From NCBI GenBank assembly GCA_033763315.1, contig JANRKS010000035.1, positions 1 through 64,000 on the forward strand: a DNA stretch of 64,000 nt. The letters are read 5' to 3'. The stretch comes from Deltaproteobacteria bacterium. Its GTDB lineage: Bacteria > Myxococcota_A > Polyangia > Fen-1088. Position numbers and translations under genes: made by a program. Within the stretch, counting starts at the first letter, position 1. Every line of letters starts with the position of its first letter. This document shows, in pieces, positions 1 through 64,000 of this stretch. The notes beneath the pieces are model-generated. The model saw only the letters and a program-made list of their open reading frames with translations, ran no database searches and was not told the origin of the DNA.

Positions 1-1047
1 GTGAATTCGCTCAGGTTCTACCGTGAGCCGCATTACATCTCGAGGCTGAACTTGGCTTTCGGCGGGCAGACGAGCCACCAAATCACCTGCGTTGCCCGCC
101 GTGAAAGTGACGTCCACAGCCTCACCGAGGGGCTCGACGACCTCTGCCGCGGCGGCAAATCCTGCCGCGGCGTCGCTGGTCAATTTAAAGGCATGAGCCC
201 GGATCCCGGCGACCACGCTGGTGCCCCCGGCGATCGATTGCTGCGGGGGCGGCAAACGCAGGCGGAAGCTTCCTTCGTCGAACCAAACGCCTCCATCGGC
301 GATCGCGATGCGCCCTGCAATGAAGTTCATGGGCGGCGTTCCCAAAAAGCCCGCCACAAAGCGATTCACGGGCTTTCGGTAAATGTCGAGCGGCGCCCCG
401 ATCTGCTGAACCACGCCGTCTTTCATGACCACCACCCTATCGCCCAAGGTCATGGCTTCTTCTTGATCGTGGGTCACATAAATAGTGGTCGCCCCCAGAC
501 GCGCTTGAAGCTTCTTGATCTCCGCGCGCATTTGCACGCGCAGACGTGCGTCCAAGTTGGATAGCGGCTCGTCAAACAAAAAGCACTTGGGATCACGCAC
601 CACCGCGCGCCCCACAGCCACACGTTGCCGCTGCCCCCCTGAAAGCGCCGCCGGCCGACGTTCCAGCATGCTTTGCAGCCCCAGAAACTCTGCCGCGTCT
701 TTGACCTTCTTATCCACTTCAGCTTTCGGCAAACCGCGAAGCTTCAAACCAAACGCCATGTTTTCGTACACGGTCATATGCGGATAAAGGGCATAGTTCT
801 GAAACACCATGGCGATGTCGCGGTTCTTCGGAGGCACGTCATTGACACGCTGATCGCCAATCCGCAGTTCGCCTGAGGATATATCCTCTAAACCAGCGAT
901 CATCCGCAGCGTCGTTGACTTGCCACATCCCGAAGGACCAACGAAAACCACGAACTGCTTGTCTTCGATCTTCAAATTGAAGTCGCGAACGGCGTGATAA
1001 CCGTCGGGGTATACCTTTTCTACGTGACTAAGTGTGACCTCTGACAT
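1..1047 (-). CDS. Carbohydrate ABC transporter ATP-binding subunit (MalK/UgpC family), 3' end outside window
   Basis: Not in ORF track. Manual translation from ATG at 1047 gives MSEVTLSHVEKVYPDGYHAVRDFNLKIEDKQFVVFVGPSGCGKSTTLRMIAGLE (Walker A). GGAGG RBS upstream. Divergent from the SBP and permease genes. Confidence 0.93.
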   Translation of the reverse strand, partial: MSEVTLSHVEKVYPDGYHAVRDFNLKIEDKQFVVFVGPSGCGKSTTLRMIAGLEDISSGELRIGDQRVNDVPPKNRDIAMVFQNYALYPHMTVYENMAFGLKLRGLPKAEVDKKVKDAAEFLGLQSMLERRPAALSGGQRQRVAVGRAVVRDPKCFLFDEPLSNLDARLRVQMRAEIKKLQARLGATTIYVTHDQEEAMTLGDRVVVMKDGVVQQIGAPLDIYRKPVNRFVAGFLGTPPMNFIAGRIAIADGGVWFDEGSFRLRLPPPQQSIAGGTSVVAGIRAHAFKLTSDAAAGFAAAAEVVEPLGEAVDVTFTAGNAGDLVARLPAESQVQPRDVMRLTVEPERIH

Positions 1048-1182
1048 ACAGCGCCTCCAAGGCACGACGACCAACAACGGCAATTGACTGTGAACTCAAC
1101 GTCGGTGAATCGTCTGATTGCCAAACGCACCTGTGATGGCGTATCAACAATTACCGTTCCGTATCTAATCCTATCGCCGCGC

Positions 1183-2547
1183 ATGCTTCAAGACTTCGTT
1201 CGCCGTTCGTTGCCGTTCGCATTTGCGGCGTTCGCGTTGAGCGCGGCGTGCCGCAAAACAGCGCCACAAGGCGCAGGTTCAGCCGCACCAGCGAAAAGCG
1301 TTTTGCGCCTCTTGCACATTGAGGTCGGCACCCGGCGCGCCACCTTGCAAGACGTGTTGACGACCTACAACGCGCAACACCCCGGCGTGCCCCTCGTTGA
1401 AGAAAGCATCGCTGGCGGCGGCAATCTGTTGCTGGGCGACAAGGTGCGAACAGATCTGGCTGCGGGCAATCCACCGCATCTTTTTCAGATGTGGCCCGGC
1501 GAAATCGTGGGTCCATTCATAGATGCGGGACACCTGCGCCCCATCGACGATTGGTTCGCAAAATACCATTGGGACGACGTGCTGATCCCGTGGACGCTCC
1601 GGTCCGTTGAACGCTACGGCAAACGTTGGGCGATCCCTACCGCCAGCCACGGCATGACGTTTTGGTACCGCAAAGACATCTTCGCCCGCTTGCACCTGAC
1701 GGAGCCGAATACTTATTCAGAGTTGGAGCAAGTGTGCACCACGTTGCGCGCCAACGACATCGACTGCATTTCGTTGGGTGGCAAGTACGGCTGGCTCACC
1801 ATGCGTCTGCTGGATTTCTTTATCGAACACACATGCGGCCCCTCGGTGCACGACCAACTCAACAAGCTTGAACAAGACTGGAACCAGCCGTGCGTCGTCG
1901 ATGCCTTCGGTTTGTTGGTTCGGTGGATCGACAAAGGATGGATCACAAGTGACTTCTTGAACGTGGCGCCCAACGATGCGCGTCTACCGTTTTACCGAGG
2001 AACGGCGGCCATGACCTTCGAGGGCGATTGGATGGAGTCGATCCTCACGCAAGAAGACGAGCAAGACATCAATCGTTACGATTTCTTCTTGCCGCCGAGC
2101 GATCACACCCCACGGCGCTTCTGCGGGTTCGCAGAGATGTTCGCTGTTGTGCGCAACGCGGGCAATGAGGATCGGGTGGCTGACTTCTTGAACGAATATC
2201 TGCAAGAAGCTGTGCAAGCGAAGACGTTGGCCGGCGTCGATTGGACGGCGCGCCGAAACGTCCCTCTGGATCCGGCCAAGTGGCCACGCACAAAGAAGTG
2301 GCGGCAGTTCATCGACAATGGCGCCACTTACCCGCCCACAGATCAGGTGTTCCCGCGCAAAGTGATGGATGATTGGTTCGAAATTCAAGATAGCGTGGCG
2401 GCTAAACGCACGCCTCCCGCACAAGGCGCGGCCGCGCTTGGCAAAGCGTTGGACAACTACCGCACTTACCGTGCGAAAATGGCACCCGTTTACGAGGATC
2501 GTGCCACATTTGGACCGCAAGGCAGCAGCAAGGCCCCGGCACCATGA
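1183..2547 (+). CDS. Carbohydrate ABC transporter substrate-binding lipoprotein
   Basis: Lipobox-like LSAAC after a hydrophobic stretch. Family-1 SBP motifs (AGNPPHL, YRKDIF, GTAAM..GDW). Start moved to ATG 1183. Confidence 0.88.
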   Translation: MLQDFVRRSLPFAFAAFALSAACRKTAPQGAGSAAPAKSVLRLLHIEVGTRRATLQDVLTTYNAQHPGVPLVEESIAGGGNLLLGDKVRTDLAAGNPPHLFQMWPGEIVGPFIDAGHLRPIDDWFAKYHWDDVLIPWTLRSVERYGKRWAIPTASHGMTFWYRKDIFARLHLTEPNTYSELEQVCTTLRANDIDCISLGGKYGWLTMRLLDFFIEHTCGPSVHDQLNKLEQDWNQPCVVDAFGLLVRWIDKGWITSDFLNVAPNDARLPFYRGTAAMTFEGDWMESILTQEDEQDINRYDFFLPPSDHTPRRFCGFAEMFAVVRNAGNEDRVADFLNEYLQEAVQAKTLAGVDWTARRNVPLDPAKWPRTKKWRQFIDNGATYPPTDQVFPRKVMDDWFEIQDSVAAKRTPPAQGAAALGKALDNYRTYRAKMAPVYEDRATFGPQGSSKAPAP

Positions 2548-3413
2548 ACGCGGCCAGCAACAAGCTCACGCCCTATCTTTTCATGGCCCCAGCCCTCGTG
2601 CTGTTTTTGGGCTTCTTGGTGTACCCAATGATGCACTCGTTGGTCGTCAGCCTCACCGATTGGGATGGCTTGTCGGCCACGTGGCATTTCGTTGGTCTTT
2701 CAAACTACGTCACCATCTTCACTGACCCCGCGTCGCGGGCCGCTTTGAGCAACACACTCATTTGGTCGGCTGTGATGGTCACCGTGCCCACGATTTTAGG
2801 CTTGGGCATGGCGGTGACACTCAACCAAAAGCTGCGCGGCCGCACCTTCTTTCGTTCGGTGTTTTACGGGCCCACGATCTTGCCGCTGTCAGCCGTCGCG
2901 CTGATCTGGGTGTGGCTTTATAACCCTCACTTCGGCCTCATCAACGAGGTACTCAGGGGCATCGGTCTCAAGAGTTGGGCGAAAGGGTGGCTATCAAACT
3001 TCGACACAGCGTTGCCTGCGGTTCTTGTCACGGCCATTTGGCACGGCGCCGGGTTTCCGATGTTGCTTTACCTTGCGGGGCTTCAAGGCGTCTCGCCTTC
3101 GCAATACGAAGCGGCGGCGCTTGATGGTGCGGGCCCTTGGCGCCGCTTCATCCACGTCACGCTTCCGGGCCTCAAAGAAACGCACATCGTTGTGTTCACG
3201 CTGGCCATCATCGGGTCTGTGCGTTCGTTCGAGCTGATCTACGCGATGACTTACGGCGGGCCGGGCCGTTCCACGCAAGTGCTGGCCACCTGGATGTACT
3301 TCAACATCTTTCAATACAACCAAGCGGGCGCGGGCTCAGCGATTGCGTGGTTGATCGCCGCCATATCGTTGGCCGTCACTATCCCCTACATTCGTTTGAT
3401 GTCACGTCGGTAG
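2544..3413 (+). CDS. Carbohydrate ABC transporter permease (MalF/UgpA type)
   Basis: Multiple TM segments, EAA loop YEAAALDGAG, ATGA overlap with the SBP gene. Confidence 0.93.
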   Translation: MNAASNKLTPYLFMAPALVLFLGFLVYPMMHSLVVSLTDWDGLSATWHFVGLSNYVTIFTDPASRAALSNTLIWSAVMVTVPTILGLGMAVTLNQKLRGRTFFRSVFYGPTILPLSAVALIWVWLYNPHFGLINEVLRGIGLKSWAKGWLSNFDTALPAVLVTAIWHGAGFPMLLYLAGLQGVSPSQYEAAALDGAGPWRRFIHVTLPGLKETHIVVFTLAIIGSVRSFELIYAMTYGGPGRSTQVLATWMYFNIFQYNQAGAGSAIAWLIAAISLAVTIPYIRLMSRR

Positions 3414-3415
3414 CC

Positions 3416-4255
3416 ATGGCTGTAGAACGTAAATCGTGGACGCGGAACACACTGCTGCTCGTGGCATTGGCGATTGCCGCGGCTTTTTGGCTGATCCCTT
3501 TTGCGTTTCTGATCCTCACGTCGCTGCGAGCGCAAGGAGAACTATTATCGGACGGCGTGTTTTCGTGGCCGCGCGAACTGCGCTGGACCAACTTTGCAGC
3601 CGCGTGGAACGTGGGCAATTTCTCCACGTATTTTGCCAACAGTGCTTTCGTGGTGGCGCTCAAAGTGCCCGTGGGCATCTTGGTGGCGGCTCTCGCCGCG
3701 TATCCCTTGGCGAAGATGAAGTTCGCCGGGGAACGCTGGTTCTTCACGCTGTTCTTGATCGGATTGGCCGTTCCCATGCACGTAACGTTGTTGCCGCTGG
3801 CGCAGCTGTCGCAAAAGTTGGGCTTGTCCGATACTTTGTGGGCGCTGCTGCCCCCCTACATTGCGTTTGGTCTGCCGTTTCAGATCTTGGTGTTGCGGGG
3901 TTTCTTCCGCACGGTGCCCACCGCGCTGGTCGAGGCCGCGCGGCTCGACGGCTGCAGCGAGCTCGGGGTGTTCTTCCGTGTAATGCTTCCGGTGTCTAAG
4001 CCCGCCTTGGCCACGCTGCTCATCATCGACGTCGTCGGCACATGGAACGAGTTGATCATCGCGCTTGTGTTACTGTCTTCCGAAACCAGCCGCACAGTGC
4101 CCTTAGGGCTGTTGACGTTTCAGGGGCAATTCGGTGTGAAGTTTGCCCAGCTCTCTGCGGCCATTGTCATCGGCATCGCCCCGATGGTGATTGTCTATGT
4201 GATCTTTCAGCGCCACCTCATCGCCGGGATGACGGCTGGGGCGCTCAAGGAATAG
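3416..4255 (+). CDS. Carbohydrate ABC transporter permease (MalG/UgpE type)
   Basis: EAA loop EAARLDGCS and typical FQRHLIAGMTAGALKE C-terminus. Start at ATG 3416, just after the upstream stop. Confidence 0.93.
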   Translation: MAVERKSWTRNTLLLVALAIAAAFWLIPFAFLILTSLRAQGELLSDGVFSWPRELRWTNFAAAWNVGNFSTYFANSAFVVALKVPVGILVAALAAYPLAKMKFAGERWFFTLFLIGLAVPMHVTLLPLAQLSQKLGLSDTLWALLPPYIAFGLPFQILVLRGFFRTVPTALVEAARLDGCSELGVFFRVMLPVSKPALATLLIIDVVGTWNELIIALVLLSSETSRTVPLGLLTFQGQFGVKFAQLSAAIVIGIAPMVIVYVIFQRHLIAGMTAGALKE

Positions 4256-4327
4256 GCCAGAACACATTCTCCGCTTAATCGCCCGGCAAACTTGCGAACG
4301 CCGCAAAGCGTTTGATACTTTCCCCCC

Positions 4328-4636
4328 ATGCCGTTGCGACCGACCCTGCTTGGAATGTCCCTTTTCGGGATCTGTGTCGGCGTCGCAGCGTTGGGAGCCC
4401 AAAGCTGCTCCTCTGGCACCGGCCAGCAGGACCAGTATTACGACACCGACGTGGCTGCCGATTACGGCGGCCCTGAAGTGGGCTCCCGGGCCGACAGCTC
4501 AACGCAAAGTGACAACGACGCCAATGCAGGCGATGATGCGTCAACGCAGAATTTTGACGCGGGTTCGAAGGATACCAACGAATCCGCCGATGCTACTGCT
4601 GACCTGGGGGCAAGCGACGCTGCCTCGAGCCTTTAA
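4328..4636 (+). CDS. Small acidic exported or lipoprotein-like hypothetical protein
   Basis: Hydrophobic N-terminus ending in AQSC, followed by an Asp/Ala/Ser-rich tail. Fills the intergenic gap in the same orientation as its neighbours. Confidence 0.55.
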   Translation: MPLRPTLLGMSLFGICVGVAALGAQSCSSGTGQQDQYYDTDVAADYGGPEVGSRADSSTQSDNDANAGDDASTQNFDAGSKDTNESADATADLGASDAASSL

Positions 4637-4672
4637 TTTCAAGATCACGCAAGAACCCCGCGGAGGAAGACT

Positions 4673-5848
4673 GTGCAAACTGCCCAAGGAAACGCCCTAG
4701 AATGGGAGGGCGGCTCGATCGACGACCTCGTCGCCATGTTGGCGTTACCAGCCCTCGCGGTGCGTGTTGAGGTTCGGACGCCCGCGGCTGGTAAACCCAA
4801 AAAGGTCGGCGAGATCCACATGGTGGCCGGAGGGGTCTACGAAACCATCGCGGGTGAATTACGAGGCGACGATGCCATGGAGCATCTGCGCGGGGTCTCG
4901 CCGTTGAGCTTCCGCCTCCAACCACGCCTGCCCAACCCCGACGATGGGGGGCTTCTGATTCCGGGCCCCGGCGAAGGGACCCTTGCCGAACGTCCTCCCG
5001 CTGAGCTCATGCGCTACTGCGAGCTTTATGTGCTCACGTGCGTTCTCGAGATTTGGCGCGACACCGACCGCGCTTCCATTACCTACACGAAGGGCGAGAT
5101 CGGCAGCACCATCGTCAATGGCAGCGAAGCGTCTGATCGTCTCGCTGAGGTGATCAACTGGGACAGCGGCGGTTACCGCATCGTTTTGGCGGATCTATCG
5201 CTTCCCGAGCCGGCCAAGCCTACGCCCAAAGCGGCACCTGCGCCCGCCCGCACCATGTTTGGCTATCCGGCCTCTGGCTCGACTTCGCAGCCCGTGGCCG
5301 TGCAAACCGCCTCGGCTCGAATCACGCCCGCGGCCGCCGAACCCGTGGCCGAGACTCGTCCTTCCACGCCAGTGGCTGCGGCGCCTGCGATTGTAGACGC
5401 ACCTGCGCCTGCAGCGGCTCCCGTGGAAGTGGCTCCCACAAAGGTTGCCAAGCCTGAACCGGCCGCCGAACCAACGCCCCAGGTGGCGGCGCGCGAAGCG
5501 AAGCCCGCCGAGACCAAGGCGGCCGAGGTCAAACCCGCGGCCGCTCAAGCCGAGCCGAAAGCGCAGCCGGCCAAATCAGCCGCCAAGCCCAAAGAAGCCA
5601 AACCTGAGCCCAAGCAGCCAGAGGCGCGCAAGACCGAACCCCGCAAGACGGCTCAACAAGAGACGCGCAAAACCAAGAAGAGCAAGATCCCAGAAAAGCG
5701 GAATGAAGAGCTGGCCACGGTTCCCGTTACGGTACCGGAAGCGCCAAAGAAGAGCGAGGGCAGCATTTGGTCTGCCATTGCGTTGGGCTTGGTGGTTGGC
5801 CTCGCGTGCGCCGCGATTTACTGGATCATCCAGGCAACCCGGGGCTGA
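4673..5848 (+). CDS. DUF4388/PATAN-like tandem-domain protein with Pro/Ala/Lys-rich linker and C-terminal TM
   Basis: Two units resembling DUF4388 (GEIHMVAGGV..., ASITYTKGEI...WDSGGY). Long low-complexity linker and terminal hydrophobic helix. GGAGG RBS before the GTG. Confidence 0.65.
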   Translation: MQTAQGNALEWEGGSIDDLVAMLALPALAVRVEVRTPAAGKPKKVGEIHMVAGGVYETIAGELRGDDAMEHLRGVSPLSFRLQPRLPNPDDGGLLIPGPGEGTLAERPPAELMRYCELYVLTCVLEIWRDTDRASITYTKGEIGSTIVNGSEASDRLAEVINWDSGGYRIVLADLSLPEPAKPTPKAAPAPARTMFGYPASGSTSQPVAVQTASARITPAAAEPVAETRPSTPVAAAPAIVDAPAPAAAPVEVAPTKVAKPEPAAEPTPQVAAREAKPAETKAAEVKPAAAQAEPKAQPAKSAAKPKEAKPEPKQPEARKTEPRKTAQQETRKTKKSKIPEKRNEELATVPVTVPEAPKKSEGSIWSAIALGLVVGLACAAIYWIIQATRG

Positions 5849-5916
5849 GCGTAGCGAAATACCAGCATCGCACTGGACATAGAAGGCGCGGACATGCAGA
5901 ACTTGCCCGCGCCCGC

Positions 5917-6672
5917 ATGTTCGCAGCCATCGCCGACGTTTACCATCGCACGAAGAAGCCACAAGATCTGGCCTTCAACCGCTATGTGGCGCGCCCGGCG
6001 GCAGCCGTCTTGGTTGCGGCCTTGGCGAAAACACGCGTCACCCCCAACCAAGTCACGTTCGCTTCGTTGGCCCTGTTCACGCTGGCAGCGCTTGGACTGG
6101 CCTTAGGCCCCGGGTGGCTTTGGCTGCTCGCAAGCACCGCTGTGCTTGAGTTTTCTTATGTAGTCGATATGGCCGATGGGCAGCTGGCCCGCTGGCGTGG
6201 CACGTCGTCGCCGGCCGGAGCCCACCTTGACTACATGGCCGATGAGTTCAAAGCACTGCTGCTCATCGCTGCGTTGGGCGTTCGTTTGTGGTTGGCCACG
6301 CAGCAAAGCTTGTGGTTGGTCGAAGCCTTGTTGGGTGTTGTGACGGTGGCTTGTGCGATCACATTGACGTCCTTCCTGAGGCGTCCAGAAGTTGTGGCGG
6401 CCACGGGCAAGCGCGCCTCGGCGGCGGCAGGCGATTATGGCGATGGCTTCGCCGTTGATGCCCCGGTGGCCACACAACGCAGTTTGCTTGGCAAGCTGAT
6501 CGGGGCAGCGGAGTCGATCGGTAAGTTCATCGTCCACTACCCCACGTATTTGTGGTTGGTGGCGTTGCTTGATCGCATTGACGTCTTCGTGCACATCTAT
6601 CTTTTTATGAACCTGGCGTACGCTGCGCGCTCGATGCTGGTCGTGGTCTGGCGCTTGGGTCGTCGAACATGA
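5917..6672 (+). CDS. CDP-alcohol phosphatidyltransferase family protein
   Basis: TPNQVT plus the signature DMADGQLAR-x8-G-x3-D-x3-D. Start moved to ATG 5917. Confidence 0.88.
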   Translation: MFAAIADVYHRTKKPQDLAFNRYVARPAAAVLVAALAKTRVTPNQVTFASLALFTLAALGLALGPGWLWLLASTAVLEFSYVVDMADGQLARWRGTSSPAGAHLDYMADEFKALLLIAALGVRLWLATQQSLWLVEALLGVVTVACAITLTSFLRRPEVVAATGKRASAAAGDYGDGFAVDAPVATQRSLLGKLIGAAESIGKFIVHYPTYLWLVALLDRIDVFVHIYLFMNLAYAARSMLVVVWRLGRRT

Positions 6673-6684
6673 GTCCCGGTTTGC

Positions 6685-7101
6685 ATGAATGATCATAACG
6701 AACGCGACTGGTTGCTTCGGCTTTCGGCCGAGGATTGGCTTGCCGCTGCCACCAATGAACTCAGCCACTGCAAAGACGCCCTAGAACGCCGCTCGCACCG
6801 CACGGGTGTCACGCACGCAAGGCGCGCGGCTGGCATGGCTTTAAATGCTCTTTTGCGCGTGCGTTTCAAAGCCGAATGGGGTCGCAGTTACATGGATCAC
6901 ATCGTCGCTTTGGCCCAAGATGAACGCGAGCCAGAGTCCGTGCGCGCTGATGCGCAAACCTTGGTGGACACGAAACCGATGCCACCTGAGCTGGTGGCTT
7001 TAGGCAAACCCGACATGCGTTCTTTGCATGCTGCGGCGAACATCACGACCTGGGCCAAGACGCGCATCGACAGTGTGCGGGCCGCGGCCACCAGCAACTA
7101 A
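6685..7101 (+). CDS. Hypothetical helical protein, weakly HEPN-like
   Basis: Operonic spacing. The N-terminal pattern WL..A..EL...K.AL......ARRAAGMALNALL resembles HEPN helices 1-2. Confidence 0.6.
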   Translation: MNDHNERDWLLRLSAEDWLAAATNELSHCKDALERRSHRTGVTHARRAAGMALNALLRVRFKAEWGRSYMDHIVALAQDEREPESVRADAQTLVDTKPMPPELVALGKPDMRSLHAAANITTWAKTRIDSVRAAATSN

Positions 7102-7700
7102 CTGAGCTCGAAAGGATACGTCACCACTTGGCTGCCGCCCGACGCAGGGTAATGCAGGCCGGAAACGACCTCCTTCACGCAACCGTATAGGCCACCTTGC
7201 TGCAGAATCGCAGGTGCTTCCACCCGCACGCCGCGAATCTGCCCGGTGCGCTGAATGCGAAACTGTATGTTCACGCGGCCCGGAACAAAGGTACTCGGAT
7301 CGGGGCGCGCCTTGTCGATGCAGTCAAGGATGGCGTCTTGGCGTGCGCGAAAACGATCGTCGATCTCATCTTGCGACAGTTCCTCGGCCGCGCCGTTGGC
7401 CATGTCTAGATGAAGCACATCAGGCTTTGACAGATCGTCGCCTTTGCCCACCGAGCGAAGCTCCGCCGCCGTCAGCTTGCGCTCAGGCTGTGCAGGCGCC
7501 ACCGCTGCCTCCGACCCAGGAGCCTGTGCAACGGCTCGACCCCGGCGCTTCACCCGCCGCGCGCGCTTGGGGGCAGGAACGTCTGCCATCGGGGCCACCT
7601 GGGGCGCGGGCGCCGCGGGCTGCACCCGAAGCACGAAATAGTAATAGGCACCCACCCAGCCCGCCGACGCAACGATAAGACCGAGTAAGAAACCTCGCAT
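7098..7700 (-). CDS. Membrane-anchored protein with AgmX/PglI-C (TonB-C-like) domain
   Basis: N-terminal TM (MRGFLLGLIV...). C-terminal I..C...GRVNIQFRIQRTG...C...VTYPF pattern. Confidence 0.7.
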   Translation of the reverse strand: MRGFLLGLIVASAGWVGAYYYFVLRVQPAAPAPQVAPMADVPAPKRARRVKRRGRAVAQAPGSEAAVAPAQPERKLTAAELRSVGKGDDLSKPDVLHLDMANGAAEELSQDEIDDRFRARQDAILDCIDKARPDPSTFVPGRVNIQFRIQRTGQIRGVRVEAPAILQQGGLYGCVKEVVSGLHYPASGGSQVVTYPFELS

Positions 7701-7971
7701 GGCGCGTTGCAGACTATCAGGCTCATCCGCAACGGACAAAGGCCCCGGGGGCTTTCCTGCGGAAGAAATTAGCCACAATCGCCTCAACTCGCCCCTCAAG
7801 ACGACATGGCCGCTTGACCAGGTCAACGTTGCAGGACTATGTTTACGGTCCAGTGGGCGGCAACCGCCCTTTTCCGTTCTGCGTCGAATTGTCCGTTGAT
7901 ACGAGTCCTTGTAACCCGTTGCAGTTCCAACCTCGCCGCACGAACTAGTCCCTCAGGAGAGTTTCCCCAGT

Positions 7972-8256
7972 ATGAAAAAAGCAGACCTCGTCGATTCGGT
8001 GGCCAAGCAACACGGCATTGCACGCCCCCAGGTCGAGACGATTGTCGATGCCGCCCTTGAAGCTGTTGCAGCTGCGATGGAACAAGGCGAGCGTATTGAT
8101 TTCCGCGGCTTTGGCGCGTTCCTCGTGAAGGAATCGAAAGCCCGCACAGCACGCAACCCGCGCACGGGCGAACCTATCGAGATCGCAGCGAAGCGTGTTC
8201 CCACCTTCCGCCCTGGAAAAGAGCTGAAGGACCGGATGAACAAGGCCAAGGCTTAA
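7972..8256 (+). CDS. hup: HU/IHF family DNA-binding protein
   Basis: MKKADLV, GFGAF, ARNPRTGE, PTFRPGKELK. AGGAG RBS. Confidence 0.95.
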   Translation: MKKADLVDSVAKQHGIARPQVETIVDAALEAVAAAMEQGERIDFRGFGAFLVKESKARTARNPRTGEPIEIAAKRVPTFRPGKELKDRMNKAKA

Positions 8257-8308
8257 CCAGCTTAACGTCAACCAATCCTAAGGAACAGCGCTAGAGGCAC
8301 GACCGGTC

Positions 8309-9085
8309 ATGGGTACCCGTCTTTTCGTTGGGAACCTCTCTTACAACGTAACGGAGCAGGAGCTGCGAGACGCCTTCGTCAATGAAGGCATCGCGTTGCG
8401 AAGCATTCGTGTGTCGCTTGATCGGGAAACTGGTCGGCCACGCGGCTTTGCATTCGTCGAAGCAGCGACTGAAGACGACGCAAAGAAGGCTCGGGAAACA
8501 CTTTCCGGACGCTTGCTGCAAGGCCGCGCCATCATTGTCGAGGAAGCGCAAGAGCGCGCCGCTGGAGGTCCCCGTCCGGGTGGCCCCGGGGGCGGCCCAG
8601 GCGGTCCCCGGCCCGGTGGCTACGGTGGCGGCGCTCCGGGTGGCGGCTATGGCAGCGGTCCTCGCCCCGGCGGCTATGGCGGCGGTCCTCCAGGCGGAGG
8701 GGGCGGTTATGGCGGCGGTGGCGGTGGTGGTGGCTATGGGGGCGGCGGTGGTTACCGAGGCCCAGCAGGCGGCCCTGGACCTGGTCCTGGCGGTGGCGGT
8801 GGTTACGGTGGTCCTCCGGGCGGCCCGCCTGGCGGTTACCGTGGCCCTCCCCGTGGGCCGGCACCCGATCCCAATTACAGGCGCGATCCGTTTTCTGGCG
8901 GAGGCGCCGATCCCGGAGGGGCACCTCCTCCCGGTCCCGACGGTCCTCGCGGCCCTGGGTTCTTGTCTCGCGATGACGACGACAAGAAGAAAGCGTCGAA
9001 GAAGGATCCCAAAAAGCAGTCCACGCGCCCGAAGGAAAAGGAACGCGGGAACTGGCGTTGGAATGGCATGGTCGACGAGGACTAG
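8309..9085 (+). CDS. RRM RNA-binding protein with long Gly/Pro/Tyr/Arg-rich tail
   Basis: RNP2 LFVGNL and RNP1 RGFAFV. GGYGG and GPRPGG repeats. Confidence 0.92.
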   Translation: MGTRLFVGNLSYNVTEQELRDAFVNEGIALRSIRVSLDRETGRPRGFAFVEAATEDDAKKARETLSGRLLQGRAIIVEEAQERAAGGPRPGGPGGGPGGPRPGGYGGGAPGGGYGSGPRPGGYGGGPPGGGGGYGGGGGGGGYGGGGGYRGPAGGPGPGPGGGGGYGGPPGGPPGGYRGPPRGPAPDPNYRRDPFSGGGADPGGAPPPGPDGPRGPGFLSRDDDDKKKASKKDPKKQSTRPKEKERGNWRWNGMVDED

Positions 9086-9136
9086 AGCTCGTCCTCCAGA
9101 TCTTCAGATTCTTCGACCAGCGGGAGCCACACTCCC

Positions 9137-10156
9137 TTGAATGTAGAACCCGCGGACATGACTTCGCCGGAATTGCCCGGCGAGGACACTGAATCAAGCG
9201 GCGACATCATATCGCTGCGGATTGCGGTTCCGCCCATGTGCGACGGCTGGCGCTTGGACCACTTTTTGAAGTGGCGCATTGATCGCTTGTCTCGCACCCG
9301 CATCCAAGCTGTGATCGCTGAACAGATAACGTTCACGGATGGCCGGCGCGTGAGACCAAGCTCGCGCGTGCGTGTGGGCGAAGTGATCCACCTCGATCGC
9401 CCCGCCCCTCCCGAACCAGACGTGCCCCGGTACTTCGATGTGCTGGCCGAAGACGAACACTTCATCGCCATCGATAAGCCCGCTGGTTTACCGATGCACA
9501 CGTCGGCTAAATTCTGGAAAAACACGCTGACGGCGGTCTTGCGCGAACGCTATCCCAACGAGGCGGTGCAAATCTGCCACCGCTTGGATCGCGAGACGTC
9601 AGGCGTTCTGCTGGTGGCGCGCAACGTGGCGGCGTCAGCCTTTTTGATGCAAGCGTTTGAACACCGACGGGTGCAGAAAGCCTATTTGGCGTTGGTGCAC
9701 GGGCGGCCAGAACCTGCCACAGGCGTGGTTGACGCCTCGATGAAGCTCTTGGACACGCCCACACACCTCATGATGGGCGTGGTGCCGGGCGGCCTGCCGG
9801 CGCGAACAAAATACACCACCGTCGAGTCTTATGAGGCACATGCTCTGCTGTTGGCGGAACCAGAAACAGGCCGACAGCACCAGATCCGCGTGCATTGCGC
9901 GCACATGGGGCACCCGATCGTCGGCGATAAGCTCTACCGAGCCAGCGAAGCTGACTTCATGGCCTATTGTGACGATGGCATGACGCCTGAGCTGCTGGCC
10001 AAATTCGACGGACTTAACCGACACGCTCTGCACGCGCATCGGTTAACGTTCCCGCACCCGATCAGCAAACAAATGATCACGGTGCAAAGCCCCTTGCCCC
10101 CAGACCTGCGCAACTACATCAACGGCGCGGTGTCGCCCAAAGAAACCCAACCCTAA
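9137..10156 (+). CDS. RluA-family (RluC/RluD-like) pseudouridine synthase
   Basis: S4-like RLDHFL..SR, DKPAGL, catalytic HRLDRETSG, TGRQHQIRVH, GD.LY. The start may be ATG 9158. Confidence 0.93.
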   Translation: MNVEPADMTSPELPGEDTESSGDIISLRIAVPPMCDGWRLDHFLKWRIDRLSRTRIQAVIAEQITFTDGRRVRPSSRVRVGEVIHLDRPAPPEPDVPRYFDVLAEDEHFIAIDKPAGLPMHTSAKFWKNTLTAVLRERYPNEAVQICHRLDRETSGVLLVARNVAASAFLMQAFEHRRVQKAYLALVHGRPEPATGVVDASMKLLDTPTHLMMGVVPGGLPARTKYTTVESYEAHALLLAEPETGRQHQIRVHCAHMGHPIVGDKLYRASEADFMAYCDDGMTPELLAKFDGLNRHALHAHRLTFPHPISKQMITVQSPLPPDLRNYINGAVSPKETQP

Positions 10157-10172
10157 ACCGAGGAGATTTGTT

Positions 10173-10679
10173 ATGTCGTCAATCAAGACACTTCGCTTGT
10201 TGGTGCTGGCCTTGCCGCTGACCCTTTCTCTGGCCGGTGTGGCGCAGGCCAAAACGAAAGCCAAGGCCAAGGCCGCAGCACCAGCGGCTGCCCCTGCCGC
10301 GGCCGCACCTGCAGCGCCCGCGGCCGCGCCGGTCGAAGAGGTGGAAGAGAAGCTTGAAGACATTCCCAACCCGGATAAGTCGTGCAAGAAAGACAAAGAG
10401 GCGTTTTGTGCGGCGGTGAAGCCTGGCAACAACCAGCTTGCCGCGTGTCTTCGCACACACAAAGACGAGTTGGCCGACAGCTGCAAAAAGGCGCTTTACG
10501 ACTACTTGAAGAAGCGCTTCGAGCAGGCGTGTAAACCTGATGTGAAAAAGCACTGCCAAAAAGAATCCACACAACAAGGCGGTCTGATGCCTTGTTTGCA
10601 AAAACACGGCGAGGAGCTTTCGCCGGCCTGCCAAGACATGATTGGCATCAAGAAGCCGGCCGCCGCTCCTGCCAAATAG
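10173..10679 (+). CDS. Secreted cysteine-rich repeat protein (two GLG1-like helical repeats)
   Basis: Signal peptide ending AQA. Two C-x2-D-x4-C...CL..H..EL...C repeats. AGGAG RBS. Confidence 0.75.
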   Translation: MSSIKTLRLLVLALPLTLSLAGVAQAKTKAKAKAAAPAAAPAAAAPAAPAAAPVEEVEEKLEDIPNPDKSCKKDKEAFCAAVKPGNNQLAACLRTHKDELADSCKKALYDYLKKRFEQACKPDVKKHCQKESTQQGGLMPCLQKHGEELSPACQDMIGIKKPAAAPAK

Positions 10680-10690
10680 AAACGAAATAG

Positions 10691-11542
10691 ATGAGGAGAG
10701 AACGAATGCGATTATTAGCCATGGGTGTGGTGCTGCCGCTGATGTCAGCGGCATGCGTAACCACAGGAACGTTCGATAAAAAGGTTGCCGAACTCAAAAC
10801 CTGCGAGGAGCGCGAAAAAGATCTGCAGGGTGAGCTCGCGTCAACCAAAGACACGCTGGCCAAACGCACAACCGAGCGAGACGAGCTTCAGCACCGCCTC
10901 AATGACACCACCGCTTTGGCGGGCGAGTTGAAAACACGGCTCGAAAAGCTAGGCCAAAACGTGGATCAGCTGACCAGTGAGAAAGGTCAGCTGGCGGCGG
11001 GGCTCAACGACGCGAAAGAACGCCTCGAGGAGCTGCGCAAACAAAAAGCCGCAGCGGAAGCCACGGCAGCCACCTTTCGAGGGCTGGTGGCACGTTTAAA
11101 GGCGATGATCGACGCGGGTACGATCAAAGTCACCATCCGCAACGGCCGCATGTTGCTGGCGTTGCCAAACGACGTGTTGTTCGATTCGGGCAAAACCGCC
11201 CTAAAAGAAGAAGGCAAAGCGGCCTTGGTACAGGTGGCGCAAGCCTTGGGCACGATCAACGATCGGCGCTTTATGGTGGCGGGCCACACGGACAACGTGC
11301 CCATCAAGACGTCGCGCTTCCCCTCAAACTGGGAACTCTCCACCGCCCGCGCGGTGGAAGTGACACGCTTGTTGATCGAGGCGGGCATGAAGCCCGGCGT
11401 GCTTTCAGCGGCCGGCTACGGCGAATTTGATCCCGTGGCGCCGAATGACACGCCTGAGAACAAGGGGTTGAACCGCCGCATCGAGATCGTGTTGGAACCG
11501 AACCTCTCGGATCTGCCTTCGTTGCAGGGTTTGTTGCAATAA
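10691..11542 (+). CDS. OmpA/MotB-C domain lipoprotein with coiled coil
   Basis: Lipobox SAAC, long coiled coil, then LFDSG, GHTDN, SNWELS.ARA and NRRIEI. Confidence 0.88.
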   Translation: MRRERMRLLAMGVVLPLMSAACVTTGTFDKKVAELKTCEEREKDLQGELASTKDTLAKRTTERDELQHRLNDTTALAGELKTRLEKLGQNVDQLTSEKGQLAAGLNDAKERLEELRKQKAAAEATAATFRGLVARLKAMIDAGTIKVTIRNGRMLLALPNDVLFDSGKTALKEEGKAALVQVAQALGTINDRRFMVAGHTDNVPIKTSRFPSNWELSTARAVEVTRLLIEAGMKPGVLSAAGYGEFDPVAPNDTPENKGLNRRIEIVLEPNLSDLPSLQGLLQ

Positions 11543-11571
11543 CATCAAGGGGCGTTGGGGAGACGCCGTGA

Positions 11572-13743
11572 TCAGGGCAAGGGCGCTGCCTTTGCCAACG
11601 TCGCACGAAGTTCAAGCGCGGTGGTCACGGGCAACTCACAGCGCCCTTGTTCGCATACGTAGGCGGTGGCTTGGCCGTTGATGCACGCTTTGCCCGTGGC
11701 AAAAGGCACAACGGCCGCCAACGCCGCAAGCTCCGGCCCCTCTTCCGCGAAGACGAAAGCGCGGTTGGGCAAAAACATGCGGCGGCACTCGTTGAGCATC
11801 TCTTGTGCAGCGGCCCGTTTCCCTGCCGGCCACACCACCAGCACCTCGCGTGGCGTATCCAAGCGATAATCGAGCGCCACGAGTGCCTCGGTCATGGCGG
11901 GGCCACTTGATTCCAGCGTGTCTTGCAGCTCTTCAAAGGCCGCATCCGCCACCCTGCGCCACGTGTCGTCGCCTGTGAATGTGCTTAAGCGAAGAGCATT
12001 CAAAAGCGCGACAGATGTGCCTGAAGGTTCAGCGCCGTCGTAGCGAGGCCGCTCGCGCGCAAGCAGCGCTTCACCGTCGTGTGCCGTGGCGAACCAGCCC
12101 CCACGCTGTTGGTCGCCGAACAGGGTTTGCGTGGCGTTCGCCACTTGCAACGCAGCCTGCAACCAGCGTGGCTCTTGCGACGCCTCGAATAGATCCAAGA
12201 GGCCCGCCGTTACGAAAGATTGGTCCTCCAAGAAACCTTGGGGTTGATGCCGACCATCCTTGTAACTGCGAACGATGCGTTCGTTCTGCCAAAGGTTCGA
12301 CAGCAAAAACGATGCGGCCCGCGAGGCCGCCTCAACGTAGCGCGGTTCATCAAACACGCGGCCGGCCACGGCGAAAGCCGAAAGCATCAAGCCATTCCAC
12401 GCCGCCAAGACCTTCTCGTCGCGCAACGGTGGCACACGCCGCTGCCTGATTTCATAAAGCTTTGCGCGCGCGGGTGCCAAAGCCGCCCACGTGTCTTCGT
12501 TGGGGAACGGCACCGACAAAATATTGTGGCCTTCAAAGTTGCCCGCCGCGGTCACACCATAGTGGGCGCAGAAGGCCGCCGCATCGGCACCAAGCGCGGC
12601 CTCGATTTCGCTCAAGCTCCATACGAAGAAGCGACCTTCTTCGCCCTCGGAATCAGCGTCCGTGGCCGAATAGAAGCCGCCTTCGGGCGCCGTCATCTCG
12701 CGCAATACGTAATCAAGAACTTCGCGGGCCACACGTTCGAAATCTCGTCGCTTGGTTTGCGCGAAGGCCTCAACGTAAGAGACCACCAACAGCGCGTTGT
12801 CGTAAAGCATCTTCTCGAAGTGCGGCACGAGCCATACACCATCGGTGGAATAGCGATGAAAGCCGCCGCCCAATTGATCATAGATGCCCCCTGCGGCCAT
12901 CTTCTCAAGCGTCAACGTCGCCATCTTCAAGAACCGTTCGTCGCGCGTGCGTCGGTGGTAGCGCAACAACAAACGTACGGGCAGGTTTGACGGAAATTTC
13001 GGCACCCGACGCAAACCACCATGCTCGGGATCAAATGCGCGGCGAACGTAATCGACGGTGTTTGTGATGGCCTTGGCGCTGGGCAGCTTGCCCCGTTTGG
13101 CGGGGCTTTGGCCCTCCATGCTTTGCTTGACGGCCTCCACCAACGCCACCGCCGCCTCGTTCACATGTGCAGGCTCGTTCACAAAGGTATCGGCGATGTC
13201 GCGCAACATAGACAGAAAGCCTCGTTGCACGCCGCGCACGCCATCGCGCGGCGGAAAGTATGTCCCGGCGTAGAACGGCTCGCGGGCCGGTGTCAACCAC
13301 ACGCTCATGGGCCACCCACCACCACCCTTGAGCCGTTGCAGGGCGCTCATGTAAACCGCGTCAACGTCGGGGCGTTCTTCGCGATCCACTTTGATGCAGA
13401 CATAGTGCTCGTTTAGAAAAGCGGCGATCTCCCCGTCCTCGAATGACTCTTCCTCCATCACGTGGCACCAGTGGCACGTGGCGTAGCCAACCGACAAAAA
13501 CACAGGACGCCCCAACCGCTTGGCTTCGTCGAACGCTTCGGCCCCCCAGGGATACCAATTCACGGGGTTGTGCGCGTGCTGCAGCAAATAGGGACTGGTC
13601 TCGTGGATCAGGCGGTTGGTGTAAAGCGGCCGACCGTTTTCAACATGCTTCGTGCGCGGCACGTAATCAGGCCCTTTGGCCGCAAGCGCCGCCGCCAGGT
13701 TGCTCACCACTGCATCCCTGCCTACCGAAATCGTCGTGCCCAT
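11572..13743 (-). CDS. YyaL/DUF255 thioredoxin-domain protein (SPATA20-like)
   Basis: [44 protein letters not shown]. Start moved to ATG 13743. Confidence 0.93.
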
Positions 13744-13792
13744 GGAGAGGCAGCATAGCAACGCGGCTCTGCACTCAATTTCGCAAAATGCT

Positions 13793-14500
13793 ATGCAAGT
13801 CACAATGACTGGCACCTTGCCACCCGCCCCGGCGCGCGTTTTGGATCTTGGCCGCATGGCGTATGCCGAAGCGTGGGAGATTCAGAAAACGCTGCTTTTG
13901 CAGCGACAAAACGACGAGATCGTCGACACGCTCGTTCTTGTTGAACATCCCGAGGTGGTGACGTTGGGCCGCGGCTCGCACGCCGAGAACGTGCTGGACG
14001 TGGCAGGCATACCAGTGTTCGAGGTCGAGCGAGGCGGCGACGTCACGTACCACGGCCCCGGCCAATTGGTGGGCTACCTCATCTTCAAGTTGCGTGAAGG
14101 GGAGCGCGACTTGCATCGCTATTTGCGGAACATGGAAGAAGCGCTGATCCTCGGGTGCGCACAGCTAGGCTTGGTGGCCGGGCGCAATCCGGGATGGACG
14201 GGCGTGTGGACGGAGTCAGAGCCCCGTCGCAAATTGGTTTCCATGGGCGTAGCGTGCCGCAAGTGGGTGACCTTTCACGGCTTCGCTCTGAACGTCAGCA
14301 CAGATCTGTCCCGCTTTGCGGTGATCAATCCCTGTGGCCTTGAGGCTCAAGTGATGGGCTCGCTGTCATCGGTGTTGGGGCGCGATGTGAACTTGCAAGA
14401 GGTCAAGGCGTTCGTGATCGAAGGCGTTGCGGCAGCGCTCGGCCGGTACATCGACTCCAACTTGGCTCAAACGCCGCCAAACACGAGCCGTGAAACGTAA
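13793..14500 (+). CDS. lipB: Lipoyl(octanoyl) transferase
   Basis: [36 protein letters not shown]. Start is ATG 13793 or 13805. Confidence 0.93.
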
Positions 14501-14976
14501 ACCGCTCTGAGACTTTGCCCGGGGACCTCTCGGCGCAAGCGCGCGAGCAGCCGTGTTTTCGTTTTCTCCAATTGCCGGCTGCCGCGCAGTTGTTCCGGAC
14601 CTAATTTTGAAAGCACCTCAATGGTGGCGTCATGAATGCGAAGAAGCTGCGCTTTGACAGCCTCTTTGTCGTCTTCGACGGACACTTCCAGATCAAAACT
14701 GGCCTCCACGTATAGATCTTCATGACCCTGTAAGCGCACAAGTGTGTCTGGCAGACGGACCACTGGGCCCACGGGCAGGCCGTCATCACCCGAGCGGTTG
14801 GCCTGCGCGAGGCCTAAGTGACTCTTAAGCCAGCGTAAGGCAGGCGCCCAGCCGCCCTTTTTCTCCTGACGCATGAGGAACCCTGTGCAGAGCAACAAGT
14901 TAAGCAGCAGGACAACGCCGAACAAACCACCCCTGGAATTCGGAGCGTGCGTCGTTTTACGTTTCGGATTGGCCAT
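14467..14976 (-). CDS. FliL-like single-TM protein
   Basis: N-terminal TM. C-terminal VRL...YVEASFDLE...IHDATIEVLS...L.G...K..L......VYVSRLV pattern typical of FliL. Confidence 0.65.
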   Translation of the reverse strand: MANPKRKTTHAPNSRGGLFGVVLLLNLLLCTGFLMRQEKKGGWAPALRWLKSHLGLAQANRSGDDGLPVGPVVRLPDTLVRLQGHEDLYVEASFDLEVSVEDDKEAVKAQLLRIHDATIEVLSKLGPEQLRGSRQLEKTKTRLLARLRREVPGQSLRAVYVSRLVFGGV

Positions 14977-15214
14977 AGCTCGTCCCCAAGCGCTTGGCCC
15001 GTCAACCGTCCATGTAAATAGTAATATAAATTACTTAAAATGCCACAAAATAGCTGTCAGTGACACACTGATCCGTTCCCGAGGGTGCGATGCCCGCAAG
15101 ATAACGTTCGTGGACTCCCGCGCACCTACTTTGGGCGAATTTTAGGAAATGCAGATTACGTATTTTCAAGATAAGCCGGCGTTCTCCCGATGAAACGAGT
15201 GGGGAGAATCCATC

Positions 15215-18200
15215 TTGAGCCGAAAGACACCTTCTATAGCGATGCTCTTGGTGTGCGTGCTGGCAAGTTGGCCTGCACATGTTGTCGAGGCCCGGGTGTC
15301 ACCGCTGACCTTGATCACCCGCCAGATCCAAAAGCCCAACATGCTGATCGTGCTCGATACGTCGGGCTCGATGAATGGTGTGCCTGGCGCCGCATTCACC
15401 TATGCAAGTGAAGTGGGCGTTGATTGCGATAATGGTGTCAATTGCCGCGGGTGGACCGCGACGGCGGGTTCATGCAGCGCCAGCGGTCGGTCATGCGAGA
15501 CCAACGCCGATTGCCAGACGCGATACTGCAAAGTGGGTAAAGGAACATGCACATCCGATGTGGATTGCCCCACACAGGGAACGTGCAGCAAGGGCAAATA
15601 CGTTTGTAAGTCCGATGCCGATTGTGCGCCCTATGAAGAAGGCGCGTGCTCAGCCTCTGGCACCCGCTGCAACTCAACAACCAGTTGCACCCCACGCGGC
15701 AACTGCGCCGAGACCGCCGAAGGTTGCTCTAACCCGGGCAAGGCCTGCAAATCGGGGTGGTGCCAACACACCAGCAAATCCAAAGTCTACTGTCAGTCCG
15801 ACAAGGATTGCGGGGCGTCCGGCAAAGGCAACTGCGCGTACGGCGATACCCCAAAAGGCGGTTGTACGTTGGATTCAGAGTGCCCCACCGTCAAGTCTTG
15901 CTCCACGGGAGAGACGTGCACCGTTAACTCCAACTGCCCCAAGATCACGGTGGGTACTTGCAAGTATTCGAAGGCGACCTGCACCACGACGGCAGATTGC
16001 AAAGCGGGGGACGTGGCCAACGACAGCTACGTTGACACATGCCAGATCCCAACGAACACGTGTTCCGGCAACACGAACTACTGCGAGGTGGATTACAACA
16101 AGTGCATCTACTCCGCGGGCAACACCTGCACGGAGGTTACAAACACATGCAAACCGAACTCGAACGTTTGCAACATCCCGGTGATCAACGCCTGCCTGCC
16201 TCCTGACACCGGTGACGTGTGCGTGAAGGGAACGCCCGCTTCAGCGTTGAAGATGTGCCAGATAGCGCAATCGCTGTGCAGCACCAATGCCGACTGCCCC
16301 GCCGGTGACGTGTGCGGCAATCCAACGTCACGAACGGTTGTGGCGAAGCGAACGTTGTCCAAGGTCATTGAGCAAAATTACAACGTGCTTAACCTGGGCC
16401 TCACCACGTTTTACCAATCAGGTTATTACCCCTATTACTCGGTCTCGAATCCCGTGCCCGTAACGGAGACAATCTATCTCACGGCGTTTCAAATGGGATC
16501 TTGCTACTCCGCCGTCACGGGCCCCAAATCGGTCTGCAACTACAACGGCAACGATTACAACCTGGCTTCAGGCGCCAACTCGCAGTACCTCGTGGGCGAC
16601 AAAAAGAAGACAACCACCGTTGACGCCGCTTGGTGCGGCGATCTTTGTTCCATTCCAAACGTGGGAACGGGAAATTACCAAGGCAGTCGGTATACCCGCA
16701 CGACCACGTCTGGCACGGCCACCACAACCAAAAAGACATTTGCCACCTACGGTGGCAAAAGCATGGTGTCGGGCGGCCTCCCTTACACATATTTCACGCC
16801 GCTTCCGAATTACTACAACGGTGGGGCGGCACCGCCCATCGCCGCGCCCGATTGCAGCAGCAATCAGTGCTCCGCCAAGTGTGGTGCCCGTTGGGACAGC
16901 GGCCTCTCGACGTTTATCGATCCCAACGCCACCGACACCGATTCGGCCTTGGCCGCCAACAAGATGTTGTCGTGGATGGAGAAGGCAGCCAATGGTGGCA
17001 TCCTGACCTACGGCGGGACGCCGTCGGGCTGCACGTTGGAAAACAACGTCACAGCCGCGAAGGAAAGCAGCGTCTACCATTACATGAAGACGCTCAAGCA
17101 AAGCGACAGCATCGCTTGCCGCCAGAACTTCGTGTTATTCATCACCGACGGTGAAGCCAACGGCCCTGGCGACACTGAGTGCACCAAAGCGGCTTGCTCA
17201 GCGGCCGATCCTGAAGCGGCGGGCTGCACCTGCAAGGTCGTGTTGGCGGCGTGGCACTTGCGCAAAGATCTCGACGTTCGCACATTCGTGATTGGTTTTT
17301 CATCCGACGTAGCGGTGGGCGCTGCACGAGTGATCAATGACAACGTGGCGAAGGCGGGTGGCACTGACCAAGGCAACGACGCCAAGGAGCCGTACGCATT
17401 CGTGGCCACCAATGAGGCGGACCTGCTCAGTTCGATACAAAACGCGATTTATGACGCTGTTGCGGGTAGCTATTCAACGGCGCCGGCCACCGCATCATCG
17501 GGCACGCAACTATCGGGAAGCGTCAAATCAGGAAAGTATGCACTTGATTCTCGCGTTGACTTCCCTTCGTGGGAAGGACACCTCTTGGCCTACGACATCA
17601 CAAAGGCGCAGCCGACGTTGGTTTGGGATGCAAATGCTGAACTCAAAAAGATGGACTGGCACGCACGCAAGCTGTACGTGGGCACCAAAGACGGCAACGT
17701 GGTAAAGGTGAGCATCGACAGCAAAACCGGCAGCGTGCTCAACAAGGACACGCTAAGCGCTTTAGGCCTTGGGTCGGACGGCGCAGAGGCCGAGCAAATC
17801 ATCCAGTTCACTCTCTCAGCTCCCGGAGCGGGAAACCCTGCGGTTCTGGGCGCGCTGATCAACTCAACGCCCATAGATGTTGGTCAGCCGGGAGACAGCC
17901 CCCTGCCCGGGGGTCATGCGTTCTTCTTGAACAACAAGACCCGACCGAACTTGATCTACGTCGGCTCAAGTGACGGGATGTTGCACGCCTTCTTTGCCGA
18001 CGACACGAAAGTCAACGGCACCATCTATCCCGCAGGCTCGGAAGCATTTGCCTTTATGCCGTACAGCATGTTCCCCGCCGTGACGAAAATCTTCGTGCAG
18101 AAGGGGCAACAGGCGAACCCAACGAAGCACGTGTTCGGCCTGGCCAATTCACCCAAGGTGAAAAACCTTTGTGTGCAAAACTGCGGAAACGCCGACCAGG

Positions 18201-19357
18201 CGGTGTGGAAGACTCTGCTCGTTATGAACGAGGGGTTCGGTGGGGAGCACATGTTCGTCCTCGATATCACCAATCCACTCGGCGACTCTGGATTCACAGA
18301 ACCTCCCTTGATGCCCGTGTGGCACTCAAGCGATCTCAACCTTGCTTCTTCGTACGCGGCCTCCGTTGGTTTAACCACGTCCGTGCCTGCGTTCTACTTC
18401 AGCAAGAGCGATGCGATGAATGATTTCAGGCTGGTGTTCGGTTCTGGATACAAAATCAACCCGCAATCGACGACGCAGGATCGCCGTATCGTTTCCGCCA
18501 GCGCCTCGACGGGGCAGATACTCAATGTGCAAACCGTGGCACCTGGGCCCGCCTGCACACAGGAGTTTGGCATGATCGCGGACGTGGCCACCGCCAAGGA
18601 CTATTCCAAAGGAGAGGGCGGAAAGTTAAGGGCGGCCTATGTTGGAGACACCTGGGGGACGCTGTGGCGATATGACGGCTCTACGACAACGAAGGTCGCG
18701 GGCTGGGGCTGCTCACATCCGCTGCATTTTGCGCCCACCGTCGTGCAATTGGACCGCGATGATCCCAGCAACAACGCGGGCGTTTCCTATCTGGTGCAGG
18801 TCACAAATTCGGCGCTCGACAACGACACCATCAACTTCCCGGCTTCGAAAATGATCATCCGTCGAGAGGCCAAAGACCAGGCGGGGGCGGCCACCGCCGA
18901 CACGTCGTTTGGTTCGGGTGGCGAGATTGCGCTCACCGTGGGAACAAGCGAACTTTGTGCCGTCACCGACGGCAAAACAGGATGCAAGGGTTTACTACCG
19001 GCGCACGCGCGGCCGATGGCCACGCCGTTGGCCATCTTAAAGAAGGATGGCAGCGGATTTATCGTGCTTTCAACTTGGTATGCCCAAGAAATGCTCGGGT
19101 GTGGCAAAGGCGCAACCTGGCTGGCCATACACGAGATCAAGGGCGATACGGTCTCCCAGTTGCAAGGCCTCAAGGTTGCCGACGAGCCAGTCACCAGCCC
19201 GGTCGTTTCGGGTGGACGCATTCTGGTGGTTGGCACCAACGGAACCGTCGACATTGCGGCAAACATTGAGGCCACCGTCTCGGCGGGAACCTCCACGCCC
19301 ACCCAGGGCGTGGGATCCGGTATCTATCGCCAGCTTGGATGGACCGAGCTGCCCTAG
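15215..19357 (+). CDS. pilY1: PilY1/PilC-like type IV pilus tip adhesin (signal peptide, split vWA with Cys-rich inserts, beta-propeller)
   Basis: GGAG RBS before the TTG, signal peptide. MIDAS elements DTSGS, GGTP and FITDG. PilC-propeller motifs [40 protein letters not shown]. Confidence 0.85.
15473..16315 (+). repeat. Cys-repeat array inside PilY1: nine 3-Cys modules, nine single-Cys segments, one complete 4-Cys module
   Basis: Counted directly from the translation (see findings). Confidence 0.9.
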
Positions 19358-20499
19358 TCACGCATGAAGTGGCATGTATAACCGCCAGGGTTCTTCTCTA
19401 AATAATCCTGGTGGTAATCCTCGGCGTCGGTAAATTCACGCTCGGGCACGATCTCTGTGACCACGGGACGCTTCCATTTGCCGCTGGCGTCCACACGTGC
19501 TTTGACTTCTTCAGCCACGCGCTTCTGTTCGTCTGACGTATAGAAAATCGCCGAACGGTACTGCGTGCCGATGTCGTTGCCTTGGCGGTTGGGCGTTGTG
19601 GGATCGTGCATGCGGAAGAACCAATGCTCAAGCAGATCCGCGTAGCTCAGCTTCTTTGGATCAAACACAACCTTCACCGATTCGGCATGCCCCGTGCGGC
19701 CCGTTTTTACGTCCGTGTATTTGGGCGACTTAAGATCGCCGCCCGTATAACCCACGCGCGTCTGCACCACGCCAGGAATCTTGCGCAGCAGATCTTCCAT
19801 GCCCCAAAAGCACCCGCCCGCCAACACAGCGATCTCGAGCGTCGCCTCACAGCCAGCGGCGCCGTCGCCCACGGCGCACGCGTTGTTGGTGTTCACAAGC
19901 TCGGCGCTCTTGCCACCCGCAAACAGGTTTGCGTATTCGCCGTAACCTTCCGCCTGCAGCTTTGCCACGGGGATAAAACGCAGCGACGCGGAGTTGATGC
20001 AATAGCGTTGGCCGGTGGGTGCAGGGCCATCGTCAAACACGTGGCCCAAATGTGATCCCCCCGCTGCCGAACGCACCTCCACGCGGCGCATGCCGTAGCT
20101 GCTATCGACTTTTTCAACCACGCGGCCCGGCTCCACGGGCCTCACGAAGCTCGGCCAGCCTGTGCCGGATTCGAATTTGTCGGTCGAAGCAAACAAGGGC
20201 TCGCCCGATGCCACGTCAACGTAAAGACCCGCTTCGTGGTTGTCCCAAAACTCGTTGCGAAAGGGCGGTTCAGTGGCGTCCTCTTGCGTGACCTTGAACT
20301 GCAAAGGCGTCAACTTCGCCTTCAGCTCTGACACGGGAGGTTTTACGAATTTGCGTTCTGACATGGTCTTCCACTCCCTATTCAAATTGGTGGGCGGCGC
20401 CTTGGCTGTGGCGGTTCGCTTTGCCGCACACGCTCCGCCAACCGGTAAGATGACGATCAACAGCAACCCGATCCAACTTCGCAGACTTATCCGCAGCAT
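19354..20499 (-). CDS. msrAB: Bifunctional peptide methionine sulfoxide reductase MsrB-MsrA
   Basis: MsrB motifs GWPSF, HLGHVF, RYCINS followed by MsrA motifs GGCFWG, GYTGG, QYRS, AEDYHQ.Y. Confidence 0.95.
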
Positions 20500-20584
20500 T
20501 GTTCTTCCGCCTCGCCTTCACAAGCGGATACGCGGGTGCCCAGTGTTCGGTTTCGTAGTTTCGTCCGCAGGCGCTCTTGCGATG

Positions 20585-21304
20585 TTAGCCAGCGCGGAAC
20601 TGGAACTCGCGGTTGCCCACGATCTTCCCAGAGTCGGGATCCACGACGAAGGCCGTGCCTTCACCCACCATGCCGTTGAAGTTACGCAGGAACCACACTT
20701 CCACAGCCCAGGCGTTGTGGCCGGTTTCAGCGGGCGACACCCATTGCGCGGCTTCGGGGCCACCTAGGCCCATCGGACGCTCTTTGACGCCCTCACGCAA
20801 GGCCTTGTATTCCGCGGAATCGCGAACGATCTCTTCGGCGCGACGACCAACCGTGGGGGCCACCGTGTGGCGCCAAGCACTCATCAGGCGGTATTTGGTT
20901 GGGGGCTCGCCTTTGATGTCGAACTCAGCCTCGTAGGCTTCATCCGCTTCAAGGCCGGAGAAATCAGGTACGTCAAACTCGGGGAATAGATCCTGCCGCG
21001 CGATCGCCTCGGCGCGGGCCCGGAAGCTCTGTTCGCCGGCCGCCAGGCGTGACTGGTCGTAGTAGGCGTAAAGCCTCAAGATCAACTGCTTCGAGGGTAA
21101 GCGGTGGTCCCAGTCCAACACCCAAAAGGCACCGGCGAAGGTGCGTTTGTCGAAAGGTGCAAACTGCGGCAAAGCGGCCGCCACGGGCGCCAGGGCTTCG
21201 GCATTTGCCAAAAGTTTCTGGTATTCGACCCGGGGGTGGCGCTTGCCTCCCTGAACCAACCGATCTTTGAGGTCAACAGCCCCCATGGGTCCCTGCATTT
21301 TCAC
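20585..21304 (-). CDS. Hypothetical protein
   Basis: Long ORF with protein-like composition, co-oriented with its neighbours. No recognised motif. Confidence 0.65.
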   Translation of the reverse strand: MKMQGPMGAVDLKDRLVQGGKRHPRVEYQKLLANAEALAPVAAALPQFAPFDKRTFAGAFWVLDWDHRLPSKQLILRLYAYYDQSRLAAGEQSFRARAEAIARQDLFPEFDVPDFSGLEADEAYEAEFDIKGEPPTKYRLMSAWRHTVAPTVGRRAEEIVRDSAEYKALREGVKERPMGLGGPEAAQWVSPAETGHNAWAVEVWFLRNFNGMVGEGTAFVVDPDSGKIVGNREFQFRAG

Positions 21305-21392
21305 CGGCCAGCCGGAAAGGTAAAGGGAACAAAGCAGAAATTGCGGCAGAAGCGGACATCAGGCGCCATTCCCTTCACTTAAACGGGCCAGG

Positions 21393-22208
21393 CTAGAGCA
21401 CGCGCGCCAGTTGGTCGACCAATCCGTCGATGCGGCCTGCCATAAGCCTGCTGGCGGCGCGCCCCACACAGAGGCGGGCGCTGACCTGCATGATGGTTTC
21501 GACTTCGCGAAGGTTGTGTTGGCGCAGCGTTTCACCGCTGGAAACCAGATCCACGATTCGGTCAGCCAAGCCCACGAGCGGCGCAATCTCAATCGAACCA
21601 TACAGCTTTATTATCTCGGCAACCTGGCCCTGCGCCTGCAGGTATCTTCGCGTGATCTCCACGAATTTCGAAGCGTACCGCACGTGCAGGTGGGTACCCG
21701 TCTGCAGCGGCCGGTCCGCAGGCTCGGCCACCACCATGCGGCAGCGGCCAATGCCGAGATCCAGAGGCTCATAAAGGTCGCGTCCCTGCTCGTCGAGCAC
21801 GTCACGGCCTGAGATGCCGATGTCAGCCGCGCCGTATTCCACGTAGGCCGGCACATCCGTGTCGCGCACAATCAAAACCGTCATATCCGCGGCGGGGACC
21901 GGCACAATCAAGCGGCGGCTTTCTTTGGCCGCCAACACGGCGCCCAAATCAATGCCGGCCTTACCGAAAAGCGCAATCGCCTCCTCCATGATGCGCCCGC
22001 GCGGCATGGCCAGCACCAAAGGACGCCCCGGACCCCGTGGCAGCGGCGTCATCTCGGGGTATTCCAGAACAACGGGGGCGGTGGCCAGTTTGGCTGCCGT
22101 TTTAACGGACCGGGCCTTTGGAGCCGGCGCAACCTTCGCGGCGTTTGCACCTTTCGGTCGTTTGGCTTTGCTTGCGGCTTTCGGGGTTTTGCTTTTCTTC
22201 GTTGGCAT
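21393..22208 (-). CDS. hisG: ATP phosphoribosyltransferase, short form
   Basis: AMPRGR, DVPAYVEYGAADIGISG.DVL, YGSIEIAP, IVDLVSSGETL. Lacks the C-terminal regulatory domain. Confidence 0.95.
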   Translation of the reverse strand: MPTKKSKTPKAASKAKRPKGANAAKVAPAPKARSVKTAAKLATAPVVLEYPEMTPLPRGPGRPLVLAMPRGRIMEEAIALFGKAGIDLGAVLAAKESRRLIVPVPAADMTVLIVRDTDVPAYVEYGAADIGISGRDVLDEQGRDLYEPLDLGIGRCRMVVAEPADRPLQTGTHLHVRYASKFVEITRRYLQAQGQVAEIIKLYGSIEIAPLVGLADRIVDLVSSGETLRQHNLREVETIMQVSARLCVGRAASRLMAGRIDGLVDQLARVL

Positions 22209-23471
22209 TTACTGTCCTTTGGCCTTAGCACGACGAATGTCTGCACCAAGGGCCCGCAGCTTCTTCTCGAACCCTTCGTAGCCGCGGTCCAGATGATACA
22301 CGCCGTGAACCTCCGTGGTGCCCGCGGCCACCAAGCCCGCAAGCACCAGTGCCGCTGCCCCCCGCAGATCCATCGCCCTCACCTGCGCCCCAGTAAGTTT
22401 GGCGGGCCCGCGCACCACCGCGGTGCGCCCCTCCACTGTGATGGTGGCCCCCATCCGCTGCAGCTCTGGCACGTGGGAAAAGCGGTTCTCGAACACGGTC
22501 TCACTGAGCACCGATTGGCCGCGGGCGCGGCACATGAGGGCCAAAAATGGCGCCTGCAAATCGGTGGGAAAGCCCGGGTGAGGCCGCGTAACAACATCTG
22601 TAGGCTCCACGGAGCCAAAGCCGCGCACCCGCACGCCATCAGCCTCCACGGTCAATTCGGCCCCTGCAGCGCGCAGCTTCGCCATAACGGCCACGAGGTG
22701 TTCGGGCACACAGTCTTGCACAAGCACATTGCCGCGGGTCATGGCTCCCGCCACCAACAAGGTGCCGGCCTCCACGCGGTCGGGAATCACTGCGTGGTCG
22801 ACAGGAAAAAGCTCGGGCACACCTTCAATGTTGATCGTGCGAGTGCCGGCGCCGGCGATCTTGGCGCCCATCTTGTTCAACACACACGCCAACTCCTCAA
22901 CCTCAGGCTCACTTGCGGCGTTTTCAATGGTGGTGTGGCCTTTGGCCAAAGCGGCCGCCATCATCACGTTCTCAGTGCCCGTGACGGTCACCACATCAAA
23001 AACGATCATCGCGCCTTGCAAGCGCTTGGCTTTGGCAACGACCACACCGTGTTCGAGCCCAATCTTGGCGCCCAAAGCCTGCAGCCCCTTGAGGTGCTGA
23101 TCGATCGGGCGCGCACCAAGGGCGCAGCCGCCGGGCAACGCCACTTTGGCAATCCCATAACGGGCGACGAGCGGCCCCAAAACCAAAACGGAGGCGCGCA
23201 TGCCGTTGACCAAATCGTACGAGGCTTCGCACGGGCTGGATGGAGAGCTTTGCACTGAAACAACCTGCCCCTTTGCCTTCACCTTGGCGCCCAGGTTCGA
23301 CAGCACGCGCAGCATCGTCTGCACGTCCTGCACGTTGGGCACGTTCCGGTAATTCGACTTGCCGGCGGTCAACAACGACGACGCCAAGATGGGCAAAGCC
23401 GCGTTCTTGGCACCCGACACACGCACGGCCCCCTTGAGCTTGTGTCCACCATTGATGACGATCTTCTGCAT
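22209..23471 (-). CDS. murA: UDP-N-acetylglucosamine 1-carboxyvinyltransferase
   Basis: [36 protein letters not shown]. Start ATG 23471 (MQKIVI). Confidence 0.96.
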
Positions 23472-23623
23472 GGGTGCGTTCGCGTACGGTCCGGCAAGCC
23501 TAAGCGGCGGGGCCAGGGCGCTGGGGACCGGCGAGGATGGAGGACCCACGCCAGCGAGTCAAGCGCGCACGCACCACCCGGTGCCAGAGCGCGCGCGGTT
23601 GCATAAGGTGGTAGTTTTGAGGT

Positions 23624-25402
23624 GTGCATACGTCCCGCAAGTTGCCCTCCGCCCTCGCCCGCTGCTTTTCCCCTCGACGCCTCACATGGCTGGGCTTATG
23701 GCTGCCGCTCGCCGCAGGATCGGTCGCCGCCTCGGCCGCGACGCCACCGGCCACCGCCGACGGCCGCTTGGTGGTGCTCAACGCGCTCAAAGCTGAATTG
23801 CAACGTTCGAAGGAAAAGTTAGCCCTTCCCGATGAGCCCGGGGCCTACTTCATTCGCTATCTGGTGCGCGACTATGACGAGCAAGATCTGGGCGCGCGGT
23901 TTGGCGCTCTCATCGAAGACAGCCGCCAGCAAGCTCGCCACGCGGCCGTTGAGGTGCGCGTTGGCAGTTATGGTTTTGACAACACGGCCGATGACGGTGC
24001 CGATCGTGCGTTCGATATGGACGACTTCGAGAAATACGATCCACCGATCGTCGCGCCGCTTGAAAATGACATCGAAGCCATCCGCGGCTCCCTGTGGCTT
24101 CAAACAGACGCGCGCTATAAACAAGCGCTCTCGGCTCTGCACAAAAAACGCGGCAAACGCGTCAGCGAAGTCGTGGAAGACGCCACGCTGCCAAGCTTTT
24201 CAAAAGAGGCGGCCACCAAGCACGTTGACCCTGTTTTGGCGCCCGCGTGGAACCACGACGCATGGGTCAAACGTCTCAAGACGGCATCCGCGCAGTTTCG
24301 TAAGGATCCGAAGATCTTCGACTCAACCATCAAGTTGAGCGTTAGCCACCAGACACGCACCATCGTGACCACTGAGGGCACGGAGCTGGTGAACGAGCGG
24401 CTCATCTATGGATTACACGTGATGGCCACAAGCCGCGCCGACGATGGTTTGCTGCTCAACCACTCGAAGAGCTTTTACGGCGCCAATGAAAGGGAATTGC
24501 CCGACGACGCCGCCTTAGAGAAATCCGTTGAAGGGTTGATGCGCGAGATCGCGGCCTTGCGAAGCGCGCCGATGTTGGATCCCTACAATGGCCCCGCCAT
24601 CTTGCTCCCCGAGGCGGCTGGCGTGTTTTTTCACGAGGCGCTCGGACACCGCCTTGAAGGTGAACGGCAAAACTCAAACAGTGAAGGCGCCACCTTCAAG
24701 GGCCAGGTGGGCAAACCGATTCTGCCGGGCTTCATCAGCGTGCTTGATGATCCCACCGTTGCACAGGTGGGCACTGTATCGCTAAACGGCCATTACGGTT
24801 TCGATGACGAGGGGGTGGCCTCCCAATCGCTGGTGTTGGTGGACAAGGGCGTGCTGCGCGATTACCTGAAAAGCCGAACACCTGTGAAAGATTCGTTGAA
24901 GTCGAACGGCCACGGACGCTCGGAAGGCACCGCGGATCCGATCGGGCGCATGGCCAACACGATGGTGCGATCGACCAAGCAAGTTCCCTACGCCAAGCTC
25001 AAGGAAATGTTGTTGGCCGAAATAAAACGGCAAAAGAAAGATTTCGGTTTGATCATCGCTGACATCACAGGCGGCCAAACCAACACCACCACCTATGACT
25101 TCCAAGCCTTCAAGGGCATGCCCCGCATCGTGTATAAGGTCGATGCAAAAACGGGGAAAGAAACGCTCGTTCGCGGCGTGGAGTTCGTGGGCACACCCAT
25201 CGGATCGCTGAACCGCATCGTGGCCGCGGGCGACAAGGCAGGCGTTTTTAACGGCTTTTGCGGTGCGGAATCAGGATACGTTCCGGTTTCAACAGTGGCG
25301 CCTGCGTTGTTGATCAGTGAGATCGAATTGCAACGCACGCGACGGGCGCTTGAACGCGCACCCATCTTGCCCGCGCCTTGGGCCGCAGGCAGCACGAAAT
25401 AG
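23624..25402 (+). CDS. TldD/PmbA family metalloprotease with N-terminal export signal
   Basis: HEALGH zinc motif, DDPT, DDEG, NGHGR, GFCG. Hydrophobic N-terminus ending AASA. Confidence 0.88.
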   Translation: MHTSRKLPSALARCFSPRRLTWLGLWLPLAAGSVAASAATPPATADGRLVVLNALKAELQRSKEKLALPDEPGAYFIRYLVRDYDEQDLGARFGALIEDSRQQARHAAVEVRVGSYGFDNTADDGADRAFDMDDFEKYDPPIVAPLENDIEAIRGSLWLQTDARYKQALSALHKKRGKRVSEVVEDATLPSFSKEAATKHVDPVLAPAWNHDAWVKRLKTASAQFRKDPKIFDSTIKLSVSHQTRTIVTTEGTELVNERLIYGLHVMATSRADDGLLLNHSKSFYGANERELPDDAALEKSVEGLMREIAALRSAPMLDPYNGPAILLPEAAGVFFHEALGHRLEGERQNSNSEGATFKGQVGKPILPGFISVLDDPTVAQVGTVSLNGHYGFDDEGVASQSLVLVDKGVLRDYLKSRTPVKDSLKSNGHGRSEGTADPIGRMANTMVRSTKQVPYAKLKEMLLAEIKRQKKDFGLIIADITGGQTNTTTYDFQAFKGMPRIVYKVDAKTGKETLVRGVEFVGTPIGSLNRIVAAGDKAGVFNGFCGAESGYVPVSTVAPALLISEIELQRTRRALERAPILPAPWAAGSTK

Positions 25403-25413
25403 GGAGACACACC

Positions 25414-26619
25414 GTGCGCGACGCTTTCATAGTTGATGCTGTGCGAACCCCGATCGGGCGCCATGGTGGTTCGCTGGCCGGCGTGCGTCCCGATGACATG
25501 GCGGCGCACATCATCAAAGCGTTGCTCGATCGCACAGGCGCTCCCGCCGACGAAATCGACGATGTGCTGTTGGGTTGCGCCAACCAAGCCGGCGAAGACA
25601 ACCGCAACGTCGCACGCATGGCGCTGTTGCTTGCCGGTTTGCCTGTGACGGTCCCGGGGGCCACGGTTAACCGGCTGTGTGGCTCGGGCCTCATGGCTGT
25701 GGCGGATGCCGCGCGGCTCATTCAAACGGGCGACGCCGATCTGGTGATCGCGGGTGGCGTTGAATCTATGTCACGCGCGCCACTGGTGATGGCAAAGGCC
25801 GACAGCGCGTGGGCACGCGGCAACAGCACCTTGTTCGACACCACGTTGGGTTGGCGTTTTGAAAACCCACAGATGCGAGCGCTTTATGGGTGTGATTCGC
25901 TGGGGGAGACGGCCGAGAAAGTCGCCGACCTGCACAACGTGACCCGCGATGAACAAGACGCCTTCGCGTTGCGCAGCCAACAAGCGTGGGGTGCCGCGCA
26001 CGCCGCAGGCCGTTTTGCCGATGAATTGGCTCCCATAACCGTGCAGGCGGGAAAAGCCACGCAATTGGTGGCGCAAGACGAGCACCCGCGCCCAAATGTC
26101 ACCGCCGCCGACTTATCGAAGCTAAAGCCTGTGTTTCGTGTGCAAGGCACCGTGACCGCGGGGAATTCCTCGGGCATCAATGACGGCGCCGCAGCTGTGC
26201 TCGTGGCCTCCGAGGCCGGACTCAAACGCCTGCAAGGTGCGCGAAAGCACCCATTGGCGCGCGCGCTCGCTTCGGTCGTCGTGGGTGTTGAACCTGCCTT
26301 GATGGGCCTGGGCCCGGTTCCCGCCGTACAGAAGTTGTGGGGAAAAACAAACCTGAACGCGACGCGTGTGGATCTGTGGGAGTTCAACGAAGCCTTCGCG
26401 GCGCAAAGCGTCCCCTGCGTCAAGCAACTGGGAATCGATCCGAATCTGATCAACGTGAACGGCGGCGCGATCGCGATGGGACACCCATTGGGATGCTCGG
26501 GCACCCGCATCACCGTGACGCTGTTGCACGAACTGGCACGTCGGCGCGGCGCCGTTGGTGTGGCGGCGATGTGCATCGGGGTGGGCCAAGGCATCGCGAT
26601 GGCCTTCGAACGCTGTTGA
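25414..26619 (+). CDS. Acetyl-CoA C-acyltransferase (thiolase, PcaF/PaaJ-like)
   Basis: RTPIG, NRLCGSG, NEAFA, GHPLG, MCIGVGQG. GTG start after GGGAG. Confidence 0.93.
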   Translation: MRDAFIVDAVRTPIGRHGGSLAGVRPDDMAAHIIKALLDRTGAPADEIDDVLLGCANQAGEDNRNVARMALLLAGLPVTVPGATVNRLCGSGLMAVADAARLIQTGDADLVIAGGVESMSRAPLVMAKADSAWARGNSTLFDTTLGWRFENPQMRALYGCDSLGETAEKVADLHNVTRDEQDAFALRSQQAWGAAHAAGRFADELAPITVQAGKATQLVAQDEHPRPNVTAADLSKLKPVFRVQGTVTAGNSSGINDGAAAVLVASEAGLKRLQGARKHPLARALASVVVGVEPALMGLGPVPAVQKLWGKTNLNATRVDLWEFNEAFAAQSVPCVKQLGIDPNLINVNGGAIAMGHPLGCSGTRITVTLLHELARRRGAVGVAAMCIGVGQGIAMAFERC

Positions 26620-26662
26620 CAGCTTACTTAAGCCGGCAAAGACGGTGTGTTAATCTCGAAAC

Positions 26663-26995
26663 GTGCCGCCTCGCGATCCCAAGGTCACGCCCATCACCCG
26701 CCATGAGCCGCGCAACTTCTACGCCACGCGGGTCACGCGCACGCACGGCAGCGAAGCATGGGACTTGTGGAGCGTCAGCGATGGCCGCCGGGTTGGTTTC
26801 CTATCAGTTGTTGATGATGGCCACGTGGTTTACGCCCTCGCCACCGTCAAACGCGGAACCGCCCATGACGAGGTGGTGGATCTCGTCGAAGGATTCTTTT
26901 CTCCCTCGGCCACCGACGCGCAAAGCCTGGAAATCATTATCAGCGATTACAGCGATGAACCTGCGCTGTTTGAGTCCGCGCTGCGCGAAGCCTGA
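26663..26995 (+). CDS. Hypothetical protein
   Basis: Protein-like composition. Fills the gap after the thiolase gene. Confidence 0.55.
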   Translation: MPPRDPKVTPITRHEPRNFYATRVTRTHGSEAWDLWSVSDGRRVGFLSVVDDGHVVYALATVKRGTAHDEVVDLVEGFFSPSATDAQSLEIIISDYSDEPALFESALREA

Positions 26996-27018
26996 GGCGG
27001 CCGGATGGCCTGATGCCC

Positions 27019-27318
27019 TCAGTTGACGTCTTTGGGCCGGAAATCCGACCAGACGTCATATTCATCGGCGTACATATCCGCGGCGCGCTCAAAAAAATCG
27101 ATCTCAACCGGGGTGAACACCGTCTCTAGTTCAGGCGGCGGAGGAACCTTCGAGGCTTTTCGCTTGCGCGTGTGCGCTCGGTGCGGCTCTGGCGCTTCGT
27201 CTTCATCCACGCTGCGCAGCGCCCTTGCGCTTGGACGATGAGCCGCCGGCTCTGGTTTGGCGGTGGTGCCGCCGCGCTTGGCTGGCGACGGCGTTTTTGT
27301 TTTCTTCTTCGCGCTCAA
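27019..27318 (-). CDS. Small hypothetical protein, basic N-terminus and acidic/aromatic C-terminus
   Basis: 3' part of ORF 27019..27777. Probable TTG start at 27318 (MSAKKKTK...). Ends FTPVEIDFFERAADMYADEYDVWSDF. Confidence 0.5.
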   Translation of the reverse strand: MSAKKKTKTPSPAKRGGTTAKPEPAAHRPSARALRSVDEDEAPEPHRAHTRKRKASKVPPPPELETVFTPVEIDFFERAADMYADEYDVWSDFRPKDVN

Positions 27319-27553
27319 GACGTTTGTTCGCAGACGACGTTGGCCAGGTAGTCTGGCAGATGAGTCCGCCAGGGCCAACCCACCTTTGCGGGTGCCCCCG
27401 GGGCCGCGACGGGTGGCCTGGGGTAACCGCCCTCGGCACCTACACACACGCCATTGCAGCCGAATGAGCAATGGCACCGAAGCGGCACAAATTGCGCATG
27501 CCGCCGTCGTTTTTTCCTGTGCGAACAGGCGGGGCCGGATATTCTCGCACGCG

Positions 27554-30500
27554 ATGATTCTGTCAGGAGTGGTAGCGACGGGCCCATTTCGGGGTGCCCT
27601 CCCCTTCGATGAGTCAGGCAGCAGCGTGTTCTTTGGTCGCCAAAGCGAGCTTGAAAGTCTGTACTCACAAGTAACGCAAGAAGGCGTGAGGGTTTCAGCG
27701 CTCACCGGCCCCTCGGGCGTCGGCAAGACGTCGCTGTTGCGCGCCGGGCTGCACCCCATCCTCGCCTCTGAAGGCATGTTGGGGATTTATGTGGGCGACT
27801 ATGAAAACCTCGACCAGGAGGTGACCCAGGCCGCCAGCCGCAGCCGCGCGCAGCCGCCGGGGCAAGGCGAACTCATGTCCGACTACGTGGCTCGCCTCGC
27901 GCACGCGGCCCCCGGTGGCGCGGTGTTGATGTTGGACCACCTTGAAACCGTTGTGTCTGACGCCGCGCCAGCGGGCTCGCGCGAAAAACTGTCAACGTTC
28001 TTGGCGGGCGTGTTGTCGGCGGGCGGCACCAAGTTGCGTCTGCTGTTCTCGGTGGACTCTGACGCTTACCACCTGCTGGGGCGTCTGTTGCCGCGCAGTG
28101 TATTGGCAGCTACGGGCTCTACGTTCGAGCTGCGTAACTTCGACGAAGATCAAGCCGCCGCTGTGATCGAACAAACGGCGTTGCAAACCGGCACGTTCAT
28201 CGAAGCGGGTTTGGCCAGTCGTATCTCCACCGATTTGTGCCGCAAAGGCCGCTGCTTTCCACTGGATTTGCAGATGGTGGCACGCACCATGATGGATCTG
28301 CGCCTCACCTCAATCCGCCGCTATGAACGCAGCGGTGGCGCGACGATGCTCTCGCAAACGTTTTTCGACCGCGTCGTGGCCGAGGCGGGCGGCCGCACCG
28401 GCCTACGCGTGTTGTTGGACGTGATTGGCCACGGCCTATCAACGATCGATGAGATCGCCACGCGCAACCATCTTGCCAAAGCCGAGGTGGAGCGCGCCGT
28501 TTCCACGTTTGTGGGCCGTGGTGTGTTCGGCAAACGCGAAGGTGAACGCGCCGATCGGTTTGCGTTCTTGCATCCAGCCTTGGCGGAACGTGCCGCGGCC
28601 TATTGCGCGCTTGACCGCGCGAAAGTGGATCGCATCCGAAGGCGGCTTCGCCAGCGCGTGCTGGCCGGCCAACGCTTGACGGTTCCCGAATTGGTTTCGG
28701 TGTGGCGTCATTTGGGGCGCGCGCTGTCGGTCGAAGAGCAAAACACATGCAAACGCAGCATTCGGCGCAAGGTCTTCAACGTTAGCCTCACCGGCTTGGT
28801 GCTGGTCGCCTTGGTGGTGGTGCTGTTCATTGAACTGAGATCGTCATACTCACTTGATTTTGAGCCTAAGGAGTCGCTGGGACAAGCGCGCGTGGTGGTG
28901 CGCATGGGCCGCCCAGGGCGACCATTGGTATCGATGCTGCCTCACGATCCGCCGTTCGGTTCGATCGTGGCCGACACGGGTTTCGCGCGCGCGGGCCTAG
29001 CCGAAGATCTACGTGAACGCATCGATCAGGGCCACGTCACGGGCAAACTTGATCGCGCCAAAGGCCACACCGTGCCTGGTTGGTTGCAAACGGTCTTAAG
29101 CGGCCTGCGCCCTGTGCAGCGTGGCAGCGCGGCTTTGCTGTTGGGCGAGCCCACAGGCATCAAGGCATTGCAACAAGCATTCGCCGATCCGGTGGCGCGG
29201 CGAGAAACTCTGGATGTGCTCGAAGTTGTGGGCCAAGGCGGTGCGGGCGAGGAAGAATTGCTGGCAGCCGCTTTGTCAGACACAACCCCTGAGCTGCGCC
29301 GTCGCGGCGTTGAAGTGGCTGCGGCCATCGACCGCCGCCTCGGCAACGGCGCGCACGCGGCCACTTTGCGTGCAGCGCTTTCTGATCCTGATCCGTTGGT
29401 GCGCAATGCGGTGCTAGGAGCGTGTGCGGTGCTGCCGCCGTCTGAAGCGTCTGATGTTCTGCGCGTGGCTCTAACACACGCCGAACCTGGCATGCGCCAT
29501 CAAGCCGAAGACACTGTGCTTGATTTGGCGGTGAAGGCCCCCAAAGAGGCGGCGATGGCGGCGGCTTCGGTGGCGCAATCCACAGACGCACCCACGCGTC
29601 GCAATGGCCTTGAGCTGCTTGAGAAGGTGGCCACCAATTCCCCGAAAGGCACCGACGAAGTGCTGCGACAGTTGGTGAGCGATGCCGCGGCCCCGGAAGA
29701 CACCCGGGTGGTGGCGTTGCGGCTCTTGCGACTGGGTGGCGCTTCGCCTGAAGGCCTACGCGACATCGTGGCACACGCGATTGCCAGCGACGAATCGCCG
29801 CGGTTGCGGGCGGCGGCCCTACCGATTTACGCACGCACGATCGAACCTGAAGCCGCCGAAGAGCTGGCTCACAACGAGAACAAGGGAACAGTGCAATCTC
29901 GCGCGGCCGCCACAGCGATCTGGGCCGCGTTGGTGCAAAGCCGACCCGAAGCCGCCAGTAAAGCATTAAAGGCCGCGCTGTTTGATCCGGCGCCTGAAGT
30001 GCGGGCCGAGGCCGCGCGTGCGTTGGGTGCCCTGCGCCGCGACGCGATCACCGTGCTGCCGCGCACGCTGCTGGATCCGAACGTCGAAGTTCTCCGTGGG
30101 GGGCTTGAAGCCTCCGTCGTGATGGCCACATCCAACTTTTATGCGGTCGTGGAAGCGTTAACCAAAGGGCTGCGCGTGGTGCGGCCTGGGTGGCGCAGTG
30201 ACATCGTGCAAACATTGGGGAAGGTTGGTGAAAAACGGGCCAATTCAGTTTTGCCACCACTGATGCGCGTGTTCAAGGAAGGCCCCGCTGACGCCAAACG
30301 CACAGTGGCCCGCACGCTGTGCAACTTGTCTCGCTTTGAACCGCAGGTTGTATCGCCCTATCTTCGCAGCGTCGCGCGTGACACAGACGCTTCCGTGCGC
30401 TCCGCCGCAGCCAATTGCCTAGACGTGTTGGCCGCCAGCGACCCGAAGGGCGCCGCACGTTTGGCACGCGAGTTGGCTCAAGCAGAAGATGCCACCGTGC

Positions 30501-31492
30501 GGCTAGCCGCAACGCAAACGCTGGGCAAGCTCGCGCCACAGGCCCCCGAACTCGCGCTGTCGGGGCTCTTAGAGCTGGTCCGTAGCCCTGAAGCAAGCAC
30601 GCGCCAAGCCGCGCTCGCGGCGTTGACCACCGCTGGCAAAGCGGGCGTGAAAGTCGATAAACCGGATGAAGCGATCAAGACTTTGGAGCCGCTGCTGGCC
30701 AAAGGTGATCAGGTCGAGCGGCGGCAAGTGGTGTTGGCCGCGTCGGCCTTGCAGCTGGCGCCATTGGTTCGTCTGGCAGCGCTCGACCGCGACGATGCCG
30801 TGCGCATCGAAGCCTTGCGCGGGGCCGCGGCGTTGGTGCCGCCCGCGATCGATTTGTTGCGCGCCGCCGCCGACAACGGCCCGCCGCAGCTGAAGACCGA
30901 AGCGATGACGCTGTTGATCCACACCGGTGGTGAAGCGGCCGCTCAGGTGTTGCCGATCTTCGAGGGCATGGTGCGGGCTGGCGATCTGGAACTGCGCCGC
31001 ACAGCTGCGCTCGGGTTGGGTGAGCTTGTGGGCGCTGAAACCGAAGCTGTTCAGGTGCTGGGGCAATTGATGAACAGCCGCAGTGAGACGATCCGCCGCA
31101 GCGTCGCCGAGGCTCTATCGGCCGTGGCGGGCCGCCAAGCCACGTTGGCCCGGCCGTTGTTGGAACAAGCGTTGACAGATCCCGCTCACGACGTGCGCGA
31201 AGCGGCGAGCCGCGGCCTAGCGGTGGCGTGGGCCAACGATCAAAAGCCGAACGACTTGGCGGCGGTGTTGATCAGCTCCGAAGCTGACAGCCGACGCCGC
31301 TTCGTTGCGCTTGAAGCGCTCGTGCGAAAAGCAAAGAACGCCCAGGCGCGGCCTGAAGTGGATAAGGCGCTTGAAGCCGTCGCGCAAACCGGACCGCCCT
31401 TGGCCCGCTTGGCGGCGCAAGTGGGTAAGGCCTTCATCGATAGGCCCGCAAGTGAGTTGCGCGCTTTCTTAGATCGCCTCCTGGGAACATAA
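27554..31492 (+). CDS. nSTAND1-like P-loop NTPase, TM segment and long HEAT-repeat region
   Basis: PFRG..PF...FFGR, Walker A GPSGVGKTS, Walker B-like LMLDHLE, TM at about 28772-28837, many D....VR..AA..L repeats. Start moved to ATG 27554. Confidence 0.85.
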   Translation: MILSGVVATGPFRGALPFDESGSSVFFGRQSELESLYSQVTQEGVRVSALTGPSGVGKTSLLRAGLHPILASEGMLGIYVGDYENLDQEVTQAASRSRAQPPGQGELMSDYVARLAHAAPGGAVLMLDHLETVVSDAAPAGSREKLSTFLAGVLSAGGTKLRLLFSVDSDAYHLLGRLLPRSVLAATGSTFELRNFDEDQAAAVIEQTALQTGTFIEAGLASRISTDLCRKGRCFPLDLQMVARTMMDLRLTSIRRYERSGGATMLSQTFFDRVVAEAGGRTGLRVLLDVIGHGLSTIDEIATRNHLAKAEVERAVSTFVGRGVFGKREGERADRFAFLHPALAERAAAYCALDRAKVDRIRRRLRQRVLAGQRLTVPELVSVWRHLGRALSVEEQNTCKRSIRRKVFNVSLTGLVLVALVVVLFIELRSSYSLDFEPKESLGQARVVVRMGRPGRPLVSMLPHDPPFGSIVADTGFARAGLAEDLRERIDQGHVTGKLDRAKGHTVPGWLQTVLSGLRPVQRGSAALLLGEPTGIKALQQAFADPVARRETLDVLEVVGQGGAGEEELLAAALSDTTPELRRRGVEVAAAIDRRLGNGAHAATLRAALSDPDPLVRNAVLGACAVLPPSEASDVLRVALTHAEPGMRHQAEDTVLDLAVKAPKEAAMAAASVAQSTDAPTRRNGLELLEKVATNSPKGTDEVLRQLVSDAAAPEDTRVVALRLLRLGGASPEGLRDIVAHAIASDESPRLRAAALPIYARTIEPEAAEELAHNENKGTVQSRAAATAIWAALVQSRPEAASKALKAALFDPAPEVRAEAARALGALRRDAITVLPRTLLDPNVEVLRGGLEASVVMATSNFYAVVEALTKGLRVVRPGWRSDIVQTLGKVGEKRANSVLPPLMRVFKEGPADAKRTVARTLCNLSRFEPQVVSPYLRSVARDTDASVRSAAANCLDVLAASDPKGAARLARELAQAEDATVRLAATQTLGKLAPQAPELALSGLLELVRSPEASTRQAALAALTTAGKAGVKVDKPDEAIKTLEPLLAKGDQVERRQVVLAASALQLAPLVRLAALDRDDAVRIEALRGAAALVPPAIDLLRAAADNGPPQLKTEAMTLLIHTGGEAAAQVLPIFEGMVRAGDLELRRTAALGLGELVGAETEAVQVLGQLMNSRSETIRRSVAEALSAVAGRQATLARPLLEQALTDPAHDVREAASRGLAVAWANDQKPNDLAAVLISSEADSRRRFVALEALVRKAKNAQARPEVDKALEAVAQTGPPLARLAAQVGKAFIDRPASELRAFLDRLLGT

Positions 31493-31499
31493 GGCGTGG

Positions 31500-32069
31500 T
31501 TGAGAGATTGGACGACTGGACGACCGCGCGCTAGCGTCGAGCCCGTGGGCAAACTCGACGAGCCGGGGCTTGATGCACTTGTGGCCGCTGGATGCACAGC
31601 GTGTGGCCACAAGCGCCTGCTTTTTCGCTCGTATTTGGATGCACACTTGCCGCTCATGGGCGGCGAGCCGGTGGGCACCTATACGTGGGCGTACGATGGT
31701 GAGAAGTTTATCGACGGTGTGTTCGAGGTGACGTGCGCCTCATGCCAACACGTCATGTTCACCGACGGCGATTGCCCGCGCTGCCATGCCGTGGGCCTGT
31801 TGCAAACCGCTTTGGCCAGCACCAACCGCTGGCCTGCGCCCCGCGTGTGTGGTGCTTGTGACGGCGAAGAGTTTCGCTTCACCGCCATGGTGCCCGCGCG
31901 TGTGGCTTACGAAGGTCGACGCGCCGAAAAGCCGCACACAACCACCGAAATGCACGAAGCCGGCTTTCACGCCTATGCCGCCACCTGCCTTGACTGCGGC
32001 GAAGCTTCGCTGGCAAACGGCGCCTGCCCGCTGTGCGATCAGCCGGGGCCGCTGCGCGAGCGGCCTTGA
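31500..32069 (+). CDS. Cys-rich putative zinc-binding protein (six CxxC motifs)
   Basis: CTAC, CASC, CPRC, CGAC, CLDC, CPLC. Starts 7 bp after the NTPase-HEAT stop. Confidence 0.7.
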   Translation: MRDWTTGRPRASVEPVGKLDEPGLDALVAAGCTACGHKRLLFRSYLDAHLPLMGGEPVGTYTWAYDGEKFIDGVFEVTCASCQHVMFTDGDCPRCHAVGLLQTALASTNRWPAPRVCGACDGEEFRFTAMVPARVAYEGRRAEKPHTTTEMHEAGFHAYAATCLDCGEASLANGACPLCDQPGPLRERP

Positions 32070-32093
32070 TCGGCAGCTGGCGCGTCCGCGCTT

Positions 32094-33008
32094 TCATTTT
32101 GCCAGTTCAGCCATCTCTGCGCCTGACAGAGCGCGCTTGTAAAGGCGTAGTTCGTCGACCAGCCCGTTGAACGTTTCCGATAACGCACCACTGGCGTCGT
32201 TCTGGTTGGCGCACACAACCACCGCAGAGGTGCTGGTGCCGAAGCTCCCGCTTGCGTTGCCGATGGCCACCTGGGTTCCGTTGACGTAAAAGCGCAGCAT
32301 CGTGCCGTCGTATGTGGCGCCGAGGTGCGACCAAGTGCCCGTGGCCAAGGCCGAAGGTGATTGCAGCGATCCCACGTCTCCAATGAATCCAGGCACGGCG
32401 TTCGTGAAACCAAGCCAGTAGTGCTCCGCCAATCCGGTGCCTTTTTGCCGCGAAAACACCACGGAATAACGGTTCGTCAGAGCAGCGGGCTTGACCCACG
32501 CGGCAATGGTGATCGCATTTGTGACTTCATTGAAGCTCGTTGAATTGTTGGCCGTGAGCCCGCCTATGCCATCGCACTTCACAGCACCGGCGGATTTGCC
32601 TGCCACCCAGGCGCTGCTGGGCTGCAGCGTCACAAGGGTTGCGTCGTTCGCTTTGCCCGAATCGTCTTTCGCCACAGTCGCTGTGCCAGTTTGATCAAAC
32701 TTCCAATACCCGATCAGCCCTGCGGCCAGCGTTGATGCCCCACCCATGTTCATGGCGCCGCCCGTGTTCATCGCGCCACCCATGTTCATCGCGCCGCCGG
32801 TGTTCATCGCGCCGCCGGTGTTCATTGCGCCGCCGGTGTTCATTGGTCGACCGCCCCCACCGCCGCTGCCTGCCGCACCTGAGGCGTCGCTTGCGACGCT
32901 GCCATCGGTGAGATCGTCGACCCCCGAGGGACGGCCCTCAGGCGCGCACGCGATCAGAGCGAACAACAACGGCAGCGTTGGTGTCAGGCTTGGTAACCAC
33001 TTTGACAA
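32094..33008 (-). CDS. LamG-like jellyroll domain lipoprotein
   Basis: Lipobox LIAC, GLIGYWKFD, W.HL.ATYDG, F.GLVDELRLYKRALS. Confidence 0.88.
   Translation of the reverse strand: MSKWLPSLTPTLPLLFALIACAPEGRPSGVDDLTDGSVASDASGAAGSGGGGGRPMNTGGAMNTGGAMNTGGAMNMGGAMNTGGAMNMGGASTLAAGLIGYWKFDQTGTATVAKDDSGKANDATLVTLQPSSAWVAGKSAGAVKCDGIGGLTANNSTSFNEVTNAITIAAWVKPAALTNRYSVVFSRQKGTGLAEHYWLGFTNAVPGFIGDVGSLQSPSALATGTWSHLGATYDGTMLRFYVNGTQVAIGNASGSFGTSTSAVVVCANQNDASGALSETFNGLVDELRLYKRALSGAEMAELAK
32736..32843 (-). repeat. Six 18-bp tandem repeats encoding MN(T/M)GGA
   Basis: Near-identical gtgttcatcgcgccgccg units visible on the + strand. Confidence 0.92.
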
Positions 33009-33173
33009 GTCCGAACTCCTTGCAACGAGTCGTCAGCAGCGGCGAGCTTCTTTTTTGCTCAACGTCCCATCATATCACAATTTGTAACAGAGGTGTCGTA
33101 TCGAAGAGGCCTCCATGCCCAGTCCAGATCTTTACATTGGCGCACCGAGGGCAGCTCCGCCGTCGTAAAACGC

Positions 33174-33213
33174 AAAAACGCGGGCAAGCTCGCATGAGCC
33201 GCCCGCGCTTTTT
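33174..33213 (-). terminator. Rho-independent terminator
   Basis: CGCGGGC...GCCCGCG stem flanked by A and T tracts, 11 bp after the stop of the 33225..34025 gene. Confidence 0.75.
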
Positions 33214-33224
33214 GAAACTGAGAC

Positions 33225-34025
33225 TTAGTTACCGACGGATGCGTCGGCGCCGCTGGCCGCGCCACCGCCGAACACGCTGCACTGGCTGGCAAGGTTAATC
33301 GTGCTTGAGCAAGCGCCGAGGAACGGATCGCACACGAGGCCGGCAGCACAGTCACCATCGCCGGTGCACTTGTCGCCCGTGGCCAATCGTTCTTTACACG
33401 CGCCTGCGACACAACGAAGGCTTTCCAAGCACGGCTTTGTTGCGTCGCAGGCGCTGTTCGACGCACCACGCGCGGTGCACTTATAAAAAGCATCCGCCTT
33501 GCCACAATACTGGCCCGCGCCACATTGCTCGCCAGGGTTCGAACAAAGCGCATCAATCCCAACCACCTTTGCGGGGCCACAAACGCCTTTGTCGCAAATG
33601 AGGCCCGCTTCGCAATCAAGTCCGATGTTGCAGGTGTCGCCCGCCTTGCCCACGCCTTCGAAGGTGCGGGAGCAGGTCTCTCGCAAGCTTTGCCAGTTTT
33701 GCGCCGTGATGATCGCGGTGAACAAGCGCTTGCTGTCCGAAATGCACTTGAGCCCTTTGGCCTCTCGGAACACGCGCGCGGGCGGCATCTTGAGGGCGTT
33801 GGCTTCTTGCACGCAGTTGCCTTTGCGTGTGGAGATGCAGGCGGTTTTCTGCGAATCGCTGAAAGCACAAGCAGCCAGGCCGTCACATTCGGCCGCAGCC
33901 CTTTGGTTACAGTAAACGTCTTCGGTGAACGGTTCGCCGCTGTCACCACCACCACATGAAGCAAGGCTCATAAGCCCCGCGATTGCTGAAAGCACGATCT
34001 TTGTTTTCGTCATGATAACTCCCAA
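33225..34025 (-). CDS. Cys-rich lipoprotein (myxobacterial disulfide-repeat type)
   Basis: Lipobox LASC. Repeated G..C.....C..GL.C....C units. Confidence 0.8.
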   Translation of the reverse strand: MGVIMTKTKIVLSAIAGLMSLASCGGGDSGEPFTEDVYCNQRAAAECDGLAACAFSDSQKTACISTRKGNCVQEANALKMPPARVFREAKGLKCISDSKRLFTAIITAQNWQSLRETCSRTFEGVGKAGDTCNIGLDCEAGLICDKGVCGPAKVVGIDALCSNPGEQCGAGQYCGKADAFYKCTARGASNSACDATKPCLESLRCVAGACKERLATGDKCTGDGDCAAGLVCDPFLGACSSTINLASQCSVFGGGAASGADASVGN

Positions 34026-34130
34026 TGATTAGAGGGGTCGATTTGACCCCAAAGGGCATCCAAAGGCAAGGCGGCCCCAAAAGCAAGCCTTGCCCTGCAT
34101 GCGTGTTCCACTGCGTTTTTTGTAAGTCGT

Positions 34131-35690
34131 TTATTTTGCGTAGTCCGTGGCGCGCGTTTCGCGCACAACAGCCACTTTGATTTGACCGGGAAACGACAGC
34201 TCTGATTCAACCTTGCGGGCGATGTCTTTGGACAGCAGCCGGGCCTGATCGTCACTGATCCGGCTGTTTTCAACCAAAACGCGCACTTCGCGGCCCGATT
34301 GAATCGCGTAAGCCTTCGATACCCCGGGGAAACTGGTTGCGATGTGTTCAAGATCGCCCAAGCGCTGAACGTACGATTCCAACATCTCGCGCCGCGCCCC
34401 CGGCCGCTGACCAGACAACACATTCGCCGCATCAACAAGATGGTCAAACACATCAGTGGCCGCCACATCTTGGTGATGGGCTTCAATCGCATGGCAAACC
34501 ACGGGTGGCTCGCCAAACTTTCGGGCCACAGCGGCGCCCACCTGCGCGTGCCCACCTTCCATCTCCTGCTCCACAGCTTTGCCCACGTCGTGCAAAAGGC
34601 CCGCGCGGCGAGCCAACTTCACATTAAGGCCCAGCTCACCCGCCATGGTGCCAGCGAGGTAGGCCACTTCGATCGAGTGCTGCAAAAGGTTCTGCGCGTT
34701 ACTTGATCGGAACTTCAAGCCCCCCAGCAAATTCAAAAGCTCGGGATGCATTTTTCCCAAGCCCAGATCAAACAGCGCTTGTTCAGCGGCGTCGCGACAT
34801 TGCTGCGCGACTTCTTCTTCCGCTTTGAGCACCATCTCTTCGATGCGCGACGGGTGGATGCGCCCGTCAGCGATCAGCCGTGTCAAAGCAATGCGTGCGA
34901 TCTCTCGGCGCACGGGATTGAAGCACGAAATGACAACGGCCTCAGGCGTATCATCGATGATGAGATCGATGCCCGTGGCCGCTTCAAGCGCGCGAATGTT
35001 GCGACCTTCGCGACCAATGATCCGCCCCTTCATATCATCCGAAGGCAGCGGCACCGTTGATACCGTGCGCTCGGTGACGTACTCGCTCGCGTACCGTTGA
35101 ATGGCGGCGCCCAGCACCATGCGCGACTTCTCTTCAGCTTCCTTGCGCGCGCTATCTTCAATGCGCCGCACGTCGGCGGCCGCCGCCAGACGTGCTTGTT
35201 CACGTTCTGCTTCTTCCAAGGCGGCGCGCGCTTCTTCGGCGTTCATACCGGCCACACGTTCAAGCTTCGCGCGTGCTTCGGCCGATAAAGCGGCGGCATT
35301 TTTCGACACCGCTTGTGCGGCTTCTTCTCGCGCTTCTAGATCTTTGAGCTTGCGACGCAGGCTTTCTGATTCGGACTCGACCTCTTTTTCGCGTCGGTCC
35401 AAAGCGTCGGCCTTGGCTTGTGCTTCGCCTAGTTGACGTTGCACCTCGGCTTGTTGCGTACGCAGTGACTCCTCGAGTGAAGCACGCGTTTTTCTCGCGG
35501 CTTCCTGCGCGTCGAGTTCCGCTTGTTTGCGGATCGTCTGCGCCTCGGCGTGAGCCGCCTCAAGCAGACGGCGTTTTTCTTCTTCGCCTTGGGGCATGGG
35601 CTTTGGCTTGCCTGCACGGCCAGCCACGAAGGCCACGAGGCCCGCGAACATGGCTGCCACGGCAGCCACCAGGAATGTGAATGCGGTCAT
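34131..35690 (-). CDS. rny: Ribonuclease Y
   Basis: N-terminal TM, coiled coil, KH motif KGRIIGREGRNIR, HD motif HDVGK, C-terminal PGQIKV.V.RE.RA..YAK. Confidence 0.96.
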   Translation of the reverse strand: MTAFTFLVAAVAAMFAGLVAFVAGRAGKPKPMPQGEEEKRRLLEAAHAEAQTIRKQAELDAQEAARKTRASLEESLRTQQAEVQRQLGEAQAKADALDRREKEVESESESLRRKLKDLEAREEAAQAVSKNAAALSAEARAKLERVAGMNAEEARAALEEAEREQARLAAAADVRRIEDSARKEAEEKSRMVLGAAIQRYASEYVTERTVSTVPLPSDDMKGRIIGREGRNIRALEAATGIDLIIDDTPEAVVISCFNPVRREIARIALTRLIADGRIHPSRIEEMVLKAEEEVAQQCRDAAEQALFDLGLGKMHPELLNLLGGLKFRSSNAQNLLQHSIEVAYLAGTMAGELGLNVKLARRAGLLHDVGKAVEQEMEGGHAQVGAAVARKFGEPPVVCHAIEAHHQDVAATDVFDHLVDAANVLSGQRPGARREMLESYVQRLGDLEHIATSFPGVSKAYAIQSGREVRVLVENSRISDDQARLLSKDIARKVESELSFPGQIKVAVVRETRATDYAK

Positions 35691-36352
35691 GATGATCGTT
35701 CAGTTAATGGTTTTGAGTTGGCGCACCGGATGACCTGTTGGTCTGTGACAACCCAATCAACAAATACATCCAACGGTTCAACGGGGCAGCGCGCGACAAT
35801 CTGAAAATCGAACCCGACGCCCAAAAGCAGCGGCCTAGCCAGGGGTGGCAAGCGCCCTAAGGCTTCGTCATAGAAGCCTCCGCCCCATCCCAACCGGGCC
35901 CCGGTTCGATCGAAAGCGAGCCCAGGAACCAAAATGGCGTTCAACGACTCAATCGGCACCACAGGGGCTGAGGCCACGGGCTCGCGTAGACCGAACGGTC
36001 CTTGCGTCCAATCGCGGGGCCGACACGTTCGGTGAAACATCAAGCGCGGGCGCGATGCCGCCACGCGAGGCCAAGCCAATACGGCGCCAGTGCGTTGACG
36101 TTGCAACAGCGCTGGGTCTGGATCGATCTCGCGACGGATGGCCTGAAACCCAGCCAAAGTGCCTGCGTTCTTGAAAGCCGCAATCGTTAACAAATTTTGT
36201 GCAAGCGCCGCCGACGCCGTTTGCACAAAGGCCGACGTGCACGCCTGCCGTCGCAGAGACATTTCATCTCGCAGGCGACGTTTCAGTTCGGCAACAGGAT
36301 CGACCAAACGGGTCGTGCCGACAGGCGTAGAAGAAGCGGGAGGAAGGGGCAT
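35687..36352 (-). CDS. ygfA: 5-formyltetrahydrofolate cyclo-ligase
   Basis: FGLREP, VPGLAFD..G.RLG.GGGFYD, and PLD..VD.VVT. The start is uncertain (TTG 36307 is possible). Confidence 0.9.
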   Translation of the reverse strand: MPLPPASSTPVGTTRLVDPVAELKRRLRDEMSLRRQACTSAFVQTASAALAQNLLTIAAFKNAGTLAGFQAIRREIDPDPALLQRQRTGAVLAWPRVAASRPRLMFHRTCRPRDWTQGPFGLREPVASAPVVPIESLNAILVPGLAFDRTGARLGWGGGFYDEALGRLPPLARPLLLGVGFDFQIVARCPVEPLDVFVDWVVTDQQVIRCANSKPLTERSS

Positions 36353-36498
36353 GGTGGTATCGGGTCAGTGGGAGGGAAACCCCACGGACGGCCCACTTTA
36401 GCCTCGAACCCCCGGAAAACAGAACACAAATTCGAGCAAAGGTGCGCCAACATAAAGTGCTTTTGGGCACACTGCCAACCGCAACAAACGTGTGGCGG
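36353..36498 (-). ncRNA. Candidate 6S RNA (structured spacer between zapA and ygfA)
   Basis: Occupies the canonical zapA-ssrS-ygfA position. Irregular long hairpin: gcgcacctttgctcgaa pairs with ttcgaggctaaagtgggc, with outer cagtg/cactg. Short for a 6S RNA, and no covariance model was run. Confidence 0.35.
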
Positions 36499-36783
36499 CT
36501 AAACAACGGCGTTGCGTTCGATGAGCTTGAGTAACGCGTCTCCTTTGGCCCGTACCTTCGCCTTGAGCTCGGCCAGAGCCTGCCGTTCGCGGTCGAGCTC
36601 CTCGGCCAGTTGCAACGCCACCAGTATCGCCACCTGCTGGGTGTCGACGCCGCGCCCCCCCTTTTGCACGGCTTTGAACCTCGCGTCCACGCCGGCCGCG
36701 ATCTTGCGCACCTGCTTTTCTTCGCTGTCCGTTCGCAGGCCTATCCGCTGGCCCGCAATTTCCACTGTCAGCGATCGTTTCAT
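36499..36783 (-). CDS. zapA: Cell division protein ZapA
   Basis: VEIAG...L......V..IA..VD, AILVALQLA.EL and a coiled-coil tail. Synteny with ygfA and rny. Confidence 0.88.
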   Translation of the reverse strand: MKRSLTVEIAGQRIGLRTDSEEKQVRKIAAGVDARFKAVQKGGRGVDTQQVAILVALQLAEELDRERQALAELKAKVRAKGDALLKLIERNAVV

Positions 36784-36831
36784 GGCGCGCCGAACACTAA
36801 CACCGGCCGAAGAGCCGCGAAATGTGGATGT

Positions 36832-37230
36832 TTAAGCGTTTCCGAGCGGCTTTGCCGAGACGTTTGTGGCTTCAGGCAAATTGGGCAAACTCGCCAGCAG
36901 CACACGCTCGGCCAAGCTAACGTCCATGAGGCGAATGCCCATGCCCGCGCCCATCGGCGAATCGTTAACCCAACGAACCTCGCCGCGCAGCTCGAGCGGC
37001 TCGGCTTGCGTGGGTAGATAAACCCATAGTCGTGCCATTTCGCCCTGCGAATCAAGGTATTCACTTGAAAAGAACAGGCCTTCGGCACTGACGTCTGTCA
37101 CCGAGCCTTCAAGCGTGAGATTGGAGCTCACGTAGCGAGCGGTCACCGAAACACGACCGCGGCTGACCCTGCGTTTATCGGCGGATCGAGAAAAGGTGGG
37201 GTACATGCGGCTCCGGTGGCGTGTGGCCAT
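36832..37230 (-). CDS. Stand-alone PilZ domain protein
   Basis: RRxxxR-like KRRVSR, DVSAEG (D/NxSxxG), GEVRW, GMGIRL. Start is ATG 37230 or 37206. Confidence 0.82.
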   Translation of the reverse strand: MATRHRSRMYPTFSRSADKRRVSRGRVSVTARYVSSNLTLEGSVTDVSAEGLFFSSEYLDSQGEMARLWVYLPTQAEPLELRGEVRWVNDSPMGAGMGIRLMDVSLAERVLLASLPNLPEATNVSAKPLGNA

Positions 37231-37517
37231 TGTGACCAGAGGCATCTGTGCGTTCAAGTGGAATGTTTGGGCACCAGTACCCCACCTACGACACCGGCCC
37301 GGCAGGAGTTGCCCAGCCAGAGCCTCTCTCGACGCCGTCCAAAGGCGCGGTACGCGGGGCCGCCGGCCGAGTGGAACGCTATTACGCGCAGCGCTAGGCA
37401 AAAACTTCCCACCCCTAGCAAACATCGCTTATAATAGTAAGGACGATTTCTTTCAGCTCGGTCGTTTTTTCCTAGCAGCGGACGAGGCGAAAGCGAAACG
37501 CCACTCGGGTACAGGTC

Positions 37518-39320
37518 TTGAGTTTCACCATCACATACGGAGCGGAACGGTACGCAACCACGTTGCCTACCGCGGCGTCTGCGCAAGCGGTGGGAGCCTT
37601 GTTGCCGGTGGCCGCACTCAAAGGCATTCGCGAACTGGCAGATCCCCGCGGCGAAGGCACCAACGGGGTGGCGCACCAAGTGTTTGGTCGCAAGCGCGCC
37701 GCGGATCTCGTCGCGCGCAGCCGTGCCGCGGATCTACAAGCCACAGCCGTGGCCACGAGTGACGCTTCGGATCGCGTGATCACCGTGCACCAAACCGCCA
37801 AAGCGGCCGCCAGTCTCTCTGCGGGGTTTGCACAAGGCGAAAGTCTGCAAGCCGGATCGCTGTCGTTTGCGATAGACGGCCGCGACTATTCTGTGGGCAT
37901 CGCACGCGGTGCTTCCTTGGGCGACGTGGCAGAGGCGATTCGCGGCACCGGCGCCGACGTCGATGCATCGGTGTCAGTGGAAGATGGCCAGCAACGCTTG
38001 TCGTTGGTTCGCCGGTCCACTGGATACCTCACAAGCCTCGGCGCCGAAAGCGCCTTGAGCATTCGTGAATCCTTTGACGGCGGCGAAGGGCGAACGCTGG
38101 ATCTCGCTCCCGTTCAAACAGCGCAGAACGCACGGGTCACCGTTGATCAACAAACCATCGAGCGCCGATCAAACACAATAAGCGACGCTGTGCCCGGCAC
38201 AACGTTGCGGATCGATGAGAACACGGGGCGCTCGCAAGTGCTTGAGGGGCGCGACGCCGCCACGTTGTCCCGCGGGGGCAGCGTGAGCGCGTTCACGGTG
38301 AGCGTGCAACAGATCGCGGCGGCCGCTGAGGCGCGCTCAACAGAGTTCGCGTCGCCGTACGATCAGGTGCAAGGGGGCAACGTTCTCATCAAGGTCGATG
38401 GTGGCCAGTATTGGATCCCCGTCAATGAAGGCGCCAGTCTTATGCAGACCGCCGCAAGCATCAACGCTTCTGGCGCGCCCGTACAAGCAAGTCTGCAACG
38501 GCAGGACACCGGGGTGTCCTTGGCCATCACGGCAAAGCAAACGGGCTTTGAACCGGGCACCAACCCGGGCGATGCCTTGCAAGTGTCATTCGAGGCGACG
38601 GGCAGCGCGGGCAAGAGTTTGACCTTCGCTGTGGTACGGCAGGCACAAAACGCACAAGTGTCTCTGAACGGCCAGGCCATCGAAAGCCGCTCAAACGAAT
38701 TGGCGAGCGCCGCGGGCATTCCTCGCTTGTCATTGAAAGAACCCACCAGCGCGCCTCAAACGCAAGGGGCCGCGCCCGACCCGACGAAGCTGAGTGAACG
38801 GCCGACCGCCGCAGCTCAAGTCGCGCGCCTGCTGCAGGAACAAGTCGTGGCGCTTGTTGCACAACCCGTCGAGGCTGGGGTTGCGGCGGCACAAGCGAAA
38901 AAGCTTTACGCGGCCGTTGACGACAAGACCGCGGGCCCGGCCAGCAAAGCCACGGCAAAGCTCAAGCCGCAGGACAAGCCCACGGATGCGAACGCTTCAC
39001 GGTCTGCTTCGCCGACAAATGCCGACGGTGCCAACAGTGTGTTGGCAAGTGCTTTGGCCGAGTCCGCCAACGAGGCACCCGTCGAGGCCGTGGCGCCCGT
39101 TGGCGCTGAGGACACCCAACCCCAAAAGGGCGCTCTAGGCGCCCTTCTTGAGCAACTCAAGAACGGACCGCCTAAAGCTGAACGCAGCAAGCCGTCGCCT
39201 TACGCACCACCCAATGAGGAAACCAAAGCGGGCGGGTTCAGCAAAGAATCTCTTTATGCCAGCCACAGGCACGCGCTTGGCCGCAAAGCCAAACACGCCT
39301 ACGCGCAACACGCGGCATAA
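37518..39320 (+). CDS. Atypical FliD-like (filament cap) protein with duplicated head region
   Basis: Two copies of V.Q.A.A..., SL...A..I...G..V.AS, and AQNA.V..dgq.IE.RSN. Ala/Pro-rich C-terminus. Confidence 0.65.
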   Translation: MSFTITYGAERYATTLPTAASAQAVGALLPVAALKGIRELADPRGEGTNGVAHQVFGRKRAADLVARSRAADLQATAVATSDASDRVITVHQTAKAAASLSAGFAQGESLQAGSLSFAIDGRDYSVGIARGASLGDVAEAIRGTGADVDASVSVEDGQQRLSLVRRSTGYLTSLGAESALSIRESFDGGEGRTLDLAPVQTAQNARVTVDQQTIERRSNTISDAVPGTTLRIDENTGRSQVLEGRDAATLSRGGSVSAFTVSVQQIAAAAEARSTEFASPYDQVQGGNVLIKVDGGQYWIPVNEGASLMQTAASINASGAPVQASLQRQDTGVSLAITAKQTGFEPGTNPGDALQVSFEATGSAGKSLTFAVVRQAQNAQVSLNGQAIESRSNELASAAGIPRLSLKEPTSAPQTQGAAPDPTKLSERPTAAAQVARLLQEQVVALVAQPVEAGVAAAQAKKLYAAVDDKTAGPASKATAKLKPQDKPTDANASRSASPTNADGANSVLASALAESANEAPVEAVAPVGAEDTQPQKGALGALLEQLKNGPPKAERSKPSPYAPPNEETKAGGFSKESLYASHRHALGRKAKHAYAQHAA

Positions 39321-39368
39321 GTTGCGTGCTTTGCACCCTAACCAGCCAGCCGCTACGCTGGCTGAACG

Positions 39369-40157
39369 ATGACCCCACCACGCACGCGTTCGCGAATCTG
39401 GCTGACCCTAGCGGCGCTAGCGTCTTTCACGGTGGGTGCCGCTGTGATCGACAGATGGACGGTGCAGGCGAGCAGCATCGTTCCCAAGTTAACTTGGTTC
39501 GGCCAAGCGTGCTTTTTGATGGAGACGCCTCAGGGCACCCGCGTGTTGATGGATCCCACCTCGACAGCCGCCACGCAACCCTTGCCCGAAAGCATCGCCG
39601 CGGACCTCGTGACAGTGAGTCACGAACACGGGGATCACAACAACATCAAACTGGCCTTCGGCACACCCAAAGTGCTGCGTGGCCTCACGCCCGACAAGAA
39701 GGGGTGGATGAAGATCAACGAGAAATATCGTGATCTCTCTGTGCGCACCATTGGCGTGTACCACGACGATGAGCTTGGGCGCGAGCGCGGGTTGAACTCG
39801 ATCTTTGTCTTCGAGGTGGCGGGCATGCGTATCGCGCATTTGGGGGATTTGGGGCACACCCTCACCGATCGCCAACTTTCTGATCTGGGGCAGGTCGATG
39901 TGGTCCTGGTGCCTGTGGGCGGCACGTTTACGATCGACGCAGAGCGTGCCGCGCGCGTGGTGGATCAGATCCGCCCGCGGCTCATTGTTGTGCCCATGCA
40001 CTACGCCACCAAAGGCAGCACCAACAAAGACCTGGCCTCGGTCGATGCGTTCATCGCAGGCCGCCCTCACGTCCGGCGCGTGGACAGCAATACGTTGGTT
40101 CTCAATGCCATCAAGAAGCGCCCCGGCGCCGAAGTGGTGGTGATGAACTACAATTGA
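39369..40157 (+). CDS. MBL-fold metallo-hydrolase
   Basis: WFGQAC, MDP, SHEHGDH, HLGD, PMHY. N-terminal signal or TM. Confidence 0.9.
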   Translation: MTPPRTRSRIWLTLAALASFTVGAAVIDRWTVQASSIVPKLTWFGQACFLMETPQGTRVLMDPTSTAATQPLPESIAADLVTVSHEHGDHNNIKLAFGTPKVLRGLTPDKKGWMKINEKYRDLSVRTIGVYHDDELGRERGLNSIFVFEVAGMRIAHLGDLGHTLTDRQLSDLGQVDVVLVPVGGTFTIDAERAARVVDQIRPRLIVVPMHYATKGSTNKDLASVDAFIAGRPHVRRVDSNTLVLNAIKKRPGAEVVVMNYN

Positions 40158-40236
40158 GCCGGCCGCGCGCAGCCGGTTTGCGAGCGACGACTTGACGTAC
40201 TGGCGCACAATGCCCAAGCTGGCTGGTTGAGGCCCC

Positions 40237-41049
40237 GTGACCTTCCCCACAATCGACTTCATAACAGCGGCCCGAACCAGAACCTCGGTGGCAGCCGCCT
40301 TGGCCCTGGCTTGCTGCGTGTCAGGCACATTCGCAAACGCTCAGTCAGAAGCGATCTCGTCGACCGCACAGGGTTACCGTTCGCCAAAGCACTGGGCGAT
40401 GGAGCTTCGGATGGGGCCCTACCGCCCTGACATCGACAGTGAGTTTGGTGACGTACCCGAGGCCCAGCGGCCGCACCAACTCTACTTTGGCAACAAACGT
40501 CGCCTGCTCAGCCAAATTGAACTCGACTATCAAATTTGGAACGGTTTCGGCTCCCTCGGCATCGGCGCGCAGGTTGGTTATTTTCGCGAAACCGCCAAAG
40601 CGTTCGTCGCGCCCACTGACGGCAGCGTGCCAAGCGTACGTTCGGGCGATGACACGCGGTTGATGCTTGTGCCCACGTCGTTGTCGCTGGTGTATCGCCT
40701 TGACGTGGCGGCCGTGCGGCTTGGAATTCCGCTTGTGCCCTACGCGAAGGCCGGCATCGATTGGGTGTATTGGTCGGTGGCCAACGGCAACGGCGGTGTG
40801 GCGGCGGACAAATCGACCAACAGCAAAGGCCGAGGCGATGCCACCGGTTATCACGGCGCCGTTGGGTTGTCGCTTCTGCTCGACATCTTTGATCCAGGCG
40901 CTTCGCAAGAATTCGATGCCGAAACAGGCGTGAACCACACGTACCTGTTCTTCGAGCTGGCTCGTTATGAGATCAACGGGCTCGGCTCAAAAGCTCAACC
41001 CCGTTTGGGCGACACAACGTGGTCTGCCGGCTTTATGTTCGAGTTCTAG
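40237..41049 (+). CDS. Outer-membrane beta-barrel protein (MXAN_2562-like)
   Basis: Signal peptide, GPYRPDID.EF, PLVPY.K.G, D.ETGVNHTYLF, terminal Phe (FMFEF). Confidence 0.75.
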   Translation: MTFPTIDFITAARTRTSVAAALALACCVSGTFANAQSEAISSTAQGYRSPKHWAMELRMGPYRPDIDSEFGDVPEAQRPHQLYFGNKRRLLSQIELDYQIWNGFGSLGIGAQVGYFRETAKAFVAPTDGSVPSVRSGDDTRLMLVPTSLSLVYRLDVAAVRLGIPLVPYAKAGIDWVYWSVANGNGGVAADKSTNSKGRGDATGYHGAVGLSLLLDIFDPGASQEFDAETGVNHTYLFFELARYEINGLGSKAQPRLGDTTWSAGFMFEF

Positions 41050-41805
41050 ATGGAGGAAAAGCGCGTCCTTCACAGAACGCTTCGCTTGGTGGTGGAGTAC
41101 GATGGGACTGATTTTTGCGGGTGGCAACGGCAAGACAACGGGCGCACCGTTCAACAGACGTTGGAAGAAGCGTTCGAGATCATACTGAAGCATCCTGTGA
41201 CCGTGCGCGGGGCTGGTCGCACGGACGCGGGCGTGCACGCCTACGGGCAAGTCGCGGCGGTTGACATCGACGAGACGATCCCTGCCTATGGTTTCTTGCG
41301 CGGCCTCAACGCCCATTTGCCAGAAGACGTGGCCATCGTTGAGTTGGCCGATGCCACACCGGGGTTCGATCCGCGGCGCGCGGCGCGCGGCAAGATCTAC
41401 CGCTATTCGATCTGGAATCACCCCTTACGCTCGGCGATGAACCGCCGGACCGCGTGGCACGTCAAACCGACGTTAGATCTGGAAAAGATGCACGTAGCCG
41501 CAGCGAAGATCGAAGGCGAACACGATTTCAAAGCGTTTCGCGCCGCCGACTGCGAACGACCGTCCACGCGGCGGCTGATGCGCCGGGTGAGCGTGCGCCG
41601 ACAAGGCGCTCTCATCACGATCGAAGTGGAAGGCACCGCCTTTCTCAAGAACATGGTGCGCATCATCGCTGGCACATTGGTGGGCGCCGGGCTCGGTAAG
41701 ATCGCGGCAGAGCGCATCGATGAGGCGCTGGTCACAGGCGAACGCACTTTGGCGGGCGTCACGGCGCCACCACAGGGGTTAGCCCTTGTTCACGTGCTCT
41801 ATTAG
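41050..41805 (+). CDS. truA: tRNA pseudouridine(38-40) synthase
   Basis: YDGT.F.GWQ.Q, GRTDAGVHA, GEHDF.AF, FL.NMVR, TAPPQGL. Confidence 0.96.
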   Translation: MEEKRVLHRTLRLVVEYDGTDFCGWQRQDNGRTVQQTLEEAFEIILKHPVTVRGAGRTDAGVHAYGQVAAVDIDETIPAYGFLRGLNAHLPEDVAIVELADATPGFDPRRAARGKIYRYSIWNHPLRSAMNRRTAWHVKPTLDLEKMHVAAAKIEGEHDFKAFRAADCERPSTRRLMRRVSVRRQGALITIEVEGTAFLKNMVRIIAGTLVGAGLGKIAAERIDEALVTGERTLAGVTAPPQGLALVHVLY

Positions 41806-42563
41806 ACAGCGAGCTCGGTGACCGCAGCAGGCGACTGGCGCAAAGACGCGTTCCTATCCGGCCCAAGGCGCTTGGCGATTTCGGCATGAACGCGCTCAAG
41901 CACCTCTTCCCGATCGGCGCCTGTGAGTCCTGCGGTGGAAATCGGCGGCGCCAAAACCACCTCGACGCGCCCCGGACGAATGCGCATGGTTTTGGCCGGG
42001 ATGAGATCGAAGGTGCCACGCACCACCACGGGGACGATCGGCACCCCCGCGGTCAACGCGAGGTGAAAGCCGCCCTTTTTGAACTCTTTGAGACGGCCGT
42101 CGCGGGCCCGCGTTCCTTCTGGGAACACCAACACTGACACGCCTTCACGAATGCGGCGCGCGGCTTCGTCAATGCTGCGCCGAGCGGCGTGCGGGTTTTG
42201 ACGATCGATGAACACAAAACGACCACAGCGCAGAGCCCAACCGAAAAACGGAATGGAGCCGAGCTGTTTTTTCGCAATCATCCGCACGCGCATGGGCAGA
42301 ACCGAAAACAAAGCCCAGATGTCCGCTGACGAGACGTGGTTCGACATAAAGACATAGGGCTGGTTCAGATCAAGCTCTTGCTCGACCGTCATGTGAACCT
42401 TCATGCCTGTCACGAAGGCCAAGGTTTTTCCCCAAGCGCGCGCAAGGTCGATCACCTTATCGCCAGATTTATCGATCAGCCGCGCGCCGTACGCCAAGAA
42501 GCAAAAGACGAACGTGCAGACCGCAACAAGGCAAGTGTTAAGAACGCTTCTAATGAACCCCAA
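41802..42563 (-). CDS. plsC: 1-acyl-sn-glycerol-3-phosphate acyltransferase
   Basis: NHVSSAD (HX4D), FIDR, FPEGTR, FKKGGF. Confidence 0.9.
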   Translation of the reverse strand: MGFIRSVLNTCLVAVCTFVFCFLAYGARLIDKSGDKVIDLARAWGKTLAFVTGMKVHMTVEQELDLNQPYVFMSNHVSSADIWALFSVLPMRVRMIAKKQLGSIPFFGWALRCGRFVFIDRQNPHAARRSIDEAARRIREGVSVLVFPEGTRARDGRLKEFKKGGFHLALTAGVPIVPVVVRGTFDLIPAKTMRIRPGRVEVVLAPPISTAGLTGADREEVLERVHAEIAKRLGPDRNASLRQSPAAVTELAV

Positions 42564-42613
42564 AACGCCGTAATGCTAGCACCTGGGCGTTCCGGGTGAA
42601 GCCGGCAAATGCG

Positions 42614-43888
42614 CTAAAAACGCGGGTTTCGCAGCCGTTTGACGTCCACGCCGTCCAACATGCCGCGGACAGTAACAAGCAGATCTTGTGGCGAAAATGG
42701 CTTGTGCACGAAGGTGTCGTTGTCGCCCATTTCGTTGGGATCAAAAATACGGCTGTCGGAGTAGCCAGACATGAACACCGCGCGCAAACCGGGCTGCCGC
42801 AGCCGCAGACGGTTGACGAGATCGCGCCCGCCGAGCCCGGGCATAACCACGTCGGTCAAGACCAGGTTTACGGTGCCAGCCTGTTGCAGCAATTCGTCCG
42901 CCTCAGCGCCGTTGCGGGCTTCAAGCACCTGGTAACCCTGCTGCAAAAGCAGCCGCTTGGCCAGCTCACGAACCAGGGCTTCATCCTCCACAAGCAGCAC
43001 CGTTTCCGTGCCGATCGGCAGCGATGCAAAGGGTGGTGACAGGGCGCTGGCCTCCGCGCGCGGCGCGCTTTGTTGACCCACAAAATGCTGCTGCAAAAGG
43101 CGCCGCTCGGTTGAATCGATGCCCATGCCGGCGAGCAACGCCGGTCCCTCGCCATCCTTCAACGGAAACTTCAACGTGAAGAAGACACGCGGTCCTTGCG
43201 GCGTGGGCACCACCTCTTCAACAGCTTTGGGCAAGCCCGTGGTGAGGACTTCTAAGTCGCTCGCGCGAATGGGCACTGAAAATTCGAGCGGCCACAAATC
43301 CGCATCCGTTTTGCCGTGCCATTGCCCCGGCGCCAAACCAACCCGCTGCATGAACGCCGGGTTCACGTAAACGAAACGGCCCTCTTCGTCCTTGAGAAAA
43401 GCGATCGCAGGGCTGTTCTTCATGAACGCCTCGAACCGCGCTTCACTGGCTGCAAGCGCGGCCTCTGCGGTTTTGCGGCGGGTGATGTCGATGCAATAAC
43501 CTGTGCATTCGAAAGGCTCGCGCATCGGATCCATATCGGGCAGCAAGCGCACTTCGTTTTGCAACCAGCGGTAAGAGCCATCGCGGTGGCGAATGCGGTA
43601 CTCCCACAAACGGGCGCCTTCGGCGAGCAGACTCACGGCGGCGCGTTCAGGAAGGGCACCGCGATCTTCAGGATGCACGCGTGACAACCAAAAGGAGGCG
43701 TCACCAAGCACCTCGGAAGCCTCGAAGCCCAAAATGCTGCGGACGTTGGGGCTTAGGTATGAAAAGGTCCACAAGCGACCCAACGTGCACGTGTAGACGA
43801 TGGCCGGGTTGTGCTCCAACAAACGGTCGAGCAGTTGGCTGCTTACGCTGCCTCGGCTCCCCGCACCCCACCCTCCGCCCTCAGACAT
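42614..43888 (-). CDS. PAS-PAS-receiver protein lacking a histidine kinase core
   Basis: PAS3 (SP....LG, VHPEDR, EYRIRHRDG..RW, DITRRK), PAS4 (KDEEGRFVYVN), and REC (LLVEDE, TDVVMP, KPF). Confidence 0.85.
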   Translation of the reverse strand: MSEGGGWGAGSRGSVSSQLLDRLLEHNPAIVYTCTLGRLWTFSYLSPNVRSILGFEASEVLGDASFWLSRVHPEDRGALPERAAVSLLAEGARLWEYRIRHRDGSYRWLQNEVRLLPDMDPMREPFECTGYCIDITRRKTAEAALAASEARFEAFMKNSPAIAFLKDEEGRFVYVNPAFMQRVGLAPGQWHGKTDADLWPLEFSVPIRASDLEVLTTGLPKAVEEVVPTPQGPRVFFTLKFPLKDGEGPALLAGMGIDSTERRLLQQHFVGQQSAPRAEASALSPPFASLPIGTETVLLVEDEALVRELAKRLLLQQGYQVLEARNGAEADELLQQAGTVNLVLTDVVMPGLGGRDLVNRLRLRQPGLRAVFMSGYSDSRIFDPNEMGDNDTFVHKPFSPQDLLVTVRGMLDGVDVKRLRNPRF

Positions 43889-43891
43889 CGA

Positions 43892-44305
43892 TCACTTGCC
43901 TTTTGTCGCGGGAGCCGCAGCTGTTGAACCGCCATCGTCAAGCTCAACGAGGACACCGTAGATGATGCCCACCAAGGCGCCAAAGACAAACGGGATCTGA
44001 ACCAACGGCAGGCCTTGCACACCCAAAGAAGCGGGCAACGGCGCCGTGACCCGCCCCAAAAGCTTTTGGCCACCAAAGTACAACAGGCTGCTGAGCGCCG
44101 CGCCCACCAGGCCTTTGACCACGGGGGTCCACAATGTCTCTTGCCGCCACAGCGGTTTGCCGCAAACAACGCCCGCCAGAAAACCGATTACGGCGTAAAC
44201 GAGATACCCCATGGCTCCCTGCCCCAGGCCAAGGCGAAACGCGCCGTAGCCTACGCCCGCACCAACGATGCCGCCCTTGAGTAAGCCAGTGATGATTCGG
44301 AACAT
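43892..44305 (-). CDS. Small multi-TM membrane protein
   Basis: About four Gly-rich hydrophobic segments. Ends 3 bp before the PAS-REC start. Confidence 0.7.
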   Translation of the reverse strand: MFRIITGLLKGGIVGAGVGYGAFRLGLGQGAMGYLVYAVIGFLAGVVCGKPLWRQETLWTPVVKGLVGAALSSLLYFGGQKLLGRVTAPLPASLGVQGLPLVQIPFVFGALVGIIYGVLVELDDGGSTAAAPATKGK

Positions 44306-44360
44306 GGGGAACCGAGTATAGCGCCGAAAGCCTGCAGTCGCCTCGCGTCGCTACTAAACG

Positions 44361-45851
44361 TTAAAGCGGCGGCTGGACTGGCGCCGACGCGACGTTCTTC
44401 TCGTCGCCGGCGGATGAGTTGTGCGCGAGTTTGGCGTCCAGGGCATCCAAGGCACGCACCTCACTGGCAATGGCTTCACGATAAGCTTTGGGTCGACCCA
44501 CAGGGTTGTCCCGCATGCCTTTGACCTTCATCGGATCTACGTAGCCACCGTTTAAGGTCAGGCCAAAGTGCAGATGCGGGCCTGTGGACAGCCCCGTGGT
44601 TCCCACATAGCCGATCACCTGCTTTTGTTGAACGCGCGCTCCCGCCACGACGCCCTTGGCGAATTTGCTGAGATGATAATACCGCGACTGGTATCCGCTC
44701 TCGTGACGTATCACCACCGTATTGCCCGAGCCGCGCTTCATCGACGCTTCAACCACTTTGCCATTCGCTGCGGCCCAAACGGGTGTGCCGGTGGGAGCCG
44801 CATAATCGATGCCCAGGTGAGCACGCGTCATGTGCAACACGGGGTGAAACCGCTTCAGATCGAATTTCGAGCTCACGCGAACGTAGCGCAGCGGGGTCTT
44901 GAGAAAGCTTTTTGCAATGGCCTGGCCCTTTTCATCAAAATAACCTTCGCGTTTTCCCTCCACGTACCGAAAGGCTCTAAAGCGACCCACTTTGCCGCCG
45001 TATTCGGCCGCCAGAACGTGCCCGTAACCCTGAAAGCGCCCTTCAAGATAGCGCTTCTCGATCACGACCTTCCAGTGATCGCCCGGGTGTTGGTCGGTAT
45101 AGAAGTTGATGTCCCAGGCGAACAAATCCACCAGCATGGCGACCAATGCGGGTGACTCGCCCGCGTTCTGAACAGAGCCGTACAGCGAAGAGTCGATGCG
45201 GCCCACAACATTCTCGACACGCAATTCGACCGGCTTTTCATGCTTCGATGCCACCCATGTGCCATCCGCTTGCCGAGACACAACCACCGTGACGACTTGG
45301 CTGGGTCGATACTCCATGCGTTCGGGTTGGCCGGATTCATCAAACGCCAGAACATATTTGTGGCCTGGCCAAATCGTTTTTGGATCTACGATTTTCGCCA
45401 GCGCCGCCGAGACAGTGAGCGCGACGTCACCAAAGCCTTCGCGTGCCAACACCGTGCTCAGGGAATCTTGTTTGCCAAACTCACCCTCGATCACGCGGCT
45501 TTGGTTGTCGCCCGCGGCAATGGCGCCGGCGGCGGCTTCTTTGCGCTCGGTGCCCGGGGTGGCGGCCAATTCACCCGCGTGGCTTAGATCTGCCAACCGT
45601 TCGGCTTTTTGGTCTACCAAAGACTGGCTGAGCGAGGTGGGCGCGACCGCGACGTCAGGTTTGCCTTTGCGAAAGTAAAAGACATAGACGTTAACAGCCG
45701 TAAGCCCCACGAGCAGCAGGACCAGCCGCGTAGATCCCCGCGACGCCAAGGGGCGACGACGGCGCTTTGCAGGAATGGGTGAGGCAGCCACGCCCCCAAG
45801 ACGAGCACGCAAGCGAACCGACGTCAACTTAGGGCGACGAGGCGAACGCAT
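44361..45851 (-). CDS. M23 family peptidoglycan DD-metalloendopeptidase (MepM-like)
   Basis: N-terminal TM, RFHPVL...RAHLGIDYAAP, YYHLS, TGPHLHF. Confidence 0.9.
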   Translation of the reverse strand: MRSPRRPKLTSVRLRARLGGVAASPIPAKRRRRPLASRGSTRLVLLLVGLTAVNVYVFYFRKGKPDVAVAPTSLSQSLVDQKAERLADLSHAGELAATPGTERKEAAAGAIAAGDNQSRVIEGEFGKQDSLSTVLAREGFGDVALTVSAALAKIVDPKTIWPGHKYVLAFDESGQPERMEYRPSQVVTVVVSRQADGTWVASKHEKPVELRVENVVGRIDSSLYGSVQNAGESPALVAMLVDLFAWDINFYTDQHPGDHWKVVIEKRYLEGRFQGYGHVLAAEYGGKVGRFRAFRYVEGKREGYFDEKGQAIAKSFLKTPLRYVRVSSKFDLKRFHPVLHMTRAHLGIDYAAPTGTPVWAAANGKVVEASMKRGSGNTVVIRHESGYQSRYYHLSKFAKGVVAGARVQQKQVIGYVGTTGLSTGPHLHFGLTLNGGYVDPMKVKGMRDNPVGRPKAYREAIASEVRALDALDAKLAHNSSAGDEKNVASAPVQPPL

Positions 45852-45887
45852 GACCAAGCCAACGATGTGTAAGTGGGGTAACAAAGC

Positions 45888-47585
45888 CTACGCGCGGCGA
45901 CGCCCCTTGAGCTTTTCGCCTCGCGCGCGCCGCAACATCTGGCGTGCGTGCTCAGCCGCTTCGGGGGTGGGCTCAACACCGCCCAGCATGCGCGCCATTT
46001 CCTCCTCGCGCTCCGCTTCGTTCAACACGCGCACTTCGGCCACCGTGCGGCCATCGTGGACATGCTTTTCAACCTTGAGGTGCCGATCAGCGAAGGCAGC
46101 AATCTGGGCCAAATGCGTGACGGCAAACACCTGCCGCTTCGTTGCGATAGACCGGATCTTGAGACCGATGACCTCAGCCACCGCGCCGCCAACGCCGGAA
46201 TCCACCTCATCGAACACATACGTGGAGGTTTGATCGGCCTGGGCCAAAGCTTGTTTGACTGCCAACATGATGCGCGACAATTCACCGCCCGAAGCAATTT
46301 TTGCAAGCGGTCGCGGCGGCTCCCCTGCGTTCGGCGCAAACTGGAACGTCACACGATCGCGGCCCGTAGGGCCAAGGCCGTCACTGCCCCGATCTTCAAC
46401 CTCAACCGCCACACGCGCACCCTTGAGGCCAAGCTCCGAAAGCGTGGCGTCGATGGATTTGCTTAGGCTTCGCGACGCTTGCCGACGTCGCGCCGCGAGC
46501 TCCTGCGCCAGAACGTTCGCGCGATCCCGTGCCACGCCCAAGGCTTGGCGTCGTTCAGATAAAGAATCTTCGTAGCTGCCAAGCTCCGCCAAGGCCTTGG
46601 TCAGCTGATCGCGGTTCGCAATGGCCGTCTCAAGCGAGCCGCCATGTTTCCGCGTGAGCCTGCCGATCAAATAGAGCCGCTCTTCAATCTGCTCCAGCCG
46701 TTGTGGATCGAAGCGAACCGTCGAAGCGTAGCGACCCAGATCGCGGGCCACATCTTCGACCAACGCTTGCGCTTCAGCCAAACGTTCTGCAGAGGCGCCG
46801 AAATCAGCATCCAAACGGGCCAGAGCCTCGAGTTCGCGCACCACACCACCAATTAAGCCCACCGCCGCCACCTCAGCCGAATACAACACCTGTTCGCCAC
46901 GAGCAGCGGCAGCCAAGAATTTCTCCGCGCCTTTTACGCGTTCACGTTCGAGCCGCAGCGATTCATCTTCGCCGGGAACGAGGTTGGCTTCTTCAAGCTC
47001 ACGCACTTGAAAGCGCAAGAAATCTTCGCGCTCAGCCCGCGTGCGCGCATCGGCCTCGAACGCGGCCACCTCAGCGGCGGCCTTCGATAAGTGAGCATGC
47101 GCCTCAGCCATTTGATCGAGAAGATCGTGATTGTCGGCGTAGCTATCGACGATGGCCATTTGGCTTTCGGGATCCATCAACGACTGCTGATCGTGCTGTG
47201 ACGTAATGTCGATCAGGCTGCCCACCACTTGCGACAATTCACCCGCGGTGGCCAATCCGCCCCCGAGGTAGACGCGCCCCTTGCCCGTCTTCGACAAAAT
47301 TCGACGCACGAGAAGGCCGTCATCGACCTGCCGGCCTTGCGCCGCCAGAGCCTCTAGACGGGAATCGCCCTGCCGCAGCGAAAACACGGCCTCGACCTGT
47401 GCCTCGTTGCTGCCCGACCGCACAAGCTCGGTTCGCGCGCGCCCCCCTCGCAGCAAACCAAGCGCATCGACCAAAATGCTTTTGCCTGCACCGGTTTCGC
47501 CGGTGATGACGGTGAAGCCTGGCCCCAACGACAATTCGAGCTCATCAATGAGGGCCAACCCTGAGACGCGGAGAAATGAAAGCAT
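45888..47585 (-). CDS. recN: DNA repair protein RecN
   Basis: TGETGAGKS, QHDQ, ASGGELSR, FDEVD, THLAQIA. Start ATG 47585. Confidence 0.96.
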   Translation of the reverse strand: MLSFLRVSGLALIDELELSLGPGFTVITGETGAGKSILVDALGLLRGGRARTELVRSGSNEAQVEAVFSLRQGDSRLEALAAQGRQVDDGLLVRRILSKTGKGRVYLGGGLATAGELSQVVGSLIDITSQHDQQSLMDPESQMAIVDSYADNHDLLDQMAEAHAHLSKAAAEVAAFEADARTRAEREDFLRFQVRELEEANLVPGEDESLRLERERVKGAEKFLAAAARGEQVLYSAEVAAVGLIGGVVRELEALARLDADFGASAERLAEAQALVEDVARDLGRYASTVRFDPQRLEQIEERLYLIGRLTRKHGGSLETAIANRDQLTKALAELGSYEDSLSERRQALGVARDRANVLAQELAARRRQASRSLSKSIDATLSELGLKGARVAVEVEDRGSDGLGPTGRDRVTFQFAPNAGEPPRPLAKIASGGELSRIMLAVKQALAQADQTSTYVFDEVDSGVGGAVAEVIGLKIRSIATKRQVFAVTHLAQIAAFADRHLKVEKHVHDGRTVAEVRVLNEAEREEEMARMLGGVEPTPEAAEHARQMLRRARGEKLKGRRRA

Positions 47586-47718
47586 ACTGATTACCCGTTC
47601 ACTGTTTTTCTGTTCAGTATTATCGGGCAAACCTTGCCAAAAGTTGCTGTTTTTTTTTCGATCGCCGGTAACGCCTGAAGAACACTGCGCATTTTCAGGC
47701 GGCGGCGGCCGGGATGGA

Positions 47719-48570
47719 TTAGCCCTGGCGTTCCCCCCACCGCAATTTTTGGCGAAGGATCGCAAAAAATGGGTTACTTGGGCGGTAGAGCCGCAGCGGC
47801 TGAGCCGCCTTGGAGATCTCAACGTGGGCGCCCGGCGGCATCTCGCGCGCCCACTGCCCATCGACCGTCAAGGTCACATGGTAGGGCGAGACATTGCGAA
47901 CGGTCAGACGCCGGTCGGCGCGCATCACCACCGGCCGATAGGTCAGCGTGTGCGGGCACACGGGCGTCAGCACCATAGCCTCAAGCTGCGGCGTTAAGAT
48001 GGGACCACCTGCCGCCAGGCTATAGGCCGTGCTTCCCGTGGGCGACGCGATGATGAGGCCGTCGGCCTTAAAGGTTGCGATGGGCGCCCCGTCAGATTCA
48101 GCGTCCAAGTCCAATAACCGAGCCACCGAGCGTTGGGTTAGAACCGCTTCATTCAAGGCGCTTCGTTCGGCAACGATTTGGCCACCTTCAACAAGCGCCA
48201 CCTGCAGGCGCATGCGCTCCTCAATCTCCAGCTGCCCCTGCGCGGCCGCGTTGACGACGCTAACGGCTTCGTTAAGTGTCCAGTGGGTCATGAAACCCAG
48301 CGAGCCCAAATTGATGCCCAACAGCGGCACCCCTTGATCCGAGACGAGCGAAGCGCCCACCAAGAAGGTGCCGTCGCCCCCCAAAACCAAAAGGCTGTCG
48401 ATCGACTTGCCCAGCTCCGCCTCAGGGACAGCGATTGTGCCGGGCAAAGACGGCTCACCCGGTTGGTGCACCGAAACGAAGTCGCATACGCCGGCAAGGG
48501 CAGCGATCAACCGCTCCGCCAGTTGCCAGGCCTCTGGCTTTCCCCGTTTGAGCAGCAATCCGAAGCGCAT
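47719..48570 (-). CDS. nadK: NAD(+) kinase
   Basis: GGDGT, GIN.GSLGF, LNE, DGLIIASPTGSTAY.LAAGG. Upstream of recN. Confidence 0.96.
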   Translation of the reverse strand: MRFGLLLKRGKPEAWQLAERLIAALAGVCDFVSVHQPGEPSLPGTIAVPEAELGKSIDSLLVLGGDGTFLVGASLVSDQGVPLLGINLGSLGFMTHWTLNEAVSVVNAAAQGQLEIEERMRLQVALVEGGQIVAERSALNEAVLTQRSVARLLDLDAESDGAPIATFKADGLIIASPTGSTAYSLAAGGPILTPQLEAMVLTPVCPHTLTYRPVVMRADRRLTVRNVSPYHVTLTVDGQWAREMPPGAHVEISKAAQPLRLYRPSNPFFAILRQKLRWGERQG

Positions 48571-48624
48571 AGAGGGGCATCATGTCATGCCGGGCGCCCG
48601 CGTCCCACTTCATGCTGCAAACGC

Positions 48625-48658
48625 AACAAAACCCCGAACGCAAGCGCTACGGGGCTTT
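48625..48658 (-). terminator. Rho-independent terminator
   Basis: The minus strand reads GCCCCGTAGCGC-TT-GCGTTCGGGGT-TTTGTT, just after the 58-aa gene. Confidence 0.7.
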
Positions 48659-48671
48659 GATTGCGGATTCT

Positions 48672-48848
48672 CTATTTCTCGTAGAACAAGGTGATGGTGA
48701 GACAGTGGAATTCGCTGTCCGAACTTTGAGTGACCACTTTGTTGGTCACTCGAACATCGGGGTTATCGCGCAGCCACCGGGTGACTGTTTCACCCAATTC
48801 GTCCCGCTCCCTCGCCTTGGTCGCTGTAAATACCTTGGCCCCCAACAT
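48672..48848 (-). CDS. 58-aa small protein (absent from ORF track)
   Basis: MLGAKVFTATKARERDELGETVTRWLRDNPDVRVTNKVVTQSSDSEFHCLTITLFYEK. AAGGAG RBS upstream and a terminator downstream. Confidence 0.8.
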   Translation of the reverse strand: MLGAKVFTATKARERDELGETVTRWLRDNPDVRVTNKVVTQSSDSEFHCLTITLFYEK

Positions 48849-49264
48849 GTCGTGCTCCTTTTCTTACTCGCTGCCTCCGCCTGTGCGGTTCGCGGTACAT
48901 ACCGCAATCTCCCCCGTTGAGTAAAGAAATTTACGTTAGGGAAAATACATATGCCAGCACAAGAGAGGCTACTAGGTACGATTGCGTTTCCCCCCAGCCA
49001 ACCCAGGTCACCAACACCGACCCGACTGGGGGATACGCCACCTCTTGGACGTCCACTGACAGGACGCCCAAAGCCAGCGCACATGTAATGAGATGCTTTC
49101 CAGAGATTTTTCGGTGCTGTTTTCCGCTCACAAAAGACTGGATCGACCGCGTTGTAACGAAGGGACGGGCTGGCTGGGCTTGACCGCGTTTTGTGCAGGT
49201 GCTTTACTGCCGAGCTCACTCTTTCGCCCACCGCATTAACACTGCATTTGCCCGGAGTTCTTGT

Positions 49265-49480
49265 TTGGAGACACTTGTCGGAAAACCCCTCGAGGTCGAG
49301 GTACGGGATTCCATCGATAAGGCTGTGAAGATCTTGAAGCAACGTCTTTCTAAGGAAGGCGTCCTGCAAGAGCTGAAGCGTCGTCGGTATCACGAGAAGC
49401 CTTCTGTGAAGAAAAAACGCAAGATGCGCGAAGCACGCAAGCGTCGCCGTCGCGAAGCCAAGCGTAAAGTTGGGCGTTAA
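49265..49480 (+). CDS. rpsU: 30S ribosomal protein S21
   Basis: I.KA...LK.....EG.L.ELK.RRY.EKPS.KKK. TTG start after GGAG. Confidence 0.9.
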   Translation: METLVGKPLEVEVRDSIDKAVKILKQRLSKEGVLQELKRRRYHEKPSVKKKRKMREARKRRRREAKRKVGR

Positions 49481-49497
49481 GGAACTGGGCCACCGTC

Positions 49498-50685
49498 ATG
49501 GATCAGGGCTCGTTCGCGGGCCTGTCCACGCTGGCGGTTGCGGCAGGCTCGCATGAAAATCGACAGGACGCGCTGGGACCGCACGGTGAGCGGCCCCATG
49601 TGCCTCCTGTTTTTTTGACGTCGAATTTCGAGTACACGGGCTCGCTGGGCGCGGACGCCGCGGCCGCTGGCGACGCCTACATTTACTCGCGGTACGCCAA
49701 TCCCACCGTGGAAGCGTTCGAGACGGCTGTGGCGCAGCTGGAGCGTGCCGAAGCCGCGTTCGCCTTTGCTTCTGGCATGGGTGCCATTTCGGCCACACTT
49801 TTGGCATATGGCGCGGGCGGCCCTGTTTTGGTGTCGAACGGCATCTATGGCGGCACCACCGAGTTTGTGAACGCGATCGGCGCGCCACTTGGGATGACGC
49901 CTTCGTTTGTGCCCGCCTGGGACACCGACGCCGTGGTCAGGGCGTTGGCCGCACGCCCCAAGGTGCTGCTGGTGGAGACGGTTTCGAATCCGCTGCTGCG
50001 CGTCGTTGATGTGCCCGCGTTGGCTGAGGCCTGCGCCAAGACCGGCACCGCGTTGGTTGTGGACGCCACCTTCTCCACGCCATGTTTAAGCCGGCCTTTA
50101 GAGCAAGGTGCCACGGTGGTGGTGCACAGCGCCTCAAAGTACTTGTCGGGCCACGGCGACGTCATCGCAGGCGTGGTGGCGGGCCGCCGAGCGTCGTTGG
50201 CAGGCGTGGCTCAACACCGCAAACTTATTGGCGCGAACCTGGGACCGTTCGAAGCGTTCTTGGCTTTGCGTGGGTTGCGGACGTTGGCTTTACGCATGGA
50301 GCGCCAATGCAGCAGCGCCAAGCAGCTGGCCGCATGGCTTGCGCAACACAAGGACGTGCGCGCCGTGCATTACCCTGGGCTGCCACGGCACGCTGATTTT
50401 GATCGTGCGCAACGCTTGCTCGCGAGCGGCGGGGCCATGGTGACTTTTGAACTTGCGAACCTGGAGGCCGCGCGAAGATTTTATGATCGTCTTCACGTGA
50501 TACGTCGTGCCGCGAGCCTGGGCGACGTGGCGTCTTTAGTGACGCATCCTGTTTCATTCTCTCACAAGGGTGTGCCCGAAGCCGTTCGTTTGGCCGCGGG
50601 AATCACAGACGGCCTGCTGCGTGTCTCGGTGGGGATCGAAGATGTGGCCGATCTTCTCGCGGACGTTGCACAAGCGTTGGCCTAA
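49498..50685 (+). CDS. Cys/Met metabolism PLP-dependent enzyme (cystathionine gamma-synthase / methionine gamma-lyase family)
   Basis: YSRYANPT, ASGMGAI, DATF.TP, HSASKYLSGH, SLG.V.SL..HP, LLRVSVGIE. Confidence 0.92.
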   Translation: MDQGSFAGLSTLAVAAGSHENRQDALGPHGERPHVPPVFLTSNFEYTGSLGADAAAAGDAYIYSRYANPTVEAFETAVAQLERAEAAFAFASGMGAISATLLAYGAGGPVLVSNGIYGGTTEFVNAIGAPLGMTPSFVPAWDTDAVVRALAARPKVLLVETVSNPLLRVVDVPALAEACAKTGTALVVDATFSTPCLSRPLEQGATVVVHSASKYLSGHGDVIAGVVAGRRASLAGVAQHRKLIGANLGPFEAFLALRGLRTLALRMERQCSSAKQLAAWLAQHKDVRAVHYPGLPRHADFDRAQRLLASGGAMVTFELANLEAARRFYDRLHVIRRAASLGDVASLVTHPVSFSHKGVPEAVRLAAGITDGLLRVSVGIEDVADLLADVAQALA

Positions 50686-50693
50686 GGATTTTC

Positions 50694-51578
50694 ATGTGGA
50701 CTGAAGTGCAAATTGAAACGACTGAAGAGGGCGCAGATCTGGTGGCGGCCACTTTGGCTGAGCTCACTGGCGGCGTTGAGATCCGCGACGCTCAAACATT
50801 GATCGCGGCTCAACAAGGGCGCTCCGTGGTTGTGGCGTTGTGCGTGCCTGAGGCGCAAGACGAGGTGCTTGCGGCTGCAGAAGAAGTATTAGGCTTTGCG
50901 CGCGAGGCGGGGACGATGGTGGATCCCGTTGCCGTGCGTACGCGCTTGGCGCACGAAGAAGAGTGGCGCGACGTTTGGAAGCAGTTTTTCCGCTCCACGC
51001 GCATTGGCCAGCGTTTCGTGGTCCGGCCTTCGTGGGACCAAGGCAGCACCCTCGTGGGTGATCACATCATCGACCTCGATCCGGGCCGCGCGTTTGGCAC
51101 GGGCGCACATCCATCGACGCGACTGGTGATTGCTCTGTGTGAAGGGCTGGCCGATCGCGGATTCGCTCCACAGCGCGTTTTGGATCTCGGGTGTGGCTCG
51201 GGGATCTTGGCCATCGCGGCGGCGCGCTTGTGGCCTACCGCGCAGATCTTGGCCGTGGACAACGATCCAGAAGCCACGGCTTGTACTGAAGAGAACCTGG
51301 AGCGCAACCATGTGAACACCGTGGTCACGGAAACGGCGGTGCTCTCGCGTGGCATGGGCACCTTCGATGTGATTTTGGCCAACATCCAAGCCGATGTTTT
51401 GTGCCCTTTGGCGGAAGACTTTTGGGCGGCCACTGAACCGACCGGGCACGTACTGCTGTCAGGCATTTTGATCGAGCAGGCGAACGAAGTGGCGGCAGCC
51501 TTCGGTGCGGCAGGTTTCATCGTGGAAGAACGCCAAGATGAAGGTGAGTGGGCGGGCCTTCGCTGCGCCCGTCCGTGA
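50694..51578 (+). CDS. prmA: Ribosomal protein L11 methyltransferase
   Basis: W...WKQFF, DPGRAFGTG.H.ST, LDLGCGSGIL, ANI, LSGI. Confidence 0.93.
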   Translation: MWTEVQIETTEEGADLVAATLAELTGGVEIRDAQTLIAAQQGRSVVVALCVPEAQDEVLAAAEEVLGFAREAGTMVDPVAVRTRLAHEEEWRDVWKQFFRSTRIGQRFVVRPSWDQGSTLVGDHIIDLDPGRAFGTGAHPSTRLVIALCEGLADRGFAPQRVLDLGCGSGILAIAAARLWPTAQILAVDNDPEATACTEENLERNHVNTVVTETAVLSRGMGTFDVILANIQADVLCPLAEDFWAATEPTGHVLLSGILIEQANEVAAAFGAAGFIVEERQDEGEWAGLRCARP

Positions 51579-51593
51579 GGACAAGGCCGGGGC

Positions 51594-52364
51594 ATGTCGG
51601 CACGGCTTTTCGTCCCAGCGACCCGCGTGCCGCCCGGCACCACCAAAGTCACGATTGAGGGCGACGCCCACCGCTATGTGGGCCGGGTGCTGCGCATGCG
51701 CGTAGGCGAAGGGTTTGTGATTTTCGATGGCGAAGGTGCAGAGATCGACGCAACCTTGGAGTCGATCACCGCCACGGAAGCGCAGATCAGTTTAGGGCAA
51801 CGCCGCAAGCTTGACCCTCCCCACGCGCGGGTGACATTGCTGCAAGGGGTTCCCAAGGGTGAGCGCATGGATTGGGTGCTGCAAAAAACCACGGAGCTCG
51901 GCATTGCGTGCCTCGTGCCGGTGATGACAACGAGGGTGGTTGTGAAGCTGGATGCCGAAGCCGCTAAGGCGAAACAGCGACGGTGGCAAGCGATTGTTCA
52001 AGAGGCGGCCCGCCAGTGTGGGCGCGCCGATGTGCCGCAGGTGCAGGCGCCTTGTTCACTGGCGCAAGCCTTGGCCACGTTGCCCGCGGCAGAGCGCTTC
52101 GTGCTGTGGGAAGAGCCGGGGGGACAACCTTTTGTGCAAAGCCTCAGCGGCTTGGCGCGGGCGCGAACGGCGATGGACGCGCAAGAGCCGTTGCACGTGC
52201 AACTTCTCGTGGGTCCCGAAGGCGGCTTTGCGGCCGAAGAAGTGGCGCTGGCGCGCGCTCACGATTTTGTGCCTGTGACGCTCGGTCCGCGCGTTTTGCG
52301 CACCGAAACCGCGGCGGTGGTGGCAGTGACACTGGCACAAGCGGCCGTGGGTGGTTTCGCATGA
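51594..52364 (+). CDS. rsmE: 16S rRNA m3U1498 methyltransferase
   Basis: H....VLR, K.TELG, EAARQCGR, VGPEGGF, LGPRVLRTETA. Confidence 0.95.
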   Translation: MSARLFVPATRVPPGTTKVTIEGDAHRYVGRVLRMRVGEGFVIFDGEGAEIDATLESITATEAQISLGQRRKLDPPHARVTLLQGVPKGERMDWVLQKTTELGIACLVPVMTTRVVVKLDAEAAKAKQRRWQAIVQEAARQCGRADVPQVQAPCSLAQALATLPAAERFVLWEEPGGQPFVQSLSGLARARTAMDAQEPLHVQLLVGPEGGFAAEEVALARAHDFVPVTLGPRVLRTETAAVVAVTLAQAAVGGFA

Positions 52365-52457
52365 AAGGCGGTTCGAGGTGGGCGCGGCTGCCGACACATG
52401 CAATCTTTCGATGCGAATACTTGACCCGCAGGCACGATCGTCTTGAGAATCAATGAC

Positions 52458-52988
52458 ATGACCTCTCACGCCGCCACATTCGCGGCCCCCACGAGCCAAA
52501 CCGCCACGCAATCTGATCGCGTGCTGCGCGTGCGTGCAGCCGCGTTTCCCGCGCGCGCTGTGGCGGTGGCCATCGACGCGGCGCTGATCATCGGCGCCAC
52601 GATTGGCGTGCTGGCTGTGGCCGCTGTTGTCATGAAGCTGCCGTTGCCCAACCTCAAGGAGCTTGGCCCTGACTTACTGGTGGCGGGCGTCTTGGATCGA
52701 AACCCACTGGCTGTGGGCGCGCTGGGCGTGCTGCTGGGCTTGGGCGCGCTCTATCACGTATATCTTGCGGGCGTGACAGGGCAAACGGTGGGTTTGCGCT
52801 TGATGGGGCTGCGGATCATCTCGGTGCGGGGCACCCTGCCCGGCCCTGTGCGAGGCTTTGTTCGATACGTGGCGTTGGCTCTGGCGGTGTTGCCTGCAGG
52901 CCTCGGCTGGTTGTGGTGTTTGTTTGATCGTGAACGCCGCGCTTTGCACGATCATTTGGCCGGCACGTTCGTGATCGTCGACCAGTAG
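52458..52988 (+). CDS. RDD family membrane protein
   Basis: R..A..ID, GQTVG...MGLRI, D.ERRALHDHLAGT.V. The start is uncertain (52443-52458). Confidence 0.85.
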   Translation: MTSHAATFAAPTSQTATQSDRVLRVRAAAFPARAVAVAIDAALIIGATIGVLAVAAVVMKLPLPNLKELGPDLLVAGVLDRNPLAVGALGVLLGLGALYHVYLAGVTGQTVGLRLMGLRIISVRGTLPGPVRGFVRYVALALAVLPAGLGWLWCLFDRERRALHDHLAGTFVIVDQ

Positions 52989-52996
52989 GTAGAACA

Positions 52997-54688
52997 ATGG
53001 CCGGCAGAGGCCTTGAAGAACGGCTCGTTCAAAGCGGTGCGCTTCGCCGCGAAGCCGTTCACATGGCCAAGCGGCGGCAAAAGGTGTACGGGGGCGGCCT
53101 GGACACCGTGCTGCTTGAGATGGGGCTGGTGGACGAAGGCACGCTGTGGGCGCTGCTCGTCGAAGACACGGGGCTGGCCCCCTTGCCGCCTTCGCTGCTT
53201 GAAGGCCCGGTGATCGAGCCCGACGTTCTGATCGGCTACGCCGAGGCACGCCGCTTGGGGGCGTTTGCATTCGAGTCGGACCGCGCGGACACAGATGCCC
53301 CCCAGGCGATCGTGAGGCCCGGTTTCGACGCTGAAGCCTTGGCAGGTGTTTTGGGAGGGCGCCCGGCCGAAGTGTTTATTGTTCCGGAGGTGCGCTTCGA
53401 AGCTCTCTTGAGCGCGTTTTACGTGCAGGCCATTCCGCCGCGCTTCGTTTCGCTGCTGGGTCGGCTGATGGGCGCCGAACAACTGCGCCGCTGGGCCGCC
53501 ACACGAGCGCCACGCCATCGCTTGCCCACGCCCCCCGTTGACGTGGGGCCGAGGCTGATCGCGCACGAGGCGCCCGCTTTGCCGCCGCCTTCCCCGATAA
53601 TCGCTCTGCACACAACGCCCTTAACGGACGTCGCACCCGCATCGACGTTTAGCGACGGGGCCACGCTTGTTCCGCAGGACAACCCTCACACGGAAGCAGT
53701 TGAGCCCGTGGATCCGCCATTGGTGGAGGCTCCGTTCGCAGCGGTGCCACCCGCCCTCTCGGACGCAACAGAGGCCGCCCGCGCCCCGACCGCGACGATG
53801 TCACTCTTGGAATCGTTGCCTCACGACGGCGCCGATGGGCAGGACATGCTGTTGGCAGCGTTGGCGTGGCATGCCGAGTTGGAAGGGGGGCCGCGGGCGC
53901 ACGCGGTTGCGGCCGCGATAGCCACGCACTGGTCGGCAGCCGATATTTTCGATCGGTTGCCCACGCTGGCCAAACGAGGCGAACACGTGGCGCGCACGGC
54001 CTTGCCCTTGTTGGCGGTGCGAGCCAATGTGGACCTTCTTGGCGAGCGGTTGCGGTCGCCTGTGCCGCGGCACCGCGTTTGGGCGGCGCAGACCTTGGCG
54101 TTGTGCTTGCGCAACAGCGCGTTTGAAGCCGAGGCCTTCAAGCAAATCACAGCATGGCTCTGCCTTCGGATGGAGCAGGATCCCGAACCCGAGGTGCGAG
54201 CCGCCGCGGCGCAGGCCGTGCGCGGGATGGCGGCGCAGCCCCTCTTGCAAGCGTTGCTTTCACGAATCAGCGCGTTGGTCGCCGACGCCAGCGCATTGGA
54301 CCCAGCGCGCGTCGGAGCGGCCCTGCTTCTGGGGGAGATGCGGGCCGACGTGGATGTTGCAATACAGGCGCTGATCGCGGGCGCGGGCGCCAAGAATCAA
54401 CCCGTGGCGGACACGTGCCACGCAGCGCTGGTGCGCATTACGGGCCACGAGCCCGGCCGTGGCCGCGCGGCTTGGCGGCGCTGGTGGAAAAAACGTGGCA
54501 ACGCGGGGAGGCCCGCGTGGCTTGTGGCCGCGTTGGAGGCGCGGCGGCCTGATCTAAGGCTGGCAGCGGCGAACGAACTGGCGGAATTGACGGGACAAAC
54601 GTTTGGCTACCACTTCGATCTCACGCCCGGGCAGCGAGAGGCGGCGGTGGCGCGGTGGAAGGCGTGGCTTATGCAACAGACTTCGTAG
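52997..54688 (+). CDS. MshEN/GspE-N-like domain plus HEAT-repeat protein
   Basis: L...LV..G.......A..RQ...GG.LD..LLE.G at the N-terminus, Pro-rich linker, HEAT repeats, L..ITG......W..WW. Confidence 0.7.
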   Translation: MAGRGLEERLVQSGALRREAVHMAKRRQKVYGGGLDTVLLEMGLVDEGTLWALLVEDTGLAPLPPSLLEGPVIEPDVLIGYAEARRLGAFAFESDRADTDAPQAIVRPGFDAEALAGVLGGRPAEVFIVPEVRFEALLSAFYVQAIPPRFVSLLGRLMGAEQLRRWAATRAPRHRLPTPPVDVGPRLIAHEAPALPPPSPIIALHTTPLTDVAPASTFSDGATLVPQDNPHTEAVEPVDPPLVEAPFAAVPPALSDATEAARAPTATMSLLESLPHDGADGQDMLLAALAWHAELEGGPRAHAVAAAIATHWSAADIFDRLPTLAKRGEHVARTALPLLAVRANVDLLGERLRSPVPRHRVWAAQTLALCLRNSAFEAEAFKQITAWLCLRMEQDPEPEVRAAAAQAVRGMAAQPLLQALLSRISALVADASALDPARVGAALLLGEMRADVDVAIQALIAGAGAKNQPVADTCHAALVRITGHEPGRGRAAWRRWWKKRGNAGRPAWLVAALEARRPDLRLAAANELAELTGQTFGYHFDLTPGQREAAVARWKAWLMQQTS

Positions 54689-54755
54689 GTGGATGCGGGT
54701 GTGACGCGCCGCCAGGCCGCAAACACCTACACGCTGTGGTACAGTTCCCGCCCCA

Positions 54756-56369
54756 ATGTTTGAGACGCTTACAAAAGGCTTTCGCTCCGCACGTCAACGC
54801 TTTGCTGGCTTGGCTGAACTTGACGAAGCCACGGTTGATGAGGCTCTAAAAGACGTTCGCACCGCTTTGCTTGAAGCGGACGTCGGTTACGACGTCGTTC
54901 AGGACTTCTGTAAGCGCGTAAAGGAAAAAGCGGTCGGCGTCATCGTTAAGGTGAAGGCCTCTTCCAAGGAGAAAGTGCGGCGGGTGAGCCCGGTCGACCA
55001 CTTCATCAAACTTTGCAATGACGAGCTCGTTGAGTTGATGGGGCCCGTCAACAGCGACATCCAGTTCGCGAAGAAGGGCCCCACGGGCATCATGATGGTG
55101 GGCTTGCAAGGGTCGGGCAAAACCACGACGGTGGGCAAGCTGGCCATGCTTCTGAAAAAGAAGCACAAGCGCCCCCTACTGGTCGCGGCTGATATCTATC
55201 GCCCCGCCGCCATCGAGCAACTCAAGGTGCTGGGCCGCAACCTGGACGTGCCGGTCTATTCAGAGCCGGGCGCCAGCCCCCCCGACATCTGCGAACACGC
55301 GATGAAGTTTGCCGCGCAAAATGGGCGCGACGTCATCATTTTCGACACCGCCGGCCGCTTGGCAATCGACGAGCCTTTGATGACCGAGCTTTCGGAGATC
55401 AAGCGCCGCTGCAACCCAGCCAACATCTTCTTCGTCGTGGACGCGATGATCGGTCAAGACGCCGTGGCCACGGCCAAGACGTTCAACGATCGATTGGATT
55501 ACGACGGCGTTGTGCTCACGAAGCTGGACGGCGATGCGCGCGGTGGTGCGGCGCTCTCCGTGCGCGCCGTAACGGGCAAGCCGATCAAGTTTGTGGGTAT
55601 GGGCGAGTCGTCCGAGCGGCTCGAAGAGTTCCGCCCTGATGGCATGGCCAGCCGCATCTTGGGCCAAGGCGACGTGGTTGGCCTGATTCAACAATTCGAA
55701 GAAGTTGTTGATCAAGAAAAGGCCGAGCAAGACGCCATGCGCATGCTCAAAGGGAAGTTCGACATGAACGACTTCCTCGATCAGATCGGCGTGCTGCAGA
55801 AGATGGGATCGTTGCGGGACATGGTGGACATGATCCCGGGCATTGCCGACCACATCCCAAAGGACGCTCAGATCGACGACAAAGAGCTGGTGAAGATCAA
55901 GTCTGTGATCTCATCAATGACCGAAGACGAACGGCGTTTCCCTGAGCGTTTCATCGTCAGCAGCTGGGAAGAAGTGATCGAAGGCGACCGGCGCAAAAAG
56001 AAGCGCAGCGCGTTTTACGATCAGCGGCGATTGCGACGCGTGGCCAAGGGTTCGGGCCGTCGTGAAAACGATGTGGCCGACATCCTGAACCGCTTCGCGA
56101 TGATGCGGCAGATGATGATGCAGCTGGGGCAATCGACCGGCTTGCTGGGCAAGATCCCAGGCTTTAAGCAACTGGGGCAATTGCGGCAGATGCAGCAAAT
56201 GGCGAAGTCTGGCGGTTTGGATCTGGGCCAGCTAGCCAACATGATGTCGGTGCCTTCGGCGGAACGAGGCACCTTCTCGGCGCCCAAGCGCAACCACGAC
56301 AAAGTGAAGATGAAAAAGAAGCGCCTTGATCAGAAGAAGGCGCGCAAGAAGAACGCCAAGAATCGCTGA
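54756..56369 (+). CDS. ffh: Signal recognition particle protein
   Basis: ALLEADV, GLQGSGKTT, DIYRPAA, DTAGR, TKLDGDARGG, Met-rich M domain. Confidence 0.96.
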   Translation: MFETLTKGFRSARQRFAGLAELDEATVDEALKDVRTALLEADVGYDVVQDFCKRVKEKAVGVIVKVKASSKEKVRRVSPVDHFIKLCNDELVELMGPVNSDIQFAKKGPTGIMMVGLQGSGKTTTVGKLAMLLKKKHKRPLLVAADIYRPAAIEQLKVLGRNLDVPVYSEPGASPPDICEHAMKFAAQNGRDVIIFDTAGRLAIDEPLMTELSEIKRRCNPANIFFVVDAMIGQDAVATAKTFNDRLDYDGVVLTKLDGDARGGAALSVRAVTGKPIKFVGMGESSERLEEFRPDGMASRILGQGDVVGLIQQFEEVVDQEKAEQDAMRMLKGKFDMNDFLDQIGVLQKMGSLRDMVDMIPGIADHIPKDAQIDDKELVKIKSVISSMTEDERRFPERFIVSSWEEVIEGDRRKKKRSAFYDQRRLRRVAKGSGRRENDVADILNRFAMMRQMMMQLGQSTGLLGKIPGFKQLGQLRQMQQMAKSGGLDLGQLANMMSVPSAERGTFSAPKRNHDKVKMKKKRLDQKKARKKNAKNR

Positions 56370-56393
56370 GGGGTGGCTGGCCGCAAACGTGGC

Positions 56394-58202
56394 TCAGCGA
56401 TCCCAAGGTGGCCCGAGCGTGGCCGTGCGAATCCGATCGAGTGGCACCTTCGGGCGGCGATCCGCATAAAGCAACCCGTTCGCCTCTTGGTACGTGTCGG
56501 CAAATTGCGTGTAGCAAAACCCTGTGAGCATCCCAAGCGAGCGGACAACGCTGAGCAGTTGTGCGTATTGCCGCTCAAGCTCGCTGGCGCTGCGTGTAGA
56601 CGAGTAACCCCAGCTTTTGGGATCGTCTGAAAACGCCATGCCGCCGAATTCGGAAAGCACCACCGGGTGATCCGCGTTCTGCTCCTCGCCCACAACCAAA
56701 CGGCGGCCCCCGGGTCGTTCCTTTTTGAGGAGATGCGGCAGCAACCGATCGGCCTTATACCGATGCGCCAATCGTTCAGCCGCGGCCTCATAATCGTGAA
56801 TGCCGATGATATCGGTGGCCACGCTTTCCCAACCGTCGTTGCCCACCACGGGGCGGGTGCCATCCACGGTCTTCGTCAGATGGTAAAGCCCCTCCACGTA
56901 ATGACGTTCGATGACGTTGTCGGGCAGGTTTGGCACGCCCCAAGATTCATTGATCGGCACCCACGCAACGATGCACGGATGTGAGTAATCGCGCCGGATG
57001 GCCTCAATCCACTCGCGCGTCACGCGCTCGACCGCCGTTTCGGTGAAGCGATACGCCGAAGGCATTTCGCCCCACACCAGCAGACCCATGCGATCCGCCC
57101 AATAGAGGTAACGAGGATCTTCGAGCTTCTGGTGCTTGCGCACACCATTGAACCCCATCGCCTTTGTAAGCTCGATGTCTTGCTTGAATGATTCGTCGTC
57201 GGGCGCCGTCATTCCGCCGTCGGGCCAGTAACCTTGATCCAAAACCAACCGCAGCGTGTAAGGGCGGCCATTGAGGATGAAGCGATCGCCTTCGATGCCG
57301 ATCGATCGCAAGGCTGTGTACGTGCCGACTTCATCGAGCACATTGCCGGCGGCGTCGAGCAGCCGCACCTCGCCTTCGATCAACTTGGGCGACTCGGGCG
57401 ACCACAACAATTCGTTGCGAAAATCGTCGATGCCAGGATCGGAGAGCGCCACGCGCCTGTGCACTTCATCCGCAACCACCGTGTACACGTCTTTGGCCAA
57501 CAAGCGCTTGCCACAGTGTAACGTCAGCTCAACACGCAGATCCTGGTTGCCGCTGCCGGTAACCCAGACGCCAAAATTCAAAGCCCAAGACAACAAGCTG
57601 GGTGTCCACGTGATGCGTTCGATGCGCGTGGCTGGCACAACTTCCAACCACACCGTTTGCCAGATCCCCGTGGTGCGTGGGTACCAGATCGAATGCGGCT
57701 CAAGCTGCCAGTCTTGCTTGCCACGTGGTTTGGCCAAATCGTGCGGATCGTCGAAGGCGCGCACCACCACGGTCTGTTCACCTTGGGGCAGCAGAAAGTC
57801 TGTGACATCGAATGAAAAAGGTGTGTAGCCGCCTTGGTGGATGCCGGCAAACATGCCGTTGACCCACACGGTGGCGTGGTAGTCGACCGCGCCGAAGCGG
57901 ATGAAAACCCGCTGGGCTTCGGTGCGCGGCGCGATCTGAAACCGACGCCGGTACCAGCACGCACTGTAGAAACTGGTGTCGCGCACACCGCTTAATTTCG
58001 TTTCGGGAGCGAACGGCACGGTGATGGGAATGCATTGACTCCAATCGACGTCTGTGGGACGGGAGATCAACGCGTCCTTGTCTTTGACAAATTCCCAGGT
58101 GCCGTTGAGTGGCTGCCACTGCGGGCGCGTCATCTGCGGCCGGGGGTAACCTCGCTGCAAGGGTTCGGCGGAGACATCGCCTTGTGGCTCGGTTGCGGTC
58201 AT
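56394..58202 (-). CDS. Glycoside hydrolase family 2
   Basis: YPRPQ..R..W..LNG.W, FGAVDY, GFNGVRKH.K, INESWG (acid/base), SEFGG (nucleophile). Start ATG 58202. Confidence 0.92.
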   Translation of the reverse strand: MTATEPQGDVSAEPLQRGYPRPQMTRPQWQPLNGTWEFVKDKDALISRPTDVDWSQCIPITVPFAPETKLSGVRDTSFYSACWYRRRFQIAPRTEAQRVFIRFGAVDYHATVWVNGMFAGIHQGGYTPFSFDVTDFLLPQGEQTVVVRAFDDPHDLAKPRGKQDWQLEPHSIWYPRTTGIWQTVWLEVVPATRIERITWTPSLLSWALNFGVWVTGSGNQDLRVELTLHCGKRLLAKDVYTVVADEVHRRVALSDPGIDDFRNELLWSPESPKLIEGEVRLLDAAGNVLDEVGTYTALRSIGIEGDRFILNGRPYTLRLVLDQGYWPDGGMTAPDDESFKQDIELTKAMGFNGVRKHQKLEDPRYLYWADRMGLLVWGEMPSAYRFTETAVERVTREWIEAIRRDYSHPCIVAWVPINESWGVPNLPDNVIERHYVEGLYHLTKTVDGTRPVVGNDGWESVATDIIGIHDYEAAAERLAHRYKADRLLPHLLKKERPGGRRLVVGEEQNADHPVVLSEFGGMAFSDDPKSWGYSSTRSASELERQYAQLLSVVRSLGMLTGFCYTQFADTYQEANGLLYADRRPKVPLDRIRTATLGPPWDR

Positions 58203-60403
58203 GACGAACGTGCCTTTCGTTGTGACAAAATAGCGGCGGGTTCTGCCACCTCGCGGGCGTGACGCGCAAATGCACTTTGCAACGAGGGAAGAACGTGTCC
58301 GTGTTTGCTCGTGAGAGCAGAGCCAACGTGCAACGCGGCAAAGGAATAGGCCTTGGTGCCCACGGCCGCACGCACCAAACTGTCGTCCACGCCGTGAAGC
58401 GCGGCCCACATCTGCATAACCTGCAGCCATGACACCGGATCCTGATGCGTGAAGTGCCACACGCCCTGTTCCTCATCAATGAGCAAGTCTAAAGCGACGT
58501 GGGCCACGTCGAGGGTGAAAGCGGGGGCAACGAACACATCGTCTGGTGCCACAACCACCGTGCTTTGCTTCCAAAGCGACAGCGCTTGCGCAAAAGCATT
58601 CTCCTGTGTGGTCGCACCAAACAACGGGCCTGAGCGAACCAGCAACGCGTGCGGGCACACCTGCTGCACCAATGCCTCTTCGCCAAGCTTCGCCACCGTC
58701 GCCTCGTCTGAAAACGCAAAGAGGTGCGATTCATCAAAGCTCAAGTGCGGCTCACCCTGGGTGACCAGATCCGTGAAGAACGTTAAGAAGGGAAGGTTGT
58801 GGGCCGTGGCAAACGCGGCAGTGGCACTTGCCTGTGCGTGAGCGGCATGCACAACGGCCCACGGCCGCATGCCGCTGGTGAGGCGAATGTTGAGCTCTTG
58901 GCTGATGCGCTGCAGTTCGCCAGGCGAAGACAGTGAATGCTCCAGTTCGCGATCCTCGCAGGCACGGATCAAGCTGCGAGAGAGTGGCCCACCATCGGAC
59001 ACGATCAATAGCAGCTGCTGCGCGGCCAAAGGATCTTCGTTCAGCAGATGCAGGAATCGTTTGGGCGCAGCTTCGAAGCAACCCGAACGCCCCTGGTTGC
59101 CCGACTCGTTCAAAATCCTCGTTTTGGTGCGCCTCCACCAGCCCTGGCCTCGCATGGTGGGGTGCGAAAAAGTGCCGGTGTCACTTAAAGACTCAATGGC
59201 GCGAGCCACTGCTGTGGGCCGTGGCTGACCACTTCGCACATCAAACGGGCCCGACTCGTAGTGCTTCTCATCTTTTGTGCACAGTGAGTTCCAGTCATAC
59301 GCGCCCAACAATGACCACACGGTCACGGCTTCAACGGTGGCGCCCTCGGATTTCACGAGGTTGGCCGCTTGCCACGCCTCGTCCAGCCAGCGAAGCTGCT
59401 CTTCGCGATGGCAATCCAAGTGCACCTCTGTGATGGCGAGGGGCAACCGATAACGTTGCCACGTGGCACGAAGTTGATTCGCGTGGCCGTTGATGCCCGT
59501 TGGCGTGCGCACCGCCTCAATATCAACGTACGCATCGCGCCCATTGCCTCCATGCATCGATGCAGGGTAAGCCCCAAGATTGTGATCTAAGAAGCGATCG
59601 CTGGTCACGTAGTAGTTCACGCCGATGACATCGGGCGGACACGGGTTTTCGCAAAAGAATGCGAGCTCAGCCTCCGAAGCGCCCTTGCACATAAAATCAT
59701 AAAGGGGGTGGTCGGGGTCCACGCGGCCGCACAGCAGATCGAGGCTTAACCATCGCCTTTCATTCTCGAAGGCCGCTTGGTAGGACAGGCGACGCGCGCT
59801 GGTCACGGTGCCCACGTCCTCGGTTTGAATCAAACGTGCTCGTGGGTTGACCGCTCGGATCTCCTTCATCGCCAACACTGTGGCGCGGGTTTCATTCACC
59901 AAAGCCCGCACGAAGCTGGCAGAACTGCGGTGATGGGGATACCAAATGCCGTAGAGGCCACTGAAACGCGCGGTTGTGAGCGGTTCGTTGATGGGTGTGT
60001 AGTCGGTGATCCACGGGTACCGTTCTGCACAGGCGCGCGCGAAGCTGGCCAGGCCCGGCGCAAACGACGAATCCAACAGGCTGGTGTGTGACGGGCCGCT
60101 GCCATGATGAACAAGACCCGCGATTGGCTCCAAGTTAAGTTCACGCAGGCGGCCAAATCGTTCATCGGCCCACGTCCAATCGGCGTCCTGAACGCCGTTG
60201 GGCGCGTTGGTTTCCCAAAGCAACGGGTACCGTATTTTTCGAAGGCCAAGTTGGGCGAAGCGGTTCAAGTCGGCCACGCGGTCGATGTGGCCTGACTTGA
60301 GGAGCTGCTGGCAATACCGATCTTGAACACGGTTAACCGTACACTCCACCCCACCCCACAGCTGCACCACCGCGGTTTCCGTTGATTTCTCCATGGCCGT
60401 CAC
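58199..60403 (-). CDS. GH1-like glycoside hydrolase fused to a degenerate dTDP-4-dehydrorhamnose reductase (RmlD-like) domain
   Basis: WGGVECTVNRV, HHGSGP, TPINEP, GVNYY, ITEVH. C-terminal SDR-like domain ending LDLLID...G.WH. Confidence 0.85.
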   Translation of the reverse strand: MTAMEKSTETAVVQLWGGVECTVNRVQDRYCQQLLKSGHIDRVADLNRFAQLGLRKIRYPLLWETNAPNGVQDADWTWADERFGRLRELNLEPIAGLVHHGSGPSHTSLLDSSFAPGLASFARACAERYPWITDYTPINEPLTTARFSGLYGIWYPHHRSSASFVRALVNETRATVLAMKEIRAVNPRARLIQTEDVGTVTSARRLSYQAAFENERRWLSLDLLCGRVDPDHPLYDFMCKGASEAELAFFCENPCPPDVIGVNYYVTSDRFLDHNLGAYPASMHGGNGRDAYVDIEAVRTPTGINGHANQLRATWQRYRLPLAITEVHLDCHREEQLRWLDEAWQAANLVKSEGATVEAVTVWSLLGAYDWNSLCTKDEKHYESGPFDVRSGQPRPTAVARAIESLSDTGTFSHPTMRGQGWWRRTKTRILNESGNQGRSGCFEAAPKRFLHLLNEDPLAAQQLLLIVSDGGPLSRSLIRACEDRELEHSLSSPGELQRISQELNIRLTSGMRPWAVVHAAHAQASATAAFATAHNLPFLTFFTDLVTQGEPHLSFDESHLFAFSDEATVAKLGEEALVQQVCPHALLVRSGPLFGATTQENAFAQALSLWKQSTVVVAPDDVFVAPAFTLDVAHVALDLLIDEEQGVWHFTHQDPVSWLQVMQMWAALHGVDDSLVRAAVGTKAYSFAALHVGSALTSKHGHVLPSLQSAFARHAREVAEPAAILSQRKARSS

Positions 60404-61527
60404 ACGCTACGTGCCAAAAGCTCCTTCTTGCCAGCGAACCCGGCAAGCCGGGACGCCGAGGTGAGCGCTTGGGCCACCACCTGATCCATGTTGTAGTAAC
60501 GATACGTGGCAAGACGACCGACGAAATGTACGTTCTTCATTTGTTCAGCCAGGTTTTGATACTTGCGGTATAGCTCTGCATTTTCGGGACGCGGCACCGG
60601 GTAGTACGGGTCACCTTCGGCGCGCGGATATTCATAAACCACGCTTGTTTTTGCGTGTTTTTGCCCCGTGAATTGTTTGAACTCACTCACGCGCGTGTAT
60701 TCGTGGTCGTTCGGGTAGTTCACCACCGGCGCGTCTTGAAAGCGTTCCTTGCCGTGCGTTTCAAAACGAAAATCGAGCGAACGATAAGGCAGTTTTCCGT
60801 ACCTGAAGTCGAAGAACGCATCCACGGGACCGGTGTAGATGATCTGCGCCGCCGAATAGCGTGCCAGAAGGTCTTTATAGTCGGTTCCTAGCGCAAGTGT
60901 AATGTTGGGATGATCAACCATGCGCTCAAACATTTTGGTGTACCCGTGTTTCGGCATGGCCTGGTACGTGTCACCAAAATACCTGTCGTCGTGGTTGGTG
61001 CGCACTGGCACGCGTGCGATCACAGAAGAATCCAACTCCGAAGGATCAAGGCCCCACTGCTTGCGCGTGTAGAACTTGAAGAACTTCTCGTAGAGATCCT
61101 TGCCAACCTTGCTCACGATCACGTCTTCCGACGTGCGTATGTGCTCACGAGGCTCAGCGACCTTTGCAAAGTAGCTGGTGAGTTCGTCCGATGTGAGGCT
61201 CCAACCATAAAGGCGGTTCACTGTATCCAGATTGATCGGAATGGGCAAGAGCTGGCCCTCTACGAAAGCTTTGACCCTATGTTCGTACTCCCACCACTCG
61301 GTGAAGCGAGACAGGTAATCAAACACATCCTTAGAATTCGTGTGAAAGATGTGGGGGCCATACTGATGAATCAAAATGCCACTGCTGTCGAGGCAGTCGT
61401 ACGCGTTCCCACCGATGTGCGCTCGTTTGTCGCACAGCAAAACGGTTTTGCCAGCCACAGATGCCAATTGCTCGGCCATCACGCTGCCGGCAAAGCCAGC
61501 GCCAACAACTAGAAAGTCGTATGCCAT
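60400..61527 (-). CDS. glf: UDP-galactopyranose mutase
   Basis: VGAGFAG, IGGNAYD, YGPHIFHT, GDPYYP, GRLATYRYYNMDQ. Confidence 0.97.
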   Translation of the reverse strand: MAYDFLVVGAGFAGSVMAEQLASVAGKTVLLCDKRAHIGGNAYDCLDSSGILIHQYGPHIFHTNSKDVFDYLSRFTEWWEYEHRVKAFVEGQLLPIPINLDTVNRLYGWSLTSDELTSYFAKVAEPREHIRTSEDVIVSKVGKDLYEKFFKFYTRKQWGLDPSELDSSVIARVPVRTNHDDRYFGDTYQAMPKHGYTKMFERMVDHPNITLALGTDYKDLLARYSAAQIIYTGPVDAFFDFRYGKLPYRSLDFRFETHGKERFQDAPVVNYPNDHEYTRVSEFKQFTGQKHAKTSVVYEYPRAEGDPYYPVPRPENAELYRKYQNLAEQMKNVHFVGRLATYRYYNMDQVVAQALTSASRLAGFAGKKELLARSV

Positions 61528-61557
61528 AAGAGCTTGGTTCCTCCCCTTCGCTTCGAG

Positions 61558-62730
61558 CTAACCAACCTGCTTCATGGCGCCGGATTGCCGTTGAGCCACA
61601 GCTTCAACAAGCTCATACATCTGCTGCCAGGTGCGATCCCACGACATGTTGGACAAGAAGCGATCCACCTTGAGCAACCAGGCGTCGTTGCATCCAGCTA
61701 AACAAGCCTCCACTGCTTTGACGAAGGTTTGTGGTGTGTTTGCAATGCGGACCAAGCCTTGCTCACCGTAGGGCTTGACCACATCGTGGATAGGCGTTGA
61801 AACAACGCCTTTGCCACCCGCGAGGTATTCTGGCGTCTTGGTGGGGCTGATGTACCGCGTGGCTTCGTTCAAGGCGAACGGCAACATCGTGGCGTCCCAT
61901 CCCCCCAGATAAGCGGGCAATTGATCGTATGACTTGCTGCCCAGGTAATGGATGTTGGCGTTGCGTGGCAGCAGGGCCTCATCGATCTTCACCACCGGGC
62001 CAAGCACCACGAAGTGCCAGTCGGGCCTCAGCTCAGCGATCCCGCGCAGGAGATCAAGGTCCATACGCTCGTCGATCACGCCGTGAAAGCCGATCCGCGG
62101 ATGTGGGATGTTGGCCTGATCATCCGGTTCGTTGCGAATGACGCGCGCCTTGGCGAAGTGAGGCACATCAACGCTGCTCGGGAACGCATGCACGTTGCGA
62201 TGCAATTTGCGTTTGTTCTCAAACAGGCTTTGCCCACCGGTGAACATCACATGCGCGTGTGACATCAGTTCGCGCTCGAGCAACCGCAGCTCAGGCGGAC
62301 AACCGAGGAACCCGGAGAGCTCATCCATGCAGTCGTAAACCACCGCAGAGGCTTCAAGATGCCGCGAAAACGGCAAAGCCATAGGCGTGTAGTACCAGAG
62401 CACGGGCGCGGTGAGCCCAAATCCCTTCACAACTTCATCCACCAGCGCCCGCTGTGCGGTCACACGCTCTTCATGAGAGAGTTCTTTCGGCAGCAGGGGC
62501 GTTACCACCACAACACCACATGGATCGACCTTGATGTGTGAGCCCGTGTTTGGCGCGTCTATCGGTTCTTCGAAGAAAAACACACGGCGGTTCTGTGCCC
62601 ACCGAAGCATTAGATGTTGGGGGCGTTGGAAAACGAAATTCCAACGGAGATGCGAAAAACAAATCAAATCAACGTTGTCGACCGAAACCTCATTCCCCGT
62701 GTTGGAGCGTACGTCTTGCATTTTTACCAT
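61558..62730 (-). CDS. GT-B glycosyltransferase (glf-associated type)
   Basis: FSHLRW.FVFQRPQHL, YDCMDELS.F, GVIDER.D, SPTKTPEYLA.G. Start is ATG 62730 or 62721, downstream of the sigma54 site. Confidence 0.92.
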   Translation of the reverse strand: MVKMQDVRSNTGNEVSVDNVDLICFSHLRWNFVFQRPQHLMLRWAQNRRVFFFEEPIDAPNTGSHIKVDPCGVVVVTPLLPKELSHEERVTAQRALVDEVVKGFGLTAPVLWYYTPMALPFSRHLEASAVVYDCMDELSGFLGCPPELRLLERELMSHAHVMFTGGQSLFENKRKLHRNVHAFPSSVDVPHFAKARVIRNEPDDQANIPHPRIGFHGVIDERMDLDLLRGIAELRPDWHFVVLGPVVKIDEALLPRNANIHYLGSKSYDQLPAYLGGWDATMLPFALNEATRYISPTKTPEYLAGGKGVVSTPIHDVVKPYGEQGLVRIANTPQTFVKAVEACLAGCNDAWLLKVDRFLSNMSWDRTWQQMYELVEAVAQRQSGAMKQVG

Positions 62731-62754
62731 CCCGCTTGTTTGAAGAGAGCGGGC

Positions 62755-62771
62755 TGCAAGCACCGGGCCAG
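62755..62771 (-). promoter_or_regulatory. Sigma54 (-24/-12) promoter
   Basis: The minus strand reads CTGGCCCGGTGCTTGCA, with exact GG-N10-GC spacing, about 25 bp upstream of the glycosyltransferase start. Confidence 0.75.
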
Positions 62772-62869
62772 CGCATCGCGTGGCTACACACAAGGTAGGG
62801 CAACGCCGCCTGGGGCAGCTCTGTAACCAATATGAAAAGTCCGTAACATTCTCTCCAGCATGTGGCTTC

Positions 62870-64000
62870 TTACCCGCGCGACCGCGTCCGCTCCTCGGCA
62901 GCCACAGGAATCATCTGCAAGGTTGGCCACTTCGCGGACAACACAAGCGCCGTGCCGGGCGCTAGGTATTCGATCGGCGTTGAGTGTGGCGTGACATCGA
63001 CTTCGCTGCTGACCACTTCCTGCCAGACGTTCGAGAGCGACTGACCCACGATGTCTTCGACGGACTGACGAGAACCGCCGAAGTTGACCAGCAACAAGCG
63101 CTGCTCCGGTCCCCTCCAACGATGGACCCGCAGAACGTCTCCGCGAGCGTCGGCCAGAAGCTGCTCACGTCGTGATTGCGTGAGCACCGGATCGGTCCTG
63201 CGCAACTGCAGCAGCCGTTTGTAGAGTTGGAGCACACGTTTGTGACCTGGTCGCTCACGTTCTTCCCAGTTGAGTTTTGAACGGACGAAGGTCTCCTGCA
63301 GCTGCGGATTGGGAATGCGTTCTTGGGCGCTCGCGTCCGCAAAAGCAGTCATGTGCTGGAACTCCTGGCGGCGGCCCCGCTCAATGGCCTCGCCGAGTTC
63401 TGCGTCGTGATCGGTGAAGTACAAAAACGGCGAAGACGCAGCCCACTCCTGCCCCATGAAGATGAGCGGTGTCATGGGCAAGAAAAGCAACAGCGTTGAC
63501 GCCGCACAAAATTGATCAAGCGACACCGTATGCGTGAGACGATCGCCTAGCGGCCGATTTCCGACCTGGTCGTGGTTCTGAATGAAGTAGATGAACCGCT
63601 CGGCGGGCAAACAGTCGGCGGACTCGCCTCGCGGCTCACCTTCGCTGCCGTAGCCCTGGCCTTCGTAGAACCAACCCCGATTGATCGTTTGCGCCAAACC
63701 CGCCACACCCGGCGCATAAGCCGCATAATAGCCGTCCTGTTCCCCGGTTAAAGTGACGCGGACTTGGTGGTGAAAGTCGTCGGTCCACAAAGCGGACAGG
63801 CCCGCATCCGTGACGATCTTCGGGTCATTGCGGTTGTCCTCCGCGAACAGAACGCGCGCCGGGCTATAAGCGTTCGCCAGGCTGGCGATCTCAGCCAATA
63901 TGTGGCGTTCAGAGGGATCGACGATGGCGTGGGTGGCGTCCAAGCGCAGACCGTCGAAATGAAACTCTTCCAGCCAATATTTCACGTTCTGGATAACAAG
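62870..64000 (-). CDS. treZ: Malto-oligosyltrehalose trehalohydrolase (GH13), 5' part outside window
   Basis: DGLRLDATH, AED, W.DDFHH, QNHDQVGNR, FMGQEW....F.YF.DH, P.PQ...TF..SKL.W. Confidence 0.92.
   Translation of the reverse strand, partial: LVIQNVKYWLEEFHFDGLRLDATHAIVDPSERHILAEIASLANAYSPARVLFAEDNRNDPKIVTDAGLSALWTDDFHHQVRVTLTGEQDGYYAAYAPGVAGLAQTINRGWFYEGQGYGSEGEPRGESADCLPAERFIYFIQNHDQVGNRPLGDRLTHTVSLDQFCAASTLLLFLPMTPLIFMGQEWAASSPFLYFTDHDAELGEAIERGRRQEFQHMTAFADASAQERIPNPQLQETFVRSKLNWEERERPGHKRVLQLYKRLLQLRRTDPVLTQSRREQLLADARGDVLRVHRWRGPEQRLLLVNFGGSRQSVEDIVGQSLSNVWQEVVSSEVDVTPHSTPIEYLAPGTALVLSAKWPTLQMIPVAAEERTRSRG

Follow-up and report, generated by a model that had tools for sequence, protein, structure and literature searches.

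A probable nested two-limbed cysteine stalk in a vWA loop of a PilY1-type adhesin from a Deltaproteobacteria bacterium

The DNA analysed here (the window, 64,000 nt from contig JANRKS010000035.1 of assembly GCA_033763315.1, Deltaproteobacteria bacterium) carries a pilY1-family gene whose features are collected in Table 1 and whose neighbours are lipB-like, FliL-like and msrBA genes. A database protein of 1371 aa (P0002) is 100% identical to its product, with the start set at an ATG nine codons downstream of the TTG. The gene is predicted to encode a secreted PilY1-type type IV pilus tip adhesin, the role at the pilus tip being assigned from family membership. The match to PF05567 reached 33.8 bits against a cut-off of 28.1, and a profile search of the genome recovered it at the same place. 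Nine matches to N_methyl (PF07963) were found in the genome, all of them on contigs C1, C6 and C19 and none on C35 or C34. This missing linkage to pilin genes does not exclude membership in the PilY1 family, because unlinked pilY1 genes are common in Myxococcota according to the main text of a report on these proteins (PMC13190605).

Table 1. Positions in the window of the pilY1-family gene and of the elements of its product
Feature	Position (nt)	Strand	Description or basis
pilY1-family gene	15215..19357	+	1380 aa, TTG start; ORF list and translation
Probable Sec signal peptide, aa 1-27	15215..15295	+	By eye: basic start, hydrophobic run, VVEA before RV
MIDAS DxSxS motif, DTSGS aa 48-52, end of vWA strand beta1	15356..15370	+	Motif position and model strand
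Lead Cys pair, C71 and C77	15425..15445	+	Invariant columns: C44 and C50 in alignment A1, C12 and C18 in A2
Predicted outbound limb, nine 3-Cys modules m1-m9, aa 87-262	15473..16000	+	Cys map, models
Predicted tip loop, aa 263-275	16001..16039	+	Gap between limbs, lowest stalk pLDDT, LamG head site in paralogues
Predicted return limb, nine single Cys s9-s1, aa 276-336, mostly N-x-C motif	16040..16222	+	Cys map, covariation, models
Free-standing 4-Cys module, aa 348-367, predicted stalk base	16256..16315	+	Cys map
vWA helix alpha1, where the Cys-rich insertion rejoins the vWA core	16331..16375	+	Model helix H346-361 = aa 373-388
Candidate remaining MIDAS positions, GGTPSGC aa 600-606 and FITDGE aa 642-647	17012..17155	+	Motif positions
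PilY1 beta-propeller, aa 878-1155	17846..18679	+	Pfam PF05567

A first-pass annotation of the window had noticed a MIDAS DTSGS motif ahead of a series of Cys-rich modules, and a motif search located it there. The motif follows strand beta1 (E15-20 in the model, aa 42-47) and is invariant or nearly so in relatives, in agreement with a vWA MIDAS motif. From the vWA consensus, the Thr loop in GGTPSGC and the Asp after strand beta4 in FITDGE are presumably the remaining MIDAS positions; residues T575, T617, D618 and G619 of the modelled construct vary little or not at all among relatives, and the model has a strand at E611-617. The Cys-rich insertion (aa 53-372) occupies the beta1-alpha1 (MIDAS) loop, directly after DxSxS, and both of its ends leave this single vWA loop; an SR..[IV]AKR motif at alpha1 is conserved in the alignments of relatives. 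Pfam VWA models gave no match to the window protein at E up to 1. Foldseek searches with the whole vWA model, which has an alternating strand/helix pattern, returned many vWA domains, those of CMG2, integrin I, factor B, TRAP and LapA among them, as weak matches (E 0.05-0.4, probability up to 0.85, target TM-score 0.3-0.46).

The window protein contains 63 Cys: 40 lie within aa 86-376, while the C-terminal 980 residues have 20. Across 57 relatives the Cys columns are fully or almost fully conserved. On account of this contrast and of the near-invariant columns, the Cys pattern is far beyond chance. Its elements were recovered as the first-pass annotation had given them: nine 3-Cys modules, from m1 (aa 87-100) to m9 (aa 249-262), whose strings are identical to those in the annotation, followed by nine single Cys (aa 276, 283, 290, 297, 305, 312, 319, 327 and 336, with 6-8 residues between neighbours) and then by a complete free 4-Cys module with the spacing C-x6-C-x5-C-x5-C. 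An N or D is present at position -2 of the single Cys in 299 of 360 instances in the nine-module proteins used for training, and likewise (a D) before the fourth Cys of the free module. The GDVC ending common to the last single-Cys segment and the free module is also backed at the DNA level by a 26-nt repeat encoding it (16209-16234 vs 16302-16327, 81% identity overall), the first 15 nt of which are identical. Apart from this match no DNA repeats were found in the stalk region, so the modules seem to be old rather than recent duplications.

Coupling between the number of 3-Cys modules and the number of single Cys was an expectation derived from the initial reading, and it was borne out in relatives with 1, 2, 3, 4, 8, 9 and 12 parsed modules. 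The comparison covered 79 head-less relatives with both anchors, divided into 37 test proteins and a training set made up of the 42 proteins with nine modules, among them the window protein. The Viterbi parse included an 'extra' state; because its single-versus-extra labels are unreliable near the tip and inside heads, the count test was based on a cruder tally of non-module Cys. The Cys count minus four times the number of modules was 0 in 59 of the 79 proteins, 2 in 16 and another value in four (P0011 and P0035, which are parse errors, P0072 and P0091). Among the test proteins alone the difference was 0 in 19, with 1, 2, 3, 4 or 8 modules, 2 in 16, where it corresponds to one extra Cys pair, and another value in two. 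With the Viterbi labels alone, the numbers of modules and labelled singles agreed in only 27 of the 48 test parses, the others relying on the looser count of non-module Cys or on manual reading (heads, extra pairs, partner Cys upstream of the module). Five proteins stayed outside the parse: P0057, which did not match the anchor pattern and has 14 rungs by count (N = 56), the N-terminal fragments P0015 and P0027, and P0084 and P0118, with anchor errors. A rule by which Cys totals are multiples of four was considered and is not decisive by itself, totals of 4, 8, 12, 16, 32, 36 and 56 being found versus others of 10, 14, 38 and 50.

The free 4-Cys module is present in all parsed relatives, with spacings of 6, 5 and 5-15. 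P0049, which has eight modules, lacks one module at m4/m5 together with one return Cys somewhere within s5-s3. This mirrored loss is the kind of paired event at two distant sites that the first-pass annotation had anticipated, although its statement that length could change only in this manner was too strong, since a single contiguous insertion at the tip also works, as in the proteins with LamG heads described below. P0065 and P0063 contain units that are complete locally, their partner Cys lying immediately ahead of the module. P0124, a protein without a PilY1 match, apparently has the stalk limbs in the opposite order. Two of the relatives come from sources named as Polyangia or 'Deltaproteobacteria'.

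The tip loop lies where it had been proposed, being the least confident part of both structural models and the point at which heads are inserted. The gap between limbs has 5 residues in 26 of the 42 nine-module proteins, the window protein being included in the 42 and having itself 13. Six other proteins, namely two paralogues encoded in the same genome plus P0078, P0081, P0082 and P0083, carry a ConA-like lectin insert of 249-1141 aa exactly at the predicted tip. In all six the head is preceded by 18 Cys (20 in one case) and followed by 6; they are all six-rung proteins, probably members of one orthologous group, and do not count as six independent tests. Each of the two paralogues has four Laminin_G_3 stretches, and they align to aa 9-203 and 301-402 of the window protein, which correspond to its basal modules and to the return Cys near the base. 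A literature search on PilY1 with laminin G or concanavalin domains yielded no description of LamG-bearing PilY1 proteins.

The order in which the two limbs face each other was evaluated by covariation, using 57 of 71 aligned rows (effective number about 50, the rows being related). The register in which module n faces return segment 10-n, as initially suggested, is the assignment that covariation selects. Out of 362,880 possible assignments the nested one ranked 28 after double-centring and 16, 89 or 439 with other statistics, and it ranked 18 of 5,040 when the two tip rungs were left out, versus about 97,000-187,000, no better than random, for the parallel register. Ten of the top 30 covarying pairs fell on the anti-diagonal, where 3.2 were expected, and the mean block score was 0.035 on the anti-diagonal i+j=10 versus 0.000 and 0.005 on the neighbouring diagonals. 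In the double-centred block matrix several rungs (m2, m4 and m7) have their maximum one or two places away from the anti-diagonal. Covariation of this kind is a sign of contact or co-evolution, not of bonding.

AlphaFold2 gave a mean pLDDT of 89.9 for a construct covering aa 28-760, with values below 50 at its start, and of 85.1 for the stalk alone. These models were read for confidence and secondary structure, and AlphaFold2 models no redox state. The blocks of the stalk had pLDDT values of 71-95, with the tip loop lowest (71-76 in the longer construct and 72 in the stalk-alone model). Each module shows a strand at C1, a strand at C2 and a short helical turn before C3, and short strands or bridges appear at or beside most of the return Cys. 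The free module is modelled as strand, strand, helical turn and strand, the same pattern as that of each module plus its return Cys. Searches for relatives of the stalk itself gave no Pfam match, either in the window protein or in P0124, P0085 and P0101, no usable match in the ESM Atlas and no Foldseek analogue (three matches, none with E below 4). A sequence search of the PDB also returned nothing significant, its best match being an LDL-receptor class A module (E = 0.25). Identity with that module was discarded, given that the stalk modules have three Cys instead of six, that this was the sole PDB match and that Pfam gave none.

The best explanation for these data, and in our view a likely one, is a nested two-limbed Cys stalk placed in a vWA loop of a PilY1-type adhesin. 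The out-and-back course already advanced in the first-pass annotation finds backing in the counts, the tip heads, the covariation register and the AlphaFold2 secondary structure. According to this model, about 250 aa of the insertion (aa 87-336) would form the stalk, with an outbound limb of nine small 3-Cys modules, each of them a mini beta-hairpin plus a helical turn, followed after a short tip loop by a thin antiparallel return limb with Cys spaced 7-9 residues apart. The 4-Cys set of each module would be completed by the return Cys opposite it (module n with return Cys 10-n), giving nine 4-Cys modules nested in one another and about 18 predicted disulfides; at the base there would be a Cys pair and, as a tenth module, the free one. 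Such nesting of modules is a description of topology, not a demonstrated history of insertions. By a rough volume estimate, the stalk would be about 10-20 nm long. It would project from the side of the vWA domain that binds ligand, and could carry binding domains at its tip, where the predicted cargo is a 13-residue loop in the window protein and four or more ConA-like lectin domains in the two paralogues. The oxidised state of the Cys, the identity of the module Cys that would bond the return Cys, and the rigidity, length and adhesive role of the stalk are all presumed from this arrangement. Functionally, it may be a rigid spacer cross-linked at every rung that would resist being pulled apart by the force of pilus retraction; the role we infer as most likely is that of a rigid and force-proof spacer of tunable length, with which a pilus-tip adhesin would also display binding domains.

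A stalk with the same hairpin course could also be bonded in a different manner, by a shift of one rung, by bridges between neighbouring modules, or by an Asn ladder of hydrogen bonds with the Cys pairing within each limb. The support presented above covers contacts and not bonds, the off-diagonal peaks of m2, m4 and m7 would be in line with such an alternative, and parity permits internal pairing within a limb when the number of modules is even. We nevertheless regard it as rather unlikely, given how clearly the anti-diagonal stands out from its neighbours and that relatives with one and three modules have odd numbers on each limb; a different bonding would, besides, leave the equality between modules and partner Cys unexplained.

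Locally bonded tandem Cys-rich repeats are the common case in extracellular proteins, and the region might thus be imagined as a string of independent mini-domains, with the single Cys paired internally and no out-and-back stalk. The complete 4-Cys module standing in tandem at the base and the local units of P0065 and P0063 would fit such an organization, which is nonetheless very unlikely: a 3-Cys module cannot be self-contained, nine single Cys cannot pair among themselves, the coupling of the counts persists in relatives with 1 to 12 parsed modules and over heads as long as 1141 aa, and covariation joins module i to segment 10-i. An insertion in a domain loop must, moreover, bring both of its ends back together. 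We give hardly any credit to metal binding by the Cys (metallothionein-like or cluster-binding) or to a flexible low-complexity linker, despite the absence of a Pfam or PDB relative and a composition very rich in Cys, Thr, Ser and Gly. A probable signal peptide and membership in a family of exported adhesins speak against these readings, as do the regular secondary structure of the model (pLDDT of 85-95) and the strict 3+1 arithmetic, which would be unexpected for metal sites; in the related myxobacterial vWA adhesin CglB, a mobility shift with reducing agent supports the presence of disulfides (PMC9946355).

The nested stalk appears to be a variant within a known family, for which we found no prior description of this architecture. 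The Cys-rich vWA-type PilY1 proteins of Myxococcota (clades 1.3 and 1.5-1.7), as presented in the main text of PMC13190605, combine the same N-terminal vWA and C-terminal beta-propeller as the window protein, and their genes are both linked and unlinked to minor-pilin clusters. High Cys counts are given for these clades, with medians of up to 41 (versus 63 in the window protein) and AlphaFold models with 5-20 predicted disulfides, and the text treats Cys content as a clade character (PMC13190605). The terms stalk, hairpin, insertion, elongated, protru- and lectin have no occurrences in that main text, whose figures and supplements may show such models (PMC13190605). A literature search of article texts on PilY1, Cys-rich vWA and nested disulfides or disulfide ladders returned no description of the stalk. 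CglB, the gliding adhesin of myxobacteria, is likewise a MIDAS vWA adhesin, with loops whose necks are predicted to be stapled by its many Cys; it has 17 Cys in 416 aa and no repeated module ladder (PMC9946355). The vWA core of the window protein (aa 572-718) has a weak match of 29.7 bits to the CglB model NF033757, far below the 200-bit cut-off of that family, and assignment to CglB was rejected.

Two antiparallel limbs with serial nested cross-bonds are found in theta-defensins and glycocins, with 2-3 rungs between simple strands or helices. The predicted stalk would have the same topology but nine rungs (1-14 in relatives) and one limb made of folded 3-Cys modules, and it would be a domain insertion able to carry heads of 250-1100 aa. 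In pilus tip adhesins of Gram-positive bacteria, such as RrgA, the vWA domain has inserted arms flanking the MIDAS, with ordinary beta-structures and no Cys ladder; the likeness to the window protein would lie in a pilus-tip adhesin with vWA extensions that flank the metal site. Foldseek also returned weak matches (E 0.05-0.4) to the vWA pilins PilB of S. sanguinis and PitA of S. oralis. Rod-like Cys-rich repeats are well represented by LDL-receptor class A, EGF/laminin-type and TNFR-type modules and by the beta-helix of beetle antifreeze proteins, which share with the stalk small modules, Cys about six residues apart and Asp-rich turns. These eukaryotic families consist of self-contained successive modules and, to our knowledge, none of them borrows a Cys from a return strand. 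We consider it about as likely as not that this is an undescribed architecture, an extensible and recursively nested cystine-ladder stalk that combines a limb of folded 3-Cys modules with a thin Cys-bearing strand. Evolution would have made it longer or shorter, between 1 and about 14 rungs, and used it as a plug-in mast by which pilus-tip adhesins present binding heads at their ligand face, these heads varying between a bare loop and some five lectin domains.

If true, this would be one of few examples in which numerous disulfides are both long-range and strictly nested, with predicted partners up to about 250 residues apart in the window protein and about 1000 in the paralogues. It raises the question of how the periplasm would form nested bonds in the right order. 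A search of the genome for DsbC_N, the one isomerase family covered, gave no match and hence no candidate for the isomerase that non-consecutive bonds might need, a result that does not amount to absence in a genome 90.85% complete. The reversed order of the limbs in P0124, if confirmed, would indicate a general building principle and not a PilY1 oddity, and the arrangement suggests a compact rigid scaffold for the display of domains.

PilY1 is a tip adhesin of type IV pili and a proposed force sensor, the N-terminal half of which is the least understood in structural terms. A stalk cross-linked at every rung would suit an adhesin that is loaded during pilus retraction, since pulling on its tip could not unzip it as long as the bonds are intact. 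With 1 to about 14 rungs, and tips that are either bare or lectin-bearing, the family offers a natural series in which reach and mechanics could be related to adhesion.

The Cys-rich region of the window protein, a member of the PilY1 family (residue numbers refer to its translation), can be read with good support from the sequence as nested 4-Cys units forming an out-and-back stalk, in which outbound 3-Cys modules (m1 to m9) and return single Cys (s9 to s1) would run antiparallel, with a loop at the tip. This reading had been put forward in the first-pass annotation, whose list of modules, loop, single Cys and free module (a stand-alone 4-Cys module at the stalk base) matched the computed Cys map letter for letter, and it was borne out by unit counts in relatives, by domain inserts ("heads") at the tip, by the covariation register and by AlphaFold2 models. 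Features are listed in the table. The region's 291 residues include 40 Cys, versus 20 among the last 980 residues of the protein. No tandem DNA repeat was found in it, and the sole direct DNA repeat was a 26-nt match (16209-16234 versus 16302-16327, 81% identity), identical over its first 15 nt and coding for the GDVC ending common to the last return segment and the free module, so that the stalk modules are not recent copies.

Features of the stalk-bearing gene, its paralogues and flanking genes
Feature	Position	Strand	Detail and source
ORF of window protein	15215..19357	+	1380 aa; ORF list, translation
PilY1 beta-propeller	aa 878-1155		Pfam, 33.8 bits vs cut-off 28.1
CglB (vWA adhesin) match	aa 572-718		weak, sub-threshold; NCBIfam
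MIDAS DTSGS	aa 48-52		Cys/motif map
Invariant Cys pair	C71, C77		precedes modules; addition to first-pass list
Nine 3-Cys modules	aa 87-262		Cys map
13-residue tip loop	aa 263-275		Cys map
Nine single Cys	aa 276-336		6-8 residues apart; Cys map
Free module	aa 348-367		C-x6-C-x5-C-x5-C; Cys map
PilY1 paralogue, 2349 aa	L005 596..7645 (contig C35, about 91.6-98.6 kb, outside window)	-	genome search
PilY1 paralogue, 2343 aa	L006 562..7593 (contig C34, outside window)	-	genome search
Redox-related/FliL-like flanking genes	11572-13857, 14467-14976, 19354-20499	all -	

A word-indexed protein search with aa 40-420 as query returned 74 proteins, and an exhaustive search across 1.84 billion cluster representatives yielded only 55 clusters at E <=0.001; nearly all full-length matches of these searches were PilY1 proteins. 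Compared Cys by Cys, the relatives share a common grammar and differ in the number of units: those with one module have a plain contiguous 4-Cys module, those with two have, in order, an outer 3-Cys module, an entire inner 4-Cys module and one further Cys, and the pattern goes on likewise. Position tables trained on 42 nine-module proteins, the window protein among them, were applied to all 90 proteins with both anchors. When units were labelled strictly, the numbers of modules and singles agreed in 27 of 48 test parses, the mismatches being proteins with heads, with extra in-loop Cys pairs or with a partner Cys just upstream of a module. The expected coupling of modules to single Cys was upheld by a cruder and more objective count, all Cys lying between the lead pair and the free module less four per module. 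For the 79 head-less proteins this difference was 0 in 59, 2 in 16 and something else in 4; when just the 37 test proteins were considered, 19 (having 1, 2, 3, 4 or 8 modules) gave 0, 16 gave 2 and the remaining 2 gave another value. Another relative, P0057, has 56 Cys (14 x 4) and lies outside the parse table, its anchor pattern being unmatched.

Whether module n faces return segment 10-n, as had been proposed, was addressed by covariation, calculated as mutual information with average-product correction in those 57 of 71 rows (effective number about 50) with no more than two of the 36 stalk Cys missing. Values were summed in blocks of module versus return segment, and all 362,880 nine-to-nine assignments were ranked. 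Depending on the block statistic, the nested assignment came 16th, 28th, 89th or 439th, and the parallel one at about 97,000-187,000, which argues for the antiparallel register. Once row and column effects were removed the nested assignment ranked 28, and without the two tip-nearest rungs it ranked 18 of 5,040. Ten of the top 30 limb-to-limb pairs fell on the anti-diagonal versus 3.2 expected, and the mean block score there was 0.035 versus 0.000 and 0.005 on the adjacent diagonals. As aligned, the eight-module relative P0049 shows a mirrored loss: one module is missing at m4/m5 and one return Cys within the s5-s3 stretch, the exact unit being ambiguous in so repetitive an alignment.

The position of the tip was indicated by proteins with heads. 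Both paralogues align to aa 9-203, aa 301-402 and the C-terminal two thirds of the window protein. In each, six modules are followed by about 890 aa with four Laminin_G_3 (ConA-like lectin) stretches, by six single Cys and by the free module. In four database proteins (P0078, P0081, P0082 and P0083), heads of 249-1141 aa occupy this site, which in all six proteins is exactly that of the predicted tip loop. The basal modules and basal return Cys are kept, with 6 Cys after the head in every case and 18 before it in five of the six (20 in the other). These proteins probably form one orthologous group, and therefore represent one strong case rather than six. The earlier claim that stalk length could change solely via paired events at distant sites is contradicted by the heads and needs correction, as length is also gained by contiguous tip insertion. 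In the 2343-aa paralogue the first module contains an additional Cys pair, and the protein's Cys total is odd (59). Two PilY1 relatives, P0058 (1569 aa) and P0077 (1556 aa), have an insert of roughly 250-300 aa, without Pfam match, after the first module, that is, in the outbound limb and not at the tip. In P0124 (914 aa; a weak match, E = 5.5e-4, with approximate unit counts and no Pfam match) the limbs come in reverse order, about 15-17 single Cys with 7-residue spacing preceding a small Cys knot and about 15 three-Cys modules.

An AlphaFold2 model of aa 28-760, built with an alignment of 71 relatives, had a mean pLDDT of 89.9 and a pTM of 0.78. In it, strand beta1 (aa 42-47) ends in the MIDAS motif and is followed by the entire Cys-rich region and then by a long helix (aa 373-388), beyond which strands and helices alternate as in a vWA domain; Foldseek retrieved many solved vWA domains with this model, all weakly (probability <=0.85, E-values 0.05-0.4). 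Because beta1 and the MIDAS lie before it and the vWA helix after it, the Cys-rich region is predicted to be inserted into the beta1-alpha1 loop, at the ligand-binding face. Both ends of such an insertion have to meet at its base, and this favours an out-and-back shape. A second model, of the stalk alone with 57 relatives, had a mean pLDDT of 85.1, and stalk blocks scored 71-95 in both. In both models C1 and C2 of each module lie in strands, with a helical turn ahead of C3, and the majority of return Cys lie within or beside a short strand or bridge. For the free module the prediction is strand, strand, turn, strand, and with these patterns matching, a module plus one return Cys resembles one free module. 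N or D usually occupies position -2 of the return Cys, as D does for the fourth Cys of the free module. Confidence was lowest in the tip loop (71-76 and 72, respectively). The tip gap measures 13 residues in the window protein; 26 of the 42 nine-module proteins have 5 residues there, the same number as a complete module. From export (a signal peptide recognised by eye), the Cys arithmetic and the models, we infer that the stalk Cys form disulfides. Between alpha1/beta2 and the MIDAS Thr loop, the model has a second large vWA insertion (aa 400-570, window 16400-16900 approx.), which is beta-rich, has conserved Cys pairs and includes long strands at construct E379-396 and E457-481.

Small hairpin peptides provide known examples of nested or ladder disulfides. 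Our literature search found neither a multi-rung module ladder nor a LamG-bearing PilY1. The stalk had no match in Pfam, no relative among PDB sequences (the best match being an LDL-A module, E = 0.25), no usable neighbour in the ESM Atlas and, as a model, no analogue in Foldseek (three matches, all E >=4). A 2026 survey of myxobacterial PilY1 describes clades rich in Cys and models in which 5-20 disulfides are predicted, and its main text does not mention a stalk, hairpin, insertion or lectin (PMC13190605). For CglB, one report proposes disulfides at the loop necks of the vWA adhesin, supported by a reducing-agent shift (PMC9946355). Given these comparisons, we class the window protein as a PilY1 with a vWA domain, a known family, bearing a new kind of insertion.

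Of 24 other genomes from the same family, 20 were found to have the stalk-bearing N-terminus, versus 0 of 16 genomes from other families in the class. The genome studied has three PilY1 genes, all with the stalk and none adjoining a pilin gene; its nine N_methyl matches are on other contigs (C1, C6 and C19). The neighbours of the window gene comprise one gene of lipoate-ligase type, one that is FliL-like, upstream and divergent, and a fused MsrB-MsrA gene encoding a protein with a hydrophobic N-terminal leader. The latter and a gene for a 761-aa thioredoxin-like DUF255/DsbH-type protein are redox-related, which may be a coincidence. The window also encodes a 1411-aa protein (27257-31492, +) in which HEAT repeats follow an nSTAND1 NTPase domain, and has a 258-aa ORF (8309-9085, +) whose first ~80 residues resemble, by eye, an RNA-recognition motif, followed by a long Gly/Pro/Tyr-rich tail. 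As for its role, the stalk would most likely serve a pilus-tip adhesin as a mast on its ligand face, rigid, force-resistant and tunable in length, a mast that would be bare in the window gene and would carry lectin heads in the paralogues.
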